From the NCBI RefSeq assembly GCF_050320075.1, contig NZ_CP190018.1: a DNA stretch of 64,000 bases. One strand, given 5' to 3'. This document shows positions 1-64,000 of the stretch, in pieces; positions within the stretch are counted from its first letter, which is position 1, and each line of letters starts with the position of its first letter. This DNA is from Escherichia coli. GTDB taxonomy: Bacteria; Pseudomonadota; Gammaproteobacteria; Enterobacterales; Enterobacteriaceae. The notes below the pieces were generated by a model that was not told where the DNA came from, ran no database searches, and was given only the letters and a program-made list of their open reading frames with translations. Both the position numbers and the translations under genes were made by a program.

Positions 1-1497
1 ACGCTGCCGAACTTCCCGATTGAAGGGCGCGACCTTAACCCGCTGTTGCAGGATCCGGGGTTGATCTTCCATCCGCCTCTGCTCTATATGGGGTACGTCG
101 GCTTCTCGGTGGCGTTTGCTTTTGCCATTGCTTCTTTGTTGAGCGGGCGTCTGGACAGCACTTATGCGCGTTTTACTCGTCCGTGGACACTGGCAGCGTG
201 GATCTTCCTGACGCTCGGCATCGTGCTCGGTTCCGCATGGGCCTATTACGAACTCGGCTGGGGTGGCTGGTGGTTCTGGGATCCGGTAGAAAACGCCTCG
301 TTTATGCCGTGGCTGGTGGGGACTGCGCTGATGCACTCACTGGCGGTCACTGAACAACGCGCCAGCTTCAAAGCGTGGACATTACTGCTGGCAATCAGTG
401 CCTTCTCGTTGTGTCTGTTGGGGACTTTCCTCGTGCGTTCCGGCGTGCTGGTATCGGTACACGCGTTTGCCTCTGATCCGGCGCGCGGCATGTTTATCCT
501 CGCCTTTATGGTGCTGGTGATTGGCGGTTCGCTGCTGCTGTTTGCTGCGCGTGGACACAAAGTTCGCTCACGCGTAAACAATGCGCTGTGGTCGCGGGAA
601 TCTTTGCTGTTAGCGAACAACGTTTTGCTGGTCGCCGCGATGCTGGTGGTGTTGCTGGGGACGCTGTTGCCGCTGGTGCACAAGCAACTGGGACTGGGCA
701 GTATTTCGATTGGCGAACCGTTCTTCAACACCATGTTTACCTGGCTGATGGTGCCGTTTGCGCTACTGCTTGGTGTCGGTCCTCTGGTGCGCTGGGGGCG
801 CGATCGCCCACGTAAAATCCGCAATTTATTGATTATCGCCTTCATCTCTACGCTGGTGCTGTCTCTGCTGTTGCCGTGGCTGTTCGAAAGCAAAGTTGTG
901 GCGATGACGGTGCTCGGCCTGGCAATGGCCTGCTGGATTGCGGTGCTGGCAATTGCGGAAGCTGTGCTGCGTATTTCACGCGGCACGAAAACCACCTTCA
1001 GTTATTGGGGAATGGTGGCGGCTCACCTGGGGCTGGCAGTGACAATTGTTGGTATTGCCTTTAGCCAGAACTATAGCGTTGAGCGTGATGTGCGCATGAA
1101 GTCCGGTGATAGTGTCGATATTCATGAATATCGCTTCACCTTCCGTGATGTCAAAGAGGTGACTGGCCCGAACTGGCGTGGCGGTGTGGCGACTATCGGC
1201 GTAACGCGCGATGGCAAGCCGGAAACGGTGCTGTATGCGGAAAAACGTTATTACAACACTGCTGGGTCGATGATGACCGAAGCGGCAATTGACGGCGGCA
1301 TCACGCGTGACCTGTACGCCGCGCTCGGTGAAGAGCTGGAAAACGGCGCGTGGGCCGTGCGTCTTTACTACAAACCGTTTGTTCGCTGGATTTGGGCGGG
1401 CGGGCTGATGATGGCATTGGGCGGGCTGCTGTGTCTGTTTGATCCTCGCTATCGTAAGCGCGTGAATCCGCAGAAAACTGCGCCGGAGGCTGTATGA
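1..1497 (+). CDS. ccmF: Cytochrome c-type biogenesis heme lyase CcmF, 5'-partial (frame is open from base 1; gene runs off the window start)
   Basis: Long polytopic membrane protein ORF with WWFWDPVENAS motif typical of CcmF; stop overlaps start of next gene (ATGA); synteny with ccmG/ccmH. Confidence 0.9.
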   Translation, partial: TLPNFPIEGRDLNPLLQDPGLIFHPPLLYMGYVGFSVAFAFAIASLLSGRLDSTYARFTRPWTLAAWIFLTLGIVLGSAWAYYELGWGGWWFWDPVENASFMPWLVGTALMHSLAVTEQRASFKAWTLLLAISAFSLCLLGTFLVRSGVLVSVHAFASDPARGMFILAFMVLVIGGSLLLFAARGHKVRSRVNNALWSRESLLLANNVLLVAAMLVVLLGTLLPLVHKQLGLGSISIGEPFFNTMFTWLMVPFALLLGVGPLVRWGRDRPRKIRNLLIIAFISTLVLSLLLPWLFESKVVAMTVLGLAMACWIAVLAIAEAVLRISRGTKTTFSYWGMVAAHLGLAVTIVGIAFSQNYSVERDVRMKSGDSVDIHEYRFTFRDVKEVTGPNWRGGVATIGVTRDGKPETVLYAEKRYYNTAGSMMTEAAIDGGITRDLYAALGEELENGAWAVRLYYKPFVRWIWAGGLMMALGGLLCLFDPRYRKRVNPQKTAPEAV

Positions 1498-2051
1498 AGC
1501 GCAAAGTATTGTTAATTCCGTTGATTATCTTCCTGGCGATTGCCGCGGCGCTGCTGTGGCAGCTGGCGCGTAATGCCGAAGGGGATGATCCGACCAATCT
1601 GGAATCGGCGCTCATTGGCAAGCCAGTGCCGAAGTTTCGTCTCGAATCACTGGACAATCCGGGGCAGTTTTATCAGGCGGATGTGCTGACTCAGGGCAAA
1701 CCAGTGCTGCTTAACGTCTGGGCGACCTGGTGTCCGACCTGCCGTGCGGAACATCAATATCTGAATCAGCTTTCTGCGCAGGGCATCCGCGTGGTCGGCA
1801 TGAACTATAAAGACGATCGCCAGAAGGCAATCAGCTGGCTGAAAGAGCTGGGCAATCCTTACGCACTAAGCCTGTTTGATGGCGACGGCATGTTAGGACT
1901 GGATCTCGGTGTCTATGGCGCGCCAGAAACGTTCCTCATCGACGGCAACGGCATCATTCGCTATCGCCATGCGGGCGATCTCAATCCTCGCGTCTGGGAA
2001 GAAGAGATCAAGCCGCTGTGGGAGAAATACAGTAAGGAGGCCGCACAATGA
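1494..2051 (+). CDS. ccmG: Thiol:disulfide interchange protein CcmG/DsbE
   Basis: 185 aa, N-terminal membrane anchor, thioredoxin-like WCPTC active site (WATWCPTCR), translationally coupled to ccmF and ccmH. Confidence 0.9.
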   Translation: MKRKVLLIPLIIFLAIAAALLWQLARNAEGDDPTNLESALIGKPVPKFRLESLDNPGQFYQADVLTQGKPVLLNVWATWCPTCRAEHQYLNQLSAQGIRVVGMNYKDDRQKAISWLKELGNPYALSLFDGDGMLGLDLGVYGAPETFLIDGNGIIRYRHAGDLNPRVWEEEIKPLWEKYSKEAAQ

Positions 2052-3100
2052 GGTTTTTATTGGGCGTGCTGATGCTGATGATCTCCGGCTCAGCGCTGGC
2101 GACCATCGACGTGTTGCAGTTTAAGGATGAAGCGCAGGAGCAGCAGTTCCGGCAACTCACTGAAGAACTACGCTGCCCGAAATGCCAGAACAACAGCATT
2201 GCCGATTCCAACTCGATGATTGCCACCGACCTGCGCCAGAAAGTGTATGAACTGATGCAGGAAGGTAAAAGTAAGAAAGAGATTGTCGATTATATGGTGG
2301 CGCGTTACGGCAACTTCGTCACTTACGATCCGCCGTTAACGCCGCTGACCGTGCTGCTGTGGGTGCTTCCGGTAGTGGCTATTGGCATTGGCGGTTGGGT
2401 CATTTACGCCCGTTCGCGGCGTCGGGTACGCGTGGTGCCGGAAGCGTTTCCTGAACAAAGCGTGCCGGAAGGTAAGCGTGCCGGATTTGCTGTTTACCTG
2501 CCGGGTATTGTTGTGGCGTTAATTGTGGCTGGCGTCAGCTACTACCAGACTGGCAACTATCAGCAGGTGAAAATCTGGCAGCAGGCCACGGCACAGGCTC
2601 CGGCGTTACTGGACAGGGCGCTGGATCCGAAAGCCGATCCGCTCAACGAAGAAGAGATGTCGCGCCTGGCGCTGGGGATGCGTACTCAACTGCAAAAAAA
2701 TCCGGGAGATATAGAAGGCTGGATTATGTTGGGCCGCGTTGGCCTGGCGCTGGGTAACGCCAGTATCGCCACCGATGCATACGCTACTGCGTATCGCCTC
2801 GATCCGAAGAACAGCGATGCTGCACTGGGATACGCTGAAGCGTTGACACGTTCATCTGATCCCAACGACAACCGCCTCGGCGGCGAACTGCTGCGCCAGT
2901 TGGTGAGAACGGACCATAGCAATATTCGTGTGTTAAGCATGTATGCGTTTAACGCCTTTGAGCAGCAGCGATTTGGCGAAGCCGTTGCCGCGTGGGAGAT
3001 GATGTTGAAACTCTTACCTGCCAACGATACTCGCCGTGCGGTGATTGAACGTAGTATCGCGCAGGCGATGCAACATTTGTCGCCGCAGGAGAGTAAATAA
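2048..3100 (+). CDS. ccmH: Cytochrome c-type biogenesis protein CcmH (fused CcmH/CcmI type)
   Basis: 350 aa; N-terminal LRCPKCQNNSIADS motif, transmembrane segments, TPR-like C-terminal half; last gene of ccm operon. Confidence 0.85.
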   Translation: MRFLLGVLMLMISGSALATIDVLQFKDEAQEQQFRQLTEELRCPKCQNNSIADSNSMIATDLRQKVYELMQEGKSKKEIVDYMVARYGNFVTYDPPLTPLTVLLWVLPVVAIGIGGWVIYARSRRRVRVVPEAFPEQSVPEGKRAGFAVYLPGIVVALIVAGVSYYQTGNYQQVKIWQQATAQAPALLDRALDPKADPLNEEEMSRLALGMRTQLQKNPGDIEGWIMLGRVGLALGNASIATDAYATAYRLDPKNSDAALGYAEALTRSSDPNDNRLGGELLRQLVRTDHSNIRVLSMYAFNAFEQQRFGEAVAAWEMMLKLLPANDTRRAVIERSIAQAMQHLSPQESK

Positions 3101-3103
3101 AAA

Positions 3104-3136
3104 GAGGCCCGATGGTGATGCCATCGGGCTGTTTTT
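3104..3136. terminator. Bidirectional stem-loop between convergent ccmH and narP
   Basis: GCCCGATGG ... CCATCGGGC inverted repeat followed by T-run; located between two convergent stop codons. Confidence 0.5.
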
Positions 3137-3782
3137 ATTGTGCCCCGCGTTGTTGCAGGAACAGAATGGTGGCCGCCACGCGTGAGCGGACATTGAGTTT
3201 ACGCAGCAGATTGCGAATGTGTACTTTTACTGTCTGCTCGGAAATATTCAACACCGAGGCAATCTGTTTATTTGACAGCCCCTGTGCCAGCTCGTGCAGA
3301 ACATCCAGCTCGCGCTCCGTCAGCACGCTGAAGGGATCTTCTTCCGCGCCAAACATTTCACGTTCACGTAAGTACTGATTGACGCGTTCGCTAAAGACTT
3401 TGCTGCCTTTCGCTCCGGCACGAATCGCTTCCAGCAACACTTCCGGGTCGCTGTCTTTCAACAGATAACCGTCTGCGCCTGCGTCTATCAGCGCAAAGAC
3501 ATCGCTGGAGGCATCGGATACGGTCAGGATAATAATTTGCGCGGTAACGCCATCCCTGCGCAAGGCATTGAGGGTATCCAGGCCACTCATACCTTTCATA
3601 TTGAGATCCAGCAAGATCACGTCGATATCCAGTCTATTCGCCAGATCGATCGCGCTCGCGCCGTCGCCCGCTTCGGCGACCACTTCAAAGCCAGGATCAA
3701 GCTCCAGTAACTGACGAACACCGCGTCGCATAAGTGGATGATCATCCACAATCATCACCTGAAAAGGCGTTGCTTCAGGCAT
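3135..3782 (-). CDS. narP: Nitrate/nitrite response regulator NarP (LuxR/FixJ family)
   Basis: Protein begins MPEATPFQVMIVDDHPLMRRG (receiver domain) and ends with LuxR-type HTH; the six-frame ORF 3135..3812 is an upstream in-frame extension, start placed at the MPEAT methionine. Confidence 0.85.
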   Translation of the reverse strand: MPEATPFQVMIVDDHPLMRRGVRQLLELDPGFEVVAEAGDGASAIDLANRLDIDVILLDLNMKGMSGLDTLNALRRDGVTAQIIILTVSDASSDVFALIDAGADGYLLKDSDPEVLLEAIRAGAKGSKVFSERVNQYLREREMFGAEEDPFSVLTERELDVLHELAQGLSNKQIASVLNISEQTVKVHIRNLLRKLNVRSRVAATILFLQQRGAQ

Positions 3783-4101
3783 AGTAGTCTCCTGAGGTTT
3801 TATTAGAATCATTATGTTTGAGCGTAGCGTTGGTAACGCTACCAGGCGCGTGAATGTTACCCCATTTTATGTATGGACATGTAGCGAAAACTACAACCTT
3901 GTCGTTCGCTTTGGCATCACTTTCATTATAAAGACGGAATTTTGCATCAGCTTCTCATCAAGAAAAACAACTAAAAAATCAATCACAATACTTGTGCATT
4001 TCTTTAAACAGTTTTTAAAAACTGACTCCGGGTATGGAGCTATGGGTATTTTCTCTACCCAATGCTTTTAACAGCAATTAATTTCATAGGATGAAAGCTC
4101 A

Positions 4102-6693
4102 ATGCATCAATCTGGTTCTGTTTCTCTTTGTCGTTCCGCAATATCTGTTCTGGTGGCTACAGCGTTATATTCACCCATAGCATTGGCATCAACAGTTGAG
4201 TATGGTGAGACAGTTGATGGTGTTGTCCTGGAAAAAGATATCCAGCTGGTTTATGGGACCGCCAATAATACGAAAATCAATCCTGGCGGAGAACAGCATA
4301 TTAAAGAATTTGGTATAAGTAGTAATACTGAAATTAACGGCGGGTATCAGTACATTGAAATGAATGGCACCGCAGAATACTCAATATTAAATGATGGTTA
4401 TCAAATTGTTCAAATGGGTGGTGCGGCAAACCAGACTACCCTCAATAATGGTGTGTTACAGGTTTATGGCGCAGCGAATGAACCTACGATTAAAGGCGGG
4501 CGCTTAATTATTGAAAAAGATGGGATTACCGTCTTTGCCGCTATCGAAAAGGGAGGATTACTGGAGGTTAAAGAGGGGGGATTAGCATTTGCGGTAGATC
4601 AGAAAGCCGGCGGTGCGATTAAAACAACCACCCGGGCCATGGAGGTATTCGGAACAAACCGTCTCGGTCAGTTCGATATCAAGGATGGTATTGCTAATAA
4701 TATGCTGTTGGAAAACGGCGGAAGTTTGCGAGTTGAAGAAAATGACTTCGCTTATAATACCACTGTGGATAGTGGCGGCTTACTGGAGGTTATGGATGGC
4801 GGGACTGCAACTGGCGTTGATAAAAAAGCAGGCGGAAAATTAATTGTCTCAACGAATGCGCTGGAAGTGAGTGGTACAAACAGTAAAGGCCAATTTAGTA
4901 TAAAAGATGGTGTGTCAAAAAATTATGAACTGGATGATGGTTCCGGGCTCATTGTTATGGAGGACACGCAGGCCATTGATACTATCCTTGATGAGCATGC
5001 CACTATGCAATCGCTGGGAAAGGATACTGGTACGAGAGTGCAGGCAAATGCGGTATATGATCTCGGTCGATCAGATCAGAATGGAAGTATCACGTATTCC
5101 TCAAAAGCCATCTCTGAAAATATGGTTATCAACAATGGCCGCGCTAACGTCTGGGCTGGCACAATGGTTAACGTTTCAGTCAGAGGGAATGATGGCATTC
5201 TTGAGGTCATGAAGCCGCAAATAAATTATGCGCCCGCAATGTTGGTGGGTAAGGTAGTGGTTTCTGATAGCGCTTCTTTTAGAACGCATGGTGCCGTGGA
5301 TACCAGCAAAGCGGATGTTTCGCTCGAAAATAGCGCATGGACCATCATTGCCGATATCACTACGACGAACCAAAACACTCGCCTCAACTTAGCCAACCTT
5401 GCGATGTCTGGCGCAAATGTGATTATGATGGCTGAGCCAGTGACTCGTTCATCTGTGACGGCAAGTGCGGAAAATTTCATTACGTTGACCACCAATACCC
5501 TGTCGGGAAATGGCAATTTTTATATGCGTACCGATATGGCTAATCATCAGAGCGATCAGCTCAACGTCACCGGTCAGGCAACAGGTGATTTCAAAATATT
5601 CGTGACGGACACCGGTGCCAGCCCGGCAGCAGGAGATAGCCTTACACTGGTAACAACGGGCGGCGGTGATGCTGCATTTACGTTGGGCAATGCCGGAGGC
5701 GTTGTTGATATCGGTACGTATGAATATACCTTGCTGGATAATGGCAACCATAGCTGGAGCCTCGCAGAGAATCGCGCGCAAATTACCCCTTCAACCACTG
5801 ATGTGCTGAACATGGCAGCAGCACAACCGCTGGTATTTGATGCAGAACTGGACACCGTGCGTGAGCGTCTTGGTAGCGTAAAAGGCGTTAGTTACGATAC
5901 GGCGATGTGGAGTTCGGCAATTAACACCCGCAACAACGTGACCACTGATGCGGGAGCTGGCTTTGAGCAAACATTGACGGGCCTGACGCTCGGTATCGAT
6001 AGCCGTTTCTCCCGTGAAGAAAGCAGCACAATTCGCGGCTTGTTCTTTGGTTACTCTCATTCTGATATTGGTTTTGATCGCGGCGGCAAAGGTAATATCG
6101 ATAGCTACACCCTGGGGGCTTATGCCGGTTGGGAGCATCAGAACGGTGCCTATGTTGATGGAGTGGTGAAAGTTGACCGTTTTGCCAACACCATCCATGG
6201 CAAGATGAGTAATGGAGCAACAGCGTTTGGCGATTACAATAGTAACGGCGCGGGTGCTCATGTCGAGAGCGGGTTCCGTTGGGTTGACGGATTGTGGAGT
6301 GTTAGACCCTATCTGGCCTTTACCGGCTTTACCACAGATGGTCAGGACTACACGTTATCAAATGGCATGCGCGCGGATGTGGGAAATACCCGGATATTAC
6401 GCGCTGAAGCGGGAACGGCGGTAAGCTATCACATGGACCTGCAAAACGGTACGACGTTGGAACCCTGGCTGAAAGCCGCCGTGCGTCAGGAATACGCCGA
6501 TTCTAACCAGGTGAAAGTTAATGACGATGGCAAATTTAATAATGATGTGGCTGGAACCCGTGGCGTTTATCAGGCTGGGATAAGGTCATCGTTTACCCCG
6601 ACGTTAAGCGGTCATTTGTCAGTCAGTTATGGCAATGGCGCAGGGGTAGAATCGCCGTGGAATATTCAGGCGGGTGTGGTCTGGACGTTCTGA
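4102..6693 (+). CDS. yejO: Autotransporter (type Va) outer membrane protein, intact 863 aa
   Basis: N-terminal signal peptide, long Gly/Thr/Asn-rich repetitive passenger, C-terminal beta-barrel ending in WTF; SD-like AGGATGA upstream of the ATG. Confidence 0.75.
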   Translation: MHQSGSVSLCRSAISVLVATALYSPIALASTVEYGETVDGVVLEKDIQLVYGTANNTKINPGGEQHIKEFGISSNTEINGGYQYIEMNGTAEYSILNDGYQIVQMGGAANQTTLNNGVLQVYGAANEPTIKGGRLIIEKDGITVFAAIEKGGLLEVKEGGLAFAVDQKAGGAIKTTTRAMEVFGTNRLGQFDIKDGIANNMLLENGGSLRVEENDFAYNTTVDSGGLLEVMDGGTATGVDKKAGGKLIVSTNALEVSGTNSKGQFSIKDGVSKNYELDDGSGLIVMEDTQAIDTILDEHATMQSLGKDTGTRVQANAVYDLGRSDQNGSITYSSKAISENMVINNGRANVWAGTMVNVSVRGNDGILEVMKPQINYAPAMLVGKVVVSDSASFRTHGAVDTSKADVSLENSAWTIIADITTTNQNTRLNLANLAMSGANVIMMAEPVTRSSVTASAENFITLTTNTLSGNGNFYMRTDMANHQSDQLNVTGQATGDFKIFVTDTGASPAAGDSLTLVTTGGGDAAFTLGNAGGVVDIGTYEYTLLDNGNHSWSLAENRAQITPSTTDVLNMAAAQPLVFDAELDTVRERLGSVKGVSYDTAMWSSAINTRNNVTTDAGAGFEQTLTGLTLGIDSRFSREESSTIRGLFFGYSHSDIGFDRGGKGNIDSYTLGAYAGWEHQNGAYVDGVVKVDRFANTIHGKMSNGATAFGDYNSNGAGAHVESGFRWVDGLWSVRPYLAFTGFTTDGQDYTLSNGMRADVGNTRILRAEAGTAVSYHMDLQNGTTLEPWLKAAVRQEYADSNQVKVNDDGKFNNDVAGTRGVYQAGIRSSFTPTLSGHLSVSYGNGAGVESPWNIQAGVVWTF

Positions 6694-6755
6694 TAACAGA
6701 AAATAAACAGGCCGTGATGTGTCGCGGTCTGTTTATCGAATTAAATGCAGATATA

Positions 6756-6788
6756 AAAAAACCAACCGTAAAGGTTGGTTTTTTTTGG
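6756..6788. terminator. Bidirectional intrinsic terminator (ACCAACC-GTAAA-GGTTGGT flanked by A-run and T-run)
   Basis: Perfect 7-bp stem with A7 upstream and T8 downstream; directly followed by a degenerate copy of the tRNA-Pro 3' end, so it likely marks the island's right junction. Confidence 0.6.
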
Positions 6789-7162
6789 GATTTTTGGCAC
6801 GAGAGTAGTTTAATTGAGCCTGTAACTGTATGATTTTAAAGATGTAGATTAATTGAGTTTTGAAATCGTATATCCAAACGTATAACTAAAATGATTTGCT
6901 GCAAAAATGTACAGCTTTAACCGTTATCATTTTCCGGCTATTCGCTATGAAGCTGGCTGGTGGATAAGCACGGATAACCTGACATCTACAGCCGCCTTAA
7001 AAGCTGAACCCGACAAGCATATCGGCATCATGCCCACCAGCGTGACGCATTTTTTTAATTGCGCGGGCGTAAAAATTTGACGGGGCGGACAGTTCCATAA
7101 GTAATGGATTGCAGGAATTTCGCCCCCCCTCCTGAATGCAATTTTTCGTATATATATACAAA

Positions 7163-7290
7163 ACCACCCGTCCCACCTGTCCCGCCTGTCCCACTGGCAC
7201 CTAACAAATTGATTTTGTTAGAAATAAATTAGGTAAGGTAGGACAAGTCCAGGCTGTTTTGGGACAAGTTGGGGGGGAGGTGGGACAAGT
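7163..7290. repeat. Iteron block 1: three GTCCC units at ~10-bp spacing, 8-bp palindrome CTAACAAA-N5-TTTGTTAG, three GGGACAAGT units at ~21-bp spacing
   Basis: Read directly: TCCCACCTGTCCCGCCTGTCCCA at 7169-7194; palindrome at 7201-7221; G(G)GACAAGT at 7241, 7261, 7282. Confidence 0.6.
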
Positions 7291-7824
7291 CGAGCGAGTG
7301 AATCAAGCCGTGTTAGCGCGGTAAAGCGACAGTGCCGCCGCAATTTTGCGTTGTCGGGAGGCCACCGTAACAGCCACCATACGCGCACAATCTTCGGTGG
7401 TAACGCAATCCAGACGTGCGCAACATCCCCAGATAGGAAATCATTACCTAGCACAGCTAATTGCGCCAGAATCGATTACAGCGCGTTTCTGTGGCATTCA
7501 AGAACGGCTATCACTAGTGTATTGATATGTAATCCGCATATGAGTTTAAGCAACAAAATGATCCCCTTTCGAAAAAGGCACTAACCGTTTTTTCCGAAAT
7601 GATCCGTTGGTGATTTTGTAACTTATTGTTTTGTAGATGTAATTTTAAACTTGATAGGGTTATAAATAGGGGGCGTTTTTGTCAAGAATTGCAAATAATG
7701 CTCGTTTATTGTTCTTTGTTTGTTTGTTTTCTGTTCGTTGATGGGGGATCATTTTGCACTTTTTGGGGGATCATTTCGGAGGGGGGGGGCTGGCAACACG
7801 CCAGCACCCTCGATGCGTTTGTTT

Positions 7825-8034
7825 TTAGCAGTACTCCCAGTCTGTGGCTAGTAGGCTCTCAGGAGATAGCGTAACGCTATCCTCTGTGACGGGATTCAAC
7901 GCAATCAAATCGTTTCCGCGCCGTTCGAGAAAGACGATGTACGGAAGATGCCAGGCACTGCGGCGAGCTGGCACGCGTCGGCCTGGCTGCAACTTGTCGA
8001 GAATATCCACCAGCGAAACGTTCATGTGATTCAA
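7825..8034 (-). CDS. Hypothetical small protein (69 aa with TTG start; 66 aa from internal ATG)
   Basis: ORF with AGGAG about 5 nt upstream of the TTG; last gene of the ssb-finO-perC cluster; no recognisable family. Confidence 0.35.
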   Translation of the reverse strand: MNHMNVSLVDILDKLQPGRRVPARRSAWHLPYIVFLERRGNDLIALNPVTEDSVTLSPESLLATDWEYC

Positions 8035-8090
8035 AAAACTCCTGAAACGCTCTACAACTCAATAACACAAAAAATAATGCAGAACTGCCA

Positions 8091-8375
8091 CTATAAAACC
8101 TTGTCTGTCTGGTAGTTCCGCCAGACAGATTTTGCGATTTCTATCCCCATATCCGCCTGTGTGCGGTGTGCTGCCTCTCTCAAGCTCCCGAAATTATCCA
8201 GCATGACGGGCGAACGTGCTGCCTTGTGGATACATTTCGCGCGACGCTTTACTGCCTGTTCGCGCTCCTTATCGGTGTTCACCTGTTGCATGACCTCAGC
8301 CCATCGGGCCGCCGCTCTCCGGTACAGGCCTTTAGCCTCCAGATCTTCCGCTTTGCTGTCGTGAATCATACTCAT
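8091..8375 (-). CDS. PerC-family transcriptional activator-like protein (94 aa)
   Basis: Motif EDLEAKGLYRRAAARWAEV resembles the PerC family signature; start ATG overlaps stop of upstream gene (ATGA coupling). Confidence 0.5.
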   Translation of the reverse strand: MSMIHDSKAEDLEAKGLYRRAAARWAEVMQQVNTDKEREQAVKRRAKCIHKAARSPVMLDNFGSLREAAHRTQADMGIEIAKSVWRNYQTDKVL

Positions 8376-8908
8376 ACGCCAGCTTGCTCCTTGTTCGACT
8401 TACGTTTGCGCTTCTCTTTCAGTGCCATCAGTCGTGCTTCCGCGTCCTGCTGTTCCTGTTGTGTCACCTCGCCGCATGGCTGGCTATTCAGATCGTAACG
8501 CACGCCACCAGCCATTAAGGCACGGTAATAACGCGGAGAATGAGCATAAGATGCTAGCGCCGCACGTAATGCCCCTGACCCAAAAGCCAGCGCCCTGACG
8601 GCAATATCCTGTATCAGGTCTTCAAATATTCCTACCTTAAGCGGCTTCGGTGATTCCAGGCTGAATAATTCAGGCCATAGTTCAATAAGACGGTTAACGC
8701 GCCTGCGGTTTTTGCCCTGGCGTTTGGTCATATGCCGCCACGGTGTCGCCCCTGTGGGCTTCTGTTTGCGGCTCTGCTGTGCGTTCTGATTGCCGGGTAT
8801 CACTTTATGCGCTGATGTGGTTTTATCCTGCTGCTGTGTCGTCTGTGTCTTTTTCTGTGGTATGCCGTAAATGCCTTTCGGTTTTCTGCTAATAGTCAGT
8901 GTAGTCAT
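8372..8908 (-). CDS. ProQ/FinO-domain RNA-binding protein (178 aa) with basic low-complexity N-terminal extension
   Basis: C-terminal two thirds align by eye with E. coli ProQ N-terminal domain (PLKVGIFEDL..., LRAAL.SY..S.RY...GG.RYDL...PCGE). Confidence 0.6.
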   Translation of the reverse strand: MTTLTISRKPKGIYGIPQKKTQTTQQQDKTTSAHKVIPGNQNAQQSRKQKPTGATPWRHMTKRQGKNRRRVNRLIELWPELFSLESPKPLKVGIFEDLIQDIAVRALAFGSGALRAALASYAHSPRYYRALMAGGVRYDLNSQPCGEVTQQEQQDAEARLMALKEKRKRKSNKEQAGV

Positions 8909-8943
8909 TATTTGTTAACCTCTGTTAGTGAATCCACTGGCAG

Positions 8944-9369
8944 TTAAAATGGTATTTCGTCCTCATACGGGTCATCCTGCTGGCCCGTCTGCTGCTTTGT
9001 TCTGTTCAGTGCGTCAGTAGCCTGCCCTTGCTGTCCTTTCCTGCCTCCTGGTCGCACGGTTCGCGCACTGATTACGCTGCCTGCGATGACCTGCCAGCCC
9101 TGCCGCATTTCCCCGTTCTGGTCTGTCCACTGGCTTATCTGCATGTTACCCGCCACGCTCACCAGTTCGCCTTTCTGGTGTTTTGCCAGTGCATCGGCCT
9201 GTCTGCCAAACGCCAGGACGGATAACCACATCGTCGCTGTTCCGTCATATGCCTGACTGCACGGAAGGGGAACAGCCATACTCACCAGCGCCATTGGTGT
9301 TCCCTTGCTGGTGGTTTTTAACTGCGGGTCAGCCACCAACCGCCCGTAAGCTGATATTTGTGCCGTCAT
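8944..9369 (-). CDS. ssb: Single-stranded DNA-binding protein (SSB-like, 141 aa)
   Basis: OB-fold pattern similar to E. coli SSB (W..V.AFG, WTDQNG) and acidic C-terminal tail EDEIPF (cf. DDDIPF). Confidence 0.6.
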   Translation of the reverse strand: MTAQISAYGRLVADPQLKTTSKGTPMALVSMAVPLPCSQAYDGTATMWLSVLAFGRQADALAKHQKGELVSVAGNMQISQWTDQNGEMRQGWQVIAGSVISARTVRPGGRKGQQGQATDALNRTKQQTGQQDDPYEDEIPF

Positions 9370-9444
9370 ATTGTCTGCTCTCCGGTTTTAAATGTTGGTT
9401 GGATTTTTAATGTCCACCAGCCAGGCAAAAAATAACGCCTGCTG

Positions 9445-9580
9445 ACTTGTCCCAAAATGCTCCTAACTTGTCCCAAAATCACCTTAACTTGTCCCGCTCT
9501 TGTCCCACTTTTTCTGATATTACCCAATATAATTCAGTATGTTATGTGTGTTTCTCACAGGTTGGGACAGGTGGGACAAG
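9445..9580. repeat. Iteron block 2: four ACTTGTCCC units (~21-bp spacing) plus GGGACAGGTGGGACAAG; inverted copy of block 1
   Basis: ACTTGTCCC at 9445, 9466, 9487; TTGTCCC at 9500; GGGACAGGTGGGA at 9564-9576 is the exact reverse complement of TCCCACCTGTCCC in block 1. Confidence 0.6.
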
Positions 9581-9605
9581 AGTCTTTAAACCTACACGCG
9601 AGAGA

Positions 9606-11741
9606 TTAACCACCTTCATCATCATGATCCTGTGCAAGTAAAAGGCCGTACACCCTTAGTCGTGCCCCCTTCATGTGCTTAAGACGTGGTGTTCTGATTT
9701 GCCATCCTTCCCCGCTGGCTGGCTTTTTCAGCATTCCGGCTTCGTGAAGGGCTCTTGCTACGGCATCCTTGTTAAATCCCTTCGCCACATGCGATTTAAA
9801 TGGCTCCGGCAGGACGTAAAACAAAACAGGCTCACCGTAACGCCCCTCGCTTTCCCTGTAGCCGTACAGTTCTGAAATCGGCAGGCTTGCAGGGTCATAA
9901 TTGACAGGCGCAAACCTGCTCATGCCGTAGGCAGTAAGAAATGCCTCTGCCTGTTCAATAATCTGCCTGTGTTCCTTGTTACCCGTGCCGAACTCCTTCA
10001 CCCAGGCATTAAAGTTATGCTGAATGGCATCACAGCACGTCTGAACATTCCAGCCCGTAACATGACCGGACAGCACAAGCGCGGCCTCCAGTATGGCGAA
10101 TCGTTCCCCTACGCGATGAACCTGTTCGCCGTAGCTCTCCGGTATTAGGTTGCGCCACCGTTCACGGCACGCCCTTACCGTGTCCTTAGCCTCCTGCTGG
10201 TGGGCTGCCAGCCATTTAACCCATTCACGACCCGCCGCCCCGTGGTTTTCTGTCCAGGCGGCTTTTAACGCGTCTGCGTGCGCCTTTCCTGTGCTGTATT
10301 CGTGAAACTGCGTAGACTTCTCCATCGGCACGTTAAGCAACCTGACAAGCTGCCCCGCCTTGACTTTTATCCCCTCACTTTTGAGGAATGTTTCAACATC
10401 CATTTCTCCGGTACTGATCGCCACCGTGCGCCAGTGTTTTATCTCCCGGTTGCCGCCGTCCTTCGCCCCCTGTAATTTCCCGGAACCGTTAAACAGCGTA
10501 TAGGCTGACGTGGACACCTCCCGCGCGTTTCCGGCCTGGCCTATTTCATCCAGGGGTAACAGCCCGTCGTTGTGCGCCTCTGCCTCGTTAGCGATACCTA
10601 ACGCTGTGCCGTACCAGGTCAGCCGTTGCGCGTCCGGCTCTCCCCATAAACTTGATGCGATGTTCTGTGTGGTGGTTTTCCCTGCCGATGATTGTTCGAA
10701 AAGATGTACCCCGAAGCCGTCAGCGCCCACCAGCCCGATTAATGGTGCTGATAACGATACCGCCACACCCAGCATCATGGACGGATTACCACCAGCCAGT
10801 CGCGCCACTGTATCGCGCCAGCCCTCTGTCGTTCCTGCTACGGAATAACCATTAACGGCAGCCGTTTTTCCGGTAAACAGGATCGGTTTTTCAGACTCAC
10901 CAATGACTGAACCGTCCGGCATGATGTACGCGCCAAAATGCCACCCCGTTGTTGTGCTTAACTGCCATTCCTCATGGTTTCCGTTTAACTGCATCCAGTC
11001 AGCCAGGATAGCCCTGTATTTGCCGTTGGTTGTCACATTGAGTCCGTGGTCTTTCAGCAGCCGCCAGCCGTCACGGTCGCCAATGCCACCGCACGGGATC
11101 GCCATTGTGATGACTTCATGATTTGCTAATTTTTTCCAGCGCATCACGCGGTAATGCTCTTTACCGATCGTTCCCGTTCCCAGTAGTTCAAGCGGGGAAC
11201 ATAACCACGCCTCAGGCCGGATAATTTCGCCTGACTGTTTGTCAACTTTGGGCGTTACCCAGAAAACACCATCGGCGCGACTTTCAACGCGGGGTTTTAA
11301 TTCATCATCGCCCTGGCTTTCTGTGATTTTTTTCTTTAAGGGCAACACCAGACTTTCCCCGCGCTCGTATTCGTCTTTGAGGCGAGGCAACTGGTCGGAT
11401 AAATCCGCCGGGCTGGTGTCAGTTATCCCCGCATATTCGTATACGGTCTTCACGCCAGCCACAGCCAGCAATGTGACGATCTGTGTAAGGCTACGTTCAG
11501 TGATGTGCCCTGCGCGGTAAACACGCACACACTGACGGCTATCATCAATAATCTGATAACCGGTAATATCTTTCAGGTGTTCATCTGACAGAACGACAGG
11601 CGGCACATTGTCGGCGGCAATATGCTTACCTGCCCATTCCTGCCACTCTTTCGCATGGCTCCACGCATCACTACCCGCAAAAATGATAACCTCCGTCATT
11701 TTGTCGGCTGGCTGGTGCTTTAAGTTCGGTGCGCGTTTCAT
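9606..11741 (-). CDS. Replicative primase-helicase (TOPRIM-like N-terminus plus P-loop NTPase, 711 aa)
   Basis: Walker A-like SSAGKTT, large size, position downstream of int/alpA as in P4 alpha-type and PICI pri-rep genes; start overlaps upstream small ORF. Confidence 0.75.
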   Translation of the reverse strand: MKRAPNLKHQPADKMTEVIIFAGSDAWSHAKEWQEWAGKHIAADNVPPVVLSDEHLKDITGYQIIDDSRQCVRVYRAGHITERSLTQIVTLLAVAGVKTVYEYAGITDTSPADLSDQLPRLKDEYERGESLVLPLKKKITESQGDDELKPRVESRADGVFWVTPKVDKQSGEIIRPEAWLCSPLELLGTGTIGKEHYRVMRWKKLANHEVITMAIPCGGIGDRDGWRLLKDHGLNVTTNGKYRAILADWMQLNGNHEEWQLSTTTGWHFGAYIMPDGSVIGESEKPILFTGKTAAVNGYSVAGTTEGWRDTVARLAGGNPSMMLGVAVSLSAPLIGLVGADGFGVHLFEQSSAGKTTTQNIASSLWGEPDAQRLTWYGTALGIANEAEAHNDGLLPLDEIGQAGNAREVSTSAYTLFNGSGKLQGAKDGGNREIKHWRTVAISTGEMDVETFLKSEGIKVKAGQLVRLLNVPMEKSTQFHEYSTGKAHADALKAAWTENHGAAGREWVKWLAAHQQEAKDTVRACRERWRNLIPESYGEQVHRVGERFAILEAALVLSGHVTGWNVQTCCDAIQHNFNAWVKEFGTGNKEHRQIIEQAEAFLTAYGMSRFAPVNYDPASLPISELYGYRESEGRYGEPVLFYVLPEPFKSHVAKGFNKDAVARALHEAGMLKKPASGEGWQIRTPRLKHMKGARLRVYGLLLAQDHDDEGG

Positions 11742-12025
11742 TTCTTGCCCCCAGTAACCAGCATTTCGCGGATTTTGCGGATATATCTTGCTGCACGGTT
11801 CTGATTTACGGTTTCACGATGATCCACCAGCGTAAAATCACGCTGGAACTGATAAACAGGCATCACGCAGTCATATTCGTATCCTTCACGGCGGTAGGTC
11901 ATGCGTCGTTCACTCACGCCCTTAATCATTACCGTGCTGCCGTATTTATCGCGGTAAATATCGCCGTGCATGAATTCAGGACGAGTTTTACCGCTGGCAG
12001 TAAAGCCAGAATTTTTTGCTTTCAT
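11738..12025 (-). CDS. Hypothetical protein (95 aa), translationally coupled to primase-helicase
   Basis: ORF stop overlaps primase start codon; coding-like composition; no family recognised. Confidence 0.45.
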   Translation of the reverse strand: MKAKNSGFTASGKTRPEFMHGDIYRDKYGSTVMIKGVSERRMTYRREGYEYDCVMPVYQFQRDFTLVDHRETVNQNRAARYIRKIREMLVTGGKK

Positions 12026-12064
12026 TTATCGAATTACGTTTTTGTTAAAGCTGTATTAATGAGA

Positions 12065-12250
12065 TTAATGAACTGTCGCCACTTCAATTACGGCACGGAT
12101 CATCACCTGCGTGAACCCACAGCCGATTAACTCTTCTTTCAATATTGCGATAGCTGCATTAACGCTGGTGGCGTTCACGTTTTGCTGATTATCAATAACG
12201 TGGCCTTGATGATTTACAGCGCGTGCGGTTATCTGAAATCGCTTAAGCAT
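12065..12250 (-). CDS. Hypothetical small protein (61 aa)
   Basis: ORF preceded by GGGGTGAGG SD-like sequence; start overlaps stop of upstream small ORF. Confidence 0.4.
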   Translation of the reverse strand: MLKRFQITARAVNHQGHVIDNQQNVNATSVNAAIAILKEELIGCGFTQVMIRAVIEVATVH

Positions 12251-12431
12251 GCCTCACCCCCTGACGAATACGGGCAGCGAATACAGCAACACAGCCGGAC
12301 GGGCAACAGTTACGCGCTTCTCGTTCGGTTGATGCCTCGACGTGAACAATACGGGAATCAGTCGGATTAAAGATGACAAAGCGCCAGATAAATGTGTTTT
12401 GAGAATGTTCGAGGGTAGGGGTAGTAGCCAT
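12243..12431 (-). CDS. Small protein (62 aa), possibly Icd-like (host cell division inhibitor-like) as annotated in P4-like elements
   Basis: Strong SD AGGAGG 7 nt upstream of ATG; FIWRF and FAAR motifs recalled from Icd-like annotations (memory-based, uncertain). Confidence 0.45.
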   Translation of the reverse strand: MATTPTLEHSQNTFIWRFVIFNPTDSRIVHVEASTEREARNCCPSGCVAVFAARIRQGVRHA

Positions 12432-12640
12432 TTGGCAGCCTCCTGTAACGTTGGGATATACCCACCGCCGGAGGTGGTAAGCTCGATGGCGGTGGACTGT
12501 ACAGGGTTACCACAACTGGTGTTACAGGAAACCAGCCTGACCGAAGTCAGCCCCATACAGCCCACCATTGATAAGGCGTGCGCGTGCGCCGATACAAAAA
12601 AAGACGCCTGGCGCGTCTGTATCGCCTGTAACTCCAGCGG
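12432..12640 (-). ncRNA. Candidate structured regulatory RNA / leader (P4 immunity-like seqA-seqB-seqC arrangement)
   Basis: On the minus strand: GTTACAGG (12632-12625), intrinsic terminator, UUCG-tetraloop hairpin (12550-12537), complementary CCTGTAAC (12528-12521), then GTTACAGGAGG (12449-12439) overlapping the SD of the first ORF. Confidence 0.3.
12595..12618 (-). terminator. Intrinsic terminator inside the leader region (AGACGC-loop-GCGTCT followed by T7 on minus strand)
   Basis: 6-bp GC-rich stem, 5-nt loop, run of seven T on the transcribed strand. Confidence 0.5.
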
Positions 12641-13077
12641 GGTGGTAATCCCGACACCCGTTTTATGAGGTGCGCAGGGAGTATATCCCGTTTTCTTGCT
12701 CATGTGGTCGGATGTGTTGAAGGTGTGCCCACCACACAAATCACATTGCTCACCAGCCGGAAATATGGCATTGTTGGCGATGCATTCAAGTTTAATATAT
12801 GCCTTCTGGCGACCCTCTGCGGTCGCCTTTGTTTTATTCGTAAGCAACATATTTCTTTTGTCGTTTAAGCTATGCGATTGTACGTTTCCGTTTAAAACGG
12901 AAGTGCTATTAGTTCAATTAATTCGTTCGTACGGTTTGAACTGAATAATAACATCAGCCATAATTTTTTATGGTTGAACGAAAACCTGCCCCTGTTTGGG
13001 CATTTTTGCCAGTATTCATAATGTTCTCTCTTAATTGTTTTGTTGCTTGATAGTAATCAGGCCAGCGTTAATCACAC

Positions 13078-13269
13078 TTATGCTTCACGAGTTTCTCTCT
13101 CACGTTCTTTCAACCAGGCGAGTACCTCATCTTCATACCAGCCAATGCGACGCAGCCCGATACGGAATCCTTTGGGGAACCCGCCTTTGTTAACCATCTC
13201 CGTTAGGGTCGAATCAGATTTAATGCGTAGCAAGGCCTTTACCTCTGGTCGTAAAAGAATAGCCCTCAT
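13078..13269 (-). CDS. alpA: AlpA-family phage transcriptional regulator / excisionase-like (63 aa)
   Basis: Small HTH protein with LLR..EV......S.ST......G.FP....IG.R.IGW...EV..WL pattern; position between integrase and replication genes. Confidence 0.7.
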   Translation of the reverse strand: MRAILLRPEVKALLRIKSDSTLTEMVNKGGFPKGFRIGLRRIGWYEDEVLAWLKERERETREA

Positions 13270-13474
13270 CCTATTTCTCCTCTGGACAGCAAAATATCGC
13301 TTTTTGAATGAAAATAACGGTAAGTAATGTAATAAGCATACAAATCTATAAAAAAGACAGTCAAGAATTATTTAATAAGAGCTATGTGATTGGTTATTTT
13401 TTAATTTTCTAACATAAAAAGAATTTAAATGTTTCTCAAAATGAGACAGTATTGAGAAAGTAATGAGACACAAA

Positions 13475-13506
13475 TTAGCTCCTAACTGATACCAATTAGG
13501 AGCTAA
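13475..13506. promoter_or_regulatory. Perfect 11-bp inverted repeat TTAGCTCCTAA-N10-TTAGGAGCTAA in the AT-rich int-alpA intergenic region
   Basis: Read directly; lies just downstream of int stop and upstream of alpA promoter region; could be int terminator and/or operator. Confidence 0.35.
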
Positions 13507-13522
13507 TAATTTTTTAAATATT

Positions 13523-14767
13523 TTATTTTATTCCGCGTAATCCTCTGTGCCCGCTGGCGATGGTTGTTCCGGTTGCGGCTGCTTCCACAAAATCACCCCA
13601 CCAGCACATTAACACTTTACGTTTTTCCAGGTAGTTGCTTCGGTTGTATGCCCGTCTAACTTCGTTTGTGTCCACGTGGGCTAGTGCGGCTTCGATCACG
13701 TCAGGTTCAAATCCTTCTTCATTCGCCGCCGTGCTGAATATTGCGCGTAGTCCGTGAGATACCAGCACACCAGCGTAACCCATTCGTCGTAATGCTGCGT
13801 TTGCTGTCTGGCTGCTCATTGATTGCACTGGATTTTTAAGACTTGGGAAAACATGCTCCCTTCGTGCGCTAATCGGCTTCATGGCTTCAAGCACTGCCAT
13901 CGCCTGAGCGCAAAGGGGGATCACATGATCACGGCGCATCTTCATGCGTCCGGCTGGTATCGTCCAGGTTGCCGCCTCAAGGTTGATTTCTTCCCACCGT
14001 GCGGCGGAGGCTTCGGCTGGGCGGGTTGCGGTTAACAACTGCCACTCAATCAGCAATCTGGTTTGCCGTTCTATGCTGGCGATCGATAAATCGTGCATTA
14101 GCTGCGGTAGTTGTTCCGGTCGGATGGTTGGCATGTGCTTTTTGGTGGGGGAAGGGAATGCCTTGCGAACGTTCGCGGCGGTGTTGATGTCAATCAGTCC
14201 ACTGTTGGCAGCAAAATCCATCACTTCATTGATGCGCTGTAAAACGCGTTTCAGTGTTTCCAGGTTGCCACGTGCCTTGATGGGCGTGAGTATCTCAACA
14301 AAGCGGCGAGCGGTGAGAGTATCTATCGGTGTGTTTCCGATATACGGGAATACATATTTCTCTAGCGAGCGCCAGATGTCCTTGATCGTATTGTGGGCGA
14401 GATTCTGGTTTTTTTTCATTTCGTACCACAATGCGGCCACATTTTCGAACGTGTTGCCCTGTCGTCGAGCCTCTGCTTCGAGTTTTTGCCGTTCGTATTC
14501 CTGCGGGTCGGTTCCTGCCGCAATTAACGTCCTGTACTCGCTACGGCGTTTTCTGGCATCAGCCAGGGAGACTTCATCAAGCGAGCCCAAACTAATGATT
14601 GTTCGTTTTTTGTTCGATGGTCGATAGTAGTTGAATCGCCATAGTTTCGAACCAGACGGCTTAATAACGAGAAAAAGCCCGCCGCCATCCTGTAAGGTGT
14701 ATTCTTTTTCCGCTGGTTTAGCTGCTTTGATCTGTGTGGTGGTGAGTGGGGTCGCCTTTCTTGCCAT
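13523..14767 (-). CDS. int: Tyrosine site-specific integrase, P4-type (414 aa)
   Basis: N-terminal arm-binding-like domain (LTTTQIKAAKP...GGGLFLVIKPSGSKLWRF), C-terminal catalytic region with HGLRA and terminal tyrosine region; adjacent to tRNA gene. Confidence 0.85.
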   Translation of the reverse strand: MARKATPLTTTQIKAAKPAEKEYTLQDGGGLFLVIKPSGSKLWRFNYYRPSNKKRTIISLGSLDEVSLADARKRRSEYRTLIAAGTDPQEYERQKLEAEARRQGNTFENVAALWYEMKKNQNLAHNTIKDIWRSLEKYVFPYIGNTPIDTLTARRFVEILTPIKARGNLETLKRVLQRINEVMDFAANSGLIDINTAANVRKAFPSPTKKHMPTIRPEQLPQLMHDLSIASIERQTRLLIEWQLLTATRPAEASAARWEEINLEAATWTIPAGRMKMRRDHVIPLCAQAMAVLEAMKPISARREHVFPSLKNPVQSMSSQTANAALRRMGYAGVLVSHGLRAIFSTAANEEGFEPDVIEAALAHVDTNEVRRAYNRSNYLEKRKVLMCWWGDFVEAAATGTTIASGHRGLRGIK

Positions 14768-14973
14768 ACGTTTATGAATCCACGGGAAAAAACAGGTTCT
14801 AGTTATACGGATTTAGCTATGCGCCAGCCCGTATAACTAAACATATAACTAAAAAAAACGGCTGAAAACCACTGTTACCGTCGAATAACGATGACTAAAA
14901 ACAATAAAAAAACCCGCTATTCAATGAATTAGCGGGCTTATTTCATAAAAACGATAATTAATAATGGGCGATT

Positions 14974-15050
14974 TGGTCGGCACGAGAGGATTTGAACCTC
15001 CGACCCCCGACACCCCATGACGGTGCGCTACCAGGCTGCGCTACGTGCCG
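14974..15050 (-). tRNA. proL: tRNA-Pro (anticodon GGG), 77 nt with encoded CCA
   Basis: Reverse complement reads CGGCACGTAGCGCAGCCTGGTAGCGCACCGTCATGGGGTGTCGGGGGTCGGAGGTTCAAATCCTCTCGTGCCGACCA; cloverleaf with GGG in anticodon loop. Confidence 0.9.
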
Positions 15051-15124
15051 ACTCGTGGCTGTTAATACTACCGTTTTCCACACCGATTGCAAGTAAGATA
15101 TTTTGCTAACTGATTTATAATTAA

Positions 15125-16885
15125 TCAGTTAGCGATAAAACGCTTCTCGTCTGTCAGTACTTGCAATAACAAACTTAACTGTGGTTTTTCATCTTTCACT
15201 CTTTCACCACGTAAGTTGTAAGTACGGTATTTACCGTTATTGTTCAGCACCAGCGTCTTTTTCGGGGTGGTAATTGCCAGCGTATCGTTATCCGCGGCGG
15301 TAACCCAGTAATGACGGCGTTGAGAGTTGAACAAATCCTGACCTTGCGAATATTCGCTGGCAGGTGTGCTGACATGTAGCAGGCGTTGCATCAGCGTCGT
15401 CATCAGATCGGTATGATCAGTCAGAGCATTAATACGCTGCGCCGGCGTACCTGGCCAGTGAATCACTAATGGCACCTGCAGATGACCGTGGGACCAGTCA
15501 AAGGTTTCTTCCTCTTCGCTCAGCGGAATACCCCGACCGGCAGTGATAATCACCACCGTATTGTCCAGTTTGCCAGAATCACGTAGTGCATTGAGCACGC
15601 GGTTGATCTGGTCATCGACATTGCTTGCCGCCCGGCTATATTTCCGTGCAAATGCCTGCTGATTGCTGTCGTCAATGTTAGTGCCATTGAAAGAAACCCA
15701 CGAGAACCAGCGGTTATCTTCTTGTGCGTAGCGGCCCAGCCAGTTGATCCACTGCGTGGCGGTCTGCTCGTCGGATTGGGTGCGTACGCTCGGCATCGAG
15801 AAATCTGACAACAATGCCTGGCGATACAGCGGGCTGGTAAAGCCATCTGACGAGAATAACCCCAGCTGATAGCCTTGCTGATTAAGCGCAGTAATTAACG
15901 CCGCAGGCGTACGGGTCGACAGAATGCCGTCCATATAGCTCGGCGAGATGCCATAGAACAGGCCAAAGATGCCGTTGTCTGTAGTGTTGCCGGAGCTCAT
16001 ATGGCGCGTGAACGAAATATTTTGCTCAGCAAAACCTGCCAGCGCAGGCATCTGCTTCTCGAAGCGTGAGTAGTTCAGGCCATCGACAGTAATCAACAAG
16101 ACATTCTGCCCGGTGCCCATATCGCGATAGCGCAGTTCGCTTAACGGATACTGAACGGAAACGGCGTCTGGATTACCTTGCTCAATGAGACGGCGTTGAT
16201 ACTCCTGCGCATCAAGCAGACCATGCTTCTCAAGAAAACGTCGCGCCGTCATCGGGTACGAAAGCGGTAGGTTAGCGCGCTGCATGGTGATCGGGCGATA
16301 GAAGTTGGCATCGGCCCAGATATACACCACATGCGAGGCGATAAAGGCGATAAATAAGAATGCGGCCAGCGGGCGCGCGAAGCGCCGACGACGCGTCAGG
16401 CTGCGTAGCTTTTGCCAGCTCCACGTCGCAAACACCAGTTCAAGCAATAAAATAACCGGCACGCTGATGAACATCAGCTGCCAGTCGCGCGCCATCTCAT
16501 TTTCGTCTGGGTTGATAACCAGTTGCCAGACGATGGGATTAAGATGGAGATGGAAACGAGTAAAGACTTCGCTATCGATCAGTAATAGCGTCATTCCCGC
16601 CGTTGCCAGAATGACGGACAAAAACCTCATCAGCCTCTGGGAGCCGACGATAAAGGTCAGCGGGAAGAGGATCAGCAAGTAGGTGGCGAACACCAGGAAG
16701 CTGAAATGGCCGATAATGCTTACGTAGGAATAAATGCGACCAGCAAGCGTTGTCGGCCAGTCGGCGATAAACAGGTAACGGCTGCCAATGACGAGCGAAA
16801 GCAGAATATTGAACAGTGCAAACCAGTGCCCCCAACTGACCATCTGGGAGACTTTTTCACGGTAGCGCTGACGATGAGTTACCAT
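15125..16885 (-). CDS. yejM: Inner membrane protein YejM/PbgA (sulfatase-like periplasmic domain, 586 aa)
   Basis: N-terminal five TM helices plus large C-terminal domain; position next to proL. Confidence 0.8.
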   Translation of the reverse strand: MVTHRQRYREKVSQMVSWGHWFALFNILLSLVIGSRYLFIADWPTTLAGRIYSYVSIIGHFSFLVFATYLLILFPLTFIVGSQRLMRFLSVILATAGMTLLLIDSEVFTRFHLHLNPIVWQLVINPDENEMARDWQLMFISVPVILLLELVFATWSWQKLRSLTRRRRFARPLAAFLFIAFIASHVVYIWADANFYRPITMQRANLPLSYPMTARRFLEKHGLLDAQEYQRRLIEQGNPDAVSVQYPLSELRYRDMGTGQNVLLITVDGLNYSRFEKQMPALAGFAEQNISFTRHMSSGNTTDNGIFGLFYGISPSYMDGILSTRTPAALITALNQQGYQLGLFSSDGFTSPLYRQALLSDFSMPSVRTQSDEQTATQWINWLGRYAQEDNRWFSWVSFNGTNIDDSNQQAFARKYSRAASNVDDQINRVLNALRDSGKLDNTVVIITAGRGIPLSEEEETFDWSHGHLQVPLVIHWPGTPAQRINALTDHTDLMTTLMQRLLHVSTPASEYSQGQDLFNSQRRHYWVTAADNDTLAITTPKKTLVLNNNGKYRTYNLRGERVKDEKPQLSLLLQVLTDEKRFIAN

Positions 16886-16904
16886 AACCTGTTATCTGTT
16901 TCCC

Positions 16905-17132
16905 TTAGTGCGCTTTGTCTTCGTTGATAGAGGACTGTAAGGCGCGGGCAAAAGAGTTGGCAATTGCCTGGCGTTGGGCCGGGGCAATGCTGGTGTTGAT
17001 AAGGTTAGTGACCATGTTGCCTAACACCATCAGGGAAAGGTCGGTCGGAGCCTTATGTTTTTCCAGTACGTTGAGCAGCTCTGCGAGCAATTGTTCAACC
17101 TGTTCATCACTGTAGCGGGAAATTTGTGGCAT
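16905..17132 (-). CDS. yejL: UPF0352 small protein YejL (75 aa)
   Basis: Conserved small ORF in synteny between yejM and yejK. Confidence 0.7.
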
Positions 17133-17313
17133 AAATCGAAATCAGTTAGTTGATGAAAGGGCAACATATTACCGTAGCAACGGTTTTTTTTCTGCTTTTT
17201 TATGCGTTAAATCATTCTCGTTACGCCGCCTTCTGTAAAATGACCGCCATCTTTTATTGCGTCGCTTAACCGGCGGTGGTTGAATACCGCCCGGTCTTAA
17301 AGGAGAGTTTATC

Positions 17314-18321
17314 ATGAGTCTGGATATCAACCAGATTGCTCTGCACCAGCTTATCAAGCGTGATGAGCAGAACCTTGAGCTGGTGTTGCGCGATTCATTG
17401 CTGGAACCGACAGAAACCGTCGTTGAGATGGTGGCAGAACTGCATCGGGTCTATAGCGCCAAAAATAAAGCTTACGGCTTGTTTAGCGAAGAGAGTGAAC
17501 TGGCGCAGACACTGCGCTTACAGCGTCAGGGCGAAGAGGACTTTCTGGCATTTAGCCGCGCGGCAACCGGTCGCCTGCGTGACGAATTAGCGAAATATCC
17601 TTTTGCTGACGGTGGATTCGTGCTGTTTTGCCACTATCGCTATCTGGCGGTGGAGTATCTGCTGGTGGCAGTTCTGAGCAACCTGAGCAGTATGCGTGTT
17701 AACGAAAATCTCGACATCAACCCAACCCATTATCTTGATATCAATCATGCGGATATTGTTGCGCGTATCGATTTAACCGAGTGGGAAACCAATCCAGAGT
17801 CGACCCGCTATCTCACTTTCCTGAAAGGGCGAGTAGGGCGCAAAGTGGCGGATTTCTTTATGGATTTCCTCGGGGCCAGCGAAGGGTTAAACGCGAAAGC
17901 GCAAAACCGTGGGCTGTTGCAAGCGGTTGATGATTTCACTGCCGAAGCACAACTGGATAAAGCAGAGCGACAGAACGTGCGCCAGCAGGTTTATAGCTAC
18001 TGTAATGAGCAGCTGCAGGCAGGCGAAGAGATTGAACTGGAATCGCTGTCGAAAGAGCTGGCAGGCGTCAGCGAAGTGAGCTTCACGGAGTTTGCGGCTG
18101 AAAAAGGCTACGAACTGGAAGAGAGCTTCCCGGCAGACCGTAGCACACTGCGTCAGTTGACGAAGTTTGCCGGTAGCGGCGGTGGCTTGACTATTAACTT
18201 TGATGCGATGCTGTTAGGTGAACGCATCTTCTGGGATCCAGCAACCGATACCCTGACCATTAAAGGCACGCCGCCGAATTTGCGCGATCAATTGCAGCGC
18301 CGGACGTCTGGCGGCAATTAA
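17314..18321 (+). CDS. yejK: Nucleoid-associated protein YejK (NdpA), 335 aa
   Basis: Begins [19 protein letters not shown]; synteny. Confidence 0.8.
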
Positions 18322-18415
18322 TCGGTTTTGTGTTCTGAATGCCAGATGCGGCGTGAACGCCTTATCTGGCCTGCAAAAAATAGCAATACCGTAATCAGGC
18401 ATATTCTGCAGATAC

Positions 18416-18443
18416 AAAAAACCCCGCCGGAGCGGGGTTTTTT
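18416..18443. terminator. Bidirectional intrinsic terminator between yejK and rplY (CCCCGC-CGGA-GCGGGG with flanking A/T runs)
   Basis: Read directly at AAAAAACCCCGCCGGAGCGGGGTTTTTT; a REP-like palindrome lies just upstream (about 18336-18372). Confidence 0.6.
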
Positions 18444-18459
18444 ACAACTTATTCAGCAA

Positions 18460-18852
<393 letters not shown>

Positions 18853-18868
18853 TCAATCAAAACTACCA

Positions 18869-20629
18869 TTAACCGCGTAATTCGTGCGCCCGACGAAAAC
18901 GACCTTCGTAATCGAACACTTTTTCACGCACTTGCCAGTACTGACCTTTCATGCGGGCGACGACAAAATCCGGGTGTCGCAGTAATGCTTGCTGGGCGAG
19001 GATATCAGCGGCGGTGATCCAGCGCAGAGGGATGCCCGGTGTGCGCGTATGCGGGCGGATAAAAAGCTGCTCGAAGGCGGTACGCTGAGCGGGCGTTTGC
19101 AGACGGAAACGCTCACTCACATCCGCGCCGTCTTCATCGTAATAGGTGATTTTCAACCATTCGCCTTTCTCGTCGTGCCCATGCTGCAAAGACATGCCGC
19201 TACAGCGTAATACCAGCGCGTCTTTCAGTCGTAGCGCCGCTTTTAACATATCATCCGGATCAACCAGTACGGTGTCACATTCGCGGCAGCGGCGGGCGGC
19301 AATATCGTTTTCCGCGTTACATTGCGGGCAATTTTTAAAACGGAAACGGAAATCACACTGTTCTCGATGACCGTCGTCATCTTCAAACCATCCCTGACAG
19401 CGGCGACCAAAGTGTTCAATCAATGTCCCGTCGGCGGTCGTTTTCCCCCAAAAGGTGTTGGCAAAACCGCAGGCAGGGCAGAAAACCTGTACCGGAACGT
19501 TGTCACTTTTGCCTTTCGGTGTACCAACTTCCGGCGCGTAGAGATCGTGAGGGTTACCCGCATAATCAAGAATTAAGCAATCAGTCTTGCCTGGAGCGAG
19601 ACGCAGACCGCGCCCGACAATTTGTTGGTAAAGACTCACCGATTCGGTAGGGCGCAGAATAGCAATAAGATCGACGTGCGGGGCGTCAAATCCAGTGGTC
19701 AGTACCGCGACGTTGACCAGATAGCGAAAACGCTGGGCTTTAAAATCTTCAATTAACACATCGCGCTCAGCGCCGGGTGTGTCGCCAGTAATCAGTGCTG
19801 CATCTTCGGCAGGCAGCAGTCCCACTATCTCCTTGGCGTGTTCAACGGTGGCGGCGAAAATCATCACTCCTTTACGCTTTTCGGCGAACTCCATAATCTG
19901 GCTGATGATGTGCGGGGTAATACGTTGCTGTTTTTTCAGCTCGCGGTTGAGATCGGCTTCGCTGAAAAGCCCGTTACTCTGTGCCTGCAAGCGGCTGAAA
20001 TCGTATTGCACTACTGGCATATCCAGTCGTTCTGGCGGCGTCAGATAGCCGTGTTTAATCATATAACGCAGCGGCAGCTCATAAATGCAGTCACGGAAAA
20101 GGGCTTTCTCATCGCCGCGTACCATGCCGTGATAATGGAACTGGTAGATCCAGCCTTTGCCCAATCGAAAAGGCGTGGCAGTCAGCCCCAGCAGGCGTAA
20201 GTGGGGATTCACTTTTGTCAGGTGAGTGAGGATTTGCTGATACTGGCTCTCTTCATCGTCACCAATACGGTGACATTCATCGACAATCAACAGCGAAAAT
20301 TCACCCTGAAAGGCATCAAGATTACGGGCGACCGACTGCACGCTGCCAAATACCACTTTACCGTGGCTCTCTTTGCGCTTTAGCCCGGCGGCAAAAATAT
20401 CGGCTTCCAGCCCCAGCGCCTGATATTTTGCATGGTTTTGCGCCACCAGTTCTTTAACGTGTGCCAGCACCAGCACGCGACCACGCGCCAGCCGCGCCAG
20501 TTCCGCTATCACCAGGCTTTTACCTGCACCGGTGGGCAGCACGATAACGGCAGGGGTTTTATGACGACGAAAATGGTTGAGCGTGGCATCCACGGCTTCT
20601 TGCTGATATGGGCGGAGTGTAAAAATCAT
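18869..20629 (-). CDS. radD: ATP-dependent DNA helicase RadD (YejH), superfamily 2, 586 aa
   Basis: Walker A PTGAGKS, DECH box, C-terminal zinc-finger-like Cys cluster. Confidence 0.8.
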
Positions 20630-20778
20630 GGTCTCGCGTAGGTAGATTATTCTGCTAATAGTATGCCACGGATCTTTTTCCCTTGAGGGAAGTTATTAGA
20701 CCGCTATACTGGGCAGACAACAGTTCAGATTTTCGGGTCATTACCCGACCTCCGTTTTTTACAGGCAAAATCACACAC

Positions 20779-21474
20779 ATGCGACTTGATAAATTTATCG
20801 CACAGCAACTCGGCGTTAGCCGTGCTATTGCCGGGCGTGAAATCCGCGGCAATCGTGTCACCGTCGATGGCGAAATCGTCCGTAATGCAGCGTTCAAACT
20901 GCTCCCTGAACATGATGTCGCTTACGATGGCAACCCGCTGGCGCAGCAACACGGTCCACGTTACTTCATGCTCAATAAACCTCAGGGCTATGTTTGCTCC
21001 ACGGACGACCCGGATCACCCAACGGTGCTCTATTTTCTTGATGAACCGGTAGCGTGGAAACTGCACGCTGCAGGGCGTCTGGATATCGATACCACCGGTC
21101 TGGTACTAATGACAGATGATGGTCAGTGGTCGCACCGCATTACTTCTCCGCGCCATCATTGCGAGAAGACCTATCTGGTGACGCTGGAATCACCCGTAGC
21201 TGACGATACGGCAGAGCAATTTGCTAAAGGCGTGCAGCTGCATAACGAAAAAGATCTCACTAAGCCGGCGGTGCTGGAAGTGATTACCCCAACGCAGGTT
21301 CGTTTGACCATCAGCGAAGGGCGTTATCATCAGGTGAAACGTATGTTCGCCGCCGTGGGTAACCATGTGGTTGAGCTGCATCGTGAACGTATTGGCGGCA
21401 TTACGCTGGATGCTGATTTAGCTCCCGGTGAATATCGTCCGTTAACTGAAGAAGAAATTGCCAGCGTCGTCTAA
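20779..21474 (+). CDS. rsuA: 16S rRNA pseudouridine(516) synthase RsuA (231 aa)
   Basis: Begins [15 protein letters not shown] (S4 domain) followed by pseudouridine synthase catalytic region; longer six-frame ORF is an alternative-start extension. Confidence 0.8.
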
Positions 21475-21501
21475 CTTTTCAATGACTTTCAGGAGCCCGT
21501 T

Positions 21502-22692
21502 GTGACCACCCGACAGCATTCGTCGTTTGCTATTGTTTTTATCCTTGGCCTGCTGGCCATGTTGATGCCGCTGTCGATTGATATGTATCTGCCCGCGCTA
21601 CCGGTAATTTCAGCGCAGTTTGGCGTACCGGCAGGCAGTACGCAGATGACCCTCAGTACTTATATTCTGGGCTTTGCGTTGGGGCAGTTAATCTACGGGC
21701 CGATGGCAGACAGCTTCGGGCGTAAGCCGGTGGTTCTTGGCGGTACGCTGGTGTTTGCCGCCGCCGCGGTGGCGTGTGCGTTGGCAAACACCATCGATCA
21801 GCTGATTGTGATGCGTTTCTTCCACGGGCTGGCTGCGGCTGCGGCCAGCGTGGTCATTAATGCCCTGATGCGCGATATTTACCCGAAAGAAGAGTTCTCG
21901 CGGATGATGTCGTTTGTCATGCTGGTGACCACTATTGCACCGTTGATGGCACCGATTGTCGGCGGTTGGGTGCTGGTGTGGCTGAGCTGGCATTACATCT
22001 TCTGGATCCTGGCATTAGCGGCGATTCTGGCTTCGGCAATGATTTTCTTCCTGATTAAAGAAACGTTGCCGCCAGAGCGTCGTCAGCCATTTCACATTCG
22101 TACCACTATTGGTAACTTTGCGGCGCTGTTCCGTCATAAGCGTGTCCTGAGTTATATGCTTGCCAGTGGTTTCAGCTTTGCCGGGATGTTCTCGTTCTTA
22201 AGCGCCGGACCGTTTGTCTACATTGAAATTAACCACGTCGCGCCGGAAAACTTTGGTTATTACTTTGCGCTAAACATTGTTTTCCTGTTCGTGATGACTA
22301 TCTTTAACAGCCGCTTCGTCCGCCGAATTGGCGCGTTAAATATGTTCCGCTCGGGGTTGTGGATACAGTTTATTATGGCGGCGTGGATGGTCATCAGTGC
22401 GCTGCTGGGGCTGGGATTCTGGTCGCTGGTGGTTGGCGTTGCGGCGTTTGTGGGCTGCGTGTCGATGGTGTCATCTAATGCGATGGCGGTCATTCTTGAT
22501 GAGTTTCCCCATATGGCGGGAACGGCATCTTCGCTGGCAGGAACCTTCCGTTTCGGCATAGGGGCAATTGTTGGCGCATTACTTTCTCTTGCGACCTTTA
22601 ACTCTGCATGGCCGATGATTTGGTCAATTGCATTCTGCGCAACCAGCTCCATTCTCTTCTGTCTGTACGCCAGTCGGCCGAAAAAACGGTGA
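21502..22692 (+). CDS. bcr: MFS efflux transporter Bcr (bicyclomycin/multidrug), 396 aa, GTG start
   Basis: 12-TM MFS protein beginning [20 protein letters not shown]; GTG start 9 bp after AGGAG. Confidence 0.8.
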
Positions 22693-23024
22693 TCTATTGC
22701 ACAACGAGGAAGCTAAAAGGCTTCCTTTGTTGATGCATGTCAACCACAAATCCATCATTCCCCCGATATATGTTTATTTTATGTAAAATCAATTTATGTA
22801 AAAAGTCACATCATTGTAGTTAAAAAGGTTGAGTTAGATCGCAGAAACGGGTACATATAGCCCCGCAAACGTGACCACGCCCGCAGATATTATTTAAATC
22901 AGAGCCATAGAGGCCACGCTGGCGAGGCATCAATCTTTACGATCTGTATAAAGACGGATTGTTGATGATGTGTTAAAATTGATGTAAACAAATTGTGAAG
23001 TAAATGTGCTTCCGGGGAAAATAA

Positions 23025-23369
23025 GTGACTTCATTACAACTCTCAATCGTCCATCGACTGCCGCAGAACTATCGCTGGTCTGCTGGTTTCGCAGGTTCGA
23101 AGGTTGAACCGATTCCGCAAAATGGACCGTGCGGTGACAACAGCCTGGTGGCGCTTAAATTGCTTAGCCCGGATGGTGATAATGCATGGTCGGTGATGTA
23201 CAAACTCAGCCAGGCGTTAAGCGACATCGAAGTTCCATGTTCGGTACTGGAGTGTGAAGGTGAGCCGTGCCTGTTTGTAAATCGCCAGGACGAGTTTGCT
23301 GCAACATGCCGATTGAAAAATTTTGGTGTGGCAATTGCCGAACCCTTCTCAAACTACAATCCTTTTTAA
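23025..23369 (+). CDS. yejG: Uncharacterised protein YejG (114 aa)
   Basis: Conserved ORF in synteny between bcr and yejF. Confidence 0.7.
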
Positions 23370-23372
23370 GCG

Positions 23373-24962
23373 TCAGCTCAACGCCAGTAGCTGACGCGTA
23401 TACTCCTGCTGCGGTGCGGCAAACACGCGCGCGCACGGTCCTTGTTCCACTACTTCCCCTTGTCGCAGTACGATAACCTGATGACATAACGCGCGGACAA
23501 CGTGCAAATCGTGACTGATAAACAAATAGGCCAGTTGATGCTTTTGTTGCAATGATTTCAATAGCGTCAATATTTGCGCCTGTACCGTTTTGTCGAGCGA
23601 TGATGTTGGTTCATCAAGAATGATCAGCGAGGGCTTAAGAATTAACGCCCTGGCAATCGCAATACGTTGCCGCTGACCACCAGAGAACTCCGCCGGATAA
23701 CGGTGGCGTGTTTCAGGATCTAATCCCACTTCATGCATCACGGCTATCACTTGTTGTTCGCGTTGTGCGGCAGAAAGCGTCGGCTGGTGAACCCGTAAGC
23801 CTTCCTCAATAATCTGCAAAACGTTGAGTCGTGGGTTGAGCGAGGAGTTTGGATCCTGAAATACCACCTGAATGCGATGACGAATAGGTAACAGCTGGCG
23901 ACGATTTAAATTTTGCAGTGGCTGACCGTCAAAGATAATGCTGCCCTGAGAGTTAATCAGTCGCAGCAGCGCCAGTCCCGTCGTGCTTTTCCCGGAACCT
24001 GACTCGCCTACTAAACCCAGTGTTTCACCCGCTCGTAGCGTAAAACTGATGTTTTTCACCACCACATTATGATCCACAATGCGCTTCAAAATCCCTTTGC
24101 GAATGGGGAAGGCAACCTGAAGCTGTTCAACATCCAGCAACGTTGAGGCAGGTTCTGGCAATGGTACCGGGTCGCCTGACGGTTCACTGTTGAGTAGCTT
24201 TTGTGTGTAAGGATGAGTGGGTGAGGCAAATAGCGTAGCGGCGTTATTTTGCTCGACACAGCGACCGTTTTGCATTACCGCCACGCGATGGGCCAGTTTT
24301 CTGACAATGCTGAGGTTATGAGTAATAAACAGCATACCCATATTCAGCTCGCCTTGCAGTTCGCGCAACAGCTGTAAAATTTGCGCCTGAACAGAGACGT
24401 CCAGTGCGGTGGTTGGTTCATCGGCAATTAATAATTCAGGTCGCGTTAACAGCGCCATCGCAATCATCACCCGCTGGCGTTCGCCGCCGGAGAGCTGATG
24501 CGGATAATCTGTCAGCCGTTTTGCCGCCTGGCGGATACCGACGCGATCAAGGCAGTTAAGAATTTCGCCACGAGCCGCTTCCCGACGCATCCCGCGGTGG
24601 AGTGAAAGCACTTCATAAAGCTGTTTTTCCAGGGTATGCAATGGATTTAATGACACCATCGGCTCCTGAAAAATCATGGCGATCTTATTACCGCGTACAC
24701 CGCGCAACGTTTGATCGCTGGCATGAAGCAGCGATTCGCCATGAAAACGAATATCGCCGGAGAGATATTCAACCGGCGGGGAAGGGAGCAGGCGTAAAAT
24801 TGACAGCGCGGTAACGCTTTTGCCTGAACCTGACTCACCCACCAGCGCCAGCGTTTCGCCAGCCTCAATCTGAAGTGAAACATCATTGACTACTGTACGT
24901 ACGGTTTGCTGATGGCGAAAACCCACCGACAAATTTTCAATCGCTAACAGAGTTTGCGTCAT
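23373..24962 (-). CDS. yejF: ABC transporter ATP-binding protein YejF (two ABC domains)
   Basis: Duplicated Walker A GESGSGKS and LSGG signature motifs; start placed at [11 protein letters not shown]. Confidence 0.8.
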
Positions 24963-24963
24963 G

Positions 24964-25989
24964 CTACACCGCCTTATTAGGATCAAATGCGTCGCGGACG
25001 GCTTCACCAATAAAGATCAGCAAAGACAACAATATCGCCACCGACAAGAAGGCGGTGATCCCAAGCCACGGGGCCTGAAGGTTATTTTTCCCTTGTAACA
25101 GCAGTTCGCCGAGTGACGGTGAACCGAGCGGCAGACCGAAGCCGAGGAAATCGAGTGAGGTCAGGGTGGTGATCGAACTACATAAAATAAACGGTAAAAA
25201 GGTGAGGGTAGCGACCATGGCATTTGGCAACATATGACGCAGGATGATACTGCGATCGCTGACGCCAAGCGCCTGCGCCGCGCGGATGTAGTCGAAATTA
25301 CGGGTACGTAAAAACTCCGCCCGCACCACGCCGACCAGACTCATCCAGCCAAACAAGACGGTAATTGCCAACAGCCACCAGAAGTTAGGCTGTACGACGC
25401 TGGAAAGTAAAATAATCAAAAACAGCGTCGGCATCCCCGACCATACTTCAATAAAACGTTGCCCCCAGAGATCGACTTTACCGCCGTAATAGCCTTGTAG
25501 CGCCCCCGCCAGCACGCCCATCACGCTGGAGCAGAGGGTCAGCATCAGGCCAAACAGAACTGAGATCCGCGTGCCATAGAGAATACGTGCCAGCACATCG
25601 CCGCCATTGGCATCCGTTCCCAGCCAGTTTTGCCGGGAGGGTGGGGAGGGGAAGGGCTTGTCGGTAGAAAAGTTGATACTGGTAGCGCCAAAGCGAATCG
25701 GTGCCCATAGTACCCAGCCTTTATCTTCCAACCGCTGTTTCAGCCACGGGTCCTGATAATCAGCCTGGCTTGCCAGCGGGCCGCCAAAATCGCTTTCGCT
25801 GTAGTTTTTCAACAACGGGAAATACCAACTGCCGTCATAACGTACCAGCAACGGTTTATCGTTGGCGATCAGTTCAGAACACAAACTCAAACCAAACAAA
25901 ACGAGGAAAATCCATAACGACCAGTAGCCGCGACGGTTATGACGAAAACGCGCCCAACGGGCCTGATTGACGGGGCTGAGTCGCGACAT
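24964..25989 (-). CDS. yejE: ABC transporter permease YejE
   Basis: Polytopic permease, synteny in yejABEF operon. Confidence 0.8.
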   Translation of the reverse strand: MSRLSPVNQARWARFRHNRRGYWSLWIFLVLFGLSLCSELIANDKPLLVRYDGSWYFPLLKNYSESDFGGPLASQADYQDPWLKQRLEDKGWVLWAPIRFGATSINFSTDKPFPSPPSRQNWLGTDANGGDVLARILYGTRISVLFGLMLTLCSSVMGVLAGALQGYYGGKVDLWGQRFIEVWSGMPTLFLIILLSSVVQPNFWWLLAITVLFGWMSLVGVVRAEFLRTRNFDYIRAAQALGVSDRSIILRHMLPNAMVATLTFLPFILCSSITTLTSLDFLGFGLPLGSPSLGELLLQGKNNLQAPWLGITAFLSVAILLSLLIFIGEAVRDAFDPNKAV

Positions 25990-27083
25990 TAACGTCCCTC
26001 AAAATCTATACGCGGATCGACCAGCGTATAGCTGATATCACTGACAATATTCAGCAGCAGGCCAATCAGGGTGAAAATATACAAGGTACCAAACATTACA
26101 GGATAATCGCGCGAGACGGTCGCTTCGTAGCCCAGTAAGCCAAGACCATTGAGTGAAAACATCACCTCAATCAGCAGCGAGCCGGTAAAAAACATGCTGA
26201 TAAACGTCGCCGGAAAACCGGCAATCACCAGCAGCATGGCGTTGCGGAACACATGTTTCCAGAGAATATTTTTTTCACTTACCCCTTTCGCACGGGCGGT
26301 CACCACGTATTGCTTGCGCACTTCATCAAGGAATGAGTTTTTTGTCAGCATGGTCAGCGCCGCAAAGCCGCCAATCACTGTCGCCAGCACCGGCAGCGTG
26401 ATATGCCACAGATAATCGGTGATTTTCTGATACCACGGCAGCGAATCAAAGTTAGCGGAAACCAGGCCGCGTAGAGGGAACAGGTCGAAATAGCTGCCGC
26501 CTGCGAAGAAGACAATCAGCAGGATGGCAAACAAAAAGGCCGGAATGGCGTAGCCGATGATGATAAATGCACTACTCCAGACGTCAAAGCGACTACCATT
26601 ATAAACAGCTTTGCGAATGCCTAACGGAATCGACACCAGATAGATAATCAGCGTGCTCCATAATCCGAGGGTGATGGAAACCGGCAGACTATCTTTAATC
26701 AGCGTCAGTACCGAGGCGCTGCGAAAAAGGCTGTCGCCAAAATCAAAGCGGATGTAGTCCCAGAGCATTTTGAAGTAACGTTCGTGGATCGGCTTATCGA
26801 AACCGTAGCGATGAGTGATCTCGGCGATCACTTCTGGATCTAATCCGCGTCCGCCACGGTAATTACTGTCGCTGATATTGCCGACGCCCGTTTGCGCATG
26901 GCTGGCGCGAACACCTTCACCGCCTGCGCCGGGTAATACTCCGGCATTACCAAACTCAATGGCGGCGATGGCCTGGTCGACCGGACCGCCAGGCGCAATT
27001 TGCACGATGAAAAAGTTGATAGTGATAATCGCCCATAACGTTGGGATCACCAGCAACAGACGGCGAATCAGATAAGCGCCCAT
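25989..27083 (-). CDS. yejB: ABC transporter permease YejB
   Basis: Polytopic permease, translationally coupled in yejABEF operon. Confidence 0.8.
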
Positions 27084-28898
27084 CTACTCTCCCTGTTGTC
27101 TGGCTGACGGCAGTTTGGCCGCTTTATTAACGTCATACCACCAGGTATCGATACCCAGGCTGTAAACAGGGCGTACAGCGGGTTGGGAGAATTTATCCCA
27201 CCAGGCGAGACGGTCTTCCGCCATGTACCACATTGGCAGCATGTAATAATTCCACGTTAATACGCGATCCAGTGCTCGCCCCAACGGCAGTAATTTTTCT
27301 TTATTTCCCTGCGCGGCAATAATTTGGTTGATCAGCGAGTCGATAACCGGGCTTTGCACGCCGGGGGCATTATAAGTGGAATTGATATATTCCGATGACC
27401 AGGAAATCTGTAAATCGGAACTGGGCCACGGCATCGCCCGCCATACGCGCGGCATCATGTCATAGTCGCGACTGCGCATGCGGTTGGTGATTTGCGAGTT
27501 ATCCACTTTGCGAATGTCCATGTTGATACCCAGCCGTTGCAGGCTGTGCTGGAACGGCAATACCCACTGACTATTGCTGCTCGAAGGTAGCAATAACTCA
27601 AAGCTGAGCGGCTGACCCGTTGTGGCATTTACGCGTTGCTGACCCTTCAGCACCCAGCCCGCTTCGTTGAGAAGTTTGTCGGCTTTTAACAGGTTGTCAC
27701 GATCGTAGCCATCGCCTTTGGATACCGGCGGCTGGTAGATTTGCGTGAAGACTTCTGGCGGTAGATCTTTTTTCATTGGTGCCAGAAGCACCAGCTCCGC
27801 GGCGTCGGGGTAATTTCTGGCCGCGTATTCGGTATTCTGAAAATAACTGTTCGTGCGACTCCAGGCATTGTAAAACAACGCTTTGTTCATCCATTCAAAG
27901 TCAAAGGCGAGAGTGATCGCTTCCCGCACCCGGCGATCGCTGAATACCGGACGTTGGATATTAAACGCCAGCCAGCGCGTATCCTGGGCTGATTCGTTCT
28001 TTTGCTCATCTTTGATGATGTATTTCTTATCGAAATTTTTACCGGTATAGCGCGTGGCCCAGTTTTTGGCGTCGTTTTCCATACGCAAATCAAAGGCACC
28101 GGCTTTAAACGCTTCAAAGGCGACATTATCATCGAGGTAATAATCGTAGCGAATGGTGTCGAAATTCCAGCGTCCACGGTTTACCGGTAAGTTTGCTGCC
28201 CAGTAATCTTTCACGCGGGAATAGACAATATTTTGCCCCATTTTCCAGGACGTAATTCGGTACGGACCACTGGCAAGCGGAGGCGTGGCGAGCGGGTCGC
28301 TAAGTTTGTGATTCTTCCAGTACTTTTCTGGAAACACCGGCAGCGAAAACAGACTCAGCATATCTTCTTTGCCGGGTTTAGCTAACTCAATGCGCACGGT
28401 TAACGGCGCAATGGCTTTGACGGTGGTGCCTTTGTAGACCAGACGAAATTGCGGCACGCCTTCGGTCATAAATTTTTGAAAAGTAAACTCTACATCGCGG
28501 GCAGTAATGGGCGAACCATCATGAAAACGGGCGAGCGGATTAATAGCGACCTCCACCCAGGAATAATCGTCAGCATAGCGTGCACTTTCAGCAATCAGCG
28601 GGTAATAACTGCCTGGTTCGTCATCGGAAGTTGTAAATAGCGTGTCGTACAGCTGCTCGGTGCGTGCGCCCGGGTTGCCGCGCAGTGCATAGCGGTTGAA
28701 ATTATCGAAGGTGCCGAGGGCTGACAACGTTATCTGCCCCCCTTTTGGCGCGGCGGGGTTCACATAATCAAAATGGTTGAAATTAAACGCGTACCGGGGT
28801 TCGCCCAGCACGGCAAAGGCATAGCTTTCCTTGATAGCCTGCGCCTGCGCACCAAAGGTGAACAGAGCGATAAACAGCAGCAGTATGCGCACAATCAT
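27084..28898 (-). CDS. yejA: Periplasmic oligopeptide-type substrate-binding protein YejA
   Basis: Signal peptide [19 protein letters not shown] followed by family 5 SBP domain. Confidence 0.8.
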
Positions 28899-28979
28899 CT
28901 GCAACGGATTTCCTTTTACTCATCATTAGCCGCAATCCGGCATGCTTTCACTATGAATAATAAGGGACGTAAGCACACC

Positions 28980-30536
28980 TTACCACTGCGGCGTATACGG
29001 TTTCTTCAGCCAGCGGACAAAATCGTCCAGCGGTAACGGGCGACTAATCCAGTAGCCTTGCATGAAATTAACGCCGCGTTCGCTTAGCCATCGCGCCTGT
29101 TCCGGCGTTTCGACCCCTTCAGCAACCGTCAGCATATTGAGACGTTTCGCCAGCGTCAGCACCGCGTCAAGTACGGGTGAAGTGATCGTTTCCGTACCGA
29201 TGGCGTTGATAAATCCACGGTCAATTTTCAGATAATCGAGCGTAAAACGCTCAAGGTAGATAAGCGCGCTGTGCCCGGTACCGAAGTCATCAATAGCAAT
29301 TTCTACGCCGACCGAGTGTAGCCAGGCAAAGAGTTGCGTGGCTTCTTGCTCTTTCAGCATATCGCGCTCGGTAATTTCCAGCACAATCTGGAAATGGTGT
29401 GCGGGCAGGGAAGTGAGCAGTTTCTGGATATCTGCTTTAAAGCTTTCGCTGTGCAGATGGTCCGGCGCAATGTTAATGCCAAATTTGACGCCTACCGGCA
29501 GTACTTTTTCTAATTCTGCGGCATCGCGGGCAATCAACTCAAACAGGTGCTGAGTCAGTGGCACAATCATCTTTTGCGATTCGGCAAAGATAATGAAGGC
29601 ATCCGGGGGTATTTCTCCCGCGACAGGATGCCGCCAGCGTAGCAGTACTTCCAGGCCCGTTACTCGCAAAGATTGTGTATCCACCACCGGTTGATACGCC
29701 ACGTAAAATTGTTCGCGCTTGATGGCGGTCATGATTTCTCTGCCGGGGCGCATACGTACGCTCATCAGGTAATAGCAGAGCAGGCCAACGACAGTTCCAC
29801 TCATGCCGCCCAGTAAAAATGCGTACCACACATCGTTCCATGTCCAGTCATCTGCATAAAGCCGAACGGTCAGAGGAATGCCCGCAATTTTAGTTTCACG
29901 GACCGGCATGTCGGTTAATTCATTAACGTTCATCAAACGTGAAGCAAAGGTAGATAGCGCAGTATTGCCAATAATGAGGGCGACGCCATCGTAATCTTCC
30001 TGCCGTGAACTATAAAAGAGAGAAGGCGTCAGATTGAGATTCAGAGCGGCAAACACGCCGCTATTTTTCAGCAAAGGGTTGCGATACCAGATGACGATTG
30101 CGGGTTTGTTCGGCACCATCGGCGTGCCGGGTAAGATCGCCATATCGACGTTTTTATTAATGTCGAGCGCCGGAATCAATTCATTGAGTGGAATGTCCAT
30201 CTCACCAGTCGCAGATGAACAGAATGTTTTTTTATCTTTTACCAGCACAAACGTACGGACATTCATGCTAAATGCCGCGCGGGCAGTCAGTTCGGGGTTA
30301 GCCTGCTGGCAGGTATCTAAGGTCAGCGGCTGGAGCCGGTCAGTAGTGGATTTCAGGTCGGCAAAATAGGTATCGAGATATTTTTGTACGTCGGTAATCA
30401 GTGTGTCGTATTTGACTTCGTGCTTATGCCAGGCCACTAAAAACTGAAGGCAGCTCACCAGTATCGCAATCATCACGCCTGCAACAATGCAGGTAAGCAG
30501 GAGCTTACGTCCAGAATTGGGAGCGCGTATGAACAT
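28980..30536 (-). CDS. rtn: Membrane-anchored EAL-domain protein Rtn (c-di-GMP phosphodiesterase-like), 518 aa
   Basis: N-terminal TM segments with periplasmic region and C-terminal EAL domain (EVLLRW, DDFGTG motifs). Confidence 0.7.
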   Translation of the reverse strand: MFIRAPNSGRKLLLTCIVAGVMIAILVSCLQFLVAWHKHEVKYDTLITDVQKYLDTYFADLKSTTDRLQPLTLDTCQQANPELTARAAFSMNVRTFVLVKDKKTFCSSATGEMDIPLNELIPALDINKNVDMAILPGTPMVPNKPAIVIWYRNPLLKNSGVFAALNLNLTPSLFYSSRQEDYDGVALIIGNTALSTFASRLMNVNELTDMPVRETKIAGIPLTVRLYADDWTWNDVWYAFLLGGMSGTVVGLLCYYLMSVRMRPGREIMTAIKREQFYVAYQPVVDTQSLRVTGLEVLLRWRHPVAGEIPPDAFIIFAESQKMIVPLTQHLFELIARDAAELEKVLPVGVKFGINIAPDHLHSESFKADIQKLLTSLPAHHFQIVLEITERDMLKEQEATQLFAWLHSVGVEIAIDDFGTGHSALIYLERFTLDYLKIDRGFINAIGTETITSPVLDAVLTLAKRLNMLTVAEGVETPEQARWLSERGVNFMQGYWISRPLPLDDFVRWLKKPYTPQW

Positions 30537-30716
30537 GATTCCGTTAATTTCCTGAAATTACGACAACATTTAAAAGATAACAATGACCGGACTATAGCCT
30601 GGATCAAGACGCGGAAACATCATTTTCTCTGATGAATGAAAACAAAAAAGCACTGCCTAAGCAGTGCTTTCAGTTAACTCGTCAGGATAGCCAAGGGATT
30701 GCATCCAAACGGTTTA

Positions 30717-31283
30717 TTAGCTGCGGCTGAGAACCCGGCGTGCTTCGTTGTAACGCTTCTTCCAGTACGGTTCATTCATGCTGGAAATAATAACACCACT
30801 GCTGGTGGAAGCATGGACAAACTGATTGTTGCCGATATAAATACCGACATGGCGTCCCGTTGAACCGGCACGGAACAGAACTAAATCACCCGTACGCAAA
30901 TTACTGCGGGAAACAGATTTACCCATTTCCTGCTGTTCGTAAGTCGAACGCGGAAGTTCTAAGCCAAATTGCTCACGGAATGTACGCTGTACGAAACCAG
31001 AACAATCGATACCTTTTTTAGTGCTGCCGCCCAGGCGATAACGTACGCCTTTCCAGTCAGCATACTGATCCATAATTCGCGATTTTACGTCGACATTACG
31101 AACCAGGTTTTCAAATTCATCCTGAGAAGCTTGCAGTGATGATGTTTCACTACCCACTGCACGTGTCTCAGGATGCATATTCTTTGCGGTGTTATTTGCA
31201 CTACATGCAGAAAGCAGAACCGCTACTGCAATCGCGGGAATCCCGCGCAAGATATATCTCAAAATCGGTTGAGATTTGACCAT
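30717..31283 (-). CDS. mepS: Peptidoglycan DD-endopeptidase MepS (Spr), NlpC/P60 lipoprotein, 188 aa
   Basis: Lipobox LLSAC, NlpC/P60 catalytic motifs (DCSGFV, H..GIYIG). Confidence 0.8.
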
Positions 31284-31694
31284 GTTGTTTGTTTTCCCTT
31301 GAAGTCCTTAACGACAAATATCGTTATAAAAAAATGCCAAGCGACACGAGACTAATTACCTGGGCATGTTGAAACAATTCCTTAAGGCCAAATCTGTGGA
31401 CTAACGCACAAAATTATATGCTGTGAGGATAATCTACCGCCGAGGCAAAACGAGTTCGAGATTACCCGATTGGTGCGGTCTTGGCGAGCGGTTTTACATG
31501 ATTTTTTATAAGAAAAAGTGATACAGAAAGTTAATAAGCGGGATTGGTCAATTAAAGTACGATTGAGTGAAGCGCATGCAATCCATTCATTTACTTAGAG
31601 AATGATTTTTGCGTTCGATAGATGAAAGCACGGTGCGCATCATCAGGATTATCCTCACTATAAAAATAACCCTGATGATGTTAATTACTGTGAG

Positions 31695-32408
31695 TTATTT
31701 GTTTTGGAAATGTTTGTTTTTTCCCGGTAGTGATTTGTCAAAAAAGGTGATTAATCGATCACTTAATGGCGTCAGCAACACCCAGGGCAAACCGATCAAT
31801 ATCACGGTCATCGAACCTACAATGATGTCAGTAAACCAGTGTGCGCCAATCATTACTCTGGGAAATGCAAAAACCACAAAAATAATAAGGGCGATAAGGC
31901 CTGCAACTTTGCCGAAATAACGCCACATGAATGCCGAAAAAATAAGCAGCATCATACCGTGATCACCGGGAAAGCTATCTCGTGAGGCATCTTTCGTGGG
32001 GACAGAGAGCAGTTCGCTGACGCGGTTAATATTGGTAAAAGTCAATGTTGGGCTGGCCCGTTTTACAGGAATTAATGCCTGACCCAGCTGGTTTAATACC
32101 ACTGCAGTTAATAGCATGACCAGACCAATAATCACGATACGTCGTCTGCCAGGGGCGTTTTCTTTCAGCCAGAAACTCAGCATCAACATTCCCATCGCCA
32201 GCAGAGAACAACCGTCGAAAGCGCGATTGTTGGTCAATGCAACCAGCCACAAAAAGGCCTTACTTTCGACCAGTTTCTGATTAAAGAAATAAAAAATATC
32301 CGCATCAATCGGCAACCAGAATCCATGATTAACGGGAATATACCAGGAAAGAAACAGCGCGAGGCCGACAATATTCAACAACACTATTTGCGGCAAATTT
32401 TTAATCAT
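31695..32408 (-). CDS. lpxT: Lipid A 1-diphosphate synthase LpxT (PAP2 family), 237 aa
   Basis: Begins MIKNLPQIVLLNIVGLALF; PAP2-type membrane phosphatase pattern; six-frame ORF has 12-codon upstream extension. Confidence 0.7.
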   Translation of the reverse strand: MIKNLPQIVLLNIVGLALFLSWYIPVNHGFWLPIDADIFYFFNQKLVESKAFLWLVALTNNRAFDGCSLLAMGMLMLSFWLKENAPGRRRIVIIGLVMLLTAVVLNQLGQALIPVKRASPTLTFTNINRVSELLSVPTKDASRDSFPGDHGMMLLIFSAFMWRYFGKVAGLIALIIFVVFAFPRVMIGAHWFTDIIVGSMTVILIGLPWVLLTPLSDRLITFFDKSLPGKNKHFQNK

Positions 32409-32446
32409 ATTTTCTCTAATTATCTTACTGAAAAACGCAGGCAACC

Positions 32447-33433
32447 TTACGCGGTAGTCGCTAAACGAAGCTTCAACAGCGCGCTCTGCAAGGCATTCCA
32501 GTCAGCTTCGCTGCTGGAAATCAGCTCAATACGACTGTCCGGTGGCGCAACGTTTTGCGTTTCAATGTGCAGGTCATCGCCCTGACGGTTGATTCGCACC
32601 AGCCCTTCGGGAATACGCATCACGCCTTTGACGCGTTCCACCGGTGCAAGTCGCGCCCATTCCAGAATGCCAATGGTGTCGAATACCGTATCAGCGTCGA
32701 ATATCCAGCCACAAGCCTGATGCCCTTGTCCGCTGTTCAGACTGCGACGCCAGCGTTGATGCTCTGGCAGGCTTAACGCTGCTAACCCTTTTTTCACGCT
32801 ATGATGATGAGAATGTGCGGCGCTGGCGGGCAACTCGGCTAAATTGCGACGCGGCAAATCCAGAAGATGACCGTCAATTTTCCCATGCTCGCTGTGAATT
32901 AATTGCCGATCGCCACCATTTTGCTGCCACCAGCGCTGTAGCGCTTGCTCACTTTCGGGCGTCGCACGGTCGGATTTATTGGCGACAATAATGTCTGCGG
33001 CAGCCAGCTGGTCACGGAAGTTTTCATTGCTGGCGCTTTTTTCGTCCAGCAGCAGGCGTGGATCGAGAATGCACAACGTGGCGCGCAGATCTATCCACGG
33101 TTCATAGACTGGTGCGGTTAAGAGATCGAGGATTTGTTTCGGATGGCCCAGCCCGGTCGGCTCTATCAACAAGCGGTCTGGTTTTCCCTGACGCAGTAAG
33201 GTATTCAATCCTACCTGCATGGGTAAACCATTAACGCAGCACATGCAGCCGCCGGGGATCTCTTTCAGCAATGCGCCGCTATCGGCGAGCAAAGCACCAT
33301 CAATTCCGACTTCCCCAAATTCATTAACCAGTACCGCCCATCTTTCGTTGGGATCTTTATGGGCTAACAGATGAAGAATCGACGTAGTTTTCCCGCTGCC
33401 GAGAAAACCGGTGATGAGGTTGGTCCTGGTCAC
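32447..33433 (-). CDS. yeiR: CobW/G3E-family GTPase YeiR (zinc-associated)
   Basis: N-terminal GFLGSGKTT P-loop, CxCC motif (GGCMCCV), His-rich stretch. Confidence 0.7.
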   Translation of the reverse strand: MTRTNLITGFLGSGKTTSILHLLAHKDPNERWAVLVNEFGEVGIDGALLADSGALLKEIPGGCMCCVNGLPMQVGLNTLLRQGKPDRLLIEPTGLGHPKQILDLLTAPVYEPWIDLRATLCILDPRLLLDEKSASNENFRDQLAAADIIVANKSDRATPESEQALQRWWQQNGGDRQLIHSEHGKIDGHLLDLPRRNLAELPASAAHSHHHSVKKGLAALSLPEHQRWRRSLNSGQGHQACGWIFDADTVFDTIGILEWARLAPVERVKGVMRIPEGLVRINRQGDDLHIETQNVAPPDSRIELISSSEADWNALQSALLKLRLATTA

Positions 33434-33550
33434 AACGGCTCCGCAATACTCTTAAAAGTTAACTGAGCGTTAATCCTGGCTAAAAAAGGCAGAAAAGAGA
33501 AGGGGGGAGCGGACGAAGGCGAGCTTCATCCGCTTTAACCGCAGAAATCG

Positions 33551-35017
33551 TTAAATTTTGAGGGTGTTTAATAGCGCCTGATGCGCGCCGAATTGTGCGA
33601 TTTGTTGCCAGGCTTGTTCGATAGCCTGCACAAAATGCGGGTTATCTGGCAGATCATCACCGAAAACTTCACGCAGGGAAAGCAGGGCGGTGACGCGTTG
33701 TTCACTGCTACTGCCCGCAACAAGTTCGCGAATTTTATCGCTAAGCGGATCGCGAACATCAATGGCATTTCCGGCATCATCAACGCCGCTGACGTAACGC
33801 ATCCAGCCTGCAACGCCTAATGCCAGCAACGACCAGTCCGTTTCGCGCGCCAGATGTATGCGAATACCTGCCAGCATACGTTGCGGTAATTTCTGGCTAC
33901 CATCCATTGCGATTTGCCAGGTCTTATGTTTCAGCGCCGGGTTAGCAAAACGTGCAATTAACTTATCCGCATATTGTGTTAAATCGACATCTTTAATTCG
34001 CAGTGTTGGCGCTTGCTCATCCAGCATTAATGTTCTGGCGGCATGGCGAAATGCGCGATCCTGCATGCAATCACTGATATGGGCGAATCCTGAGAGGTAA
34101 CCCAGATAAGCGAGAAAAGAGTGGCTGCCATTAAGCATACGCAGTTTCATCTCTTCCCATGGCAGGACATCATTCACCATTTGTACACCTGCGACTTCCC
34201 AGGCAGGACGCCCAGCGACGAAGTTATCTTCCACCACCCACTGGATAAACGGTTCGCAGCTAATCGCGCAGGGATCATTCACCCCCAGATGCTGGCTGAT
34301 TTCCGCTAGTGATTCGTCGGTTGCAGCCGGAACAATGCGGTCGACCATGGTTCCCGGAAAACTGACGTGTTCTTTTATCCACCCGGCGAGTTCTGGTGAA
34401 CGTTTTTCCGCCATCCCCAGCACCGCGTTTTTCACCACATGGCCATTGTCGGGAATATTGTCGCAGGAGAGTACGGTAAACGGTGCAAGGCCGCGTTCAC
34501 GGCGTCGTTTCAGTGCTTCGACGAGAATACCCGGCGCGGAGTGAGGTTCTTCAGGGTTTTGTAGATCGTGAATAATCCGCGGATTGCTGGTGTCGAGTGC
34601 ACCGGTGGCCGGGTCAATACAATAGCCTTTTTCGGTAATCGTCAGGGAAACAATTGCCACCTGTGGCTCGCAAAACTTCTCAATAATTGCCGCTAAGGAA
34701 TCCAGTTTTGCATTCAGGCATTCGTGAACGGCACCGACAATTATCGCCTGATTGCCGTCCGCCCCTTTCTCCAGCACGGTATATAAATGGTTCTGTGCGC
34801 GGAGCTGGCTCATCAGTTGATCGCCGCTGAACAAGCTGATTTCACAGATCCCCCAGTCGCCGCCCTGGGCATTCAGCACACGATCGGTCAGTAATGCCTG
34901 ATGTGCGCGGTGAAAGGCACCAAAGCCAAAATGAACGATACGTGATTGCAACTGCTGGCGATCGTAGCGTGGAGCGTGTACATGATGCGGGAGCGTAACG
35001 GAGGCGATTGTATTCAT
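33551..35017 (-). CDS. yeiQ: Mannitol dehydrogenase-family oxidoreductase YeiQ
   Basis: Rossmann GFGAFHRAHQ motif near N-terminus; synteny. Confidence 0.7.
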   Translation of the reverse strand: MNTIASVTLPHHVHAPRYDRQQLQSRIVHFGFGAFHRAHQALLTDRVLNAQGGDWGICEISLFSGDQLMSQLRAQNHLYTVLEKGADGNQAIIVGAVHECLNAKLDSLAAIIEKFCEPQVAIVSLTITEKGYCIDPATGALDTSNPRIIHDLQNPEEPHSAPGILVEALKRRRERGLAPFTVLSCDNIPDNGHVVKNAVLGMAEKRSPELAGWIKEHVSFPGTMVDRIVPAATDESLAEISQHLGVNDPCAISCEPFIQWVVEDNFVAGRPAWEVAGVQMVNDVLPWEEMKLRMLNGSHSFLAYLGYLSGFAHISDCMQDRAFRHAARTLMLDEQAPTLRIKDVDLTQYADKLIARFANPALKHKTWQIAMDGSQKLPQRMLAGIRIHLARETDWSLLALGVAGWMRYVSGVDDAGNAIDVRDPLSDKIRELVAGSSSEQRVTALLSLREVFGDDLPDNPHFVQAIEQAWQQIAQFGAHQALLNTLKI

Positions 35018-35239
35018 AGGAGTCACGTCTTAGTAACGATTAATTAACAATGACAGTGTAAAGTTATATGACAGCAATTGAAATTGGTCTGGATTGTTAA
35101 TGCGATGAAGTGTGAGGGCGATCAATCAACGAGTGAATATTGCGGGCGTAAGGTGTTCAGGAAGCGCAAAATAGAAGATTGGTATAATAAATTAAAAAAG
35201 GGACAGCCTGAGCTATCCCTTTTCTGCATGCGGCTGAAG

Positions 35240-35812
35240 TTAGTCAGCACGCCCCATATAACGGCGTTCTTCGATATGGATACGAATTTTTTCGCCCGGG
35301 CTTAAGTATTCTGGTACCTGAATCACCAGACCAGTGCTCAATGTCGCCGGTTTGTTACGGGCGCTGGCAGATGCCCCTTTGATGCCAGGTGCGGTTTCAA
35401 CGATTTCCAGATCAACGGTCTGCGGCAGCTCAAGCGCCAGCAGTTGACCGTCCCAGGTCAGCACCTGCATGTCCGGCATGCCGCCCTCTGGCATAAACAG
35501 CAACTCTTCTTCAATCTGATCTTTGGTGAAGGTATACGGGGTATAGTCTTCTTTATCCATAAAGACATATTCGTTACCATCGACATAGGAGAAGTCAACG
35601 TAACGGCGGGTCAGAGTCACGGTGTCAACGATATCATCTCCTTTGAAACGCTCTTCTACTTTCAGCCCGGTACGGACATCAGAAAAACGCATTTTGTACA
35701 GCGTAGCGGCACCGCGGGCAGTGGGCGACTGAATATCAATGTCCTTAACCAGCAGCAGTTTGCCGTTGTAATTCAGTACCATACCTTTTTTAATTTCGTT
35801 CGCTCTTGGCAT
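35240..35812 (-). CDS. yeiP: Elongation factor P-like protein YeiP (190 aa)
   Basis: Begins [30 protein letters not shown]; six-frame ORF 35240..36067 is an 85-codon upstream extension. Confidence 0.8.
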
Positions 35813-35966
35813 CGAAAAATTCCTGTAGTCGAAAATGTCAAAAATATCGCGACAAAGTACTCGCGACGGGCCTTTCGGGCAAGTGGTATTCGCACTTTTG
35901 CTGGTGCAAAAAAGGTGGTACTGTGCGCGCTCATCAATCCGGTGGTTAACCTTAAGAGAACAACGT

Positions 35967-36221
35967 ATGGAATGCCGTCCGGGTTGCGGGGCGTGTTGCA
36001 CTGCCCCTTCAATTTCCAGCCCTATTCCCGGTATGCCAGATGGCAAGCCCGCCAATACGCCCTGCATTCAGCTTGATGAACAGCAACGCTGTAAAATTTT
36101 CACCTCGCCACTGCGACCGAAAGTTTGTGCGGGCTTACAAGCCAGCGCTGAAATGTGCGGTAACTCGCGTCAGCAGGCAATGACCTGGCTTATCGATCTG
36201 GAAATGCTGACCGCGCCTTAA
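35967..36221 (+). CDS. yeiW: Cys-cluster small protein YeiW (84 aa)
   Basis: Begins [15 protein letters not shown]; internal start within longer six-frame ORF. Confidence 0.6.
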
Positions 36222-37399
36222 ACATCTTTAATCCGCAGTAAGCAAAACAGAGTGGCGATAATCATCACCATCGCAAACCAGAACACAGCGTGATAATTCC
36301 AGATCTCGGCGACGATGCCCGCCACTGATCCTGCGATGATCCAGCCCACGCGCGAAGTGTTGGTATAGAGCGTGGTGGCTGAACCTGCCTGACCGGGCAT
36401 CAAATCCTGAAAATAGAGCATCCCGATGCCGCCCAGAATGCCAATAAAAATAGCATTAAGCAGCTGCAAGCCCAACAGAATGACAGGTGAATGCGCCATC
36501 AGCATTCCTGCGTAAAAACAGACGCCACCCACGGCAGCAACGCGCATTAAGAAACGCTTACCCAAACGTTTGGCGAAATATCCGGCAATCAACATGGTCG
36601 GGATTTCCAGCCCGGCGGCGGTCCCCATCATCACACCGGCCAGTTTCTCGGGAAGATGCAGTTCGTTGATAATAAATAGCGGCATGTTGATGATGTACAG
36701 GCTGTTCGAGCCCCACATCAATGTACAAATGACAAACAGCAGCAGCGTATCGCGACGGTTACGGCGCGGCGCTTCAACCGTGCCGGTCGCCAGTGGAAGT
36801 TCTTTTTGCATCGACGGTAAAAACAGCCACACCATCACACCGCAAACAATAAACGCTACCGCTGCGCTCAGATACATTACCGTAAAGCTGAAACCCATCG
36901 CTAAGGCATAAGCCAGCGGCGGGCCAATGACCCATGCCAGTGAAACCTGAGCGCGTAAAAAAGAGCTGAACATCACCGCTTCACGTCCGGTTTTGTCAGC
37001 ATGTTCACGGGCGAGGGCAAACATTTGCGGGTTAGCAGTCGAGCCAAAGCTGCTAAGAAAGACGCCAACGAATAGCAAAACAAAGTAGTTGCGATTCCAG
37101 GCAAAAAGAGTGCAGGCCAGCACGCCTAACAGGCAGCAAAAGACAATCAGCGATTTGCGATCGCCGCGCTTATCAGAGCGCCCGGCGAGAAACTGACTTA
37201 CCAGAATCCCAATGACAGCGCTGCCGGTAAAGAAGAATCCCACCATCGCCGGGCGGGCATGTACTTCATCAGTAAGAAAAATACTGAGTGTCGGGGTTTG
37301 TAGAGCGCCCGCAATACCGGTGAGAAAGGCAACGATTAAAAACGCCATCGAGGTCAGGTCAAACGATTTCGCGCTGGAGACTGCGGGGGAGTTATGCAT
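36218..37399 (-). CDS. setB: Sugar efflux transporter SetB (MFS), 393 aa
   Basis: 12-TM MFS protein; synteny next to fruB. Confidence 0.75.
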
Positions 37400-37663
37400 G
37401 CTGGTCGATCACTGGAAGAGGAAGACGCGGAGTTTACGCTGCTTGTCAGAAAATAAACAGACAGCGAAATCAAAAGCGCCACGAATAATCAAAATGCCAT
37501 TTCACTGTTGCTGATTGGCTGCTGACGCTGCTGAAATGAAATTGCTGATAACGGATTTTCCCATCAGCAATTAGGAAAAATGACAAAAAATTGTGCAGCA
37601 CATCAAACTTTTGCTCATAACTTTACGGCTTTCCTTGCGTGCTGAAACAGAAGTATTATGCTT

Positions 37664-37745
37664 TCTTGAAACGTTTCAGCGCGATCTTGTCTTTAACCCT
37701 AAGCCAGGTTGGCGCTTTTTTTCTCATAGAAGCTGAATCGTTTCA
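37664..37745 (+). promoter_or_regulatory. fruBKA promoter region with two Cra (FruR) operators
   Basis: CTTGAAACGTTTCAGC at 37664-37679 and GCTGAATCGTTTCAAT at 37730-37745 match the Cra half-site palindrome TGAA(A/T)CGTTTCA. Confidence 0.6.
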
Positions 37746-37766
37746 ATTCAGCAAGAGAGGAGAACT

Positions 37767-38897
37767 ATGTTCCAGTTATCCGTACAGGACATCCATCCGG
37801 GCGAAAAGGCCGGAGACAAAGAAGAGGCGATTCGCCAGGTCGCTGCGGCGCTGGTGCAGGCCGGTAATGTAGCTGAAGGCTACGTCAATGGCATGCTGGC
37901 GCGCGAACAGCAAACCTCTACGTTCCTCGGCAATGGTATTGCTATTCCACACGGCACTACCGACACCCGCGATCAGGTGCTGAAAACCGGCGTTCAGGTA
38001 TTTCAGTTCCCGGAAGGCGTCACCTGGGGTGACGGCCAGGTAGCGTACGTGGCGATCGGTATTGCTGCCAGCTCGGATGAACATTTGGGCCTGCTACGCC
38101 AGCTGACCCACGTACTGAGCGATGATTCCGTTGCTGAACAACTGAAGTCAGCAACAACAGCAGAAGAACTTCGCGCATTGCTGATGGGCGAAAAGCAGAG
38201 TGAGCAGCTGAAGCTCGACAACGAAATGCTGACGCTGGATATCGTCGCCAGCGATCTGCTGACTCTTCAGGCGCTGAACGCTGCTCGTCTGAAAGAGGCG
38301 GGGGCAGTTGACGCCACTTTCGTCACCAAAGCCATCAATGAACAACCGCTGAACCTCGGACAGGGTATCTGGCTGAGCGATAGCGCCGAAGGCAATCTGC
38401 GTAGCGCGATTGCGGTAAGCCGTGCGGCAAATGCTTTTGATGTGGACGGCGAAACGGCAGCCATGCTGGTGAGTGTGGCGATGAATGACGATCAGCCCAT
38501 TGCGGTTCTAAAGCGTCTCGCTGATTTGTTACTCGACAATAAAGCTGACCGCTTGCTGAAAGCGGATGCGGCAACGTTGCTGGCGCTGCTGACCAGCGAT
38601 GATGCGCCGACCGACGACGTGTTAAGCGCGGAGTTTGTGGTGCGCAATGAACACGGCCTGCATGCTCGTCCAGGTACCATGCTGGTCAATACCATTAAAC
38701 AATTTAACAGTGATATTACCGTGACAAACCTTGATGGCACCGGCAAACCGGCAAACGGACGTAGTCTGATGAAAGTTGTGGCACTTGGCGTTAAGAAAGG
38801 TCATCGCCTACGCTTTACCGCCCAGGGTGCAGATGCTGAACAGGCGCTGAAAGCCATTGGCGACGCTATCGCTGCTGGTCTTGGGGAGGGCGCATAA
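37767..38897 (+). CDS. fruB: Fructose PTS multiphosphoryl transfer protein FruB (IIA-FPr), 376 aa
   Basis: N-terminal EIIA domain and C-terminal HPr-like domain (GLHARPG); SD GAGAGGAG upstream. Confidence 0.9.
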
Positions 38898-39835
38898 TGA
38901 GCAGACGTGTTGCTACTATCACCCTTAATCCGGCTTATGACCTTGTTGGTTTCTGCCCGGAAATTGAACGCGGCGAAGTGAACCTGGTGAAAACCACCGG
39001 TCTGCATGCGGCGGGTAAAGGCATCAACGTGGCCAAAGTGTTAAAAGACCTGGGAATTGATGTCACTGTTGGCGGCTTCCTCGGTAAAGACAATCAGGAT
39101 GGTTTTCAGCAACTGTTCAGCGAGCTGGGCATTGCCAACCGTTTCCAGGTTGTACAGGGGCGCACCCGAATTAACGTTAAGCTGACGGAAAAAGACGGCG
39201 AAGTGACCGACTTCAACTTCTCGGGTTTTGAAGTCACTCCCGCCGACTGGGAACGCTTTGTGACTGATTCTCTGAGCTGTCTCGGTCAGTTCGATATGGT
39301 CTGTGTCAGCGGAAGCTTACCGTCAGGCGTCAGCCCGGAAGCGTTCACCGACTGGATGACTCGCCTGCGTAGTCAGTGTCCTTGCATTATCTTTGATAGT
39401 AGCCGTGAAGCGTTAGTAGCAGGTTTGAAAGCGGCACCGTGGCTGGTGAAACCTAACCGCCGCGAGCTGGAAATCTGGGCAGGCCGTAAACTGCCTGAAA
39501 TGAAAGATGTGATTGAAGCTGCACATGCGCTACGTGAACAAGGTATCGCGCATGTCGTTATTTCACTGGGTGCCGAAGGCGCGCTTTGGGTTAATGCCTC
39601 CGGCGAATGGATCGCCAAACCACCGTCAGTCGATGTCGTAAGCACCGTTGGCGCAGGGGATTCTATGGTTGGTGGCCTGATTTATGGCTTGCTGATGCGT
39701 GAATCCAGTGAACACACACTGCGTCTGGCGACAGCTGTTGCAGCCCTGGCGGTAAGTCAAAGCAATGTGGGTATTACCGATCGTCCGCAGTTGGCCGCAA
39801 TGATGGCGCGCGTCGACTTACAACCTTTTAACTGA
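38897..39835 (+). CDS. fruK: 1-phosphofructokinase FruK (PfkB family), 312 aa
   Basis: PfkB ribokinase-like motifs (GKGINVA, GAGDSMVGG); ATGA coupling with fruB. Confidence 0.9.
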   Translation: MSRRVATITLNPAYDLVGFCPEIERGEVNLVKTTGLHAAGKGINVAKVLKDLGIDVTVGGFLGKDNQDGFQQLFSELGIANRFQVVQGRTRINVKLTEKDGEVTDFNFSGFEVTPADWERFVTDSLSCLGQFDMVCVSGSLPSGVSPEAFTDWMTRLRSQCPCIIFDSSREALVAGLKAAPWLVKPNRRELEIWAGRKLPEMKDVIEAAHALREQGIAHVVISLGAEGALWVNASGEWIAKPPSVDVVSTVGAGDSMVGGLIYGLLMRESSEHTLRLATAVAALAVSQSNVGITDRPQLAAMMARVDLQPFN

Positions 39836-39851
39836 CAGCAGGAGAGGCATA

Positions 39852-41543
39852 ATGAAAACGCTGCTGATTATTGACGCTAATCTCGGTCAGGCACGCGCCT
39901 ATATGGCGAAGACCCTGCTGGGCGCGGCGGCGCGAAAAGCAAAACTGGAAATCATCGACAATCCGAACGACGCTGAAATGGCGATTGTTCTCGGTGATTC
40001 CATCCCGAACGACAGCGCGCTGAACGGTAAAAATGTCTGGCTGGGCGATATTTCCCGGGCAGTTGCGCACCCTGAGCTGTTCCTGAGTGAAGCCAAAGGC
40101 CATGCGAAACCTTACACTGCGCCGGTCGCTGCGACAGCACCGGTTGCCGCCAGCGGTCCGAAACGCGTAGTTGCGGTGACTGCTTGCCCGACTGGCGTAG
40201 CACACACCTTTATGGCGGCTGAAGCCATTGAAACCGAAGCGAAAAAACGTGGCTGGTGGGTGAAAGTTGAAACCCGTGGTTCGGTTGGCGCGGGTAATGC
40301 AATCACCCCTGAAGAAGTAGCCGCAGCAGATCTGGTGATTGTGGCGGCAGATATTGAAGTGGATCTGGCGAAATTTGCTGGTAAACCGATGTATCGCACC
40401 TCTACCGGTCTGGCGCTGAAGAAAACCGCGCAGGAACTGGATAAAGCGGTTGCTGAAGCAACGCCGTATGAACCGGCGGGCAAAACTCAAACAGCGACCA
40501 CTGAAGGTAAGAAAGAGAGTGCAGGCGCTTACCGTCACTTGCTGACGGGCGTCTCTTACATGCTGCCGATGGTCGTTGCAGGTGGTCTGTGTATCGCGCT
40601 TTCTTTTGCTTTTGGTATCGAAGCGTTTAAAGAGCCGGGTACGTTGGCTGCGGCGCTGATGCAGATTGGTGGTGGTTCAGCCTTTGCGTTGATGGTGCCG
40701 GTACTGGCAGGTTATATTGCCTTTTCCATTGCCGATCGTCCGGGTCTCACGCCGGGTCTGATTGGCGGTATGCTGGCGGTCAGCACCGGTTCTGGCTTCA
40801 TTGGCGGTATTATTGCGGGCTTCCTGGCTGGTTACATTGCGAAGTTAATCAGTACGCAATTGAAACTGCCACAGAGTATGGAGGCGCTGAAACCGATTCT
40901 GATCATTCCGCTAATTTCCAGTCTGGTGGTCGGTCTGGCGATGATCTACCTGATCGGTAAACCGGTTGCTGGCATTCTCGAAGGGTTGACTCACTGGCTG
41001 CAGACCATGGGGACTGCGAATGCGGTTCTGCTGGGGGCGATCCTCGGTGGCATGATGTGTACTGACATGGGCGGTCCGGTAAACAAAGCAGCGTACGCGT
41101 TCGGTGTGGGTCTGCTGAGTACTCAAACCTATGGCCCGATGGCGGCGATTATGGCGGCAGGTATGGTGCCACCGCTGGCAATGGGCCTGGCAACAATGGT
41201 GGCGCGTCGTAAATTCGACAAAGCGCAGCAGGAAGGTGGCAAAGCCGCTCTGGTATTGGGACTGTGCTTCATTTCGGAAGGTGCAATTCCGTTTGCTGCC
41301 CGTGATCCGATGCGAGTGCTGCCGTGCTGTATCGTGGGTGGGGCGCTGACTGGCGCAATCTCAATGGCGATTGGTGCGAAACTGATGGCACCGCACGGTG
41401 GTCTGTTTGTTCTGCTGATCCCTGGCGCGATTACGCCGGTATTGGGTTACCTGGTAGCCATTATTGCCGGTACGCTGGTGGCGGGTCTGGCCTATGCCTT
41501 CCTGAAACGTCCGGAAGTGGACGCAGTAGCGAAAGCAGCGTAA
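39852..41543 (+). CDS. fruA: Fructose PTS EIIB'BC component FruA, 563 aa
   Basis: Duplicated IIB domains with CPTGVAHT cysteine motif and C-terminal IIC membrane domain. Confidence 0.9.
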   Translation: MKTLLIIDANLGQARAYMAKTLLGAAARKAKLEIIDNPNDAEMAIVLGDSIPNDSALNGKNVWLGDISRAVAHPELFLSEAKGHAKPYTAPVAATAPVAASGPKRVVAVTACPTGVAHTFMAAEAIETEAKKRGWWVKVETRGSVGAGNAITPEEVAAADLVIVAADIEVDLAKFAGKPMYRTSTGLALKKTAQELDKAVAEATPYEPAGKTQTATTEGKKESAGAYRHLLTGVSYMLPMVVAGGLCIALSFAFGIEAFKEPGTLAAALMQIGGGSAFALMVPVLAGYIAFSIADRPGLTPGLIGGMLAVSTGSGFIGGIIAGFLAGYIAKLISTQLKLPQSMEALKPILIIPLISSLVVGLAMIYLIGKPVAGILEGLTHWLQTMGTANAVLLGAILGGMMCTDMGGPVNKAAYAFGVGLLSTQTYGPMAAIMAAGMVPPLAMGLATMVARRKFDKAQQEGGKAALVLGLCFISEGAIPFAARDPMRVLPCCIVGGALTGAISMAIGAKLMAPHGGLFVLLIPGAITPVLGYLVAIIAGTLVAGLAYAFLKRPEVDAVAKAA

Positions 41544-41554
41544 TAAAAGGTGTG

Positions 41555-41584
41555 TTACAGGGCAGAAATTTCCTGCCCTGTAAC
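41555..41584 (+). terminator. Stem-loop downstream of fruA (12-bp perfect stem GTTACAGGGCAG...CTGCCCTGTAAC)
   Basis: Read directly; a second hairpin GGGCAGA..TCTGCCC plus T6 follows at about 41701-41727. Confidence 0.6.
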
Positions 41585-41810
41585 ATTTGATGCGCGCAAA
41601 GAGAATGACCGGTTTGTGAATGTAATTTTATGAATTTAAATGGTTTTATCTTTTAGTGGAAACCTGAAACTTTCATCAAACACTAAGGTTATTTCCTCAA
41701 GGGCAGATTAATTTCTGCCCTTTTTTAGTGTTCCTGTTCTGTGCATCCCGTCACAGGTGATGCTGCCAACTTACTGATTTAGTGTATGATGGTGTTTTTG
41801 AGGTGCTCCA

Positions 41811-42086
41811 GTGGCTTCTGTTTCTATCAGCTGTCCCTCCTGTTCAGCTACTGACGGGGTGGTGCGTAACGGCAAAAGCACCGCCGGACATCAGCGCTAT
41901 CTCTGCTCTCACTGCCGTAAAACATGGCAACTGCAGTTCACTTACACCGCTTCTCAACCCGGTACGCACCAGAAAATCATTGATATGGCCATGAATGGCG
42001 TTGGATGCCGGGCAACTGCCCGCATTATGGGCGTTGGCCTCAACACGATTTTCCGCCATTTAAAAAACTCAGGCCGCAGTCGGTAA
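41811..42086 (+). CDS. insA: IS1 InsA (91 aa)
   Basis: [43 protein letters not shown]... zinc-finger/HTH protein of IS1. Confidence 0.9.
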
Positions 42087-42508
42087 CCTCGCGCATACAG
42101 CCGGGCAGTGACGTCATCGTCTGCGCGGAAATGGACGAACAGTGGGGATACGTCGGGGCTAAATCGCGCCAGCGCTGGCTGTTTTACGCGTATGACAGGC
42201 TCCGGAAGACGGTTGTTGCGCACGTATTCGGTGAACGCACTATGGCGACGCTGGGGCGTCTTATGAGCCTGCTGTCACCCTTTGACGTGGTGATATGGAT
42301 GACGGATGGCTGGCCGCTGTATGAATCCCGCCTGAAGGGAAAGCTGCACGTAATCAGCAAGCGATATACGCAGCGAATTGAGCGGCATAACCTGAATCTG
42401 AGGCAGCACCTGGCACGGCTGGGACGGAAGTCGCTGTCGTTCTCAAAATCGGTGGAGCTGCATGACAAAGTCATCGGGCATTATCTGAACATAAAACACT
42501 ATCAATAA
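42005..42508 (+). CDS. insB: IS1 InsB reading frame (expressed as InsAB' transposase by -1 frameshift)
   Basis: Frame contains [22 protein letters not shown]...[13 protein letters not shown] typical of IS1 InsB; listed start is the open-frame boundary, not a true initiation codon. Confidence 0.8.
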
Positions 42509-42523
42509 GTTGGAGTCATTACC

Positions 42524-43391
42524 ACATCCGGCAATAGATTTATTAGGCATCACCATTGTGGCGGGTAATCAGACGCTTGATAAAACATTAATTAATGGCC
42601 TGAATGTTTGCCAGAAACTGGAGATTAATGTTCCGGTTTATGCGGGGATGCCACAGCCCATTATGCGTCAACAAATCGTTGCCGATAATATTCACGGTGA
42701 AACCGGACTGGATGGCCCGGTATTCGAGCCGCTGACCCGCCAGGCAGAAAGCACTCATGCGGTGAAATATATCATCGATACCCTGATGGCAAGCGATGGC
42801 GATATCACTCTGGTGCCGGTTGGTCCGCTTTCAAATATCGCGGTGGCAATGCGCATGCAGCCCGCAATCCTGCCGAAAATCCGTGAAATTGTGCTGATGG
42901 GCGGCGCTTACGGTACTGGCAACTTTACGCCATCCGCCGAGTTCAACATCTTTGCTGACCCGGAAGCCGCACGCGTGGTGTTCACCTCCGGCGTTCCGTT
43001 GGTGATGATGGGCCTCGATCTCACCAACCAGACCGTTTGCACCCCGGACGTGATTGCCCGGATGGAAAGGGCAGGCGGCCCTGCCGGAGAGCTGTTCAGC
43101 GACATCATGAACTTCACTCTCAAAACCCAGTTCGAAAACTATGGCCTGGCTGGCGGCCCGGTGCACGACGCCACCTGCATCGGTTATCTGATCAACCCTG
43201 ATGGCATTAAAACCCAGGATATGTACGTCGAAGTGGATGTTAACAGTGGCCCTTGCTATGGGCGTACCGTCTGCGACGAGCTGGGCGTTCTTGGCAAGCC
43301 AGCCAATACCAAAGTCGGCATCACTATTGATACCGACTGGTTCTGGGGCTTAGTCGAAGAGTGCGTGCGCGGCTACATCAAAACCCATTAA
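42524..43391 (+). pseudogene. rihB: rihB (pyrimidine-specific ribonucleoside hydrolase), 5'-truncated by IS1; lacks the N-terminal DxDxxxDD region
   Basis: Translation matches RihB from about residue 21 onward ([19 protein letters not shown]...); apparent TTG start of the six-frame ORF lies inside the IS1 end. Confidence 0.75.
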
Positions 43392-43490
43392 GTGTTGATA
43401 ACAAGCCGGGCCGGTATCGCAAGATGCAGGCCCGGCTATTTCTGATGGGCAGAAAGCCGTCGCCCAAAATGACATGAAGAGATAATAACT

Positions 43491-44741
43491 ATGGATGTCA
43501 TGAGAAGTGTTCTGGGAATGGTTGTATTGCTGGCAATTACGTTTTTGCTGTCAGTAAACAAGAAGAAGATCAGCCTGCGTACCGTTGGCGCGGCGTTAGT
43601 GTTACAGGTCGTGATTGGCGGCATTATGCTTTGGTTACCACCAGGGCGTTGGGTCGCAGAAAAAGTCGCTTTTGGCGTGCATAAAGTGATGGCGTACAGC
43701 GATGCAGGTAGCGCATTTATCTTTGGTTCTCTGGTCGGACCGAAAATGGATACCTTATTTGATGGCGCAGGATTTATCTTTGGTTTCAGGGTATTACCGG
43801 CAATTATCTTCGTTACAGCACTGGTGAGTATTCTCTACTACATCGGTGTGATGGGGATCTTAATTCGCATTCTCGGCGGTATCTTCCAGAAAGCATTAAA
43901 TATCAGCAAGATCGAGTCATTCGTCGCGGTCACTACCATTTTCCTCGGGCAAAACGAAATTCCGGCAATCGTCAAACCCTTTATCGATCGGCTGAATCGC
44001 AATGAATTATTTACAGCGATTTGTAGTGGCATGGCCTCGATTGCTGGTTCGACAATGATTGGTTACGCTGCACTGGGCGTGCCTGTGGAATATCTGCTGG
44101 CGGCATCGTTAATGGCGATCCCCGGCGGGATCTTGTTTGCCCGCCTGTTAAGCCCGGCTACCGAATCTTCGCAGGTTTCCTTTAATAACCTCTCTTTCAC
44201 CGAAACTCCGCCAAAAAGCTTTATCGAAGCAGCGGCGAGCGGTGCGATGACCGGACTGAAAATCGCCGCAGGTGTGGCGACAGTGGTGATGGCATTTGTT
44301 GCAATAATTGCGTTGATTAACGGTATTATCGGCGGCGTTGGCGGCTGGTTTGGTTTTGAACATGCCTCGCTGGAGTCCATTTTAGGTTACCTGTTGGCTC
44401 CACTGGCGTGGGTGATGGGGGTTGACTGGAGTGATGCGAATCTTGCCGGGAGTTTGATTGGACAGAAACTGGCGATTAATGAATTTGTCGCTTACCTCAA
44501 TTTCTCACCTTATCTGCAAACAGCTGGCACTCTGGATGCTAAAACCGTGGCGATTATTTCCTTCGCGTTGTGCGGTTTCGCTAACTTTGGTTCTATCGGG
44601 GTGGTGGTGGGGGCGTTTTCTGCGGTTGCGCCACACCGTGCGCCGGAAATCGCCCAGCTTGGTTTACGCGCGCTGGCGGCGGCGACACTTTCTAACCTGA
44701 TGAGTGCCACCATTGCAGGATTCTTTATTGGCTTAGCGTAG
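43491..44741 (+). CDS. nupX: Concentrative nucleoside transporter NupX (CNT family), 416 aa
   Basis: Polytopic membrane protein with CNT-family motifs; synteny with rihB. Confidence 0.8.
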   Translation: MDVMRSVLGMVVLLAITFLLSVNKKKISLRTVGAALVLQVVIGGIMLWLPPGRWVAEKVAFGVHKVMAYSDAGSAFIFGSLVGPKMDTLFDGAGFIFGFRVLPAIIFVTALVSILYYIGVMGILIRILGGIFQKALNISKIESFVAVTTIFLGQNEIPAIVKPFIDRLNRNELFTAICSGMASIAGSTMIGYAALGVPVEYLLAASLMAIPGGILFARLLSPATESSQVSFNNLSFTETPPKSFIEAAASGAMTGLKIAAGVATVVMAFVAIIALINGIIGGVGGWFGFEHASLESILGYLLAPLAWVMGVDWSDANLAGSLIGQKLAINEFVAYLNFSPYLQTAGTLDAKTVAIISFALCGFANFGSIGVVVGAFSAVAPHRAPEIAQLGLRALAAATLSNLMSATIAGFFIGLA

Positions 44742-44796
44742 TGCGCGATTTATGAGCCGGATAAGACGCGGTCAAGCGTCGAATCCGGCAAGATTG

Positions 44797-45885
44797 TTAC
44801 ACCATCGGCACTAATGAAAGCGCGTTATCGGCAGACAGGGTAGGGTTGTTTAAGCTGCCGCTGGCGCGTGAAATTGCCGCGCAGGCCATCGCAAAACGGG
44901 CGCTGTCACGGAAATTGTTTCCTTCCAGAAAGCTATATACCAGGCCCGCCATAAAACCATCGTCAGCACCAAAACTGTCTACTGTCGTATGCGCTGGTGC
45001 GGTCAGCAAAAATTGTTCTCCATCCTTTTCGCTGCAATAAACTGACTCATCGGGCAAATAAACAAACAGTTGCTGAACGTCTTGCTGATGCAACGCATTC
45101 ACTGCGGTATTACGGTCAGCATCGCTGGTGATCGCCTGTCCCCATAAAATTTCCAGCTCCGGTAAAGTGGGTTTCAGGGTGTGAATATGCGCCAGCCAGT
45201 GTTTGATTTTGCCCGCTTTGAATTCTGAAACGGTATCGACAAACACCGGGATTTCATCAGCGAGGGTAAAGACCCACTCCAGCGCCTCGGCTGTCAGGTT
45301 GCAATCAGCCAGTACCACGCCCGCATGACGAAGTAAATCGCGCGACCCGTTCAGTAGTTGCGGTGTCAACTGTTCCAGCAGATGGGTATCGTTAATCGCC
45401 AGCACGGTTTGATCGTCTCGATTGGCAATTGCCAGATACGTCGATGTGCTTTGACCATGTAAACGAACGCAGCCGGAGACATTCACGCCGGCGCGGCGCG
45501 TTTCTTCCAGGAGCATTTCGCCATAAAAGTCATCGCCAATCACTGAAAGCAAATGGACGTCGCGGCCTAACAGCGCCAGATTGTGGGCGATATTGCGTCC
45601 AACGCCGCCTGCCGAGCAATGAATTGTACCGGGATGAGAAGCCGCTTGCGGGTAACGGATATCCGCCATCCCGCGAATATCCATATTGATTGTCCCCACC
45701 ACTACGCAGTATTCCTGCTCGGTGAGAATGTAACCTTTGCCTTTAATCCGACCTTTGCGCATTAAATCCATAATATGCGCCGCAACGCGCGAACGGCTGA
45801 TTTGCAGCATATCAGCAATTTCGTTCTGCTGAATCAGCGGGTTACGCCGTAAAATTGCAAGGATCTCCTTCTCCCGGTTGTTCAT
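44797..45885 (-). CDS. yeiI: PfkB-family sugar/nucleoside kinase with N-terminal HTH, YeiI
   Basis: N-terminal winged-helix (MNNREKEILAILRRNPLIQQNEIADMLQISRSRV) fused to ribokinase-like domain. Confidence 0.7.
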   Translation of the reverse strand: MNNREKEILAILRRNPLIQQNEIADMLQISRSRVAAHIMDLMRKGRIKGKGYILTEQEYCVVVGTINMDIRGMADIRYPQAASHPGTIHCSAGGVGRNIAHNLALLGRDVHLLSVIGDDFYGEMLLEETRRAGVNVSGCVRLHGQSTSTYLAIANRDDQTVLAINDTHLLEQLTPQLLNGSRDLLRHAGVVLADCNLTAEALEWVFTLADEIPVFVDTVSEFKAGKIKHWLAHIHTLKPTLPELEILWGQAITSDADRNTAVNALHQQDVQQLFVYLPDESVYCSEKDGEQFLLTAPAHTTVDSFGADDGFMAGLVYSFLEGNNFRDSARFAMACAAISRASGSLNNPTLSADNALSLVPMV

Positions 45886-45887
45886 CT

Positions 45888-46745
45888 TCAGGCTACCGCT
45901 TTTTCAGTTTGTTGCGCTTTCAGCCAGGCGATCTCTTCTGCCCAGATATCCGGGTTGATGGTTTCAAGGATCAGCGGAATGCCGTCGAAACGGTCGTCCT
46001 GCATGATCCAGCGGAACGCATCATGACCGATATTGCCTTCACCGAGGCTATGATGGCGGTCAACGCGGCTGCCAAAGGTGCTTTTCGCATCGTTAAGGTG
46101 CATCCCGCGCAGATACTTAAAGCCGACAATACGGGCAAAATCCGCGAACGTTTTCTCGCATTCGGCTGGAGTACGCAAATCATACCCGGCAGCAAAAGCA
46201 TGGCAGGTATCAATGCAGACGCCGACGCGGGATTTATCTTCCACGCCGTCGATAATCGCCGCGAGATGTTCGAATTTAAACCCTAAGTTACTGCCCTGAC
46301 CGGCGGTGTTTTCAATCACCGCTGTCACACCTTGAGTTTTATCCAGCGCAATGTTGATGGATTCGGCAATACGCGCAAGGCAATCCTCTTCTGAAATCTG
46401 CATCAGATGGCTGCCAGGGTGGAAGTTGAGCAAAGAAAGCCCCAGCTGTTCGCAACGCTGCATTTCATCTATAAACGCATCGCGCGATTTTTCCAGAGCT
46501 TCAGCGACCGGATGTCCGAGGTTAATCAGATAACTGTCGTGGGGAAGAATTTGCGCCGATGTGTAGTGATATTTTTCACAGGCGGCTTTGAATTCATCGA
46601 TGGTTTGCGTCGTGAGCGGTGCGGCACGCCACTGACGTTGGTTTTTGGTGAACAAGGCAAACGCGGTTGCGTCGATTTCGGCGGCGCGAATTGCGGCATT
46701 TGCCAGACCGCCAGCAGCACTAACGTGCGCTCCAATGTATTTCAT
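45888..46745 (-). CDS. nfo: Endonuclease IV (AP endonuclease), 285 aa
   Basis: [39 protein letters not shown]... TIM-barrel AP endonuclease. Confidence 0.9.
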
Positions 46746-46818
46746 GCGAGGACTCCTGTTAAACCCGCTGGAGGAAAACGGTAATGATAGCGGGTTAACA
46801 GGAGCAAGATGTAGTGGT

Positions 46819-47868
46819 TTATGCGATGACGCTTTGAATCACATAGTTAATCGCACCACCACCAACAATCAGCCAGGCAAACAGTACCAGTGCCATCAGC
46901 AGAGGTTTCGCCCCGGCTTTTTTCAGCGCGCTGACGTGAGTGGTCAGACCCAGCGCCGCCATCGCCATTGCCAGCAGGAAGGTATCCAGCGTTACCAGCA
47001 TGTTCACCACGCTCTGCGGTAACAGGTGGAACGAGTTAAAGATGGCAACTACGATGAACAAGATGGCAAACCACGGAATAGTGATTTTGCTTTTCTCGCC
47101 GCTGTTCGCCCCAGACAGCTGTTTAACACGCGCCGCCAGCAGGATGAGGAACGGAGCCAGCATCATCACGCGCAGCATTTTGGAAATAACTGCTGCGTTT
47201 TCTGCATCCGGGCTGATGGCATGACCTGCCGCCACCACCTGCGCCACTTCGTGCACAGTAGAACCAATGTAGATACCGAAAGTTTCCGGACTAAACCATT
47301 GAGACATCAGCGGATATATCGCCGGGTAGAGGAAAATCGCGACGGTCCCGAAGATAACAACGGTCGCAACAGCCACGGTTACTTTACTGGCTTCCGCTTT
47401 CACTACCGGCTCAGTCGCCAGTACCGCGGCAGCACCACAAATACTGCTACCGGCACCGATCAACCAGCTGGTGTGCTTATCCAGACCAAACACTTTCTGC
47501 CCCAGGAAGCAAGCCAGCAGGAAGGTACTGGACAGCGTCAGCACGTCAATGATGATCCCACTGATACCGACATCGGCAATTTGCGAGAACGTCAGACGGA
47601 AGCCATAAAGAATGATACCCAGACGTAATAAATATTGCTTGGCAAACAGCACACCACCGTCACAGCTTTTCCAGATGTGCGGATAGATGGTGTTGCCTAA
47701 AACCATCCCCAACAAAATTGCGAGGGTGAGGGCACTAAACCCGGCACCCGCAACCGCGGGAATGGAACCACCCCACAGGGCGACCCCGGTGATAACTGCA
47801 CTCAGGGCTAACCCCGGAATAAAATGCCACAGTGTACGATGTTGTTTCTGTAAGGTGATATTCGTCAT
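46819..47868 (-). CDS. yeiH: UPF0324 inner membrane protein YeiH
   Basis: Polytopic membrane protein; divergent from LysR regulator yeiE. Confidence 0.7.
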
Positions 47869-47966
47869 AACCCTCTCCTTTAACCGGGCATAAGGTTACG
47901 ACTAACTGGTTTAAAAATAAAATTGATTATATATTTATAATTAATCTTTATAAGTGGTAAGCGACT

Positions 47967-48848
47967 ATGCACATCACCCTCCGGCAGTTGGAAGTTTTTG
48001 CAGAAGTATTGAAAAGTGGATCAACCACCCAGGCGTCGGTGATGCTGGCGTTGTCGCAATCAGCAGTGAGCGCAGCCTTGACCGACCTGGAAGGGCAGCT
48101 TGGCGTTCAACTGTTTGATCGCGTGGGGAAAAGACTGGTAGTTAATGAACACGGGCGACTGCTCTATCCGCGCGCGTTGGCACTGCTTGAACAGGCGATC
48201 GAAATCGAACAACTGTTTCGCGAAGACAACGGTGCGATTCGTATCTATGCCAGTAGTACCATCGGTAACTACATTCTGCCTGCAGTTATCGCCCGTTATC
48301 GCCATGATTATCCGCAGTTGCCGATTGAACTTAGCGTTGGGAACAGCCAGGACGTGATGCAAGCGGTGCTGGATTTCCGCGTTGATATTGGCTTTATTGA
48401 AGGACCGTGCCACAGCACTGAAATCATCTCAGAACCGTGGCTGGAAGACGAGCTGGTGGTTTTCGCCGCGCCGACTTCACCATTGGCTCGTGGACCTGTC
48501 ACCTTAGAACAGCTGGCCGCTGCGCCGTGGATCCTGCGTGAACGCGGCTCCGGCACGCGGGAGATTGTCGATTATCTGTTGCTGTCACATTTACCGAAGT
48601 TTGAGATGGCGATGGAATTAGGTAACTCCGAGGCAATCAAACATGCGGTGCGTCATGGGTTGGGAATTAGTTGCCTGTCGCGGCGGGTGATTGAAGATCA
48701 ATTGCAGGCAGGCACATTAAGTGAAGTTGCGGTCCCTCTGCCGCGCCTGATGCGTACGTTGTGGCGTATACATCATCGGCAAAAACACCTTTCCAACGCG
48801 CTACGGCGCTTTCTGGACTATTGCGATCCCGCGAATGTACCGCGTTAA
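47967..48848 (+). CDS. yeiE: LysR-type transcriptional regulator YeiE
   Basis: N-terminal HTH ([40 protein letters not shown]) and LysR substrate-binding domain. Confidence 0.7.
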
Positions 48849-49052
48849 GTTGCTGTACAAGAACATGCTGGTGCTGTGTCGATTTCGTGACGCAGCGCCC
48901 TCAGCATGCATTCGCCAGAAAAGAGATTGGCTGCTTTACTTATAATCCCTGGGCGATCATGAAGGTGTCTTATAACCGTGTATTTCTGCCGGAAGGATTG
49001 CCAATCGTCTGCTACAATCGCGCCTCATTTTTAAGATGGATAGCATTTTTGT

Positions 49053-50522
49053 ATGGGTTCCGAAACTAAAACTACAGAAGCGCCGGGCTTACGCCGTGAA
49101 TTAAAGGCGCGTCACCTGACGATGATTGCCATTGGCGGTTCCATCGGTACAGGTCTTTTTGTTGCCTCTGGCGCAACGATTTCTCAGGCAGGTCCGGGCG
49201 GGGCATTGCTCTCGTATATGTTGATTGGCCTGATGGTTTACTTCCTGATGACCAGTCTCGGTGAACTGGCTGCATATATGCCGGTTTCCGGTTCGTTTGC
49301 CACTTATGGTCAGAACTATGTTGAAGAAGGCTTTGGCTTCGCGCTGGGCTGGAACTACTGGTACAACTGGGCGGTGACTATCGCCGTTGACCTGGTTGCA
49401 GCTCAGCTGGTCATGAGCTGGTGGTTCCCGGATACACCGGGCTGGATCTGGAGTGCGCTGTTCCTCGGCGTTATCTTCCTGCTGAACTACATCTCAGTTC
49501 GCGGCTTTGGTGAAGCGGAATACTGGTTCTCACTGATCAAAGTCACGACAGTTATTGTCTTTATCATCGTTGGCGTGCTGATGATTATCGGTATCTTCAA
49601 AGGCGCGCAACCTGCGGGCTGGAGCAACTGGACAATCGGCGAAGCGCCGTTTGCTGGTGGTTTTGCGGCGATGATCGGCGTAGCTATGATTGTCGGCTTC
49701 TCTTTCCAGGGAACCGAGCTGATCGGTATTGCTGCAGGCGAGTCCGAAGATCCGGCGAAAAACATTCCACGCGCGGTACGTCAGGTGTTCTGGCGAATCC
49801 TGTTGTTCTATGTGTTCGCGATCCTGATTATCAGCCTGATTATTCCGTACACCGATCCGAGCCTGCTGCGTAACGATGTTAAAGACATCAGCGTCAGTCC
49901 GTTCACCCTGGTATTCCAGCACGCGGGTCTGCTCTCTGCGGCGGCGGTGATGAACGCAGTTATTCTGACGGCGGTGCTGTCAGCGGGTAACTCCGGTATG
50001 TATGCGTCTACTCGTATGCTGTACACCTTGGCGTGTGACGGTAAAGCGCCGCGCATTTTCGCTAAACTGTCGCGTGGTGGCGTGCCGCGTAATGCGCTGT
50101 ATGCGACGACGGTGATTGCCGGTCTGTGCTTCCTGACCTCCATGTTTGGCAACCAGACGGTATACCTGTGGCTGCTGAACACCTCCGGGATGACCGGTTT
50201 TATCGCCTGGCTGGGGATTGCCATTAGCCACTATCGCTTCCGTCGCGGTTACGTATTGCAGGGACACGACATTAACGATCTGCCGTACCGTTCAGGTTTC
50301 TTCCCATTGGGGCCGATCTTCGCATTCATTCTGTGTCTGATTATCACTTTGGGCCAGAACTACGAAGCGTTCCTTAAAGATACCATTGACTGGGGCGGCG
50401 TAGCGGCAACGTATATTGGTATCCCGCTGTTCCTGATTATTTGGTTCGGCTACAAGCTGATTAAAGGAACTCACTTCGTACGTTACAGCGAAATGAAGTT
50501 CCCGCAGAACGATAAGAAATAA
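49053..50522 (+). CDS. lysP: Lysine-specific permease LysP (APC family), 489 aa
   Basis: 12-TM amino acid permease beginning MGSETKTTEAPGLRRELKARHLTMIAIGGSIGTGLF. Confidence 0.9.
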   Translation: MGSETKTTEAPGLRRELKARHLTMIAIGGSIGTGLFVASGATISQAGPGGALLSYMLIGLMVYFLMTSLGELAAYMPVSGSFATYGQNYVEEGFGFALGWNYWYNWAVTIAVDLVAAQLVMSWWFPDTPGWIWSALFLGVIFLLNYISVRGFGEAEYWFSLIKVTTVIVFIIVGVLMIIGIFKGAQPAGWSNWTIGEAPFAGGFAAMIGVAMIVGFSFQGTELIGIAAGESEDPAKNIPRAVRQVFWRILLFYVFAILIISLIIPYTDPSLLRNDVKDISVSPFTLVFQHAGLLSAAAVMNAVILTAVLSAGNSGMYASTRMLYTLACDGKAPRIFAKLSRGGVPRNALYATTVIAGLCFLTSMFGNQTVYLWLLNTSGMTGFIAWLGIAISHYRFRRGYVLQGHDINDLPYRSGFFPLGPIFAFILCLIITLGQNYEAFLKDTIDWGGVAATYIGIPLFLIIWFGYKLIKGTHFVRYSEMKFPQNDKK

Positions 50523-50542
50523 GTTTCCTCCCTTCCTTGCTA

Positions 50543-50570
50543 AGCCCTCTCAACCGAGAGGGCTTTTTCA
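50543..50570 (+). terminator. lysP intrinsic terminator (AGCCCTCTC-AACC-GAGAGGGCT plus T5)
   Basis: Read directly downstream of lysP stop. Confidence 0.6.
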
Positions 50571-50611
50571 ATTCCATTTCCCTGACAAATCATGCGGATA
50601 TAAAATTTAAC

Positions 50612-50648
50612 ATTTGGATTGATAATTGTTATCGTTTGCATTATCGTT
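50612..50648 (+). promoter_or_regulatory. Putative Fur box(es) upstream of cirA
   Basis: TGGATTGATAATTGTTATCGTTTGCATTATCGTT resembles GATAAT-type Fur consensus; cirA is a known Fur-regulated gene. Confidence 0.45.
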
Positions 50649-50814
50649 ACGCCGCAATCAAAAAAGGCTGACAAATCAGAGGCTGTTCCGGCTTTCTGGG
50701 ATGATCACCTGCATACAAATAAGTCCACCGCGATGCTGCCGTACGCAAGGGGACATGAAGAAGATGTGAGCGATAACCCATTTTATTTTCGTAGTTACCT
50801 CATGGAGATATGGA

Positions 50815-52167
50815 ATGTTTAGGTTGAACCCTTTCGTACGGGTCGGGCTGTGTTTGTCCGCTATTTCTTGTGCATGGCCTGTGTTAGCGGTCGATGATGA
50901 TGGCGAAACGATGGTTGTCACTGCATCTTCCGTTGAGCAAAACCTTAAAGATGCACCCGCCAGTATCAGCGTCATTACCCAGGAAGACCTGCAGCGAAAA
51001 CCGGTACAGAATCTGAAGGATGTCCTCAAAGAAGTGCCTGGCGTACAACTGACGAACGAAGGGGATAACCGTAAGGGCGTTAGTATTCGTGGTCTGGGCA
51101 GCAGCTACACCCTGATTCTCGTCGACGGTAAACGCGTTAACTCCCGCAATGCCGTCTTCCGCCACAATGATTTCGATCTGAACTGGATCCCGGTCGATTC
51201 CATCGAACGTATTGAAGTGGTCCGTGGCCCGATGTCGTCGCTGTACGGTTCCGATGCGCTCGGCGGTGTAGTGAATATCATCACCAAAAAAATCGGTCAG
51301 AAATGGTCGGGTACCGTTACCGTCGATACCACCATTCAGGAACATCGCGATCGCGGTGATACCTATAACGGTCAGTTCTTTACCAGCGGACCATTAATTG
51401 ACGGCGTGCTGGGAATGAAAGCTTACGGCAGCCTGGCAAAACGTGAAAAGGATGACCCGCAAAACTCAACGACCACCGATACCGGAGAAACGCCGCGTAT
51501 TGAAGGATTCTCCAGCCGCGACGGCAATGTGGAATTTGCCTGGACACCGAATCAAAATCACGATTTTACTGCCGGATACGGTTTCGACCGTCAGGATCGT
51601 GATTCCGACTCGCTGGACAAAAACCGCCTGGAACGCCAGAACTACTCCGTCAGCCATAATGGGCGTTGGGATTACGGCACCAGCGAACTGAAATACTACG
51701 GTGAGAAAGTCGAGAACAAAAACCCTGGCAACAGCAGCCCGATAACTTCCGAAAGCAATACGGTCGACGGCAAATACACGTTGCCGCTGACGGCGATTAA
51801 TCAGTTTCTCACGGTTGGCGGTGAATGGCGTCACGACAAACTTAGCGATGCGGTGAACCTGACCGGGGGAACCAGTTCCAAAACGTCTGCCAGCCAGTAC
51901 GCGCTGTTTGTGGAAGATGAATGGCGGATCTTCGAGCCGCTGGCGCTGACGACCGGCGTACGTATGGACGATCATGAAACCTACGGTGAACACTGGAGTC
52001 CGCGTGCCTACCTGGTTTATAACGCCACCGACACCGTAACGGTGAAAGGGGGCTGGGCGACGGCATTTAAAGCACCTTCTCTGTTGCAACTTAGCCCTGA
52101 CTGGACGAGCAATTCCTGCCGTGGCGCATGTAAGATTGTGGGTAGCCCGGATCTGAAACCAGAAACC
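50815..52167 (+). pseudogene. cirA: cirA 5' segment (catecholate siderophore / colicin I receptor), interrupted by IS150
   Basis: TonB-dependent receptor with signal peptide and plug domain; frame continues across the IS with 3-bp duplication. Confidence 0.85.
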
Positions 52168-52193
52168 TGTACTGACCCCAAAAAGTTGGACAG

Positions 52194-53045
52194 TTAAACA
52201 CGAGGCATATAGGTCTGATTCCGATATTCAATTGGAGTCAGACCTTTTAATTTCAGGCTAATTCTTCTGCTGTTGTAGTATTCAATATATTCCGTAACAG
52301 CATCCTTCAGTTCGCTTATATTACTGAACTCATCAAGATAAAAACACTCCGACTTTAAGGTTCCAAAGAAACACTCCACCACAGCATTATCCAGACAATT
52401 GCCTTTTCTGGACATGCTTTGTTTAATACCATGTTCTTTAAGGATATTTTGATATCTTCTCATACGATACTGCCATCCCTGGTCAGAGTGCAGAACAGGA
52501 TGCTCGTGAGGATTAAGCTTTTTGAATGCCTGATCGAGCATATTCTCAACCATGTTCATCACTGGTCTTTCCGAAAGGCTGTAAGAAATAACTTCGTTGT
52601 TGAAGAGATCTATTACTGGAGACAAATACAGCTTGCGCCCATTGACTACAAATTCAGTAACATCGGTAACCCACTTCTCGTTTGGCCGCGTAGCCTTGAA
52701 ATCTCTTTGGAGAACATTAGGGGCGGTTTGCCCTACCTCTCCTCTGTAAGAGCGGTATCGCTTGACCTTAATCGCTGCTTTAAGTGAGAGGGTTCCCATC
52801 AGGCGCTGAACAGCTTTATGGTTAATCTGTTTCCCTTCTCGATGAAGAGACAGCGTTACCCTACGGTATCCGTATCGGCCTCTATTCTCGTGATAAATCT
52901 CACCAATACGCTTTTTAACGTCCGCATACTTGTCAGGCTTGCTGAGAGCCTTTAGATGGTAATAAAACGTACTGCGCGGTATCTCCGCAGCCCTGAGAAG
53001 CTCATCAAGAGGATAAAACTGCCTTAGCTCGTTGAGTACTTTTAC
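52194..53045 (-). CDS. insK: IS150 orfB (InsK, DDE transposase domain; fused to orfA by -1 frameshift)
   Basis: Integrase-core motifs (HSDQGWQY...); upstream boundary approximated at the orfA/orfB overlap. Confidence 0.75.
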
Positions 53046-53563
53046 TTTTTCGTGGGATGAGCTAAGGCTTTCAGCTTTTTTAGATACATAAGCCGCGTTT
53101 CAAGAAATCGAACTTGCCTTTCAAGATCCTCAATGCGTCGGTCTTTTGACAGCTCCAATGCTGATGCCGCTTTTTCTGGATCAACTGATATTGCAATGTT
53201 TCTTTTGGTGCCAATCTTGAGCGCGCGTAAACCAGCTTCTCCGCGCTCTTCATAGACCTTCAGCCACCTGGCTACAGAACCACTACCAGCAAGCATAAAG
53301 TGAGCAGCAGCCTGATTAAGGGACATGTGCTGCTCGATCACAGCTTTCACGACCTTAATACGCAACTCTGGATCAGCACTAACGCCTTTAGGTTTGGGAA
53401 TTAAACCTTTTTCTCCATGTTTTTCATAGAGGGCAACCCATGTCCTGACCTGGGTTCGGGGGACACCAAAACGTGCCGAGATGATCCTGTAACCATCATC
53501 AGTTGTGAAGTAGTGATTCACGACTTCAAGGCGCTTTTCAAAAGGGTATTTTGGCTTTGACAT
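53042..53563 (-). CDS. insJ: IS150 orfA (InsJ, HTH protein), 173 aa
   Basis: MSKPKYPFEKRLEVVNHYFTTDDGYRIISARFGVPRTQVRTWVALYEKHG... matches IS150 InsJ as recalled. Confidence 0.9.
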   Translation of the reverse strand: MSKPKYPFEKRLEVVNHYFTTDDGYRIISARFGVPRTQVRTWVALYEKHGEKGLIPKPKGVSADPELRIKVVKAVIEQHMSLNQAAAHFMLAGSGSVARWLKVYEERGEAGLRALKIGTKRNIAISVDPEKAASALELSKDRRIEDLERQVRFLETRLMYLKKLKALAHPTKK

Positions 53564-53610
53564 ATTAGGGGCTATTCCATTTCATCGTCCAACAAAATGG
53601 GTGCAGTACA

Positions 53611-54240
53611 ACCAGCGAAAGTTGGGAACTGGGGCTTTACTACATGGGCGAAGACGGCTGGCTGGAAGGGGTAGAGTCCAGCGTTACCGTTTTCCGTAAC
53701 GATGTGAAAGATCGCATCAGCATCAGCCGTACGTCTGACGTCAATGCTGCACCGGGCTACCAAAACTTTGTTGGTTTTACAGCGAACGGTGTGCCGGTAT
53801 TTAGCTACTACAACGTTAACAAAGCTCGTATTCAGGGCGTGGAAACCGAACTGAAAATTCCGTTCAACGATGAATGGAAACTGTCGATCAACTACACCTA
53901 CAACGATGGTCGTGATGTCAGCAACGGCGAAAACAAACCGCTATCCGATCTGCCGTTCCATACTGCTAACGGTACGCTGGACTGGAAACCGCTGGCGCTG
54001 GAAGACTGGTCATTCTATGTTTCTGGTCACTATACCGGGCAGAAACGAGCCGACAGCGCGACGGCTAAAACACCGGGCGGTTATACCATCTGGAATACCG
54101 GCGCGGCCTGGCAGGTGACTAAAGACGTCAAACTGCGCGCAGGCGTGCTGAACCTTGGCGACAAGGATCTCAGTCGTGACGACTACAGCTATAACGAAGA
54201 CGGACGTCGTTACTTTATGGCAGTGGATTATCGCTTCTGA
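53611..54240 (+). pseudogene. cirA: cirA 3' segment (C-terminal beta-barrel, ends ...AVDYRF)
   Basis: In-frame continuation of the 5' segment after removal of IS150 plus one ACC copy; terminal aromatic residue typical of outer membrane barrels. Confidence 0.85.
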
Positions 54241-54271
54241 TGAGAAGATGCCCGGCGAACCGGGCGGACTT

Positions 54272-55141
<870 letters not shown>

Positions 55142-55365
55142 TCATCATACCGTTTATTCAATGTGCTGTGAGTAACTTTCACTTCCGTATTTGCATAACG
55201 ATGTTTTAACATCTGCTGATGAAAGGCAGCGGCAATTACAATAATTATCGCTGTGAATACTGGATTATGTGCGCCGCCTCACGCACAATAATCAGGCTGT
55301 AAATCAGCTTAATAACTTTGCCCCCACGCAGGGCGGAGGCGTCACACCTGCAGGAGAAATCATAA

Positions 55366-56034
55366 ATGCCATCACTCAGTAAAGAAGCGGCCCTGGTTCA
55401 TGAAGCGTTAGTTGCGCGAGGACTGGAAACACCGCTGCGCCCGCCCGTGCATGAAATGGATAACGAAACGCGCAAAAGCCTTATTGCTGGTCATATGACC
55501 GAAATCATGCAGCTGCTGAATCTCGACCTGGCTGATGACAGTTTGATGGAAACGCCGCATCGCATCGCTAAAATGTATGTCGATGAAATTTTCTCCGGTC
55601 TGGATTACGCCAATTTCCCGAAAATCACCCTCATTGAAAACAAAATGAAGGTCGATGAAATGGTCACCGTGCGCGATATCACCCTGACCAGCACCTGTGA
55701 ACACCATTTTGTTACCATTGATGGCAAAGCGACGGTGGCTTATATCCCGAAAGATTCGGTGATCGGTCTGTCAAAAATTAACCGTATTGTGCAGTTCTTT
55801 GCCCAGCGTCCGCAGGTGCAGGAACGTCTGACCCAGCAAATTCTCATTGCGCTACAAACGCTGCTGGGCACCAATAACGTGGCTGTCTCTATCGACGCGG
55901 TGCATTACTGCGTGAAAGCGCGTGGCATCCGCGACGCAACCAGTGCCACAACAACGACCTCTCTTGGTGGATTGTTCAAATCCAGTCAGAATACGCGCCA
56001 CGAATTTCTGCGCGCTGTGCGTCATCACAACTGA
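55366..56034 (+). CDS. folE: GTP cyclohydrolase I FolE, 222 aa
   Basis: Conserved CEHH motif region ([21 protein letters not shown]). Confidence 0.9.
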
Positions 56035-56050
56035 TTAAAAGGCAGGAACC

Positions 56051-57208
56051 ATGGAGCGCAACGTCACGCTCGATTTTGTTCGCGGCGTCGCCATTCTGGG
56101 GATCCTGCTATTAAACATCAGCGCCTTTGGGCTACCAAAGGCGGCTTATCTCAATCCCGCCTGGTACGGCGCTATTATGCCGCAGGATGCATGGACCTGG
56201 GCATTTCTCGATCTCATCGGCCAGGTGAAATTCCTCACGCTTTTTGCGCTGCTGTTTGGTGCTGGCCTGCAAATGTTGCTGCCCCGTGGCAGACGCTGGA
56301 TCCAGTCGCGGTTAACGCTGTTAGTCTTGCTGGGCTTTATTCACGGTTTATTGTTCTGGGACGGCGATATTCTGCTGGCTTACGGGCTGGTGGGCTTAAT
56401 CTGCTGGCGGCTGGTGCGCGATGCGCCATCAGTAAAAAGCCTGTTTAATACAGGCGTCATGCTTTATCTGGTGGGGCTTGGCGTTTTGATGTTATTGGGG
56501 CTGATTTCCGACAGCCAGACCAGCCGCGCCTGGACGCCGGATGCATCGGCTATTTTGTATGAAAAATACTGGAAGCTTCACGGCGGCGTTGAAGCGATCA
56601 GTAATCGTGCCGACGGTGTTGGCAACAGTTTACTGGCACTGGGCGCACAGTATGGCTGGCAACTGGCAGGGATGATGCTCATTGGTGCGGCGCTGATGCG
56701 CAGCGGCTGGCTGAAAGGGCAGTTCAGCTTACGTCACTATCGTCGTACTGGTTTTGTGCTGGTGGCGATTGGGGTGACCATTAACCTTCCTGCCATCGCC
56801 CTGCAATGGCAGCTGGACTGGGCGTATCGCTGGTGTGCCTTCTTACTTCAAATGCCGCGGGAACTGAGTGCGCCGTTTCAGGCGATTGGCTATGCGTCGC
56901 TGTTTTATGGTTTCTGGCCGCAATTAAGCCGCTTTAAGCTGGTGCTTGCGATCGCCTGCGTCGGACGGATGGCGCTGACCAACTATCTATTGCAAACGCT
57001 GATTTGTACCACGCTTTTTTACCACCTCGGTTTGTTTATGCATTTTGACCGCCTGGAGCTGCTGGCGTTTGTTATTCCGGTATGGCTGGCGAATATCCTC
57101 TTCTCTGTTATCTGGCTGCGTTACTTCCGCCAGGGGCCGGTGGAATGGCTCTGGCGTCAGTTAACTTTGCGTGCTGCCGGACCGGCAATATCTAAAACAT
57201 CAAGATAA
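56051..57208 (+). CDS. yeiB: DUF418-family inner membrane protein YeiB
   Basis: Polytopic membrane protein; synteny after folE. Confidence 0.7.
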   Translation: MERNVTLDFVRGVAILGILLLNISAFGLPKAAYLNPAWYGAIMPQDAWTWAFLDLIGQVKFLTLFALLFGAGLQMLLPRGRRWIQSRLTLLVLLGFIHGLLFWDGDILLAYGLVGLICWRLVRDAPSVKSLFNTGVMLYLVGLGVLMLLGLISDSQTSRAWTPDASAILYEKYWKLHGGVEAISNRADGVGNSLLALGAQYGWQLAGMMLIGAALMRSGWLKGQFSLRHYRRTGFVLVAIGVTINLPAIALQWQLDWAYRWCAFLLQMPRELSAPFQAIGYASLFYGFWPQLSRFKLVLAIACVGRMALTNYLLQTLICTTLFYHLGLFMHFDRLELLAFVIPVWLANILFSVIWLRYFRQGPVEWLWRQLTLRAAGPAISKTSR

Positions 57209-57349
57209 CGATCTGGATCACATTCGTTAACAAAACGGCTGTAACCGTTTCCATTGCTGTGACTCGATTCACGAAGTCCTGTATTCAGTGCTGACAAAAT
57301 AGCCGCCAGCAAGCAGTCATTTACTGCAATCTCATAACAGGTAGTGAAT

Positions 57350-58390
57350 ATGATCACCATTCGTGATGTAGCGCGTCAGGCTGGCGTCTCTGTGGCAACG
57401 GTTTCCCGAGTGCTCAATAACAGTACGCTGGTCAGTGCCGACACGCGTGAAGCAGTAATGAAAGCCGTTAGTGAGCTGGATTATCGACCAAATGCCAATG
57501 CCCAGGCGCTGGCAACTCAGGTTAGCGACACCATTGGCGTGGTGGTGATGGACGTTTCTGATGCGTTTTTCGGCGCGCTGGTAAAAGCGGTGGATCTGGT
57601 CGCCCAGCAGCATCAGAAATACGTGCTAATCGGCAATAGCTATCATGAAGCGGAAAAAGAGCGTCACGCCATTGAGGTGTTAATTCGCCAGCGTTGTAAT
57701 GCATTGATTGTTCACTCAAAAGCATTGAGTGACGATGAACTGGCACAATTTATGGATAACATTCCCGGTATGGTGTTAATCAACCGCGTTGTGCCGGGGT
57801 ACGCCCATCGTTGCGTTTGCCTGGATAATCTCAGCGGTGCCCGAATGGCGACGCGCATGTTGCTGAATAACGGTCATCAACGTATTGGTTATCTTTCTTC
57901 CAGTCACGGCATTGAAGATGACGCCATGCGTAAAGCAGGCTGGATGAGTGCGTTGAAAGAGCAGGATATTATTCCGCCGGAAAGCTGGATTGGCACTGGC
58001 ACGCCGGACATGCCGGGCGGTGAGGCGGCGATGGTTGAACTGCTGGGGCGCAATCTACAACTTACCGCTGTATTTGCTTATAACGACAATATGGCCGCTG
58101 GCGCACTGACAGCATTAAAAGATAATGGCATTGCGATTCCGTTACATCTCTCAATCATCGGTTTCGATGATATTCCCATCGCCCGTTACACCGACCCGCA
58201 ATTAACGACTGTGCGTTATCCCATTGCTTCAATGGCGAAATTAGCCACCGAACTGGCCTTGCAGGGGGCAGCAGGCAATATTGATCCGCGTGCCAGCCAC
58301 TGTTTTATGCCGACGTTAGTGCGTCGCCATTCTGTCGCAACGCGCCAGAATGCGGCGGCGATCACTAACTCAACAAATCAGGCGATGTAA
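57350..58390 (+). CDS. galS: LacI/GalR-family repressor GalS (mgl/gal isorepressor), 346 aa
   Basis: [28 protein letters not shown] plus periplasmic-binding-like domain; six-frame ORF starts two codons earlier at GTG. Confidence 0.85.
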
Positions 58391-58669
58391 CCGCTTTCAA
58401 TCTGTGAGTGATTTCACAGTATCTTAACAATGTGATAGCTATGATTGCACCGTTTTAACGTTGTAACCCGTATGTAACAGTGAATAATCACTTTCACCGA
58501 GGTAATAGCGTCATAACAACAATTAAAGCCGTTTTCTGGAGCGTTACCGGGCATGGAAGAACGAATTTTAAAAAGTGAGCTTCGGCGTTCAGTAACACTT
58601 CATTAACTCTACTGCCCCGCCGAGCATTTATCTCAAGCACTACCCTGCATAAGAAAAACCGGAGATACC

Positions 58670-59668
58670 ATGAATAAGAAGGTGTTAACCCTGTCTGCTG
58701 TGATGGCCAGCATGTTATTCGGTGCCGCTGCACACGCTGCTGATACTCGCATTGGTGTAACAATCTATAAGTACGACGATAACTTTATGTCTGTAGTGCG
58801 CAAGGCTATTGAGCAAGATGCGAAAGCCGCGCCAGATGTTCAGCTGCTGATGAATGATTCTCAGAATGACCAGTCCAAGCAGAACGATCAGATCGACGTA
58901 TTGCTGGCGAAAGGGGTGAAGGCACTGGCAATCAACCTGGTTGACCCGGCAGCTGCGGGTACGGTGATTGAGAAAGCGCGTGGGCAAAACGTGCCGGTGG
59001 TTTTCTTCAACAAAGAACCGTCTCGTAAGGCGCTGGATAGCTACGACAAAGCCTACTACGTTGGCACTGACTCCAAAGAGTCCGGCATTATTCAGGGCGA
59101 TTTGATTGCTAAACACTGGGCGGCGAATCAGGGTTGGGATCTGAACAAAGACGGTCAGATTCAGTTCGTACTGCTGAAAGGTGAGCCGGGCCATCCGGAT
59201 GCAGAAGCACGTACCACTTACGTGATTAAAGAATTGAACGACAAAGGCATCAAAACTGAACAGTTACAGTTAGATACCGCTATGTGGGATACCGCTCAGG
59301 CGAAAGATAAGATGGACGCCTGGCTGTCTGGCCCGAACGCCAACAAAATCGAAGTGGTTATCGCCAACAACGATGCGATGGCAATGGGCGCGGTAGAAGC
59401 TCTGAAAGCACACAACAAGTCCAGCATTCCGGTGTTTGGCGTCGATGCGCTGCCAGAAGCGCTGGCGCTGGTGAAATCCGGTGCACTGGCGGGCACCGTA
59501 CTGAACGATGCTAACAACCAGGCTAAAGCGACCTTTGATTTGGCGAAAAACCTGGCCGATGGCAAAGGTGCGGCTGATGGCACCAACTGGAAAATCGACA
59601 ACAAAGTGGTCCGCGTACCTTATGTTGGCGTAGATAAAGACAACCTGGCTGAATTCAGCAAGAAATAA
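58670..59668 (+). CDS. mglB: Galactose/glucose-binding periplasmic protein MglB, 332 aa
   Basis: Signal peptide [23 protein letters not shown] followed by type I SBP. Confidence 0.9.
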
Positions 59669-59728
59669 GACTGATTGGGCGCAGTCGTTTACTGCGCCCT
59701 TATTGTATGGCCAACAAGGTAAAATTAT

Positions 59729-61249
59729 ATGGTCAGCTCAACGACTCCGTCTTCCGGGGAATACTTGTTGGAAATGAGCGGTATCAACAAGTCTTTTCCT
59801 GGTGTTAAGGCACTTGATAACGTTAATTTAAAAGTCCGGCCACATTCTATCCATGCATTAATGGGGGAAAACGGCGCAGGAAAATCAACATTATTAAAAT
59901 GCCTGTTTGGTATTTATCAAAAAGACTCCGGCACCATTTTATTCCAGGGTAAAGAGATCGATTTCCATTCTGCCAAAGAAGCGCTGGAAAATGGTATTTC
60001 GATGGTACACCAGGAGTTAAACCTGGTATTACAACGTTCGGTGATGGATAACATGTGGCTGGGGCGATATCCCACCAAAGGCATGTTTGTCGATCAGGAC
60101 AAAATGTACCGCGAAACCAAAGCGATTTTTGATGAACTGGATATTGATATCGATCCGCGTGCGCGCGTCGGCACATTATCCGTTTCGCAAATGCAGATGA
60201 TCGAAATCGCCAAAGCGTTTTCCTATAACGCGAAAATTGTGATTATGGATGAACCGACTTCTTCGTTAACCGAAAAAGAGGTCAATCATCTGTTCACTAT
60301 TATTCGTAAATTAAAAGAGCGCGGCTGCGGTATTGTTTATATCTCACATAAAATGGAAGAAATCTTCCAGTTATGTGATGAAGTTACCGTATTGCGCGAC
60401 GGTCAGTGGATCGCCACTGAACCGCTGGCAGGACTGACGATGGACAAGATCATCGCCATGATGGTTGGGCGTTCTCTTAACCAGCGTTTCCCTGACAAAG
60501 AAAACAAGCCGGGCGAAGTGATTCTTGAAGTGCGTAACCTGACGTCGCTGCGCCAGCCGTCGATTCGCGATGTCTCGTTTGATCTGCATAAAGGGGAGAT
60601 CCTCGGTATTGCCGGTCTGGTGGGGGCGAAACGTACCGATATTGTTGAGACGTTATTTGGTATTCGCGAGAAATCGGCTGGCACCATTACGTTGCACGGC
60701 AAAAAGATCAATAACCATAATGCCAACGAAGCCATAAACCACGGATTTGCACTGGTAACTGAAGAGCGCCGCTCAACGGGAATTTATGCCTATCTGGATA
60801 TCGGTTTTAACTCGTTAATTTCCAATATTCGCAACTACAAAAATAAAGTTGGTTTACTGGATAACTCGCGGATGAAAAGTGATACCCAGTGGGTGATTGA
60901 TTCGATGCGGGTAAAAACACCGGGGCATCGGACGCAAATTGGTTCGCTCTCCGGTGGTAATCAGCAAAAGGTGATTATTGGTCGCTGGCTGTTAACGCAA
61001 CCAGAAATATTAATGCTCGATGAACCGACGCGCGGTATTGATGTCGGGGCGAAGTTTGAGATCTATCAGTTAATTGCCGAGCTGGCGAAGAAAGGCAAGG
61101 GGATTATTATTATCTCCTCCGAAATGCCAGAGTTGTTAGGGATAACAGACCGTATTCTGGTCATGAGTAATGGTCTCGTTTCCGGAATTGTCGATACAAA
61201 AACAACAACGCAAAACGAAATTCTGCGTCTTGCGTCTTTGCACCTTTAA
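59729..61249 (+). CDS. mglA: Galactose/methyl galactoside ABC transporter ATPase MglA (two ABC domains), 506 aa
   Basis: GENGAGKST Walker A and duplicated LSGG signature. Confidence 0.9.
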
Positions 61250-61264
61250 GATTAGGGGCTTCCC

Positions 61265-62275
61265 ATGAGTGCGTTAAATAAGAAAAGTTTTCTTACTTAC
61301 CTGAAAGAGGGCGGTATTTACGTCGTTCTTTTAGTTTTGCTGGCAATTATTATTTTCCAGGATCCTACATTTTTAAGTCTGTTGAACTTAAGTAATATTC
61401 TCACCCAGTCATCGGTGCGTATTATTATCGCGCTTGGTGTGGCAGGGTTAATTGTCACCCAGGGGACCGACCTTTCTGCGGGGCGTCAAGTAGGGCTGGC
61501 GGCAGTGGTGGCAGCGACATTATTGCAGTCCATGGATAACGCCAACAAAGTGTTCCCGGAAATGGCGACGATGCCGATTGCGCTGGTTATTCTGATTGTC
61601 TGTGCCATTGGTGCGGTGATCGGTTTGATCAACGGTCTGATTATCGCCTATCTCAACGTGACGCCGTTCATTACCACGCTCGGCACGATGATCATCGTCT
61701 ATGGCATCAACTCGCTCTATTACGACTTTGTCGGGGCGTCGCCGATTTCTGGTTTCGACAGTGGCTTCTCTACCTTTGCTCAGGGCTTTGTCGCGCTGGG
61801 GAGTTTCCGTCTCTCTTACATCACCTTCTACGCGCTGATTGCGGTGGCGTTCGTCTGGGTGTTGTGGAACAAAACCCGCTTCGGCAAGAACATTTTTGCT
61901 ATCGGCGGTAACCCGGAAGCGGCAAAAGTTTCTGGTGTCAACGTCGGCCTGAACCTGCTGATGATCTACGCGTTGTCTGGTGTGTTCTATGCCTTCGGCG
62001 GGATGTTAGAAGCCGGACGTATCGGCTCTGCCACCAACAACCTCGGCTTTATGTATGAACTGGATGCTATCGCGGCGTGCGTGGTGGGCGGCGTATCGTT
62101 CAGCGGCGGTGTGGGGACGGTGATTGGCGTGGTGACCGGGGTAATTATTTTTACCGTCATCAACTATGGCCTGACGTACATCGGTGTAAACCCGTACTGG
62201 CAGTACATCATCAAAGGGGCGATTATTATCTTCGCCGTGGCGCTGGATTCACTGAAATACGCGCGTAAGAAGTGA
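61265..62275 (+). CDS. mglC: Galactose ABC transporter permease MglC, 336 aa
   Basis: Polytopic permease; last gene of mglBAC. Confidence 0.9.
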   Translation: MSALNKKSFLTYLKEGGIYVVLLVLLAIIIFQDPTFLSLLNLSNILTQSSVRIIIALGVAGLIVTQGTDLSAGRQVGLAAVVAATLLQSMDNANKVFPEMATMPIALVILIVCAIGAVIGLINGLIIAYLNVTPFITTLGTMIIVYGINSLYYDFVGASPISGFDSGFSTFAQGFVALGSFRLSYITFYALIAVAFVWVLWNKTRFGKNIFAIGGNPEAAKVSGVNVGLNLLMIYALSGVFYAFGGMLEAGRIGSATNNLGFMYELDAIAACVVGGVSFSGGVGTVIGVVTGVIIFTVINYGLTYIGVNPYWQYIIKGAIIIFAVALDSLKYARKK

Positions 62276-62289
62276 TGTGATTGTGGGTA

Positions 62290-62342
62290 TTGCCGGATGC
62301 GTCGCATCCGGCAATCGGTGCCAAATGCCGGATGCGTCGCTG
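62290..62342. repeat. REP-type palindromic units (GCCGGATGCGTCGCATCCGGC and a second partial copy)
   Basis: Read directly between convergent mglC and preA. Confidence 0.5.
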
Positions 62343-62345
62343 GTT

Positions 62346-63581
62346 TTACAATGTTACAGAGTGTTCTTTCTCTCCCTTCTTAAACTTCACTTCCCCAAGC
62401 TCAATACAACCCACCGGGCAGACGTGACCACAAAGCAGACAACCCACGCATTTCTCGGTATTACAATGCGGCGTGCGTGTTTTCTCGCTCCATTCCATCG
62501 CCTGGTGACCGCCGTCGTAACAGGAAATATAACAGCGTCCACAGCCAACACATTTATCGAGATTGATACGGGGATAGACAATATAACTGCGGTCTAAATC
62601 TTCCGCCGGAACAATATTGTTATTCGCCAGACCTACCATCTCCTGCAACGAATCAAATCCCTGATCGGCGAGATAATGCGACAACCCGCTCGCCATATCT
62701 TCCACTATCCGATACCCGTACTGCATAATGCCGGTGGTCACCTGTAACGTTGCTGCGCCGAGCAATAAAAACTCCGCCGCATCCTCCCAGGTTTCAATGC
62801 CGCCGATACCGCTGATCGGGAAATCGCGCAGCTCTGGATGGGTACGTATTTGCTGAATGAAGCGCAGGGCGATCGGTTTTACCGCTTTACCGGAATATCC
62901 GGAAATACTCGATTTACCGTTAACGATCGGCATACCGATTTTCTGATTAAGATCGATATTGGTGATGGATTTAACGGTGTTAATCGCCGCAATGCCATCT
63001 GCGCCGCCGCGCTTCGCCGCCAGCGCCACTTCGCACATATCACCGATATTCGGCGTCATCTTCGCCAGCATTGGCAGCGTGGAACCACGTTTTACTGCCC
63101 GACAATATTTTTCTACCAGCTCCGGGCTTTGCCCGACATCGCTACCCATCGCATGAGAAGTCATTTGCGGACAGGAGAAGTTACACTCGATCATATCCGC
63201 GCCAGCTTCTTGCACCAGACGCGCCAGCTCTTCCCATTGCTGCTCATTTTCGCCCATGATTGAAGCGATCAATACTTTGTCCGGGTAATCTTCTTTCAGC
63301 CGACGCAGGGCGGCCAGATTATCTTCCAACGGATGTTCAGCAATCTGCTCCATATTTTTGAAGCCGATAAAACCGGTATCTTCTTTCACCAGATGATCAA
63401 AACGCGGCGAGACTTCGTTGGCGATAAAAAAGCCGATCGTTTTAAACACCACGCCGCCCCAGCCAGTGTCGTAGGCTTTGGCACACATCTCATAGCAGTT
63501 GCCTACCGGCGAAGAAGAGAGGCAGAACGGGTTGGGAAACTTCACGCCGCAAAAAGTAATCGAAAGATCTTTCGTTAACAT
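62346..63581 (-). CDS. preA: NAD-dependent dihydropyrimidine dehydrogenase subunit PreA (YeiA), with C-terminal 4Fe-4S ferredoxin motifs
   Basis: Dihydroorotate dehydrogenase-like TIM barrel plus CxxCxxC..CP motifs ([23 protein letters not shown]); start placed at MLTKDL. Confidence 0.8.
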
Positions 63582-64000
63582 GAGCAAGCTCCCTCTAAAT
63601 AGTGATGAATCGCCTCGGCGGCTTCTTTCCCGGTTTTCACGGCATAGACCACGGTTTTGTCCCCCTCAACAATATCGCCAGCAGCAAAGACTTGCGGATC
63701 GCGGGTCTGGTAATTTTGTGTATTGATGGTGTTACGCTGCGGCTCTAACTCCGCAAAGGCATCCAGTCTGGCATGCTGACCGACGGCGAGAATAATTTTA
63801 TCTGCCGCCATCGTCAGTTCGCCCGGTAACCGTACATGCTTAAACGTGACTTTATTGCCTTCCACGGCTACTGGCGTGAATCCATCGATGATCGAAACGC
63901 CCAGCTCCCGAGCGCTGGCAAACTCTTTTTCGCTTGCCGGAAACTCATCTAACTCTTCACGCGCTACGCAAGTTACCGCCTGACAGCCGAGAACTTTCAG
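63575..64000 (-). CDS. preT: Dihydropyrimidine dehydrogenase subunit PreT (YeiT), C-terminal part; gene continues past window end
   Basis: C-terminal FAD/NAD-binding-like sequence (VFAAGDIV...); frame is open to the window edge. Confidence 0.75.

Follow-up and report, generated by a model that had tools for sequence, protein, structure and literature searches.

A FinO-domain gene paired with a PerC-family gene on an Escherichia coli phage satellite

Among bacterial RNA chaperones, FinO-domain proteins form the third major class. The few mobile-element members that have been studied, FinO and FopA, act on the antisense RNA of their own element, and each controls a key step of that element's life through one such RNA. 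A further layout that matters here is that of P1 c4 and P4 CI immunity, in which a C4-family RNA leader with two complementary sites is placed before an icd-like gene. FopA helps the antisense RNA Inc control replication (PMC9977716). The 3′-nucleotide pocket of FinO domains recognises the ribose 3′ end; in RocC, the pocket is made by Y87, R97 and G52, and the helix N-cap by S70, K71 and R75 (PMC9674577).

The elements most like the one described below are the Gram-negative PICIs, which have an integrase, AlpA, a primase gene followed by the origin, a PerC allele and no structural genes (PMC6092414, PMC11773190). Helper-phage induction, excision and packaging have been shown experimentally for only one relative, EcCIMP1, and the PICI PerC homologue EcCIMP1_025 affects host LEE1 expression (PMC11773190). 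No ProQ/FinO gene is mentioned in the PICI literature that we searched, that is, the papers on EcCICFT073, EcCIEDL933 and EcCIMP1. A proQ-like/PerC-like pair on the same island as ours was, however, listed in the EAEC 042 genome paper of 2010 (PMC2808357).

The DNA analysed, called the window, is a stretch of 64,000 nucleotides from E. coli. The gene under study and its parts are as follows.

8372..8908, minus strand: gene of the FinO-domain protein, 178 aa (ORF listing, Pfam, RefSeq annotation)
8396..8704, minus strand: FinO/ProQ domain proper, residues 69–171 (Pfam match)
8705..8908, minus strand: basic K/Q/T-rich N-terminal tail, predicted disordered, residues 1–68 (pLDDT, composition)

The product of this ORF is almost certainly a FinO-domain protein. 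It is identical to RefSeq WP_000209995.1, "ProQ/FINO family protein", under which name the gene is already annotated. The PF04352 match spans residues 69–171 and model positions 6–107 of 109 (E 1.7e-24). It is the single Pfam domain of the protein, the C-terminus of which lies 7 residues past the match. The NCBIfam FinO and ProQ models match with E 1.7e-18 and E 2.7e-17, respectively; PDB chains of ProQ, FinO, NMB1681 and RocC are matched by sequence with E 1e-13 to 2e-6; and a profile built from 21 homologues finds ProQ, FinO, RocC, Lpp1663 and NMB1681 with E 2e-20 to 1e-11. Since residues 1–68 contain 15 K+R, 1 D+E, 10 Q and 11 T (pI 11.9), the tail is K/Q/T-rich and basic. Conserved within it across homologues are the first 10 residues (MTxLTINRKP) and a KNRRR stretch. 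The ORF is unbroken, and E. coli and E. albertii share it in identical form. Against 49 homologues, its dN/dS is about 0.22, with 0.22 for tail and domain alike, which indicates purifying selection. A genome-contig scan using the family alignment and narrow peptide patterns returned 2 loci only.

An earlier note on this DNA had read the ORF by eye as a ProQ-like FinO domain with a lysine/glutamine-rich N-terminal tail, and had proposed a Pfam/HMM search and a structure prediction as checks. The peptides in question (PLKVGIFEDL, LRAALASY and RYDLNSQPCGE) are all there, the composition of the tail agrees, and both checks, the Pfam search above and the model below, bear the reading out.

In the AlphaFold2 model, pLDDT is 85–95 over residues 61–170 and below 50 for residues 11–54. 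Helices extend over residues 62–77, 94–105, 111–122, 125–133 and 150–176, and strands over 136–138 and 144–147. The best 26 Foldseek matches in the PDB are FinO-domain structures, all 26 of them. Residues G93, R115, Y127 and R137 align with RocC G52, R75, Y87 and R97; across 21 homologues, Y127 and R137 are invariant, and G93 and R115 nearly so. As modelled, then, the protein has the FinO fold, the conserved 3′-nucleotide pocket (Y127, R137, G93) and the N-cap arginine, R115. The cap position itself is a glycine, G110, the modelled helix beginning at residue 111, and the residue after the glycine is variable: S111 here, and P, T, A, Q or R in relatives. That is, the N-cap Ser-Lys of RocC, ProQ and FinO is replaced by Gly-x, so that hairpin recognition may differ. 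By analogy with its relatives, the protein probably binds RNA in the FinO manner.

How the protein compares with the characterised members can be set out in turn. FinO of F-like plasmids (PDB 1dvo) has the same domain and fold and is the best Foldseek match (E 1.6e-6, rmsd 2.4 Å), with about 33% identity over about 100 residues. Both proteins are encoded by a mobile element, have a basic N-terminal extension and lack a Tudor-like C-terminal domain. The 178-aa protein nevertheless falls below the NCBIfam FinO (NF010317) cut-off (67.1 vs 136 bits), and its N-cap reads Gly-Ser-Gly-Ala where that of FinO reads Ser-His-Lys-Lys. Unlike F-plasmid finO, the gene has no tra operon and no FinP/traJ pair nearby; it is located on a chromosomal satellite, after the primase gene and origin, and is coupled to PerC. 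Among solved structures, the sequence is matched best by the N-terminal domain of E. coli ProQ (PDB 5nb9; E 1.1e-13). With ProQ residue numbers placed on the alignment by a mapping of our own, equivalents of R58, R69, Y70, R80, K35, G37 and D41 are kept and those of R100 and K101 are not. The protein is also below the ProQ equivalog (NF003434) cut-off (63.4 vs 127 bits) and, unlike ProQ, has no linker and no C-terminal Tudor-like domain and is the product of an island gene rather than a core gene.

RocC of Legionella and NMB1681, the minimal ProQ of Neisseria, have the same fold, with a target-normalised TM-score (TMt) of up to 0.82. The four RocC residues aligned above have identical counterparts, whereas RocC S70 and K71 are not conserved, and RocC and NMB1681 differ from the island protein in being chromosomal regulators whose sRNA partners are known. 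FopA, of Salmonella plasmid pCol1B9, is also a FinO-domain protein of a mobile element and likewise has a long extension at its N-terminus, but its identity to the island protein is only 34% over 83 residues (E 1e-7), and its setting is a plasmid rather than a satellite; no Inc-like RNA was found at the FinO-bearing island. That FinO and FopA act on their own antisense RNA sets a prior favouring a cis-encoded ligand, against the accessory-module view taken below.

The gene that follows, and its junction with the FinO gene, are placed thus.

8091..8375, minus strand: PerC-family regulator gene, 94 aa, or 92 aa from a second ATG at 8369 (Pfam, PHROG, PGAP)
8372..8375, minus strand: ATGA stop/start overlap of the FinO and PerC genes (sequence)

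The neighbouring ORF, previously called PerC-like, is so by PF06069 (E 3.2e-32) and phrog_994 (E 4e-36), and the PGAP annotation agrees. Positions 8372–8375 read TCAT on the plus strand and hence ATGA on the coding strand, so that the FinO stop overlaps the ATG of ORF 8091..8375, as the earlier note had it. The overlap is found in 77 of 80 adjacent FinO–PerC pairs of related loci, where PerC starts with MIHD exactly at the ATGA. Relative to these, the PerC gene of the window carries a 6-nt insertion (ATGAGTATGATT), so that the ATG homologous to their start is the second one, at 8369. PGAP chooses this ATG, which leaves 2 nt between the FinO stop and the PerC start. Read from the sequence, both starts are compatible with translational coupling.

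The features of the surrounding island, from its far end to the integration site, are these.

6796..6813, no strand: distal att repeat at the far island end (GGCACGAGAG...; repeat family D15)
8944..9369, minus strand: single-stranded DNA-binding protein (SSB) gene (TIGR00621, phrog_44)
9438..9580, no strand: iteron cluster, putative replication origin, ACTTGTCCCAAAAT three times plus GGGACAGGTGGGACAAG (repeat families D2, D3, D9)
9606..11741, minus strand: primase/helicase gene, DUF927, P4 alpha-like (phrog_1139 "DNA primase", E 1.8e-165; PGAP)
12243..12431, minus strand: Icd-like gene, opening ORF of the presumed operon of which FinO–PerC is the end (PGAP; phrog_29966, E 2e-30)
12485..12572, minus strand: C4 antisense (immunity) RNA, operon leader (Rfam RF01695, 78.7 bits, gathering 45, full length)
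12597..12673, minus strand: isrK-type RNA (Rfam RF01394, 61.6 bits, gathering 50)
13078..13269, minus strand: AlpA-type regulator/excisionase gene (PF05930, E 6.6e-6; phrog_66)
13523..14767, minus strand: tyrosine integrase gene (phrog_1, E 7e-72; PGAP)
14974..15050, minus strand: tRNA-Pro(GGG), integration site (ARAGORN)

The host element is an 8.2-kb phage satellite, a Gram-negative PICI with a P4-type replicon, at tRNA-Pro. It lies in the chromosome between yejO and tRNA-Pro, the 3′ end of which (14979–14996) is repeated at 6796–6813; the limits agree with ROD34 of EAEC 042 (8169 bp). With an integrase, a tRNA target and this direct repeat, the mobile island on which the gene had been placed is real. 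The gene order is int, alpA, isrK and C4 RNAs, icd-like, primase, iteron origin, SSB, FinO, PerC. The FinO gene comes just after the iteron origin and is oriented as the primase gene. Between origin and FinO lies the SSB gene (61 bits against a TIGR00621 cut-off of 53.95), with 35 nt from SSB stop to FinO start. A promoter scan of the coding strand detected nothing sigma-70-like ahead of SSB or FinO, an outcome that neither confirms nor excludes a promoter there, and so the FinO–PerC transcription unit is deduced from spacing only. PADLOC gave no defence-system match for FinO, PerC, orf69, the Icd-like ORF or a 61-aa ORF.

Like EcCICFT073, EcCIEDL933 and EcCIMP1, the island has an integrase, AlpA, a primase gene and then an origin, a PerC allele, and no phage structural genes among its annotated genes. 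It differs in being shorter and in its P1/P4-type C4 RNA leader. A guessed position of EcCICFT073 in the CFT073 genome held a lambdoid prophage instead. As in P1 and P4 immunity, the leader is a C4-family RNA followed by an icd-like gene, and the C4 loop is complementary both to an upstream site and to a downstream ribosome-binding site. Unlike P4, the island has no sid, delta or psu in its annotation, and the interval from PerC to the att repeat is too short for them. P4 itself lacks a FinO-domain gene; in a phage collection, 9 records had distant FinO relatives, none of them a P4 record.

The earlier note had also implied that the FinO-domain gene is novel. Its identity stands; it is less novel than that, given the RefSeq annotation and the EAEC 042 listing (PMC2808357). 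The result for the gene itself is a sound annotation of a member of a known family, of modest interest, and not a new kind of system. What is new here, judging from comparison of related loci, is that FinO–PerC is a conserved accessory cassette. Among IMG/VR loci with a FinO homologue (n=80), a primase gene lies upstream in 71 and PerC is present in 59. In almost all related loci, iterons are clustered between the primase and FinO genes, with sequences that vary with the primase allele, and in elements without SSB the last iterons lie about 30 nt before the FinO start. Near-identical FinO genes (75–81% aa) occur with at least 10 different iteron and primase types, and the FinO–PerC pair combines with many primase, iteron and integrase types.

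The cassette is also optional. In an unbiased sample of 75 family elements, taken from viral contigs by pattern scan, FinO is present in 26, about a third, and is sited after the origin; 48 have a primase and no FinO. PerC is found in 23 of the 26 FinO-positive elements vs 10 of the 49 FinO-negative ones, counts that are not independent events because the sample is lineage-structured, with 17 of the 26 FinO-positive loci looking like one lineage. That lineage also dominates a gene-family enrichment of FinO-positive vs FinO-negative elements, which gave nothing informative beyond PerC. About 1,600 of 5,426 complete E. coli genomes have island-borne relatives, PerC-only matches being included in this figure, and just one of the 2324 places found in E. 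coli genomes is on a plasmid. Two relatives, L002 and L005, occupy the proA/tRNA-Thr site, as does EcCIMP1.

Our preferred explanation, to which we give a probability of roughly 45%, is that the satellite has, in the product of this gene, an accessory RNA-binding protein of the FinO-domain kind. FinO–PerC would be transcribed from the icd–primase operon, gated by the C4 RNA at the icd-like ribosome-binding site. It would follow that the FinO protein is made only when a helper phage derepresses the satellite. Like FinO, FopA, RocC and ProQ, the protein would grip a terminator-type hairpin at its base, together with the 3′ tail; the bound RNA would be protected from decay and its pairing with a complementary RNA sped up, with the basic tail of the protein assisting. 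Because the cassette is optional and travels with many primase, iteron, leader and integrase types, the ligands are most readily pictured as not tied to the immunity or origin sequence of one island, and we hold, tentatively, that they are not island-specific. The candidates would then be RNAs that carry a terminator, whether from the helper phage, from the host or from co-resident elements, or else generic transcripts of the satellite. The FinO–PerC pair would then be a post-transcriptional and transcriptional accessory module.

A somewhat unlikely alternative is that the protein is a dedicated chaperone of the island's immunity RNAs, binding isrK and/or C4 and stabilising them or speeding the pairing of C4 with its two sites, with feedback on the operon of the protein itself. 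The leader gives this idea substance. That the island appears to use RNA-based regulation, as the earlier note had sensed, is upheld by C4 and isrK, both above the Rfam gathering level, and the C4 loop CCUGUAAC is complementary to 12449–12441, in the icd-like SD region, and to 12632–12625, inside isrK. The FinO gene is within the operon that C4 would control. The isrK RNA ends in a hairpin and U run (stem 12618–12602 plus T run in a terminator scan), the structure type bound by FinO domains (PMC9674577), and IsrK is among the ProQ-associated sRNAs of Salmonella (PMC5391140). Against this, the isrK terminator stem is short, only 6 bp, and the two RNAs are rare in relatives: Rfam finds them in 2 of 10 FinO-bearing loci chosen as representatives and in none of 3 annotated relatives from E. 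coli, and BLAST in 6 of 89 loci. Their absence from most FinO-bearing relatives means that a dedicated role on the island's immunity RNA, the use that the earlier note had suggested, is not supported; as obligate FinO partners, C4 and isrK are ruled out by these scans (13 relatives by Rfam, 89 loci by BLAST). Nor are the C4/CI RNAs of P1 and P4 known to need a protein cofactor.

Another leader candidate was rejected separately. A conserved 100-nt element (window 12729–12837) is present in 48 FinO loci and looked like an antisense sRNA, since on the plus strand it contains a hairpin (12808–12837) that shows a compensatory change and is followed by a T tail. It is not FinO-specific, since 48 of 75 element-bearing loci have a primase without FinO and, on the opposite strand, it corresponds to the N-terminus of an "Ash family" ORF.

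A role in replication or copy-number control, in which the protein, like FopA with the Inc RNA of IncI plasmids, assists an antisense RNA made close to the origin or the primase gene and thereby tunes replication of the satellite, seems decidedly unlikely. The FinO gene does always follow the iteron origin, closely so where SSB is missing, its neighbours include SSB and primase genes, and in the window the SSB–FinO–PerC block is flanked by two iteron clusters. A protein dedicated to one origin is, however, at odds with the many iteron and primase types that accompany near-identical FinO genes and with the 48 of 75 family members that have a primase and do without FinO; moreover, promoter and terminator scans showed no conserved antisense promoter/terminator pair near the origin. 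Very unlikely is a domain recruited away from RNA chaperoning, whether to bind single-stranded or structured DNA at the origin or to serve mainly as a protein partner of PerC. The replaced N-cap Ser-Lys motif of the FinO–PerC family and the physical tie of the gene to SSB, origin and PerC would suit such a role, but the pocket that recognises the ribose 3′ end is invariant (PMC9674577) and every characterised family member binds RNA (PMC9977716). Finally, a decaying, functionless remnant in a degraded island, suggested by the small size of the island (8.2 kb), by the lack of cargo or packaging genes past PerC and by frameshifts in some paralogues of large pathogenicity islands, is highly improbable given an intact ORF identical in two species, a dN/dS of about 0.22 and the conserved PerC overlap.

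Returning to the accessory RNA-binding protein, a bolder form of the proposal, which we think unlikely, is that satellite FinO proteins are a distinct functional class: a satellite would bring its own chaperone, in fixed proportion with PerC, and plug it into foreign RNA networks so as to reprogram helper or host expression on induction. Possible targets in such networks are antisense or immunity RNAs of the helper phage, ProQ-dependent sRNAs of the host and FinP-like RNAs of co-resident plasmids. In the island studied here, the chaperone might also strengthen the immunity switch formed by C4 and isrK.

What the comparison adds to satellite biology is that E. coli phage satellites repeatedly carry, as an accessory, a well-conserved FinO-domain gene that is under purifying selection, locked to PerC and sited beside the replication origin. 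Identification of its ligand would reveal whether satellites use post-transcriptional control on their helpers, on their hosts or on their own immunity.

The FinO-domain gene lies in a small satellite island. In E. coli YZLc1-3, the RefSeq annotation of an identical stretch places it in an island between yejO and tRNA-Pro. The 3′ end of tRNA-Pro is repeated at 6796–6813, so that the island spans about 8.2 kb. Its layout, in minus-strand order, is as follows.

Features of the island and its tRNA
14974–15050: tRNA-Pro(GGG) (ARAGORN)
minus strand, first: integrase (phrog_1)
minus strand, after the integrase: AlpA-type regulator (PF05930)
minus strand, after AlpA: isrK RNA (RF01394, 61.6 bits)
minus strand, with isrK, before the Icd-like gene: C4 antisense RNA (RF01695, 78.7 bits)
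minus strand, after these RNAs: Icd-like gene
minus strand, next: 61-aa ORF
minus strand, next: DUF4222 gene
minus strand, next: DUF927 primase/helicase (phrog_1139, E 1.8e-165)
9438–9580, after the primase/helicase: iteron cluster
minus strand, between the iterons and the FinO-domain gene: SSB gene
8372–8908, minus strand: FinO-domain gene, 178-aa ORF
8091–8375, minus strand: PerC-family gene (PF06069, E 3.2e-32)
7825–8034, minus strand, after PerC: 69-aa ORF with a TTG start (phrog_7206, E 1.2e-6)

The island has the published features of Gram-negative PICIs, i.e., an integrase, AlpA, a primase with an origin, and a PerC allele (PMC6092414, PMC11773190). No structural genes, sid, delta or psu are found among its genes. 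The 69-aa ORF is present only in this island type and is left unannotated by PGAP. A second iteron cluster at 7166–7294, downstream of PerC, consists of three GTCCCA repeats, an AT-rich spacer and three copies of GGGACAAGT, and is inverted relative to the post-primase cluster. Thus, SSB, FinO, PerC and the 69-aa ORF sit between two iteron sets, an arrangement reminiscent of P4 ori and crr; no other island type shows the downstream set (seen in loci L001 and L008). The Rfam int-alpA RNA motif (RF02996) lies between integrase and alpA in several FinO-bearing relatives (L005, L006 and L055); the window gave no match to it, although E values up to 1 were allowed.

The earlier note, made from the sequence alone, had proposed a ProQ/FinO domain with a lysine- and glutamine-rich N-terminal tail, and the motifs it quoted are present in the ORF. 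Its observation is confirmed. PF04352 matches residues 69–171 (model positions 6–107 of 109, E 1.7e-24). The NCBIfam FinO model (E 1.7e-18, 67 bits vs. a cut-off of 136) and ProQ model (E 2.7e-17, 63 bits vs. 127) score far under their curated cut-offs. Sequence search alone recovers the solved structures of ProQ, FinO, NMB1681 and RocC. In an AlphaFold2 model built from an alignment of 21 homologues, residues 61–170 have pLDDT values of 85–95 and residues 11–54 are predicted to be disordered. FinO-domain structures fill the first 26 places of a Foldseek search of the PDB, among them FinO (E 1.6e-6, rmsd 2.4 Å) and RocC (target-normalised TM-score up to 0.82). The N-terminal 68 residues include 15 K+R, 1 D+E, 10 Q and 11 T (pI 11.9). 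The gene is under purifying selection, with dN/dS about 0.22 for tail and domain alike (against 49 distinct homologues).

In the RocC–RocR crystal structure, Y87, R97 and the turn glycine G52 line the pocket that holds the 3′ nucleotide, and the N-cap residues S70, K71 and R75 grip hairpin phosphates (PMC9674577). By alignment, these pocket residues correspond to Y127, R137 and G93, and R75 to R115; all four are invariant or nearly so among 21 family members. The cap serine is replaced by G110 and the lysine by a variable residue, within a family motif G-x-G-x-L-R. Judged from these alignments, the predicted 3′-end pocket is intact, since its three residues are kept, and the putative hairpin-binding N-cap is altered.

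FinO and PerC share an ATGA at 8372–8375, in which the stop of the first and the start of the second overlap, as the earlier note had also read. The same overlap is found in 77 of 80 adjacent pairs (GTGA once), and in relatives PerC starts MIHD exactly there. The window carries a 6-nt insertion; therefore, the ATG homologous to the relatives' start is the second one, at 8369, which PGAP uses.

Does this gene pair travel as a unit? Among 80 viral-contig loci with a FinO homologue, tblastn finds the primase upstream in 71 and PerC in 59, and nearly every locus has an iteron cluster between primase and FinO. Iteron sequence follows the primase allele; there are at least 10 types, throughout which FinO remains 75–81% identical. 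One is TGTTCACC, the P4 type I iteron. The iteron CTGTTCACC, from the primase–FinO interval of L048, L053, L065 and other loci, contains TGTTCACC, which ties the replicons to the P4 alpha family. An independent pattern scan for a conserved 100-nt leader element gave 75 loci. Of these, 48 have a primase but no FinO, and 26 have FinO, 23 of them with PerC; 10 have PerC without FinO. Thus, FinO-PerC is an optional cassette, independent of any single leader, origin or integrase type.

Of 5426 complete E. coli genomes, 1596 match at least part of an 818-nt FinO+PerC query, almost always on the chromosome, and 236 cover at least 80% of it. Up to 10 matching places occur per genome. Relatives with about 80% nucleotide identity occupy PICI-type elements at tRNA-Thr/proA and keep the gene order primase-[SSB]-FinO-PerC. 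More distant paralogues (L003, L004 and L007; 60–79% nucleotide identity) stand alone in large E. coli pathogenicity islands; these adjoin YagK/YfjJ ('inovirus Gp2') genes, lack PerC and primase, and some are frameshifted. The entire island recurs at 96–100% identity, with an identical FinO protein, in Escherichia albertii NBRC 107761 (L008), a pattern indicative of recent horizontal transfer. Among phage records, the relatives are all distant, none exceeding 42% identity. Identity to the satellite protein is about 33% for F-plasmid FinO and, over 83 residues, 34% for FopA.

RefSeq names the product 'ProQ/FINO family protein' (WP_000209995.1) and its neighbor 'PerC family transcriptional regulator'. 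The same accession is encoded in ROD34 of EAEC 042, an 8169-bp island at tRNA-Pro in which Ec042-2429 was called 'similar to proQ' and Ec042-2430 'PerC-like' (PMC2808357). The gene is real and was correctly read; it already had an annotation and had been noted in print once. PerC is discussed in two PICI papers, neither of which mentions ProQ or FinO in the text or supplements searched (PMC6092414, PMC11773190). A review of the family describes members on plasmids and phages, not on satellites (PMC9977716).

The leader of the island belongs to the P1 c4/P4 CI type. Exact complements of the C4 loop CCUGUAAC are GUUACAGGA, at 12449–12441 (minus), overlapping the Icd-like Shine-Dalgarno, and GUUACAGG, at 12632–12625 (minus), inside isrK; this matches the two-target layout known for P1 c4 and P4 CI RNA. 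With both RNAs and these sites present, the earlier impression of RNA-based regulation was correct. By the known logic of P1 and P4, and from gene spacing, the FinO gene would lie in the operon gated by C4. One relative, L088, has one isrK followed by three tandem C4 copies (845–1876), all over Rfam gathering scores. In L060, a 512-codon frame (2988–4526), too long for chance, crosses the entire leader from an antirepressor gene to the Icd-like C-terminus, overlapped on the opposite strand by a YlcI/YnfO-like ORF.

Which RNAs would the protein bind? We favor, at a probability of roughly 45%, ligands that are not island-specific. The FinO-domain protein would be made with the replication operon once derepressed, bind a hairpin plus 3′ tail, and protect or pair RNAs, aided by its basic tail; with PerC, it may form an accessory regulatory pair. 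That it serves the island's own isrK/C4, as the earlier note suggested, is unlikely overall. Salmonella IsrK is reported to be ProQ-associated (PMC5391140), so isrK is a reasonable candidate ligand in this particular island. A family-wide role is not supported: by Rfam, only 2 of 10 representative FinO-bearing loci have C4/isrK, as do none of three annotated E. coli relatives, and by BLAST just 6 of 89 loci have C4. Origin-linked copy control is a rather improbable alternative, and non-RNA roles or decay are less probable still.

The 100-nt leader element, with its terminator-like hairpin, was rejected as a FinO-specific ligand, given its 48 carriers with a primase but no FinO. At 12729–12837 it is conserved, common to more than 100 satellite loci and not specific to FinO-bearing ones. 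Its plus strand has a GGCGACC/GGTCGCC hairpin, with a compensatory variant GGCCACC/GGTGGCC, then TTTGTTTT; its minus strand keeps an open frame, a truncated 'Ash family protein' in PGAP. It may act as a terminator or as an antisense RNA, or it may be coding.

The protein belongs to a satellite-borne, uncharacterised subfamily of a known family. The value of the finding is the conserved FinO-PerC cassette.

Follow-up and report, generated by a model that had tools for sequence, protein, structure and literature searches.

In Gram-negative bacteria, satellites of the PICI type are laid out in a recognisable succession of zones—Integration, Bro-immunity, Replication, and Late (PMC10111431)—and it is the third of these that concerns us here. 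[quoted passage not shown] That such a pairing can be a replicon in its own right is known by experiment: the Rep and ori of EcCICFT073, and only these two, with no SSB, replicate autonomously (PMC6092414). PerC variants are also encoded by PICIs (PMC6092414), and Rfam matches of the C4/isrK type have been described in the Gram-negative ones (PMC10111431).

What, then, is an SSB doing in such company? The SSB of the host is a hub, its tip, DDDIPF, serving DnaG, chi, PriA, and exonuclease I (PMC5872125), and in phage HK620, the loading and stimulation of Sak4 by its partner SSB require the last six residues of that SSB, NDYPPF (PMC5928155). For the SSBs of satellites, which are very common, our literature searches found no paper asking what they do, and no reports of ssDNA binding, oligomerisation, or partner binding by members of the family.

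In this paper, we take up one such gene, found in a 64,000-nucleotide stretch of Escherichia coli DNA (which we call the window) and read, in an earlier note made from the letters alone, as a divergent SSB beside a candidate origin. The gene is not a new find: its family is annotated in public genomes and has been placed in the replication zone of PICIs (PMC10111431), and the identical protein is already a "single-stranded DNA-binding protein" in RefSeq (WP_088544449.1). Because both gene and setting were annotated or described at the level of the family, the novelty is low, and our work mainly tidies an annotation, in that a "divergent SSB next to an origin" turns out to be the accessory SSB that is standard in PICI-type satellites of enterobacteria. 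The lead that it offers is wider: does the host-like tip of such SSBs recruit host partners or compete for them, and do these proteins matter for replication of the satellite, for interference with the helper, or for control of SOS?

The SSB Gene and Its Product

The gene lies on the minus strand at 8944..9369, with an ATG start and, about 10 nt 5′ of the start codon, a GGAG-type ribosome-binding site. Its product of 141 amino acids has an OB domain (residues 1-100), a disordered linker rich in Q, R, and G (residues ~101-131), and finally, a tip, DDPYEDEIPF, so that the protein ends in QQDDPYEDEIPF. Another reading frame, 9366-9527 (53 amino acids, TTG start), which overlaps both the iterons and the start of the SSB gene, was considered and rejected: the iterons translate in it as a repeated GQV, and RefSeq leaves it unannotated.

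The earlier note had called for a profile search with PF00436, and that search returns a score of 58.5 bits (cut-off 26; E 7.8e-16) and spans profile positions 3-101 of 104. TIGR00621 is likewise above its cut-off (61 bits against 53.95), and the match to PHROG 44, "single strand DNA binding protein," has an E value of 4e-37. In an AlphaFold2 model, built as a monomer from an alignment of 66 sequences, residues 1-100 have a pLDDT of at least 90 and the OB topology beta1-3/helix/beta4-5, while residues 101-141 fall below 60, consistent with disorder. When Foldseek compared this model with the PDB, the best 50 matches were, 50 out of 50, OB domains of bacterial SSBs, with a target-normalised TM of ~0.8. 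Profiles, model, and structural matches together bear out the SSB-like OB fold that the note had seen. The closest sequence matches in the PDB are the SSBs of Thermus and Thermotoga, not that of E. coli.

Three residues of the island protein, W48, F54, and W81, align with the stacking residues W54, F60, and W88 of E. coli SSB, and F54 is invariant in 66 of the 66 aligned sequences. The loop that holds W40 in E. coli is shorter here, and its counterpart is therefore hard to place, Y41 being a possible one. Compared with five island homologues, the OB domain has a dN/dS of 0.09-0.20, from which it follows that the protein has been kept by selection. Judged by its profiles and its model, this is a genuine but ordinary bacterial-type SSB.

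Then, there is the tail. A host-like C-terminal tip was the other thing that the note had seen in this protein, and it too holds up: EDEIPF is present, and the full-length close homologues end in IPF in 92 cases of 106 and in PF in 98. Across the SSB homologues, the linker varies and the tip has the consensus DDP[Y/F]xDxIPF; representatives at 35-54% identity keep (F)DDxIPF or LPF ends. What shifts within the consensus is charge. The commonest tip among relatives of the island SSB is GDNIPF, much less acidic than the DDDIPF of the host, and the window's EDEIPF belongs to the acidic end of the range. The island tip and the host's DFDDDIPF agree in other respects: both carry an aromatic residue at -7 and Asp at -5, and both close with IPF.

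A Small Satellite at tRNA-Pro

The carrier of this gene is an island of ~8.2 kb in the E. coli chromosome, lying between yejO and tRNA-Pro(GGG), with all of its genes on the minus strand. Read along that strand, the order is integrase, AlpA-like HTH, isrK/C4, Icd-like ORF, small ORF, DUF4222, and Rep, followed by iterons, SSB, ProQ/FinO, PerC, ~800 bp with a conserved small ORF, a second iteron cluster, a cos-like site, and attR. The integration target is the tRNA-Pro (GGG) gene itself (14974..15050, minus strand; ARAGORN and Rfam), in which the attL core occupies 14979-14996; attR (6796..6813), a partial direct repeat of the 3′ end of tRNA-Pro (GGCACGAGAG...) at the opposite end of the island, matches this core at 15 of 18 positions. 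Just inside both island ends, at 6867-6905 and 14830-14868, is a repeat of 39 nt (77% identity), CGTATAAC...TATAACTAAAA, and these copies may be arm-type binding sites of the integrase. The neighbouring gene yejO, a large autotransporter ORF on the plus strand (4102-6693), is intact in the window (863 amino acids), whereas in the RefSeq genome that carries the identical island it is interrupted by a stop codon and annotated as a pseudogene.

At the tRNA end are the tyrosine integrase (13523..14767; PHROG 1, E 7e-72, and annotation) and the AlpA-like helix-turn-helix regulator or excisionase (13078..13269), which is annotated as an HTH transcriptional regulator in the identical island and whose positional counterpart in a related one (L003) is labelled "AlpA family." Two RNAs, also on the minus strand, come next—isrK (12597-12673; Rfam, 61.6 bits against 50) and the C4 antisense RNA (12485-12572; Rfam, 78.7 bits against 45)—and together (12485..12673) they form an RNA immunity region of the P1/P4 type. 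Beyond them lie the ORF of an Icd-like cell-division inhibitor (12243..12431; RefSeq annotation of the identical island and PHROG matches) and a DUF4222 protein (11738..12025; PF13973, 85.9 bits), which overlaps the start of Rep, as a gene that related islands carry in the corresponding place.

On the other side of the SSB gene, 35 bp after it, starts the gene of a 178-amino-acid protein with a ProQ/FinO domain (8372..8908; PF04352, 87.1 bits), whose matches to the FinO and ProQ subfamilies of NCBIfam fall below their cut-offs. It overlaps by 4 nt the start of a PerC-family transcriptional activator (8091..8375; PF06069, 111.3 bits), and the order SSB-ProQ/FinO-PerC is found also in an O157:H7 island. 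The gene for this RNA chaperone shares the island with the C4 antisense and isrK RNAs upstream of the Icd-like gene, and it is on these RNAs that the chaperone could act; our literature searches turned up nothing relevant on FinO-domain proteins in satellites. Between PerC and the second iteron cluster is a small ORF of 69 amino acids (7825-8034; a weak match to phrog_7206, E 1e-6), to which the "hypothetical protein" listed for this region in some RefSeq genomes may correspond.

A stretch of 4.5 kb, with PerC at one end and the small ORF that precedes DUF4222 at the other, recurs at 100% identity in several RefSeq genomes. Of 5,426 complete genomes, 52, from different hosts and countries, cover at least 80% of its length. 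In strain MRE162 (L010, 2649-11337), the SSB gene of this same island is truncated, and ProQ and PerC are replaced by a block made of a DNA methyltransferase, a DEAD/DEAH helicase, a GIY-YIG nuclease, and IS3 family elements. Another rearranged form of the tRNA-Pro island, that of 2017.11.01CC (L009, 8183-10615), has lost all that lies from Icd through the second iteron cluster, and an IS5 family element adjoins its cos.

What sort of element is this? By the marks used to recognise PICIs (PMC6092414, PMC10111431), integrase and alpA stand together at one end, transcription runs in a single direction, and there is an att site; further along, an initiator, the DUF927 Rep, is followed by two iteron sets around an AT-rich region. 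Of the Late zone there is only a cos-like site (7052..7132), 80.7% identical to the cos region of phage phiP27 (E 1e-8); in the alignment, the 10-nt cos-site annotated in phiP27 falls on positions 7083-7092 of the window, GGGGCGGACA. The same cos module is found at the end of another PICI (L008). A search of the island for terS, capsid, morphogenesis, and redirection genes found none, and no helper prophage was found in the 64-kb window. A phiP27-like, putative cos on an island with neither capsid nor terminase genes therefore suggests a minimal, cos-only satellite, and it is as a small cos-type, PICI-like phage satellite at tRNA-Pro that these features identify the 8.2 kb around the SSB gene. 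The cos match also suggests who might do the packaging: either a helper of the phiP27/HK97 type or a capsid-forming PICI with a P27-family terS.

Origin-Like Units on Both Sides of the SSB Gene

The earlier note had placed an iteron block beside the SSB gene, and the block survives counting. In the 64-kb window there are seven copies of GGGACAAG, against 1.36 expected, and all seven fall within two clusters beside the SSB gene; in 100 shuffles, not one reaches seven. The first cluster, which we call unit A (9444..9582), fills the space between the Rep stop and the SSB start and has four copies of CTTGTCCC (spaced by 21, 21, and 11 bp), ~55 bp that are rich in AT, and then an inverted GGGACAGGTGGGACAAG. 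This is the layout of the published PICI origin (PMC6092414). The second, origin-like cluster, unit B (7168..7291), has the same iteron in a mirror-image architecture: GTCCCAC/GTCCCGC/GTCCCAC at a 9-bp spacing, an AT-rich stretch, and then GGACAAG and two copies of GGGACAAG with a 21-bp spacing.

In the window, 2.15 kb separate the two units, and SSB, ProQ/FinO, PerC, and the 800-bp stretch lie between them. In a DUF927 island of strain 94-3024, the homologue of B (L011:6820-6941) and that of A (L011:6969-7157) are 27 bp apart, just after Rep. Since the homologues are contiguous there, the SSB cassette of the window lies within what this relative keeps together as one bipartite origin. The thought that a second iteron cluster might be a general trait of PICIs was rejected after a k-mer scan of six related islands: in each, the iterons form a single cluster behind the replicase, which makes the split a peculiarity of the lineage to which the window's island belongs. 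It is a rather remote possibility that Rep, bound upstream at unit A and 2.15 kb downstream at unit B, loops out the cassette and in that way, couples replication to the expression of the cassette. A sigma-70 scan of positions 6700-9700 found no minus-strand promoter, and because there was none inside the origin, we have assumed that SSB is co-transcribed with Rep.

From the neighbourhood of SSB and iterons, the earlier note had gone on to suggest autonomous replication, and this was partly right. The SSB gene does lie beside an iteron origin, and in the related EcCICFT073 a replicon of Rep and ori is autonomous; that replicon, however, is defined without any need of an SSB.

A Helicase and Perhaps a Primase

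Rep (9606..11741, minus strand; 711 amino acids) combines an N-terminal Toprim-like domain (residues 1 to ~130) with a DUF927 helicase/initiator. "Primase-helicase," the note had called it, and the two halves of that name have fared differently. The helicase/initiator half stands on a DUF927 match of 157.7 bits in Pfam and on matches to sequences in the PDB, namely 8tch, a SaPI protein entered as "Pathogenicity island protein" (1e-14), and 5dgk, the Cch helicase of SCCmec; against SCCmet_Cch1 of NCBIfam, Rep scores 38.5 bits where the cut-off is 700. For the primase half, there is a Toprim-like fold, modelled with a pLDDT of 88 over residues 1-138, where no Pfam family matches; no zinc ribbon was found in the N-terminus, and the DxD motif is absent from the invariant columns of the domain's alignment. 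Some relatives have a zinc ribbon and Toprim_3 in place of this N-terminus. In DnaG, the motifs are EGYMDV and DGDRAG. The segments of Rep at those positions read FAGSDA and VYRAG, which would mean that the catalytic acidic residues have been replaced. On this showing of sequence and model, "primase-helicase" is an unproven label.

The N-terminal domain travels. Its ~130 residues are common, at 40-64% identity, to replicases of the DUF927 type and of the D5_N/DUF5906 type that work with different iterons, and so the domain is not the iteron reader; it could instead be a module for protein interaction. On one rival reading, the main client of the SSB tail would be found not in the host at all but in the island or its helper phage—the Toprim-like domain of Rep, say, or a recombinase of the helper—and the SSB would be a private loading platform. 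HK620 offers a precedent in an SSB whose tail loads and stimulates its own Sak4 (PMC5928155), and PYGDNIPF, the tip of most members of the family, differs in charge from the tip of the host. We nevertheless think such a private arrangement unlikely, given that a Rep of this type occurs in an island that has no SSB and that the very features that host pockets recognise (aromatic residue at -7, Asp at -5, final IPF) are exactly alike in the two tips.

A Common and Dispensable Accessory

How widespread is this SSB, and how firmly does it belong to its replicon? Among 5,426 complete E. coli genomes, 1,744, or about a third, carry a homologue, and a single genome has as many as six copies. In a collection of 5.8 billion proteins, the family takes up 729 clusters, and among the matches listed, those with an organism name come from Enterobacteriaceae. 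At every locus inspected, the SSB gene is directly downstream of a replicase and of the island's own iterons. Elsewhere, the preceding replicase is a DUF5906/"DNA primase family" protein, a "primase-like DNA-binding" protein, a P4-family primase, or a zinc-binding primase-helicase, and the iterons too differ between islands. Because its neighbours differ in this way, the SSB must be a modular accessory that is not tied to one Rep.

One of the inspected islands with an SSB is a capsid-forming PICI, in which capsid, protease, portal, HNH, terS, and terL come after SSB-PerC. A related DUF927 island runs Rep-ori-hyp-PerC-capsid and has no SSB; in the island of strain MRE162, the gene has been truncated by the methyltransferase/helicase/GIY-YIG block and an IS3 family element; in NCTC86, it is a pseudogene with an internal stop. 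Comparison of these loci, helped by analogy with a replicon that manages on rep and ori, portrays the SSB as an accessory that boosts or buffers replication, dispensable and not a defining part of the replicon.

Two outside sources for the gene were considered. A phage origin was rejected, the best match in the phage collection being at most 32% identical; with nothing above 32% in that collection, the lineage is a satellite or chromosomal one, and no phage sequenced so far can have given up the gene recently. The SSBs of the leading region of conjugative plasmids were rejected as well, since the closest plasmid matches, 52-86% identical, belong to this very family of islands: one comes from a record of 4.9 Mb, and the two records inspected carry chromosomal genes or a phage-like/island gene set. 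The matches on conjugative plasmids are below 60% identity.

Genes that are truncated or broken in relatives invite a gloomy interpretation. Together with the lack of late and capsid genes on the island and the further-deleted derivative at the same tRNA site, they could mean that the satellite is decaying and that its SSB is a relic, inert and without present function. We hold this to be very unlikely, because the reading frame is intact, its dN/dS is 0.09-0.20, and its tip is conserved; the 4.5-kb stretch, covered over at least 80%, is spread through 52 genomes of different hosts and countries; and integrase, AlpA, and Rep are undamaged, as are ori, the att repeats, and the cos-like site.

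One can also imagine that the SSB is alive and is mainly a weapon or a shield: a host-like tip mounted on a divergent OB core would titrate those proteins of the host or the helper that interact with SSB, and the possible outcomes would be interference with the helper phage, damping of SOS or recombination, or evasion of defences that sense a foreign SSB. The idea goes back to the earlier note, which had thought of possible competition with the host for the interaction partners of SSB; what is seen of the tail fits this no better than it fits plain recruitment, be it of host proteins or of a partner encoded by island or phage. PICIs do interfere with their helpers (PMC6092414), and the zone just downstream of the SSB gene holds variable cargo, either PerC and ProQ/FinO or the methyltransferase/helicase/GIY-YIG block. 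The literature that we searched gave no experimental hint of any such thing, however, and a PADLOC scan of the SSB and its six neighbours matched no defence family; a role for the SSB in a defence system was rejected on that count of 0 matches. Moreover, the position of the gene is fixed beside replicase and ori whichever the type of replicase, and a role in replication is therefore favoured over one in combat, which strikes us as quite unlikely.

How the SSB Might Serve the Satellite

That role in replication is the reading we prefer, and we think it probable: the gene would encode a functional, bacterial-type SSB, belonging to the replication zone of a PICI-like satellite, that coats single-stranded DNA and docks host partners during induced replication. 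The course of events might be as follows. Once the island has been induced, the DUF927 Rep would bind the GGGACAAG iterons and melt the AT-rich origin, as we suppose by analogy with the Rep-ori systems of SaPI and EcCICFT073. The SSB, probably made from the same transcript as Rep, would use its OB domain to coat the single strands thus exposed. Its DDPYxDxIPF tip would then dock the proteins that read DDDIPF on the host's own SSB, which is to say DnaG primase, the chi subunit of Pol III, PriA, and exonuclease I, and the replicon of the satellite would thereby be primed and elongated by the machinery of the host. Against this reading count the dispensability of the gene, the weaker acidity of the GDNIPF tip that most relatives have, and the shortness and low glycine content of the linker.

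The docking step is made more attractive by a Rep in which no complete primase can be recognised. Should Rep really have no primase activity, then the recruitment of DnaG would be the key step. From there, it is a short way to a more demanding proposal, in which the SSB is an adaptor: a replicon left primase-less by the degenerate Toprim of its Rep would need the tip of the SSB if DnaG and Pol III chi are to reach the origin that brackets the cassette. Dependence of that degree seems rather unlikely to us, and the SSB that helps a replicon along by coating its DNA and docking host proteins is the one that we carry into the comparisons below.

Comparison with Known Systems

Four kinds of known system come close. 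The first is the E. coli SSB itself (PF00436, tip DDDIPF), with which the island protein has in common the OB fold, the aligned W54/F60/W88, and a disordered C-terminus that ends aromatic-x-D-x-IPF. It is divergent, as the earlier note had said, with 27% identity over 108 residues, and it is smaller, at 141 amino acids compared with 178. The His55 of the host's tetramer interface is Leu in the island SSB, and the linker, ~30 residues in the island, is Q/R-rich with 17% Gly, whereas the linker of the host has 56 residues and 30% Gly. A glycine-rich flexible region in SSB is said, in the title of one paper, to be crucial for the stimulation of PriA.

The second is the SSB of phage HK620, likewise carried by an E. 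coli mobile element, whose essential last six residues end in PF (PMC5928155). It is of another subfamily, the phage collection holding no homologue of the island SSB above 32% identity, and unlike HK620, the island encodes no Sak4-like recombinase.

The third is found in SCCmec, where LP1413 and Cch likewise represent a mobile island that pairs a self-loading DUF927 helicase with a small ssDNA-binding protein of its own (PMC7581432). Rep matches Cch in sequence, weakly. LP1413, however, has a winged-helix fold instead of the OB fold of an SSB, and its gene precedes that of the helicase (PMC7581432), whereas the island's protein, a canonical SSB of PF00436 whose tip is of the host type, is encoded downstream of both helicase and ori.

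The fourth are the SSBs of PICIs and capsid-forming PICIs (PMC10111431; PMC6092414), which are 65-89% identical to that of the window and belong to the same family. In these islands, too, the SSB gene comes after replicase and ori, often with PerC following, in a general order of int-alpA-immunity-replication. The window's island departs from them in having no late or capsid genes and only a cos-like site, and it departs from most relatives in lacking a small ORF that overlaps the SSB start and in having, as the O157:H7 island also has, ProQ/FinO between SSB and PerC. And, unlike the origins of the six other PICIs scanned, the origin of this one is split around the SSB cassette.

Follow-up and report, generated by a model that had tools for sequence, protein, structure and literature searches.

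The three small open reading frames (ORFs) of 62, 61 and 95 aa that immediately precede a 711-aa gene on the minus strand of the window (the 64,000-nucleotide stretch of Escherichia coli DNA analyzed here) are likely the protein-coding front of an early/replication operon gated by an RNA immunity switch of the P4/P1 type, and the island that carries them is likely a small PICI-like, P4-related satellite at tRNA-Pro (proL). The three genes are conserved components of E. coli phage-satellite islands of a known kind, ordinary rather than new; their proteins are all present in public databases and annotated in public genomes, and in an identical copy of the island RefSeq gives ORF1, ORF2 and ORF3 the same coordinates. 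These anonymous small ORFs are hereby placed in a known design, the antisense-RNA immunity gating of a satellite early/replication operon. All features described below are on the minus strand.

Operon layout and a proposed antisense-RNA switch

ORF1 (12243..12431), ORF2 (12065..12250) and ORF3 (11738..12025) lie exactly where the initial annotation had put them, and that they exceed chance is borne out by the family matches of ORF1 (NCBIfam NF033153, 59.6 bits against a cutoff of 25) and ORF3 (Pfam PF13973, DUF4222, 85.9 bits against a cutoff of 27), by homologues of ORF2 at 48% identity, and by pN below pS for all three, with pN/pS of 0.3-0.5 and lengths kept. The order of an Icd gene, a -8 overlap, the next gene, a DUF4222 gene, a -4 overlap and a replicase is kept in eight annotated islands, and the operon head is the same in P4 and P1. 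A lack of conserved frames in homologous islands had been named as grounds for rejecting translation; that test fails because pN/pS and the conserved layout show the frames to be kept there. The claim of overlapping junctions was accurate for ORF1 and ORF2, which share 8 nt (ATGCTTAA), and for ORF3 and the helicase, which share 4 nt (ATGA), but ORF2 and ORF3 do not overlap and are separated by an AT-rich gap of 39 nt. A Shine-Dalgarno (SD)-like sequence had likewise been claimed for each ORF. That of ORF1 is strong (AGGAGG, 7 nt before the ATG, compared with 8 nt in P4) and G-rich stretches precede ORF2 and the helicase, but no SD-like sequence was found before ORF3 (...AACGTAATTCGATAAATG); because ORF3 lacks one and lies 39 nt from ORF2, its translation is not obviously coupled to that of the upstream genes.

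The 711-aa product of the downstream gene (9606..11741; PF06048, 6.5e-46), the island Rep, is a DUF927 replicative helicase whose nearest solved relatives in the PDB are 8tch, a staphylococcal 'Pathogenicity island protein', and 5dgk, the Cch helicase. Its earlier description as a primase-helicase is thus sound for the helicase part, but the only Pfam match is DUF927, and a PHROG match to 'DNA primase' is limited to the C-terminal two thirds of the PHROG profile. P4, in contrast, encodes the alpha primase-helicase at this place.

The ORFs had been said to lead the operon, but two structured RNAs lie upstream on the same strand, with an AlpA-type helix-turn-helix regulator gene (13078..13269; PF05930, 26.8 bits, cutoff 21) further up. 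The first is an isrK-like leader (12597..12673; Rfam RF01394, 61.6 bits, gathering threshold 50, full length) that carries a terminator-like hairpin followed by a U run, and the second is a C4/CI-type antisense (immunity) RNA (12485..12572; RF01695, 78.7 bits, gathering threshold 45, full length), the 3' end of which is 53 nt upstream of the ORF1 ATG. No sigma-70 promoter passed the scan threshold just upstream of isrK. The isrK and C4 profiles have been equated with relatives of P4 seqA and CI, and matches to both in PICIs were noted earlier (Mageeney et al., PMC10111431). This RNA pair, which targets the ribosome-binding site of ORF1, is a key regulatory feature that the initial annotation had missed.

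Two segments of the C4 RNA are complementary to sites on either side of it. The specificity loop UUUCCUGUAACA (12531..12520) contains CCUGUAAC, which pairs with GUUACAGG both in the isrK-like leader (the upstream target seqA, 12632..12625) and in the ORF1 leader (12449..12442). The latter site is part of the target seqC, or b' (GUUACAGGAGG, 12439..12449), which is complementary to the loop over 11 nt and overlaps the ORF1 SD. A GUGGUAA in the 3' single-stranded segment of the C4 RNA pairs with UUACCAC at 12648..12642 in the isrK-like leader and at 12480..12474 in the ORF1 leader (second target a', 12474..12480). In the window, E. coli 042, P4, a P1-like plasmid and five other islands, loop and targets stay complementary, and changes at each of the three sites compensate for one another; the a' target covaries in P4 and in islands L004, L005, L006, L012 and L013. 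In 20 distinct loop/SD combinations, cognate partners can pair over a mean of 10 contiguous nt (minimum 7), and non-cognate ones over a mean of 5.4 nt. A third RNA specificity belongs to an island that is 93.6% identical and occupies the same site. At least three specificities occur among closely related islands of this one chromosomal locus, as would be expected if immunity types diversify against cross-repression.

Through its loop and GUGGUAA, the cis-encoded C4/CI-like RNA would pair with the two isrK-leader sites and the two ORF1-leader sites, one of which covers the ORF1 SD. While it is bound, ORF1 would stay untranslated and transcription would terminate early, leaving ORF2, ORF3 and the helicase silent, as we infer from P1 c4-icd-ant and P4 cI-kil. 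ORF1 translation would be gated by the switch itself, and ORF2, ORF3 and the helicase through polarity. Processing of the RNA by RNase P and Rho-dependent termination when the ribosome-binding site is blocked are known for P1 and P4. Override of the switch would permit ORF1 translation. It would probably come from transcription driven by AlpA, which activates the E. coli PICI cycle (PMC6092414), once a helper phage has been sensed.

The closest counterpart is the P4 left operon (seqA - cI (CI RNA) - eta/kil - epsilon - orf151 - orf106 - alpha), the eta/kil/CI logic of which has been summarized (PMC10111431). It shares with the island an AlpA/Vis-type gene, an isrK-like seqA leader, a C4/CI RNA, a Kil/Icd ORF starting MATT, an 8-nt overlap, a small gene and a replicase, as well as a two-site antisense logic with element-specific sequences. 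The P1/P7 immI operon (c4 RNA - icd - ant) resembles the island in that its C4 RNA is followed by an Icd-family gene with the SD as antisense target and an end that overlaps the next gene (in the P1-like plasmid), but the island operon runs on into replication genes. In Salmonella Gifsy-1 (isrK - orf45 - anrP), an isrK-family leader similarly precedes a small leader ORF, and translation of that ORF controls an anti-repressor-like gene downstream (PMC4825925); there, however, translation is activated in trans by short IsrK and a C4 RNA has not been described, whereas the isrK-like segment of the island bears the upstream antisense targets and is followed by the C4 RNA.

ORF3 and its junction with the replicase

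ORF3 had been left without a nameable family, but its PF13973 match assigns it to DUF4222/RgdR. It is basic (pI 9.9) and 63% identical to the 99-aa DUF4222 protein of O157 (RgdR, island OI-51), which carries the RgdR residues named in PMC3378721; the conserved core corresponds to RgdR residues 20-68, and the RGD tripeptide (residues 20-22) after which RgdR is named is missing from ORF3, which has H20-G21-D22 instead. An AlphaFold2 model with a core pLDDT of ~90 consists of a small beta-barrel and a C-terminal helix and suggests a basic Tudor/SH3-like protein; a PDB sequence search returned no relatives. Homology to P4 orf151 was considered but not supported, as only weak local matches (E 0.02-0.04) were obtained, and neither orf151 nor orf106 of P4 is a DUF4222 protein by Pfam.

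The stop codon of ORF3 overlaps the helicase start, and a 4-nt overlap with the next gene is likewise present for 74 of 79 DUF4222 genes in IMG/VR, where that gene encodes a primase-family protein (42), RepA (31) or DUF927 (2). An unannotated DUF4222 version of 59-61 aa overlaps the initiator start by 11-17 nt in the lambdoid phages mEp390 and vB_EcoS-733R5, and DUF4222 is present in all E. coli PICIs analyzed by Fillol-Salom et al. (PMC6092414). In the proposed mechanism, ORF3 would be made in fixed coupling with the replicase and would most likely help the replicase to be expressed or to function when the island runs its own cycle, the reported effects of RgdR on LEE and motility being secondary. 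A bolder form of this proposal, which we advance tentatively and with some doubt, is that DUF4222/RgdR is a general partner of mobile-element replication initiators and not primarily a virulence regulator, and that ORF2 represents a new C4-gated payload family equivalent in role to P4 epsilon or P1 Ant. DUF4222 would then be needed for replicase expression or loading, possibly via RNA polymerase or a host helicase. This raises the question of whether RgdR, known only as a virulence-gene regulator of EHEC, belongs in truth to the replication modules of PICIs and lambdoid phages.

Experiments on the RgdR family concern virulence-gene regulation, not replication: RgdR of OI-51 activates LEE1 and type III secretion and represses motility, with residue 20 of the RGD motif modulating its activity (PMC3378721). 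These effects are what would be expected of an accessory virulence or global regulator carried as cargo, whose overlap with the replicase is mere compact packing, yet this account of ORF3 appears rather doubtful. Cargo genes are normally neither universal among such islands nor fixed in position, whereas DUF4222 genes at 74 of 79 loci overlap three unrelated replicase types by exactly 4 nt, and even the short version in lambdoid phages overlaps a replication-initiator gene. RgdR homologues also occur in strains without the LEE (PMC3378721), and the protein in the window has histidine in place of the arginine of the RGD motif.

ORF1 and the Icd/Kil family

The suggestion that ORF1, the first translated gene of the operon, may be Icd-like has held up well. 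P4 Kil matches the same NF033153 model at 76.1 bits, and an alignment of ORF1 with P1-type Icd and P4 Kil shows F14, W16, R17, F18, A33, E36, A39, R40, A53 and R54 to be invariant or nearly so, over a region equivalent to the FtsZ-binding core of P1 Icd, defined as residues 12-51 (PMC11897509). The gene also occupies the position of icd and kil in P1 and P4, directly 3' of the C4 RNA, and shares 8 nt with the gene that follows, an overlap also present in P4 and six islands; Icd-like ORFs precede the DUF4222 gene in 71 of the 72 IMG/VR loci with enough flank. P1 Icd binds FtsZ and blocks Z-ring formation (PMC11897509), and by analogy ORF1 is probably a division inhibitor of the Icd/Kil type with FtsZ as its target, and may be toxic to its host. 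The P1-type Icd is 73 aa compared with 62 aa for ORF1 and is ~37% identical. Direct BLASTP of ORF1 against P4 Kil gave nothing, and it takes the shared HMM and the multiple alignment to reveal their kinship. Searches with ORF1 found no relatives among PDB sequences and, by tblastn, a single induced satellite-like record among phage records.

A longer eta-like ('ash family') frame (12254..12850; PF10554 match on residues 56-143), labeled a pseudogene by RefSeq, crosses isrK and C4 and then all of ORF1 out of frame; phrog_29966 and phrog_6928 match this frame and then ORF1. In P4, by contrast, kil is the in-frame end of eta, the island frame being shifted by one base, in line with its SD-ATG spacer of 7 nt where P4 has 8. 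Selection to keep the shifted frame open was considered and found statistically unsupported, with an estimated ~35% probability of its being open by chance (23 substitutions between the window and 042).

ORF1 would have a double function in the proposed mechanism, as a division inhibitor and, via the 8-nt overlap, as a ribosome-loading leader for ORF2. It could instead matter mainly in cis, its translation preventing premature termination and loading ribosomes onto ORF2, with a peptide that has no important activity in trans. In P4, eta/kil translation prevents termination and so allows readthrough into downstream genes (PMC10111431). The -8 overlap is conserved whatever the next gene, and E. 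coli 042 has lost the ORF1 stop, which lengthens the protein to 79 aa but leaves ORF2 undisturbed; both observations are consistent with a mainly cis-acting role. An experiment by Forti et al. in 1999 reportedly addressed translation versus termination in the P4 kil region itself. ORF1, however, retains the family-invariant residues over the FtsZ-binding core and has a pN/pS of ~0.4, which would be unexpected if the act of translation alone mattered, and a role mainly in cis is accordingly judged unlikely.

The island and the proposed payload position

Upstream of the module, the island encodes a tyrosine integrase (13523..14767; an ORF call, 'integrase domain-containing protein' in RefSeq) next to its integration site, tRNA-Pro (proL, 14977..15050; Rfam tRNA 54.9 bits and RefSeq), which adjoins yejM. 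Co-oriented int, alpA and replicase genes at a tRNA site, together with RgdR, are the features laid out for Gram-negative PICIs of the EcCI type (PMC6092414), and the series int - alpA - small ORFs - RgdR (DUF4222) - replicase - SSB - PerC at a tRNA is shared with EcCICFT073, EcCI042 and O157 OI-51/CP-933C. The O157 island differs in having no C4 RNA match and two extra small helical ORFs. Beyond the replicase, only PerC, ProQ/FinO and SSB are annotated, and the annotation is blank at 6.7-8.1 kb; no packaging or late genes are recognizable in the annotation of this copy, unlike in the PICIs named above, and the sid/delta/psu genes of P4 are absent. The island may be a decaying element. A direct repeat of the tRNA 3' end of at least 12 nt, sought as the att site at the far end of the island, was not found.

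An island with no recognizable packaging or late genes could also be read as primarily an anti-phage device for abortive infection or superinfection exclusion, in which the operon, once triggered by a protein of the infecting phage, halts or kills the cell by means of the Icd-like protein, and the role of ORF2, ORF3 and the replicase is in triggering or amplification instead of satellite spread. The work of Silas et al. counts in favor of this account, which is not mutually exclusive with a satellite cycle but, as the primary function, seems distinctly improbable. PADLOC returned no model for any of the module's proteins, ORF1 lacks the long N-terminal extension of the ECOR61 Icd-like protein, and the same architecture in P4, P1 and PICIs belongs to early operons that serve the cycle of the element itself.

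ORF2 is the orphan of the three, as first described: it has no match in Pfam, NCBIfam or PADLOC, its only PHROG match is phrog_3672 (unknown function), and its family, almost confined to E. coli records, amounts to 13 clusters among 5.8 billion proteins and nine representatives among 1.8 billion. A tblastn search of phage records gave no match, and the one PDB sequence hit, 8fjf, is a designed helical protein and was disregarded, leaving no true relatives. The family is very small, missing from 67 of 80 IMG/VR loci of related islands and unannotated by RefSeq in strain 042, yet a chance or decaying ORF with no function is a most improbable explanation for a 61-codon frame that is free of indels among homologues of 61 aa at 48% identity, has a pN of 0.34-0.44 against a pS of ~0.8, yields an AlphaFold2 model (beta-beta-alpha-beta) with a pLDDT of 94 from a 10-sequence alignment, and has its start in an 8-nt overlap with the Icd stop, both in the window and in L007, in L012 and at 11 of 13 IMG/VR loci.

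The proposed satellite mechanism would have ORF2 act as a variable 'payload' in the position held by epsilon in P4 and Ant in P1, and the earlier guess that small proteins here act as anti-repressors or derepressors fits ORF2 in this positional sense. Its start overlaps the kil/icd stop by 8 nt just as that of epsilon does, a positional analogy that does not by itself establish membership. Homology to epsilon was rejected, since BLASTP gave no alignment and ORF2 has no Pfam match, whereas epsilon scores 170 bits on its own Derepression family (PF25738); P1 Ant, in turn, is a KilAC antirepressor. From gene position and a generic small fold, the likeliest role of this small protein is to bind and modulate a protein of the helper phage or the host. 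What a 61-aa orphan does in the slot where P4 and P1 keep anti-repressors is the second question raised by the operon, and neither this question nor that of RgdR overturns current understanding. The direct overlap of Icd with an ORF2-like gene is broken in L011, where the two are set apart by another Icd pseudogene and a gap of 41 nt.

Gene layout and the first gene of the operon

Three small minus-strand genes, ORF1 (12431..12243, 62 aa), ORF2 (12250..12065, 61 aa), and ORF3 (12025..11738, 95 aa), precede a minus-strand gene for the 711-aa island replicase, a DUF927 helicase (11741..9606). The initial annotation correctly picked out real small ORFs, though some of its details were inexact. 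RefSeq gives the four genes identical coordinates in an identical copy of this region and names them 'host cell division inhibitor Icd-like protein', 'hypothetical protein', 'DUF4222 domain-containing protein', and 'DUF927 domain-containing protein', respectively, and the exact protein sequences are already found on hundreds of public contigs. Overlapping junctions had been claimed throughout; they occur between ORF1 and ORF2 (8 nt, ATGCTTAA) and between ORF3 and the helicase gene (4 nt, ATGA), but ORF2 and ORF3 are separated by an AT-rich gap of 39 nt. Likewise, of the Shine-Dalgarno (SD)-like sequences claimed for each ORF, that of ORF1 is present as AGGAGG, 7 nt 5' of the ATG, whereas none is seen in the start region of ORF3.

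The guess that the first ORF is Icd-like proved correct, with ORF1 scoring 59.6 bits on the NCBIfam Icd-like model (cutoff 25), on which P4 Kil, encoded by the last 65 codons of eta, scores 76 bits; both proteins start with MATT. In an alignment that includes P4 Kil, seven island homologues, and a P1-type Icd of 73 aa, ORF1 retains the family-invariant residues and spans the stretch equivalent to residues 12-51 of P1 Icd, the minimal division-inhibiting, FtsZ-binding region (PMC11897509). Its pN/pS against the island homologues is 0.27-0.45, and the next gene begins 8 nt before the Icd stop in nearly all related elements. Because of the model score, the invariant residues, the coverage of the Icd core, the pN/pS, and the conserved overlap, ORF1 is assigned from sequence to the Icd/Kil family and as the first gene to be translated in its operon, and it is presumably toxic in the window island. 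In the E. coli 042 island (L014, 3576-3815), the ORF1 stop has been lost (TAA to CAA), extending the Icd-like protein to 79 aa through a change that is synonymous in ORF2.

Probable antisense RNA control of ORF1

Two RNA genes lie just upstream of ORF1 and on its strand, a C4 antisense RNA (12572..12485, minus strand; Rfam, 78.7 bits, gathering 45) and an isrK-family RNA (12673..12597, minus strand; Rfam, 61.6 bits, gathering 50). The C4 and isrK profiles pick up relatives of the P4 CI RNA and seqA and match several phage-inducible chromosomal islands (PICIs) (Mageeney et al., PMC10111431). In the second C4 hairpin, the loop UUUCCUGUAACA (12531..12520, minus strand) is complementary to two sites, GUUACAGG in the isrK-like leader (12632..12625, minus strand) and GUUACAGGAGG (12449..12439, minus strand), which includes the ORF1 SD, while a second C4 segment, GUGGUAA, is complementary to UUACCAC in both the isrK-like leader and the ORF1 leader. 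At the same site in E. coli 042, which is 95% identical to the window over the aligned module (∼94.5% in a wider search), the loop CCGUUAAC pairs with GUUAACGG at both targets. The corresponding loops of strain LH10-b-1 (CCUUUUGCG), P4 (CCUGUGAA), and a P1-like plasmid (CCUUGGAC) pair with CGCAAAAGG, UUCACAGG, and GUCUAAGG, respectively, and further islands carry other loop and target pairs, such that the pairings covary. Among 20 distinct loop/SD combinations, cognate partners show contiguous complementarity of 10 nt on average and never less than 7, against a mean of 5.4 nt for non-cognate pairs, only 5.8% of which reach at least 8 nt. This covariation is strong comparative evidence that control is exerted on ORF1 translation, as it is in P1 (c4-icd-ant) and P4 (cI-kil). 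In the P1 and P4 design, antisense control is accompanied by early Rho-dependent termination and RNase P processing.

The three islands at the proL site (window, 042, and LH10-b-1) are 93-95% identical and have three specificities, GUUACAGG, GUUAACGG, and CGCAAAAGG, with the loop, seqA site, and SD site changed together in each; immunity types thus appear to diversify fast. Some islands, such as L004 (3941-4028) and L011 (2752-2839), have a tandem second C4 RNA and Icd/Eta-like gene with its own specificity, placing two immunity modules in series ahead of the replication genes. The O157 OI-51 island (L007) has no C4 or isrK match; there, a 247-aa hypothetical protein is encoded upstream of the Icd-like gene (4030-4773), and many IMG/VR relatives carry long ORFs ending in an Icd domain, so that the module head apparently also comes in a protein-only form.

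The eta arrangement, in which the reading frame of Icd extends upstream through the C4 RNA without a stop, is found in P4 and most islands examined; phrog_29966 and phrog_6928 are in-frame fusions of this type. The eta-like frame of the window, annotated by RefSeq as an 'ash family' pseudogene (12254-12850, minus strand), spans both the isrK-like and C4 RNA genes. It is shifted by one base relative to P4 eta, and hence out of frame with ORF1, because the spacer between SD and ATG measures 7 nt rather than 8 nt here and in the 042, LH10-b-1, and L096 loci. The shifted frame has 59 further open codons, which traverse the whole of ORF1 in a different frame, and it ends with a TGA (12256..12254) located 3 nt before the ORF2 ATG; this openness is not demonstrably above chance. 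Since translation of eta prevents termination in P4 (PMC10111431), the shifted frame could, by analogy, still serve an anti-termination role in cis.

A sequence of events may be proposed for the island. In its quiescent state, the C4-like RNA would occupy the ORF1 leader and SD, leaving ORF1 untranslated and transcription stopping early, with ORF2, ORF3, and the helicase off. A helper phage would then activate AlpA (PMC6092414), and upstream transcription would overcome the block, possibly aided by translation of the eta-like frame. ORF1 would be made, ribosomes would reach ORF2 via the overlap, and ORF3 and the helicase would be produced together, allowing the island to replicate. Icd-plus-primase modules have alternatively been interpreted as phage-triggered growth-arrest systems (bioRxiv 10.1101/2023.04.06.535777), a reading that is compatible with the satellite cycle. 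The design, in which a P4/P1 immunity head is joined to a PICI replication module, is already known, and its novelty is therefore low; the remaining interest lies in the fixed coupling of RgdR, a DUF4222 protein, to replicases and in the target of ORF2.

ORF2 and the DUF4222 protein

The initial annotation could name no family for the second and third ORFs, which still holds for ORF2 but not for ORF3. ORF2 has no Pfam, NCBIfam, or PADLOC match and hits only a single unnamed PHROG. A word-indexed search of 5.8 billion proteins gave relatives in 13 clusters, all named ones being from E. coli, and nine relatives were recovered from 1.8 billion representatives by full HMMER profile searching. Homologues in O157 and other islands (48% identity) are also exactly 61 codons in length, and a pN of 0.34-0.44 compares with a pS of ∼0.8, which is saturated. 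An 8-nt overlap between the Icd stop and the ORF2 start recurs in the window, L007, a related locus (L012), and 11 of 13 IMG/VR loci. The constant length, the excess of pS over pN, and the recurrent overlap argue that ORF2 is a real gene. It is intact yet unannotated by RefSeq in E. coli 042, and in L011 a second Icd pseudogene and a 41-nt gap separate Icd from the ORF2-like gene.

The slot that ORF2 occupies is the best lead on its role, by analogy with P4, where the gene coupled to kil is epsilon (helper derepression), P1, where the gene coupled to icd encodes the antirepressor Ant, and Gifsy-1, where an anti-repressor-like gene follows the isrK leader ORF. ORF2 and P4 epsilon share no similarity, and homology between them is rejected. 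Other islands encode unrelated small acidic proteins at this position, a pattern expected of a variable payload.

ORF3 matches DUF4222 with 85.9 bits and is 63% identical to a 99-aa DUF4222 protein of L007, in which D10, R20, Q27, K35, H45, and R61, the residues given for RgdR/ECs1581 (Flockhart et al., PMC3378721), are all present; at the place of the RGD motif of RgdR, ORF3 instead has HGD. RgdR is an activator of LEE1 and type III secretion and a repressor of motility, and its DNA binding is weak and non-specific (PMC3378721). The geometry of the overlap between DUF4222 and replicase genes is new in this analysis. An overlap of exactly 4 nt joins the DUF4222 stop to the start of the next gene in eight annotated islands and in 74 of 79 loci among the best 80 IMG/VR loci. 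This next gene encodes a replicase of one of three kinds, with IMG/VR counts of 42 for the primase family, 31 for RepA helicase, and 2 for DUF927. In L012 (2968-3090), an internal deletion has cut the DUF4222 gene to 40 codons, but its two ends survive, as does its ATGA overlap with the primase gene. The lambdoid phages mEp390 (L008, 3480-3665) and vB_EcoS-733R5 (L010, 3480-3659) carry an unannotated DUF4222 ORF of 59-61 aa that extends over the start of the replication-initiator gene; it uses another frame than the annotated gp41 in the former and lies opposite an annotated minus-strand ORF in the latter. From this geometry, we infer that the primary role of the DUF4222 family is tied to replicase expression or function. 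JGI names the window protein (11738-12025, minus strand) 'ADP-dependent phosphofructokinase/glucokinase', which looks like an annotation error.

Island setting and replicase

The small island adjoins tRNA-Pro (proL) and yejM, ends before yejO on the other side, and contains, in order, genes for an integrase, an AlpA-type HTH protein, the ORF1-3 module, the DUF927 helicase, SSB, a ProQ/FinO-family protein, and a PerC-family regulator. Gram-negative PICIs share this int - alpA - replicase layout (PMC6092414). Late and packaging genes are not recognizable in the island, and a search for its far att site and boundary found no repeat of the tRNA-Pro end of at least 12 nt. The island may be decayed. 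Between yejO and the PerC gene, ∼1.4 kb (6693-8090) holds short ORFs only and no annotated gene.

The label 'primase-helicase' given to the operon was half borne out: DUF927 is the sole Pfam match of the replicase (9606-11741, minus strand), residues 1-89 match an unnamed PHROG, and no primase domain is detectable in its 711 aa. The nearest solved structures are 8tch, a staphylococcal pathogenicity island (SaPI) protein, and 5dgk, the SCCmec helicase Cch. Downstream of SSB, the PerC-family regulator and ProQ/FinO-family RNA-binding protein are encoded at 8091-8908 (minus strand), and the latter might be functionally linked to the adjacent antisense-RNA-controlled operon.

Follow-up and report, generated by a model that had tools for sequence, protein, structure and literature searches.

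What is encoded between the alpA gene and the first small ORF of the primase operon in an Escherichia coli island, and how might that stretch govern the replication genes that follow it? The interval is crossed by a 198-aa ORF and could on that basis be taken for a protein gene, yet an earlier note on this DNA regarded positions 12850-12432 as RNA-encoding, with an arrangement like that of seqA, seqB and seqC in the immunity region of phage P4. The interval was therefore examined within the window, the 64,000-nucleotide stretch of DNA that was analysed as a whole; all coordinates of the leader are given in window numbering and refer to the minus strand. The homology, fold, complementarity, covariation and gene order described below are those of a P4-type IsrK/C4 antisense-RNA immunity module, which the region very probably is.

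Genetic context of the leader

The island extends from approximately 6795 to 15050 (∼8.2 kb) and is situated at the tRNA-Pro(GGG) gene (14974-15050), between yejO and yejM. A tyrosine integrase gene adjoins the tRNA gene, whereas the far edge of the island is marked only by 10 nt that repeat the 3' end of the tRNA (CTCTCGTGCC, 6805-6796). Two further E. coli strains, OSUCMP42NDM and ECamp52, carry the island with 100% and 99.8% identity, respectively. Its genes encode a DUF927 replicase, a single-stranded DNA-binding protein (SSB), a ProQ/FinO-domain protein (8372-8908) and a PerC-like protein; no capsid, packaging or P4 hijacking genes were found in the island. Immediately upstream of the leader is an AlpA/Vis-type gene (13269-13078), the product of which is 39% identical to P4 Vis, and int, alpA, the first gene of the operon and the primase gene are all intact in the window. 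Separately, tandem 21-nt direct repeats (CTGCTGACTTGTCCCAAAATG), which are 86% identical to each other, are present at 9439-9480, and a related GGTGGGACAAG motif occurs on either side (7273-7289 and 9564-9580) of the gap that separates the SSB gene from the primase-helicase gene. These repeats may represent iterons or an origin of the island.

The first gene downstream of the leader (12431-12243) encodes a small protein of 62 aa, named in RefSeq as a host cell division inhibitor Icd-like protein. The protein scores 59.6 bits against the NCBIfam model NF033153 (Icd-like; cut-off 25), and P4 Kil scores 73.1 bits against the same model. BLASTP comparison of this ORF (ORF62) with P4 Kil returned no match, the kinship being visible only via the NCBIfam profile. 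ORF61, a gene for a DUF4222 protein and the DUF927 primase-helicase gene follow at 12250-9606, tightly packed or overlapping, and from this spacing only it is inferred that they are co-transcribed with the Icd-like gene. A C-rich, G-poor stretch lies just after the start codon of the latter (12420-12361), with a C/G ratio of up to 3.3.

Identity of the RNAs encoded by the leader

A scan of the whole window against the Rfam covariance models at gathering thresholds gave four matches, two of which fall within the leader. The first, to isrK (RF01394), spans 12673-12597 with a score of 61.6 bits (gathering score 50, E 9e-11) and covers model positions 1-77 of 77. The second, to the C4 antisense RNA (RF01695), spans 12572-12485 with a score of 78.7 bits (gathering score 45, E 1e-13), covers model positions 1-87 of 87 and has no non-canonical pairs. 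Folded alone, the C4 segment has a minimum free energy of −40.9 kcal/mol (z-score −4.1 against shuffled sequences) and adopts the shape of the Rfam consensus, made up of a UUCG hairpin, a further hairpin whose loop has 12 nt, and a long outer stem. Two of the checks suggested in the earlier note, RNA folding and an Rfam search, came out on the side of an RNA-encoding leader. Outside the leader, the ribosomal-protein L25 leader at 18766-18791 (minus strand) also scored above its Rfam gathering threshold (46.9 versus 34.1 bits); this is an ordinary chromosomal feature.

Inspection of the sequence located each of the motifs listed in the earlier note on the minus strand, at the positions given there, and the Rfam matches show how they belong together. 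The upstream copy of GTTACAGG (12632-12625), previously designated seqA and here termed target box b1 (GUUACAGG), is followed by an intrinsic terminator at 12618-12595, composed of an AGACGC/GCGTCT stem with a GCCAG loop (12618-12602) and a run of seven T residues (12601-12595), with which the result of a terminator scan agrees. Since the isrK match is full length, this box and the terminator are parts of one isrK-type leader RNA, corresponding to the seqA region of P4, in which two hairpins and two target boxes precede the terminator; the latter forms the 3' hairpin of the model and is the counterpart of P4 t1. The CUGAC-UUCG-GUCAG hairpin (12550-12537) and the complementary motif CCTGTAAC (12528-12521) are also present as described, but not as the separate elements that they had been taken for: the full-length match to C4 places them in one 88-nt RNA, of which the former is hairpin 1 and the latter the loop of hairpin 2. 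The second GTTACAGG (12449-12442) merges into the AGGAGG Shine-Dalgarno sequence (12444-12439) of the Icd-like gene, the ATG of which is at 12431. The proposed extent of the RNA-encoding span is upheld in part, in that approximately 12685-12432 holds RNA elements, whereas 12850-12686 has no recognised RNA and corresponds solely to the 5' portion of the 198-aa ORF.

The outer stem of the C4 RNA resembles an acceptor stem and is followed by GCCA, which is suggestive of processing to an RNA of ∼77-80 nt with a 5' end generated by RNase P. RNase P is the enzyme that releases the C4-type RNA in P1 and P4.

A TATACT hexamer (12685-12680), located 6 nt upstream of the start of the isrK model, aligns with a TATA(G/C)T block that is conserved in 35 loci, including the TATAGT of P4, and is the putative −10 element of a leader promoter equivalent to P4 PLE. 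The match in the −35 region is poor (three of six positions; ACCACA, 12708-12703) and the promoter was not listed by a consensus promoter scan, for which reasons constitutive transcription of the kind that proceeds from PLE is uncertain. Several inverted repeats or hairpins are present between alpA and this promoter (12721-12735, 12808-12827, 12883-12905 and 12987-13002), among them GTGTG-GTGGG-CACAC just upstream of the weak −35, and these might serve an upstream (PLL-like) transcript as operators or terminators.

Complementarity between C4 and its flanking boxes

The loop of C4 hairpin 2 presents box b' (CCUGUAAC, 12528-12521), equivalent to seqB, which is complementary to b1 and to the downstream target box b2 (GUUACAGGAGGC, 12449-12438), equivalent to seqC and inclusive of the Shine-Dalgarno sequence. 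A second pair of complementary boxes, absent from the earlier note, comprises GUGGUAA in a single-stranded joint of C4 (box a', 12513-12507) and UUACCAC on either side of it. The upstream UUACCAC (a1, 12648-12642) occupies the loop of isrK hairpin 2, 9 nt before b1, and the downstream one (a2, 12480-12474) begins ∼5 nt past the end of C4. Thus, both the loop and the joint of the C4 RNA are complementary to boxes that flank it on the same transcript. Pairing between b2 and the C4 loop forms a contiguous run of 11-12 pairs, with G-U pairs counted, that covers the entire Shine-Dalgarno sequence, and the predicted duplex has an energy of −18.7 kcal/mol.

In order to establish whether these pairings are maintained in other elements, a degenerate motif describing the conserved scaffold of C4 was used, which identified 99 viral contigs with 45 distinct C4 sequences and 35 combinations of boxes. 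One representative of each specificity type (n = 35) was entered in the covariation alignment. The length of the longest run of pairs at any place in the flanks (G-U pairs included) discriminated only weakly between cognate and non-cognate combinations, and this measure was replaced by counts of pairs at defined positions. Between the C4 boxes and the downstream boxes, 94.2% of cells formed standard pairs, with 169 compensatory cells across the 35 types; for the percentage of pairs, the number of compensatory cells and the covariation score alike, values as high as those observed were obtained in 0 of 500 column shuffles; when the partner was slid by 1-3 columns, pairing fell to 35-51%. The upstream boxes behaved similarly, with 96.8% paired, 164 compensatory cells, no shuffle of 500 as high, and 37-52% paired in the slid controls. 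Considered individually, a1 is 99.6% paired with compensatory changes at six of seven pairs, b1 is 94.3% paired with such changes at seven of eight, and a2 is 100% paired with changes at six of seven. A lack of covariation or conservation of the motifs in homologues had been named as a finding that would speak against the RNA reading; the opposite was found, both in the 35 types and in the triple switches in close relatives described below.

One viral contig (L013) departs from the pattern, in that its b1 (TCTAACGG; alignment A2 columns 152-159) mismatches both its own C4 loop (CCTGTGAA) and its b2 (TTCACAGG) and instead matches the specificity of L031. Its leader has the appearance of a recombinant in which seqA is of heterologous origin.

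The GTTACAGG motif occurs 10 times in the window against an expectation of 1.28, and the identification of the three copies at the locus derives from homology rather than from this excess. The extra sites (4455, 6819, 41554, 41577, 43601, 53486 and 62741) were considered as further targets of C4 and rejected, none of the seven having an adjacent UUACCAC. Those at 41554 and 41577 are the arms of an unrelated inverted repeat (41554-41584, GTTACAGGGCAG...CTGCCCTGTAAC) with the appearance of a terminator acting in both directions, one is intergenic and located where the island ends on its far side, and four lack a hairpin or a-box context.

Specificity switching in close relatives

Five E. coli islands (L104-L108) that are 90-97% identical to the window were aligned to positions 12420-12700. 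The window and L104 share the b1/b'/b2 set GTTACAGG / CCTGTAAC / GTTACAGG, whereas L105 and L106 have GTTAACGG / CCGTTAAC / GTTAACGG, the counterpart of the window's b' CCUGUAAC in the L105 type being CCGUUAAC, and L107 and L108 have GCAAAAGG / CCTTTTGC / GCAAAAGG. L108 alone has also switched its a-boxes, to TTGCTAC / GTAGCAA / TTGCTAC. There are thus at least four immunity specificities among window-like islands, with all three copies of a box changed together. When duplex energies were predicted for every combination in a 6 × 6 cross-test, the cognate pair was best in every row and every column; for the window, cognate duplexes have energies of −27.6 (downstream) and −23.6 (upstream), compared with −11.8 to −23.1 for the non-cognate pairs that involve it. 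As a separate observation, L107 and L108 contain compensating +1/−1 indels within the terminator, by which the frame of 198 codons is kept.

Relationship to the modules of P4, P1 and lambdoid phages

The P4/P1 type of immunity has been known since the 1990s. In P4, immunity entails CI-dependent premature termination at t1, t4 and the Rho-dependent timm. Pairing of CI at seqA reportedly raises termination at t1 and so autoregulates CI, a finding attributed to Briani and colleagues in 2000.

The earlier comparison with P4 was supported. The P4 genome (NC_001609) carries the same pair of Rfam families in the same order before kil, with scores close to those in the window, isrK being at 8692-8615 (60.8 bits) and C4 at 8507-8420, and the succession of promoter, seqA, t1, cI (seqB), seqC, first gene and replication genes is reproduced in the window, with a putative leader promoter at its head. 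As in the window, the P4 seqC (ATTCACAGGAGG) is fused to the AGGAGG Shine-Dalgarno sequence of an Icd/Kil-like first gene, complementarity is in two parts (GUGAGAA...AUUCACAGG versus UUCUCAC plus CCUGUGAA, with the UUCUCAC box on both sides), an intrinsic terminator directly follows seqA, and a vis/alpA-type gene and a tyrosine integrase gene are upstream with replication genes downstream. The two differ in the spacer between terminator and C4 (∼24 nt in the window, ∼110 nt in P4), in the upstream promoter regions, which are unrelated, and in the genes controlled, these being the DUF927 replicase set in the window and epsilon/alpha in P4. They differ also in the leader ORF: eta of P4 (199 aa) begins upstream of the promoter and is nested in frame with kil, whereas the leader ORF of the window and the first gene lie in different frames owing to a spacing between Shine-Dalgarno sequence and ATG that is 1 nt shorter. 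Judged from the box sequences, which appear to set immunity specificity and which differ between the two, the specificity of the window would differ from that of P4.

Of all the P4 proteins used as tblastn queries against the window, Int (E 5e-75) and Vis (E 9e-7) alone gave a match, and alpha, epsilon, sid, delta and psu gave none. With only Int and Vis/AlpA shared, the module is of P4 type but the island is not a P4-like satellite, and its regulatory logic may differ from that of P4.

The immI region of P1 and P7 (c4-icd-ant) resembles the module proposed for the window in that the C4 RNA is cut from the transcript of its own target, two boxes are repeated on both sides of it, and the ribosome-binding site of icd lies within the downstream box, such that a block to icd translation shuts off the distal genes. 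P1-like phages contain the C4-icd pair, and a P1-like phage matches the window with 77% identity. However, P1/P7 has an antirepressor gene after icd, in the place of which the window has replication genes, and the P1-like locus examined gave no match to the isrK model. The same isrK-C4 tandem is found in Stx-converting lambdoid phages and in Salmonella Gifsy-1 (IsrK/STnc1160), with 82-84% nucleotide identity over 12673-12412; there, the module precedes Rha/Ant-type regulators rather than a replicase. Some records of Stx phages annotate both RNAs as ncRNAs, and no ncRNA is annotated over the leader in the examined records of the present island family.

In the literature, the seqA leader has already been identified as IsrK and the CI RNA as C4 (PMC3632133; PMC4825925), and a processed stable RNA has been described downstream of IsrK in Gifsy-1 (PMC4825925). 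Profiles for C4 and isrK also match phage-inducible chromosomal islands (PICIs) of Gram-negative bacteria (PMC10111431).

Proposed control of the replication operon

RNA processing, termination and the effect on replication are inferred by analogy with P4 and P1, and would proceed as follows. The leader promoter near 12685 would transcribe the minus strand from a start near 12673, and a part of the transcripts would end at the terminator after the first 77 nt, the isrK-type leader, in which the a1 and b1 boxes stand in front of that terminator. Read-through RNA would hold the 88-nt C4/CI-type RNA, which would be cut from the same transcript. Pairing of its loop CCUGUAAC and its joint GUGGUAA with b1 and a1 would favour a stop at the first terminator, so that synthesis of C4 would be self-limited; pairing of the same segments with b2 and a2 would mask the ribosome-binding site of the Icd/Kil-like gene. 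Left untranslated, the first gene would be subject to an early end of transcription, probably through the action of Rho on its C-rich start, and termination before ORF61, the DUF4222 gene and the DUF927 primase-helicase gene would keep the operon off while the island is integrated.

One feature is not accounted for by a simple antisense model. Positions 12496-12488, which form the 3' arm of the outer stem of C4, can alternatively pair with the segment GGCGGUGGG (12466-12458), a downstream copy of the 5' arm of that stem, and this pairing would place a2 in a hairpin loop. This helix and the outer stem are mutually exclusive; in the 35 types, 94.6% of its cells are paired and 54 are compensatory, compared with 25-57% paired in the slid controls. 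The helix may be the counterpart of the atypical terminator t4 of P4, or a maturation switch. Taken further, it could constitute a conserved switch that directs the nascent transcript either to free C4 or to repressible mRNA, with the ProQ/FinO chaperone of the island perhaps assisting the pairing, by analogy with FinO in the FinP/traJ system; this is a speculative proposal, and rather improbable as a whole. A ProQ/FinO gene accompanies the module in none of the 99 viral loci, indicating that this gene is specific to the present island family.

The sign of control might feasibly be reversed. In Gifsy-1, the IsrK sRNA makes the long isrK-orf45-anrP transcript translationally active (PMC4825925), and the isrK match of 61.6 bits raises the prospect that the short RNA of the island similarly acts in trans on the read-through RNA, opening the ribosome-binding site and switching the operon on, or that it does so by titration of C4, for which it carries both of the recognised boxes. 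The boxes of the short RNA are, however, identical rather than complementary to those at the ribosome-binding site, and direct pairing through them is thereby precluded; moreover, P4 genetics identified seqA as a target of CI (PMC4825925; PMC3632133). Positive control in this form is considered unlikely, although it is compatible with the antisense model as a layer of feedback upon it, and not as its replacement.

It might also be argued that the leader is a decayed remnant in a cryptic island, conserved by recent descent only and with no current function. The poor −35 region, the absence of packaging and capsid genes from the island and an internal stop codon in the primase gene of one relative are in keeping with such decay. 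Against this, all three copies of each box are perfectly matched in the window and in relatives with switched specificity, a situation that requires ongoing selection on pairing, and the int, alpA, Icd-like and primase genes of the window have remained intact. Decay is accordingly regarded as quite unlikely.

The 198-aa ORF and its annotation

The ORF of 198 aa (12850-12254) runs across the putative promoter, isrK, C4 and b2, out of frame with the Icd-like gene. RefSeq annotates 12850-12482 (L001, 4451-4819) as a pseudogene of an 'ash family protein', and residues 56-143 match Pfam Phage_ASH (PF10554) with an E value of 7e-8. The residues concerned are encoded by nucleotides 12685-12422, which correspond exactly to isrK, C4 and b2, and BLASTP similarity to P4 eta/ORF199 (8812-8168) is limited to residues 87-139, the translated C4 gene; a search of NCBIfam gave no match to the ORF.

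Upstream of the RNA elements the ORF has 55 codons, and the pattern of substitution in these was examined by comparison with five relatives. Substitutions are distributed in a ratio of approximately 6:5:5 over the three codon positions, with non-synonymous changes exceeding synonymous ones by 2-3 to 1. In alpA, used as a control, synonymous and third-position changes predominated, as expected, in L104 and L108; in the remaining three relatives, where substitutions are few, the counts were approximately equal. The frame is open for exactly 198 codons in six islands, among which 157 of the 1108 columns aligned over a 1.1-kb region vary. When the same substitutions were placed at random, the frame stayed open in 14-62% of trials (P 0.14-0.62 per relative), such that its openness is not significant and selection to keep it open was not detected. 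The equivalent frame of P4-type elements is open and in phase with kil; in lambdoid and P1-like elements that carry these RNAs it closes 39-90 nt ahead of C4.

The earlier note had held that this frame is not an ordinary protein gene and that it lacks a ribosome-binding site; the neutral pattern of substitution and the confinement of similarity to the RNA genes bear out the former view, and no Shine-Dalgarno sequence precedes its ATG. That the ORF encodes a genuine Ash family protein, to which the RNA matches would be secondary, is highly unlikely given a neutral pattern in place of the selection as a protein that family membership implies, even though the Pfam match, the RefSeq name, the 198 open codons in six islands and the equivalent frame (eta) kept by P4-like elements could be cited in its favour. 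By analogy with P4, the ORF may instead be an eta-like translated leader; translation of eta from an upstream promoter was reportedly described by Forti and colleagues in 1999. The Phage_ASH family itself probably represents an in silico translation of RNA genes that are conserved, or of the eta leader ORF of P4, and the RefSeq pseudogene drawn over the RNA genes of the island is an annotation artefact.

Implications for the island family

The IsrK-C4 system of P4, both of the Rfam families and their presence in Gram-negative PICIs were known previously. What is new here is that the module has its own specificity and is part of an island that is not P4-like. The presence of the cassette on a non-P4 replicon, with a DUF927 primase-helicase, underlines its modularity, and the concerted three-site switches in close relatives provide a clean natural example of diversification of specificity in RNA-based immunity.

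Follow-up and report, generated by a model that had tools for sequence, protein, structure and literature searches.

An inverted repeat between int and alpA of an Escherichia coli proL satellite island as a candidate int terminator that may insulate alpA

In phage lambda, the tI/sib hairpin is located just past int and decides what becomes of the 3' end of the int mRNA. Lambda sib spans attP and is split from int upon integration, and its effect needs N-antiterminated read-through as well as RNase III. Gram-negative PICIs follow a four-zone layout, with int-alpA, Bro/immunity RNA, replication and late/accessory zones (PMC10111431). Overexpressing AlpA is enough on its own to induce a PICI, and alpA has to be kept silent as long as no helper phage is present (PMC6092414). 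The statement in an earlier note on the present DNA that AlpA is the master switch of Gram-negative islands agrees with these reports (PMC6092414, PMC11773190). EcCIMP1 is an experimentally verified E. coli PICI, and an EcCIMP1 alpA-lux fusion (-449 to +50) that covers a hairpin region responds to helper phage (PMC11773190). In P4, cox boxes upstream of vis, an alpA homologue, are the input for induction by the helper: P2 Cox binds at least six boxes with the consensus TTAAA(G/C)NC(A/C), spaced 10–11 bp, and activates the promoter upstream of vis (PMC3936717).

We analyzed an inverted repeat located between int and alpA in a 64-kb stretch of E. coli DNA (hereafter, the window). Judged from its sequence, the host element is a PICI-type satellite of ∼8.2 kb at tRNA-Pro (proL), for which mobilization by a helper phage is predicted. 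The island (window positions 6795–14988) runs between two copies of a 10-bp direct repeat (CTCTCGTGCC; 14988..14979 and 6804..6795), and arm-like repeats of the form TTAGTTATA(C/T)G are found near both of its ends (14800–14851 and 6867–6889). The tRNA-Pro(ggg) gene maps to 15050..14974 on the minus strand, and the order on this strand is int, alpA, the isrK and C4 RNAs, an Icd-like gene, DUF4222, a DUF927 primase (11741..9606, minus strand), SSB, a ProQ/FinO-like protein and PerC. The int gene (13523..14767, minus strand) encodes a P4-type tyrosine integrase of 414 amino acids, as defined by its open reading frame, by Pfam matches to Phage_integrase, Phage_int_M and Arm-DNA-bind_3, and by the PGAP annotation of an identical genome. 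The alpA gene (13078..13269, minus strand) encodes a 63-residue Phage_AlpA/HTH_17 regulator, again defined by open reading frame, domain matches and annotation in an identical genome. Rfam places isrK and a C4/CI-type antisense RNA at 12485–12673 on the minus strand, and the Icd-like open reading frame lies past the antisense RNA on the same strand (12243..12431); together they form a predicted P1/P4-style RNA immunity module. The zone order, the lack of capsid and lysis genes, and the insertion at a tRNA gene with flanking direct repeats are those of Gram-negative PICIs. An identical copy of the island is present between yejM-proL and yejO in E. coli OSUCMP42NDM, and a search of the accessible literature returned no description of this particular proL island.

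Several further elements of the island were recorded. The RNA immunity stretch (12485–12673) is 83% identical to a region found in many Stx-converting lambdoid phages. Iterons (CTTGTCCCA / TGGGACAAG) occur in both orientations at 7190–7290, where they flank an AT-rich stretch, and at 9439–9580; the iteron clusters and the AT-rich stretch are the probable island replication origin, and 21-bp direct repeats are located just past the primase gene. Directly past tRNA-Pro and just inside attL, a GC-rich hairpin with a T7 run (14905–14938, minus strand) appears to be an island-supplied replacement terminator for proL, the native proL terminator (AAAAAAAACCAACCTTTACGGTTGGTTTTTTT) now being found at attR (6755–6785). 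The autotransporter gene yejO (4102–6693), which lies beside attR, is annotated in the identical genome as a pseudogene with an internal stop. Finally, a short GC hairpin (TGCCCAAACAGGGGCA) followed by GGTTTTCGTT (12987–13002) is located on the sense strand, 76 nt past the alpA stop codon; it is terminator-like on both strands and could terminate or attenuate alpA transcription before the immunity RNAs are reached.

The int stop codon (13525..13523) and the alpA ATG (13269) are both on the minus strand. The AT-rich intergenic region of ∼250 bp described in the earlier note measures 253 bp with 26% GC. Within it, an inverted repeat is found exactly where it had been reported (13475–13506), composed of a left half-site TTAGCTCCTAA (13475–13485), a 10-nt spacer CTGATACCAA (13486–13495) and a right half-site TTAGGAGCTAA (13496–13506), and extendable to 12 bp by the flanking bases A13474 and T13507. 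The 10-nt spacer is asymmetric, so that the element is not the perfect 32-bp palindrome it had been called, although we retain the word palindrome for brevity. It was rightly considered unlikely to arise by chance: when the 253-bp int-alpA spacer was shuffled with its dinucleotides preserved, 0.6% of the shuffles contained a perfect inverted repeat of ≥11 bp with half-sites 3–20 nt apart. Inverted repeats of ≥11 bp are present at ∼8 loci in the 64-kb window compared with 0.4 expected, most of them terminator-like, and thus represent a normal, non-random feature of the genome. No second copy of the half-site was found elsewhere in the window.

Other identities for the palindrome were considered and rejected. 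It is not a replication-origin iteron, the island iterons being the unrelated CTTGTCCCA clusters at 9439–9580 and 7190–7290, nor an integrase arm or core site, as the arm-like and core repeats at the island ends have other sequences and the half-site is unique in the window. A dispersed element of the REP, BIME or ERIC type was discarded, since the palindrome is single-copy in 64 kb and the spacer query matched one place per genome in the 67 matched genomes (5426 searched).

The palindrome folds into a hairpin on the minus strand, which is the sense strand for both int and alpA. From the int stop codon, a 15-nt A-rich linker that is nearly invariant in relatives (AAUAUUUAAAAAAUU, 13508..13522) leads into the 5' arm AUUAGCUCCUAA (13496..13507), the 10-nt spacer UUGGUAUCAG (13486..13495), and the 3' arm UUAGGAGCUAAU (13474..13485), all on the minus strand. 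The outer bases of the spacer are paired (U-G, U-A and G-C) and leave a 4-nt loop, and the 12-bp core thereby gains three pairs, one of them G-U, to form a 15-bp stem (-20.9 kcal/mol, z -5.97). The plus-strand fold reaches -17.5 kcal/mol (z -5.36); the sense-strand hairpin is 3.4 kcal/mol more stable because of its G-U pairs, three positions being mismatched on the plus strand. The hairpin begins 15 nt past the int stop codon and is located 204 nt ahead of alpA. It is followed by an interrupted U-rich tail (UUGUGUCUCAUUAC, 13459..13473, minus strand) detected in a terminator scan, which doubles as the first unit of a TCTCA repeat array.

A stable sense-strand stem-loop located a few nucleotides past a stop codon and followed by a U-rich stretch is what the int hairpin shares with intrinsic terminators, and an A-rich stretch precedes it as in many bidirectional terminators. 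Intrinsic terminators have short, GC-rich stems, whereas the int hairpin is long and AU-rich (5 of 15 stem pairs, or 33%, are G-C), owing its stability to stem length, and its U-tract is interrupted and in some alleles poor. The tail right after the stem (UUGUGUCU; longer readout UUGUGUCUCA) has 5 U in 8 positions and scores 2.6–3.2 on a d'Aubenton-Carafa-type scale, which is roughly the top 1–3% of window positions; on the same scale, the proL-side terminator reaches 5.6 and a canonical one from a related island 3.7. The tails of a second group of alleles, referred to as class-2 and defined by the repeats downstream of the hairpin, score 1.8–2.2 (a poor example, UUAAACCG, has 1.8). In the terminator scan, the palindrome was the only terminator-like match on the sense strand of the int-alpA spacer. 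No Rfam match to the hairpin was found, even at E ≤ 10.

The earlier note had offered three options: an int terminator, an operator bound by AlpA or a repressor, and a combination of the two. An int terminator is the best supported of these, given a site 15 nt past the stop codon, on the sense strand and alone in the spacer in being terminator-like, and the operator finds little support. Our preferred reading, for which we judge the case evenly balanced, is that the palindrome is an int 3' stem-loop or terminator insulating alpA; the position, strand and fold of the hairpin and the retention of its core in relatives are direct observations, from which we infer termination and a selected insulating function. 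The int transcript would then carry an RNA hairpin at its 3' end, with the palindrome as the stem, that acts as a factor-independent terminator or at least as a 3'-end-forming, stabilizing stem-loop. Because int and alpA are codirectional and only 253 bp apart, such a hairpin would block read-through from the int promoter into alpA, the product of which sets off excision and replication in satellite islands of this type.

As in lambda tI/sib, the hairpin is found directly beyond int. Unlike lambda sib, it is internal to the island, as located by the att cores at 14988..14979 and 6804..6795, and adjoins int in both states. In this it departs from a sib-type retroregulator, in which the hairpin would lie across attP rather than stay beside int. 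To our knowledge, no antitermination system acts on the satellite int hairpin.

The spacer is carried by 67–70 of 5426 complete E. coli genomes and is also present in Escherichia albertii and in three metagenome contigs; the AlpA protein is indexed in thousands of assemblies and listed in 4127 index blocks. We collected 15 distinct hairpin alleles, found in E. coli, in E. albertii and in metagenomes, and aligned them with MAFFT; all 15 have the 12+10+12 core, and its distance to the int stop codon never changes. Standard pairs are formed by 90.6% of the core cells, compared with 18–56% when the partner is slid by 1–3 columns, and every allele folds strongly (-14.6 to -28.6 kcal/mol). One stem pair is G-C in 10 alleles, A-U in 2 and G-U in 1, and another is U-G in 9, C-G in 4 and U-A in 2. 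The wobble intermediates of both varying pairs (G-U and U-G) sit on the sense strand. At two inner positions of class-2 alleles, the sense strand has A·C where the opposite strand has G-U; the wobble asymmetry thus points to the sense strand at two positions and to the opposite strand at two. Being mixed across alleles, it does not settle which strand matters, and we discarded it as proof of a sense-strand RNA. Five stem pairs are invariant and only one pair is changed on both sides; the covariation score was reached by 47 of 500 shuffles, and there is therefore no significant covariation.

These statistics bear on a second explanation, in which the inverted repeat is a functionless by-product of an unstable 11-bp tract, one unit having been inverted and the arms homogenized by slippage or template switching. 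Compensatory change can be imitated when quasi-palindromes are repaired by template switching, and a covariation that is statistically like that of shuffles would be expected from such an origin, as would the copy number of the arms and of neighboring units, which varies in 11-bp steps among near-identical islands. Yet every allele retains at least one left and at least one right arm in the 12+10+12 register, 15 nt from the int stop codon, and the hairpin is kept while the sequence immediately downstream is replaced outright. With so long an inverted repeat seen in just 0.6% of shuffles, we regard a by-product origin as improbable. The type of hairpin tracks the nearby int 3' polymorphism and not the downstream cassette class; the hairpin thus travels with int, and recombination breakpoints fall just behind it.

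The flanks are conserved across cassette classes, namely int, alpA, the -35 hexamer TTGACT, and the box TTTTATGTTAGAAAA. The core is present in all 15 alleles, and proL islands with an AlpA 72–77% identical have an unrelated spacer. We also examined 37 full-length loci out of 52 distant integrase relatives found; only E. albertii (Int 97% identical) retains the spacer of the palindrome, and the remaining loci are uninformative because alpA is ∼1 kb away or absent.

The hairpin could also function on the plus strand, or in both directions, as a terminator shielding int from antisense transcription that begins in the alpA control region. In this orientation, the fold (-17.5 kcal/mol) runs into UAAUUUUUUAAAUAUUUUAUUUU, a stretch that every allele conserves, and in some class-2 alleles the plus-strand fold is the more stable one. 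The plus-strand tail, however, scores only 1.6–2.3, as two A's part the stem from the U run, and this run is the mere complement of the A-rich linker. No promoter-like site was found upstream on the plus strand within the spacer, and no plus-strand gene or Rfam RNA ends at the hairpin. We thus consider plus-strand or bidirectional termination very unlikely.

The surroundings of the hairpin are less ordinary. Its arms belong to a polymorphic family of 11-bp repeats, which the earlier note had missed. The 3'-arm unit GGAGCCAATTT is found in 1–4 tandem copies (four perfect ones in E. albertii), and the 5'-arm unit TTGGTTCCTAA is present in 1–2 copies. Directly past the hairpin follow three phased 11-bp TCTCA units (GTGTCTCATTA / CTTTCTCAATA / CTGTCTCATTT, 13440..13473, minus strand), and a second inverted repeat, TTTCTCAA-N12-TTGAGAAA (13432..13459), closes the array. 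TRF reports a period of 11 at 13440–13468 in the window allele (2.6 copies) and period-11 arrays of 5.5 copies at locus L003 (701–768) and of 4.0 copies at 100% identity at locus L016. Relatives carry 2, 3, 6 or 7 TCTCA units; all changes in copy number are multiples of 11 bp and thus preserve the helical phase from int to the alpA promoter. In class-2 alleles (L008–L012, L016, L071 and L072), the TCTCA cassette between the hairpin and the -35 hexamer is swapped for 2–4 copies of a 22-bp unit, CCCATTATTTAAAGTCAGAAGA, and whole cassettes are exchanged between otherwise near-identical islands. An identical AlpA (WP_001201666) is found with both cassette classes and with varied arm sequences.

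The 3' arm (13474–13485) also includes a Shine-Dalgarno-like AGGAG, paired with CUCCU, located 7 nt before the GUG of an 11-codon open reading frame. This frame is absent from class-2 alleles and shifted by 11-bp indels, for which reason we rejected it, and the small AGGAG-GUG open reading frame is probably meaningless.

The likely alpA promoter is predicted on the minus strand, with a -35 hexamer TTGACT (13364..13359) that is invariant across all alleles, an 18-nt spacer, and a -10 hexamer TATGCT (13340..13335). The box TTTTATGTTAGAAAA (13405..13419, minus strand) is conserved in all spacer classes, and a class-specific promoter-like site, TTGAGA-17-TATGTT (13439..13411, minus strand), overlaps the second inverted repeat. 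The palindrome is located ∼110–145 bp upstream of the only conserved -35 hexamer and ∼35 bp upstream of the weaker, class-specific candidate promoter. Just upstream of the alpA ribosome-binding site, a TTACCGT motif is common to all families, possibly as a conserved regulatory element.

The repeats allow for a reading at the DNA level, in which the palindrome and the TCTCA units form an array on which a small, oligomerizing DNA-binding protein would land to control the alpA promoter, the candidates being AlpA itself or a Cox/Xis-like inducer from the helper phage. The 11-bp half-sites are 21 bp apart from center to center and would thus present the same face of the helix; this spacing, in whole helical turns as for a dimeric operator, and the 10-nt spacer are invariant in the 15 alleles. 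Direct 11-bp copies of the arms stand in tandem and run into the TCTCA units (2–7 copies), with the copy number and the 10–11-bp phasing of a phased array (≥3–6 repeats); in 5 of 6 alleles, the TT periodicity is strongest at 11 bp (shuffle fractions 0.01–0.10). The tandem duplication of arms of the 11-bp family would be needless for a terminator and argues against one. There is a precedent in the phased 10–11-bp repeats of the P4 PLL promoter, upstream of the AlpA-family gene vis (PMC3936717), where the cox boxes are located at 9176–9205.

The window allele, in contrast to P4 PLL, has no match to the P2 cox-box TTAAA(G/C)NC(A/C), and the binding protein is a candidate only; the proL island is also of the PICI type, with a DUF927-type primase and with no sid, delta or psu among the island open reading frames scanned. 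Exact P2 cox-box matches are found only in the class-2 22-bp units, 41–85 bp upstream of the -35 hexamer; the background rate is 10 matches per 128 kb. Nothing similar to the array was detected in 50,697 phage records or in IMG/VR: an operator shared with phages was rejected, as the palindrome and both array cassettes are unmatched there, and a weak match to phage SEN8 (E 0.009) falls inside an HNH endonuclease gene and was taken as chance. The motif is also absent from attL and attR, to which a directionality factor should bind as well. An operator would be expected to adjoin its promoter, yet the palindrome lies 110–145 bp upstream of the conserved -35 hexamer. The half-sites do not track the regulator either, as the same AlpA (WP_001201666) occurs with TTAGGAGCTAA, TTTGGAGCCAA and TTAGGAACCAA arms and with entirely different downstream arrays. 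The operator for AlpA or a repressor suggested in the earlier note thus lost ground: it would sit ∼110 bp from the -35 hexamer, its half-sites differ at 2–3 of 11 positions under an identical AlpA, and it has no other copy in the island or in phages. Homology of the island AlpA to the Pseudomonas aeruginosa AlpA antiterminator was also discarded, as no PDB sequence match was obtained other than a marginal one to 8c3t ("AlpA family") at E 0.04. We conclude that a landing array is unlikely to account for the palindrome, and return to the int 3' stem-loop.

A hairpin or terminator in the int-alpA spacer is seen in other satellites as well. The proL islands with an AlpA 72–77% identical (L081–L090) have an unrelated int-alpA spacer of 515–565 bp with an 80-residue open reading frame, which ends in a canonical GC-rich terminator 140–165 nt before alpA; two direct copies of GTGGGTAC(C/T)GTTTT are located past this terminator. 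A terminator ahead of the alpA control region in these distant islands suggests a recurring design. EcCIMP1 shares with the proL island the order tRNA, int, alpA, Bro/immunity-RNA zone, primase and PerC. Its spacer in E. coli MP1 holds a 15-bp inverted repeat (AAAGACCGCAATATG-N5-CATATTGTGGTCTTT, positions 2445–2478 of locus L112), 86 nt upstream of alpA, which folds into an AU-rich sense-strand hairpin with one G-U pair (-20.8 kcal/mol, z -4.9) and is contained in the helper-responsive alpA-lux fragment. EcCIMP1 differs in that the sequence is unrelated, the hairpin is located ∼300 nt past int, and no 11-bp arrays are seen. Three unrelated spacers thus each have a strong hairpin or a terminator between int and the alpA control region.

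An int terminator agrees with the position, strand and fold of the hairpin, with its being the only such site in the spacer, with its retention among alleles and linkage to int, and with the recurring design. Our confidence is only moderate, because the stem is AU-rich, the U-tract is interrupted (and poor in class-2 alleles), and the covariation is not significant. A broader proposal, which we regard as quite speculative, is that the stem-loop and the phased 11-bp arrays jointly form a helper-sensing control region of alpA, in which cassette swaps retune inducer specificity. The arrays would then be landing pads for an oligomerizing, helper-encoded Cox/Xis-like protein or, in an alternative form, the hairpin would be a barrier overridden by a helper factor. 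Changes in cassette and copy number would reset which helper phage induces the island, and the class-2 cassettes with exact P2 cox-box matches would be a P2-responsive version.

The palindrome itself is an ordinary feature in a modestly interesting neighborhood. If it is a terminator, its role would be routine, and would explain how alpA can be silent despite a constitutively needed int directly upstream. The 11-bp cassette system is the better lead, as it is located upstream of the satellite master switch, and the 2018 and 2025 ISME J studies did not explain how alpA of Gram-negative PICIs is turned on by helper phages. Its natural variants in cassette and copy number, upstream of an invariant alpA, are ready material for reporter and footprinting work.
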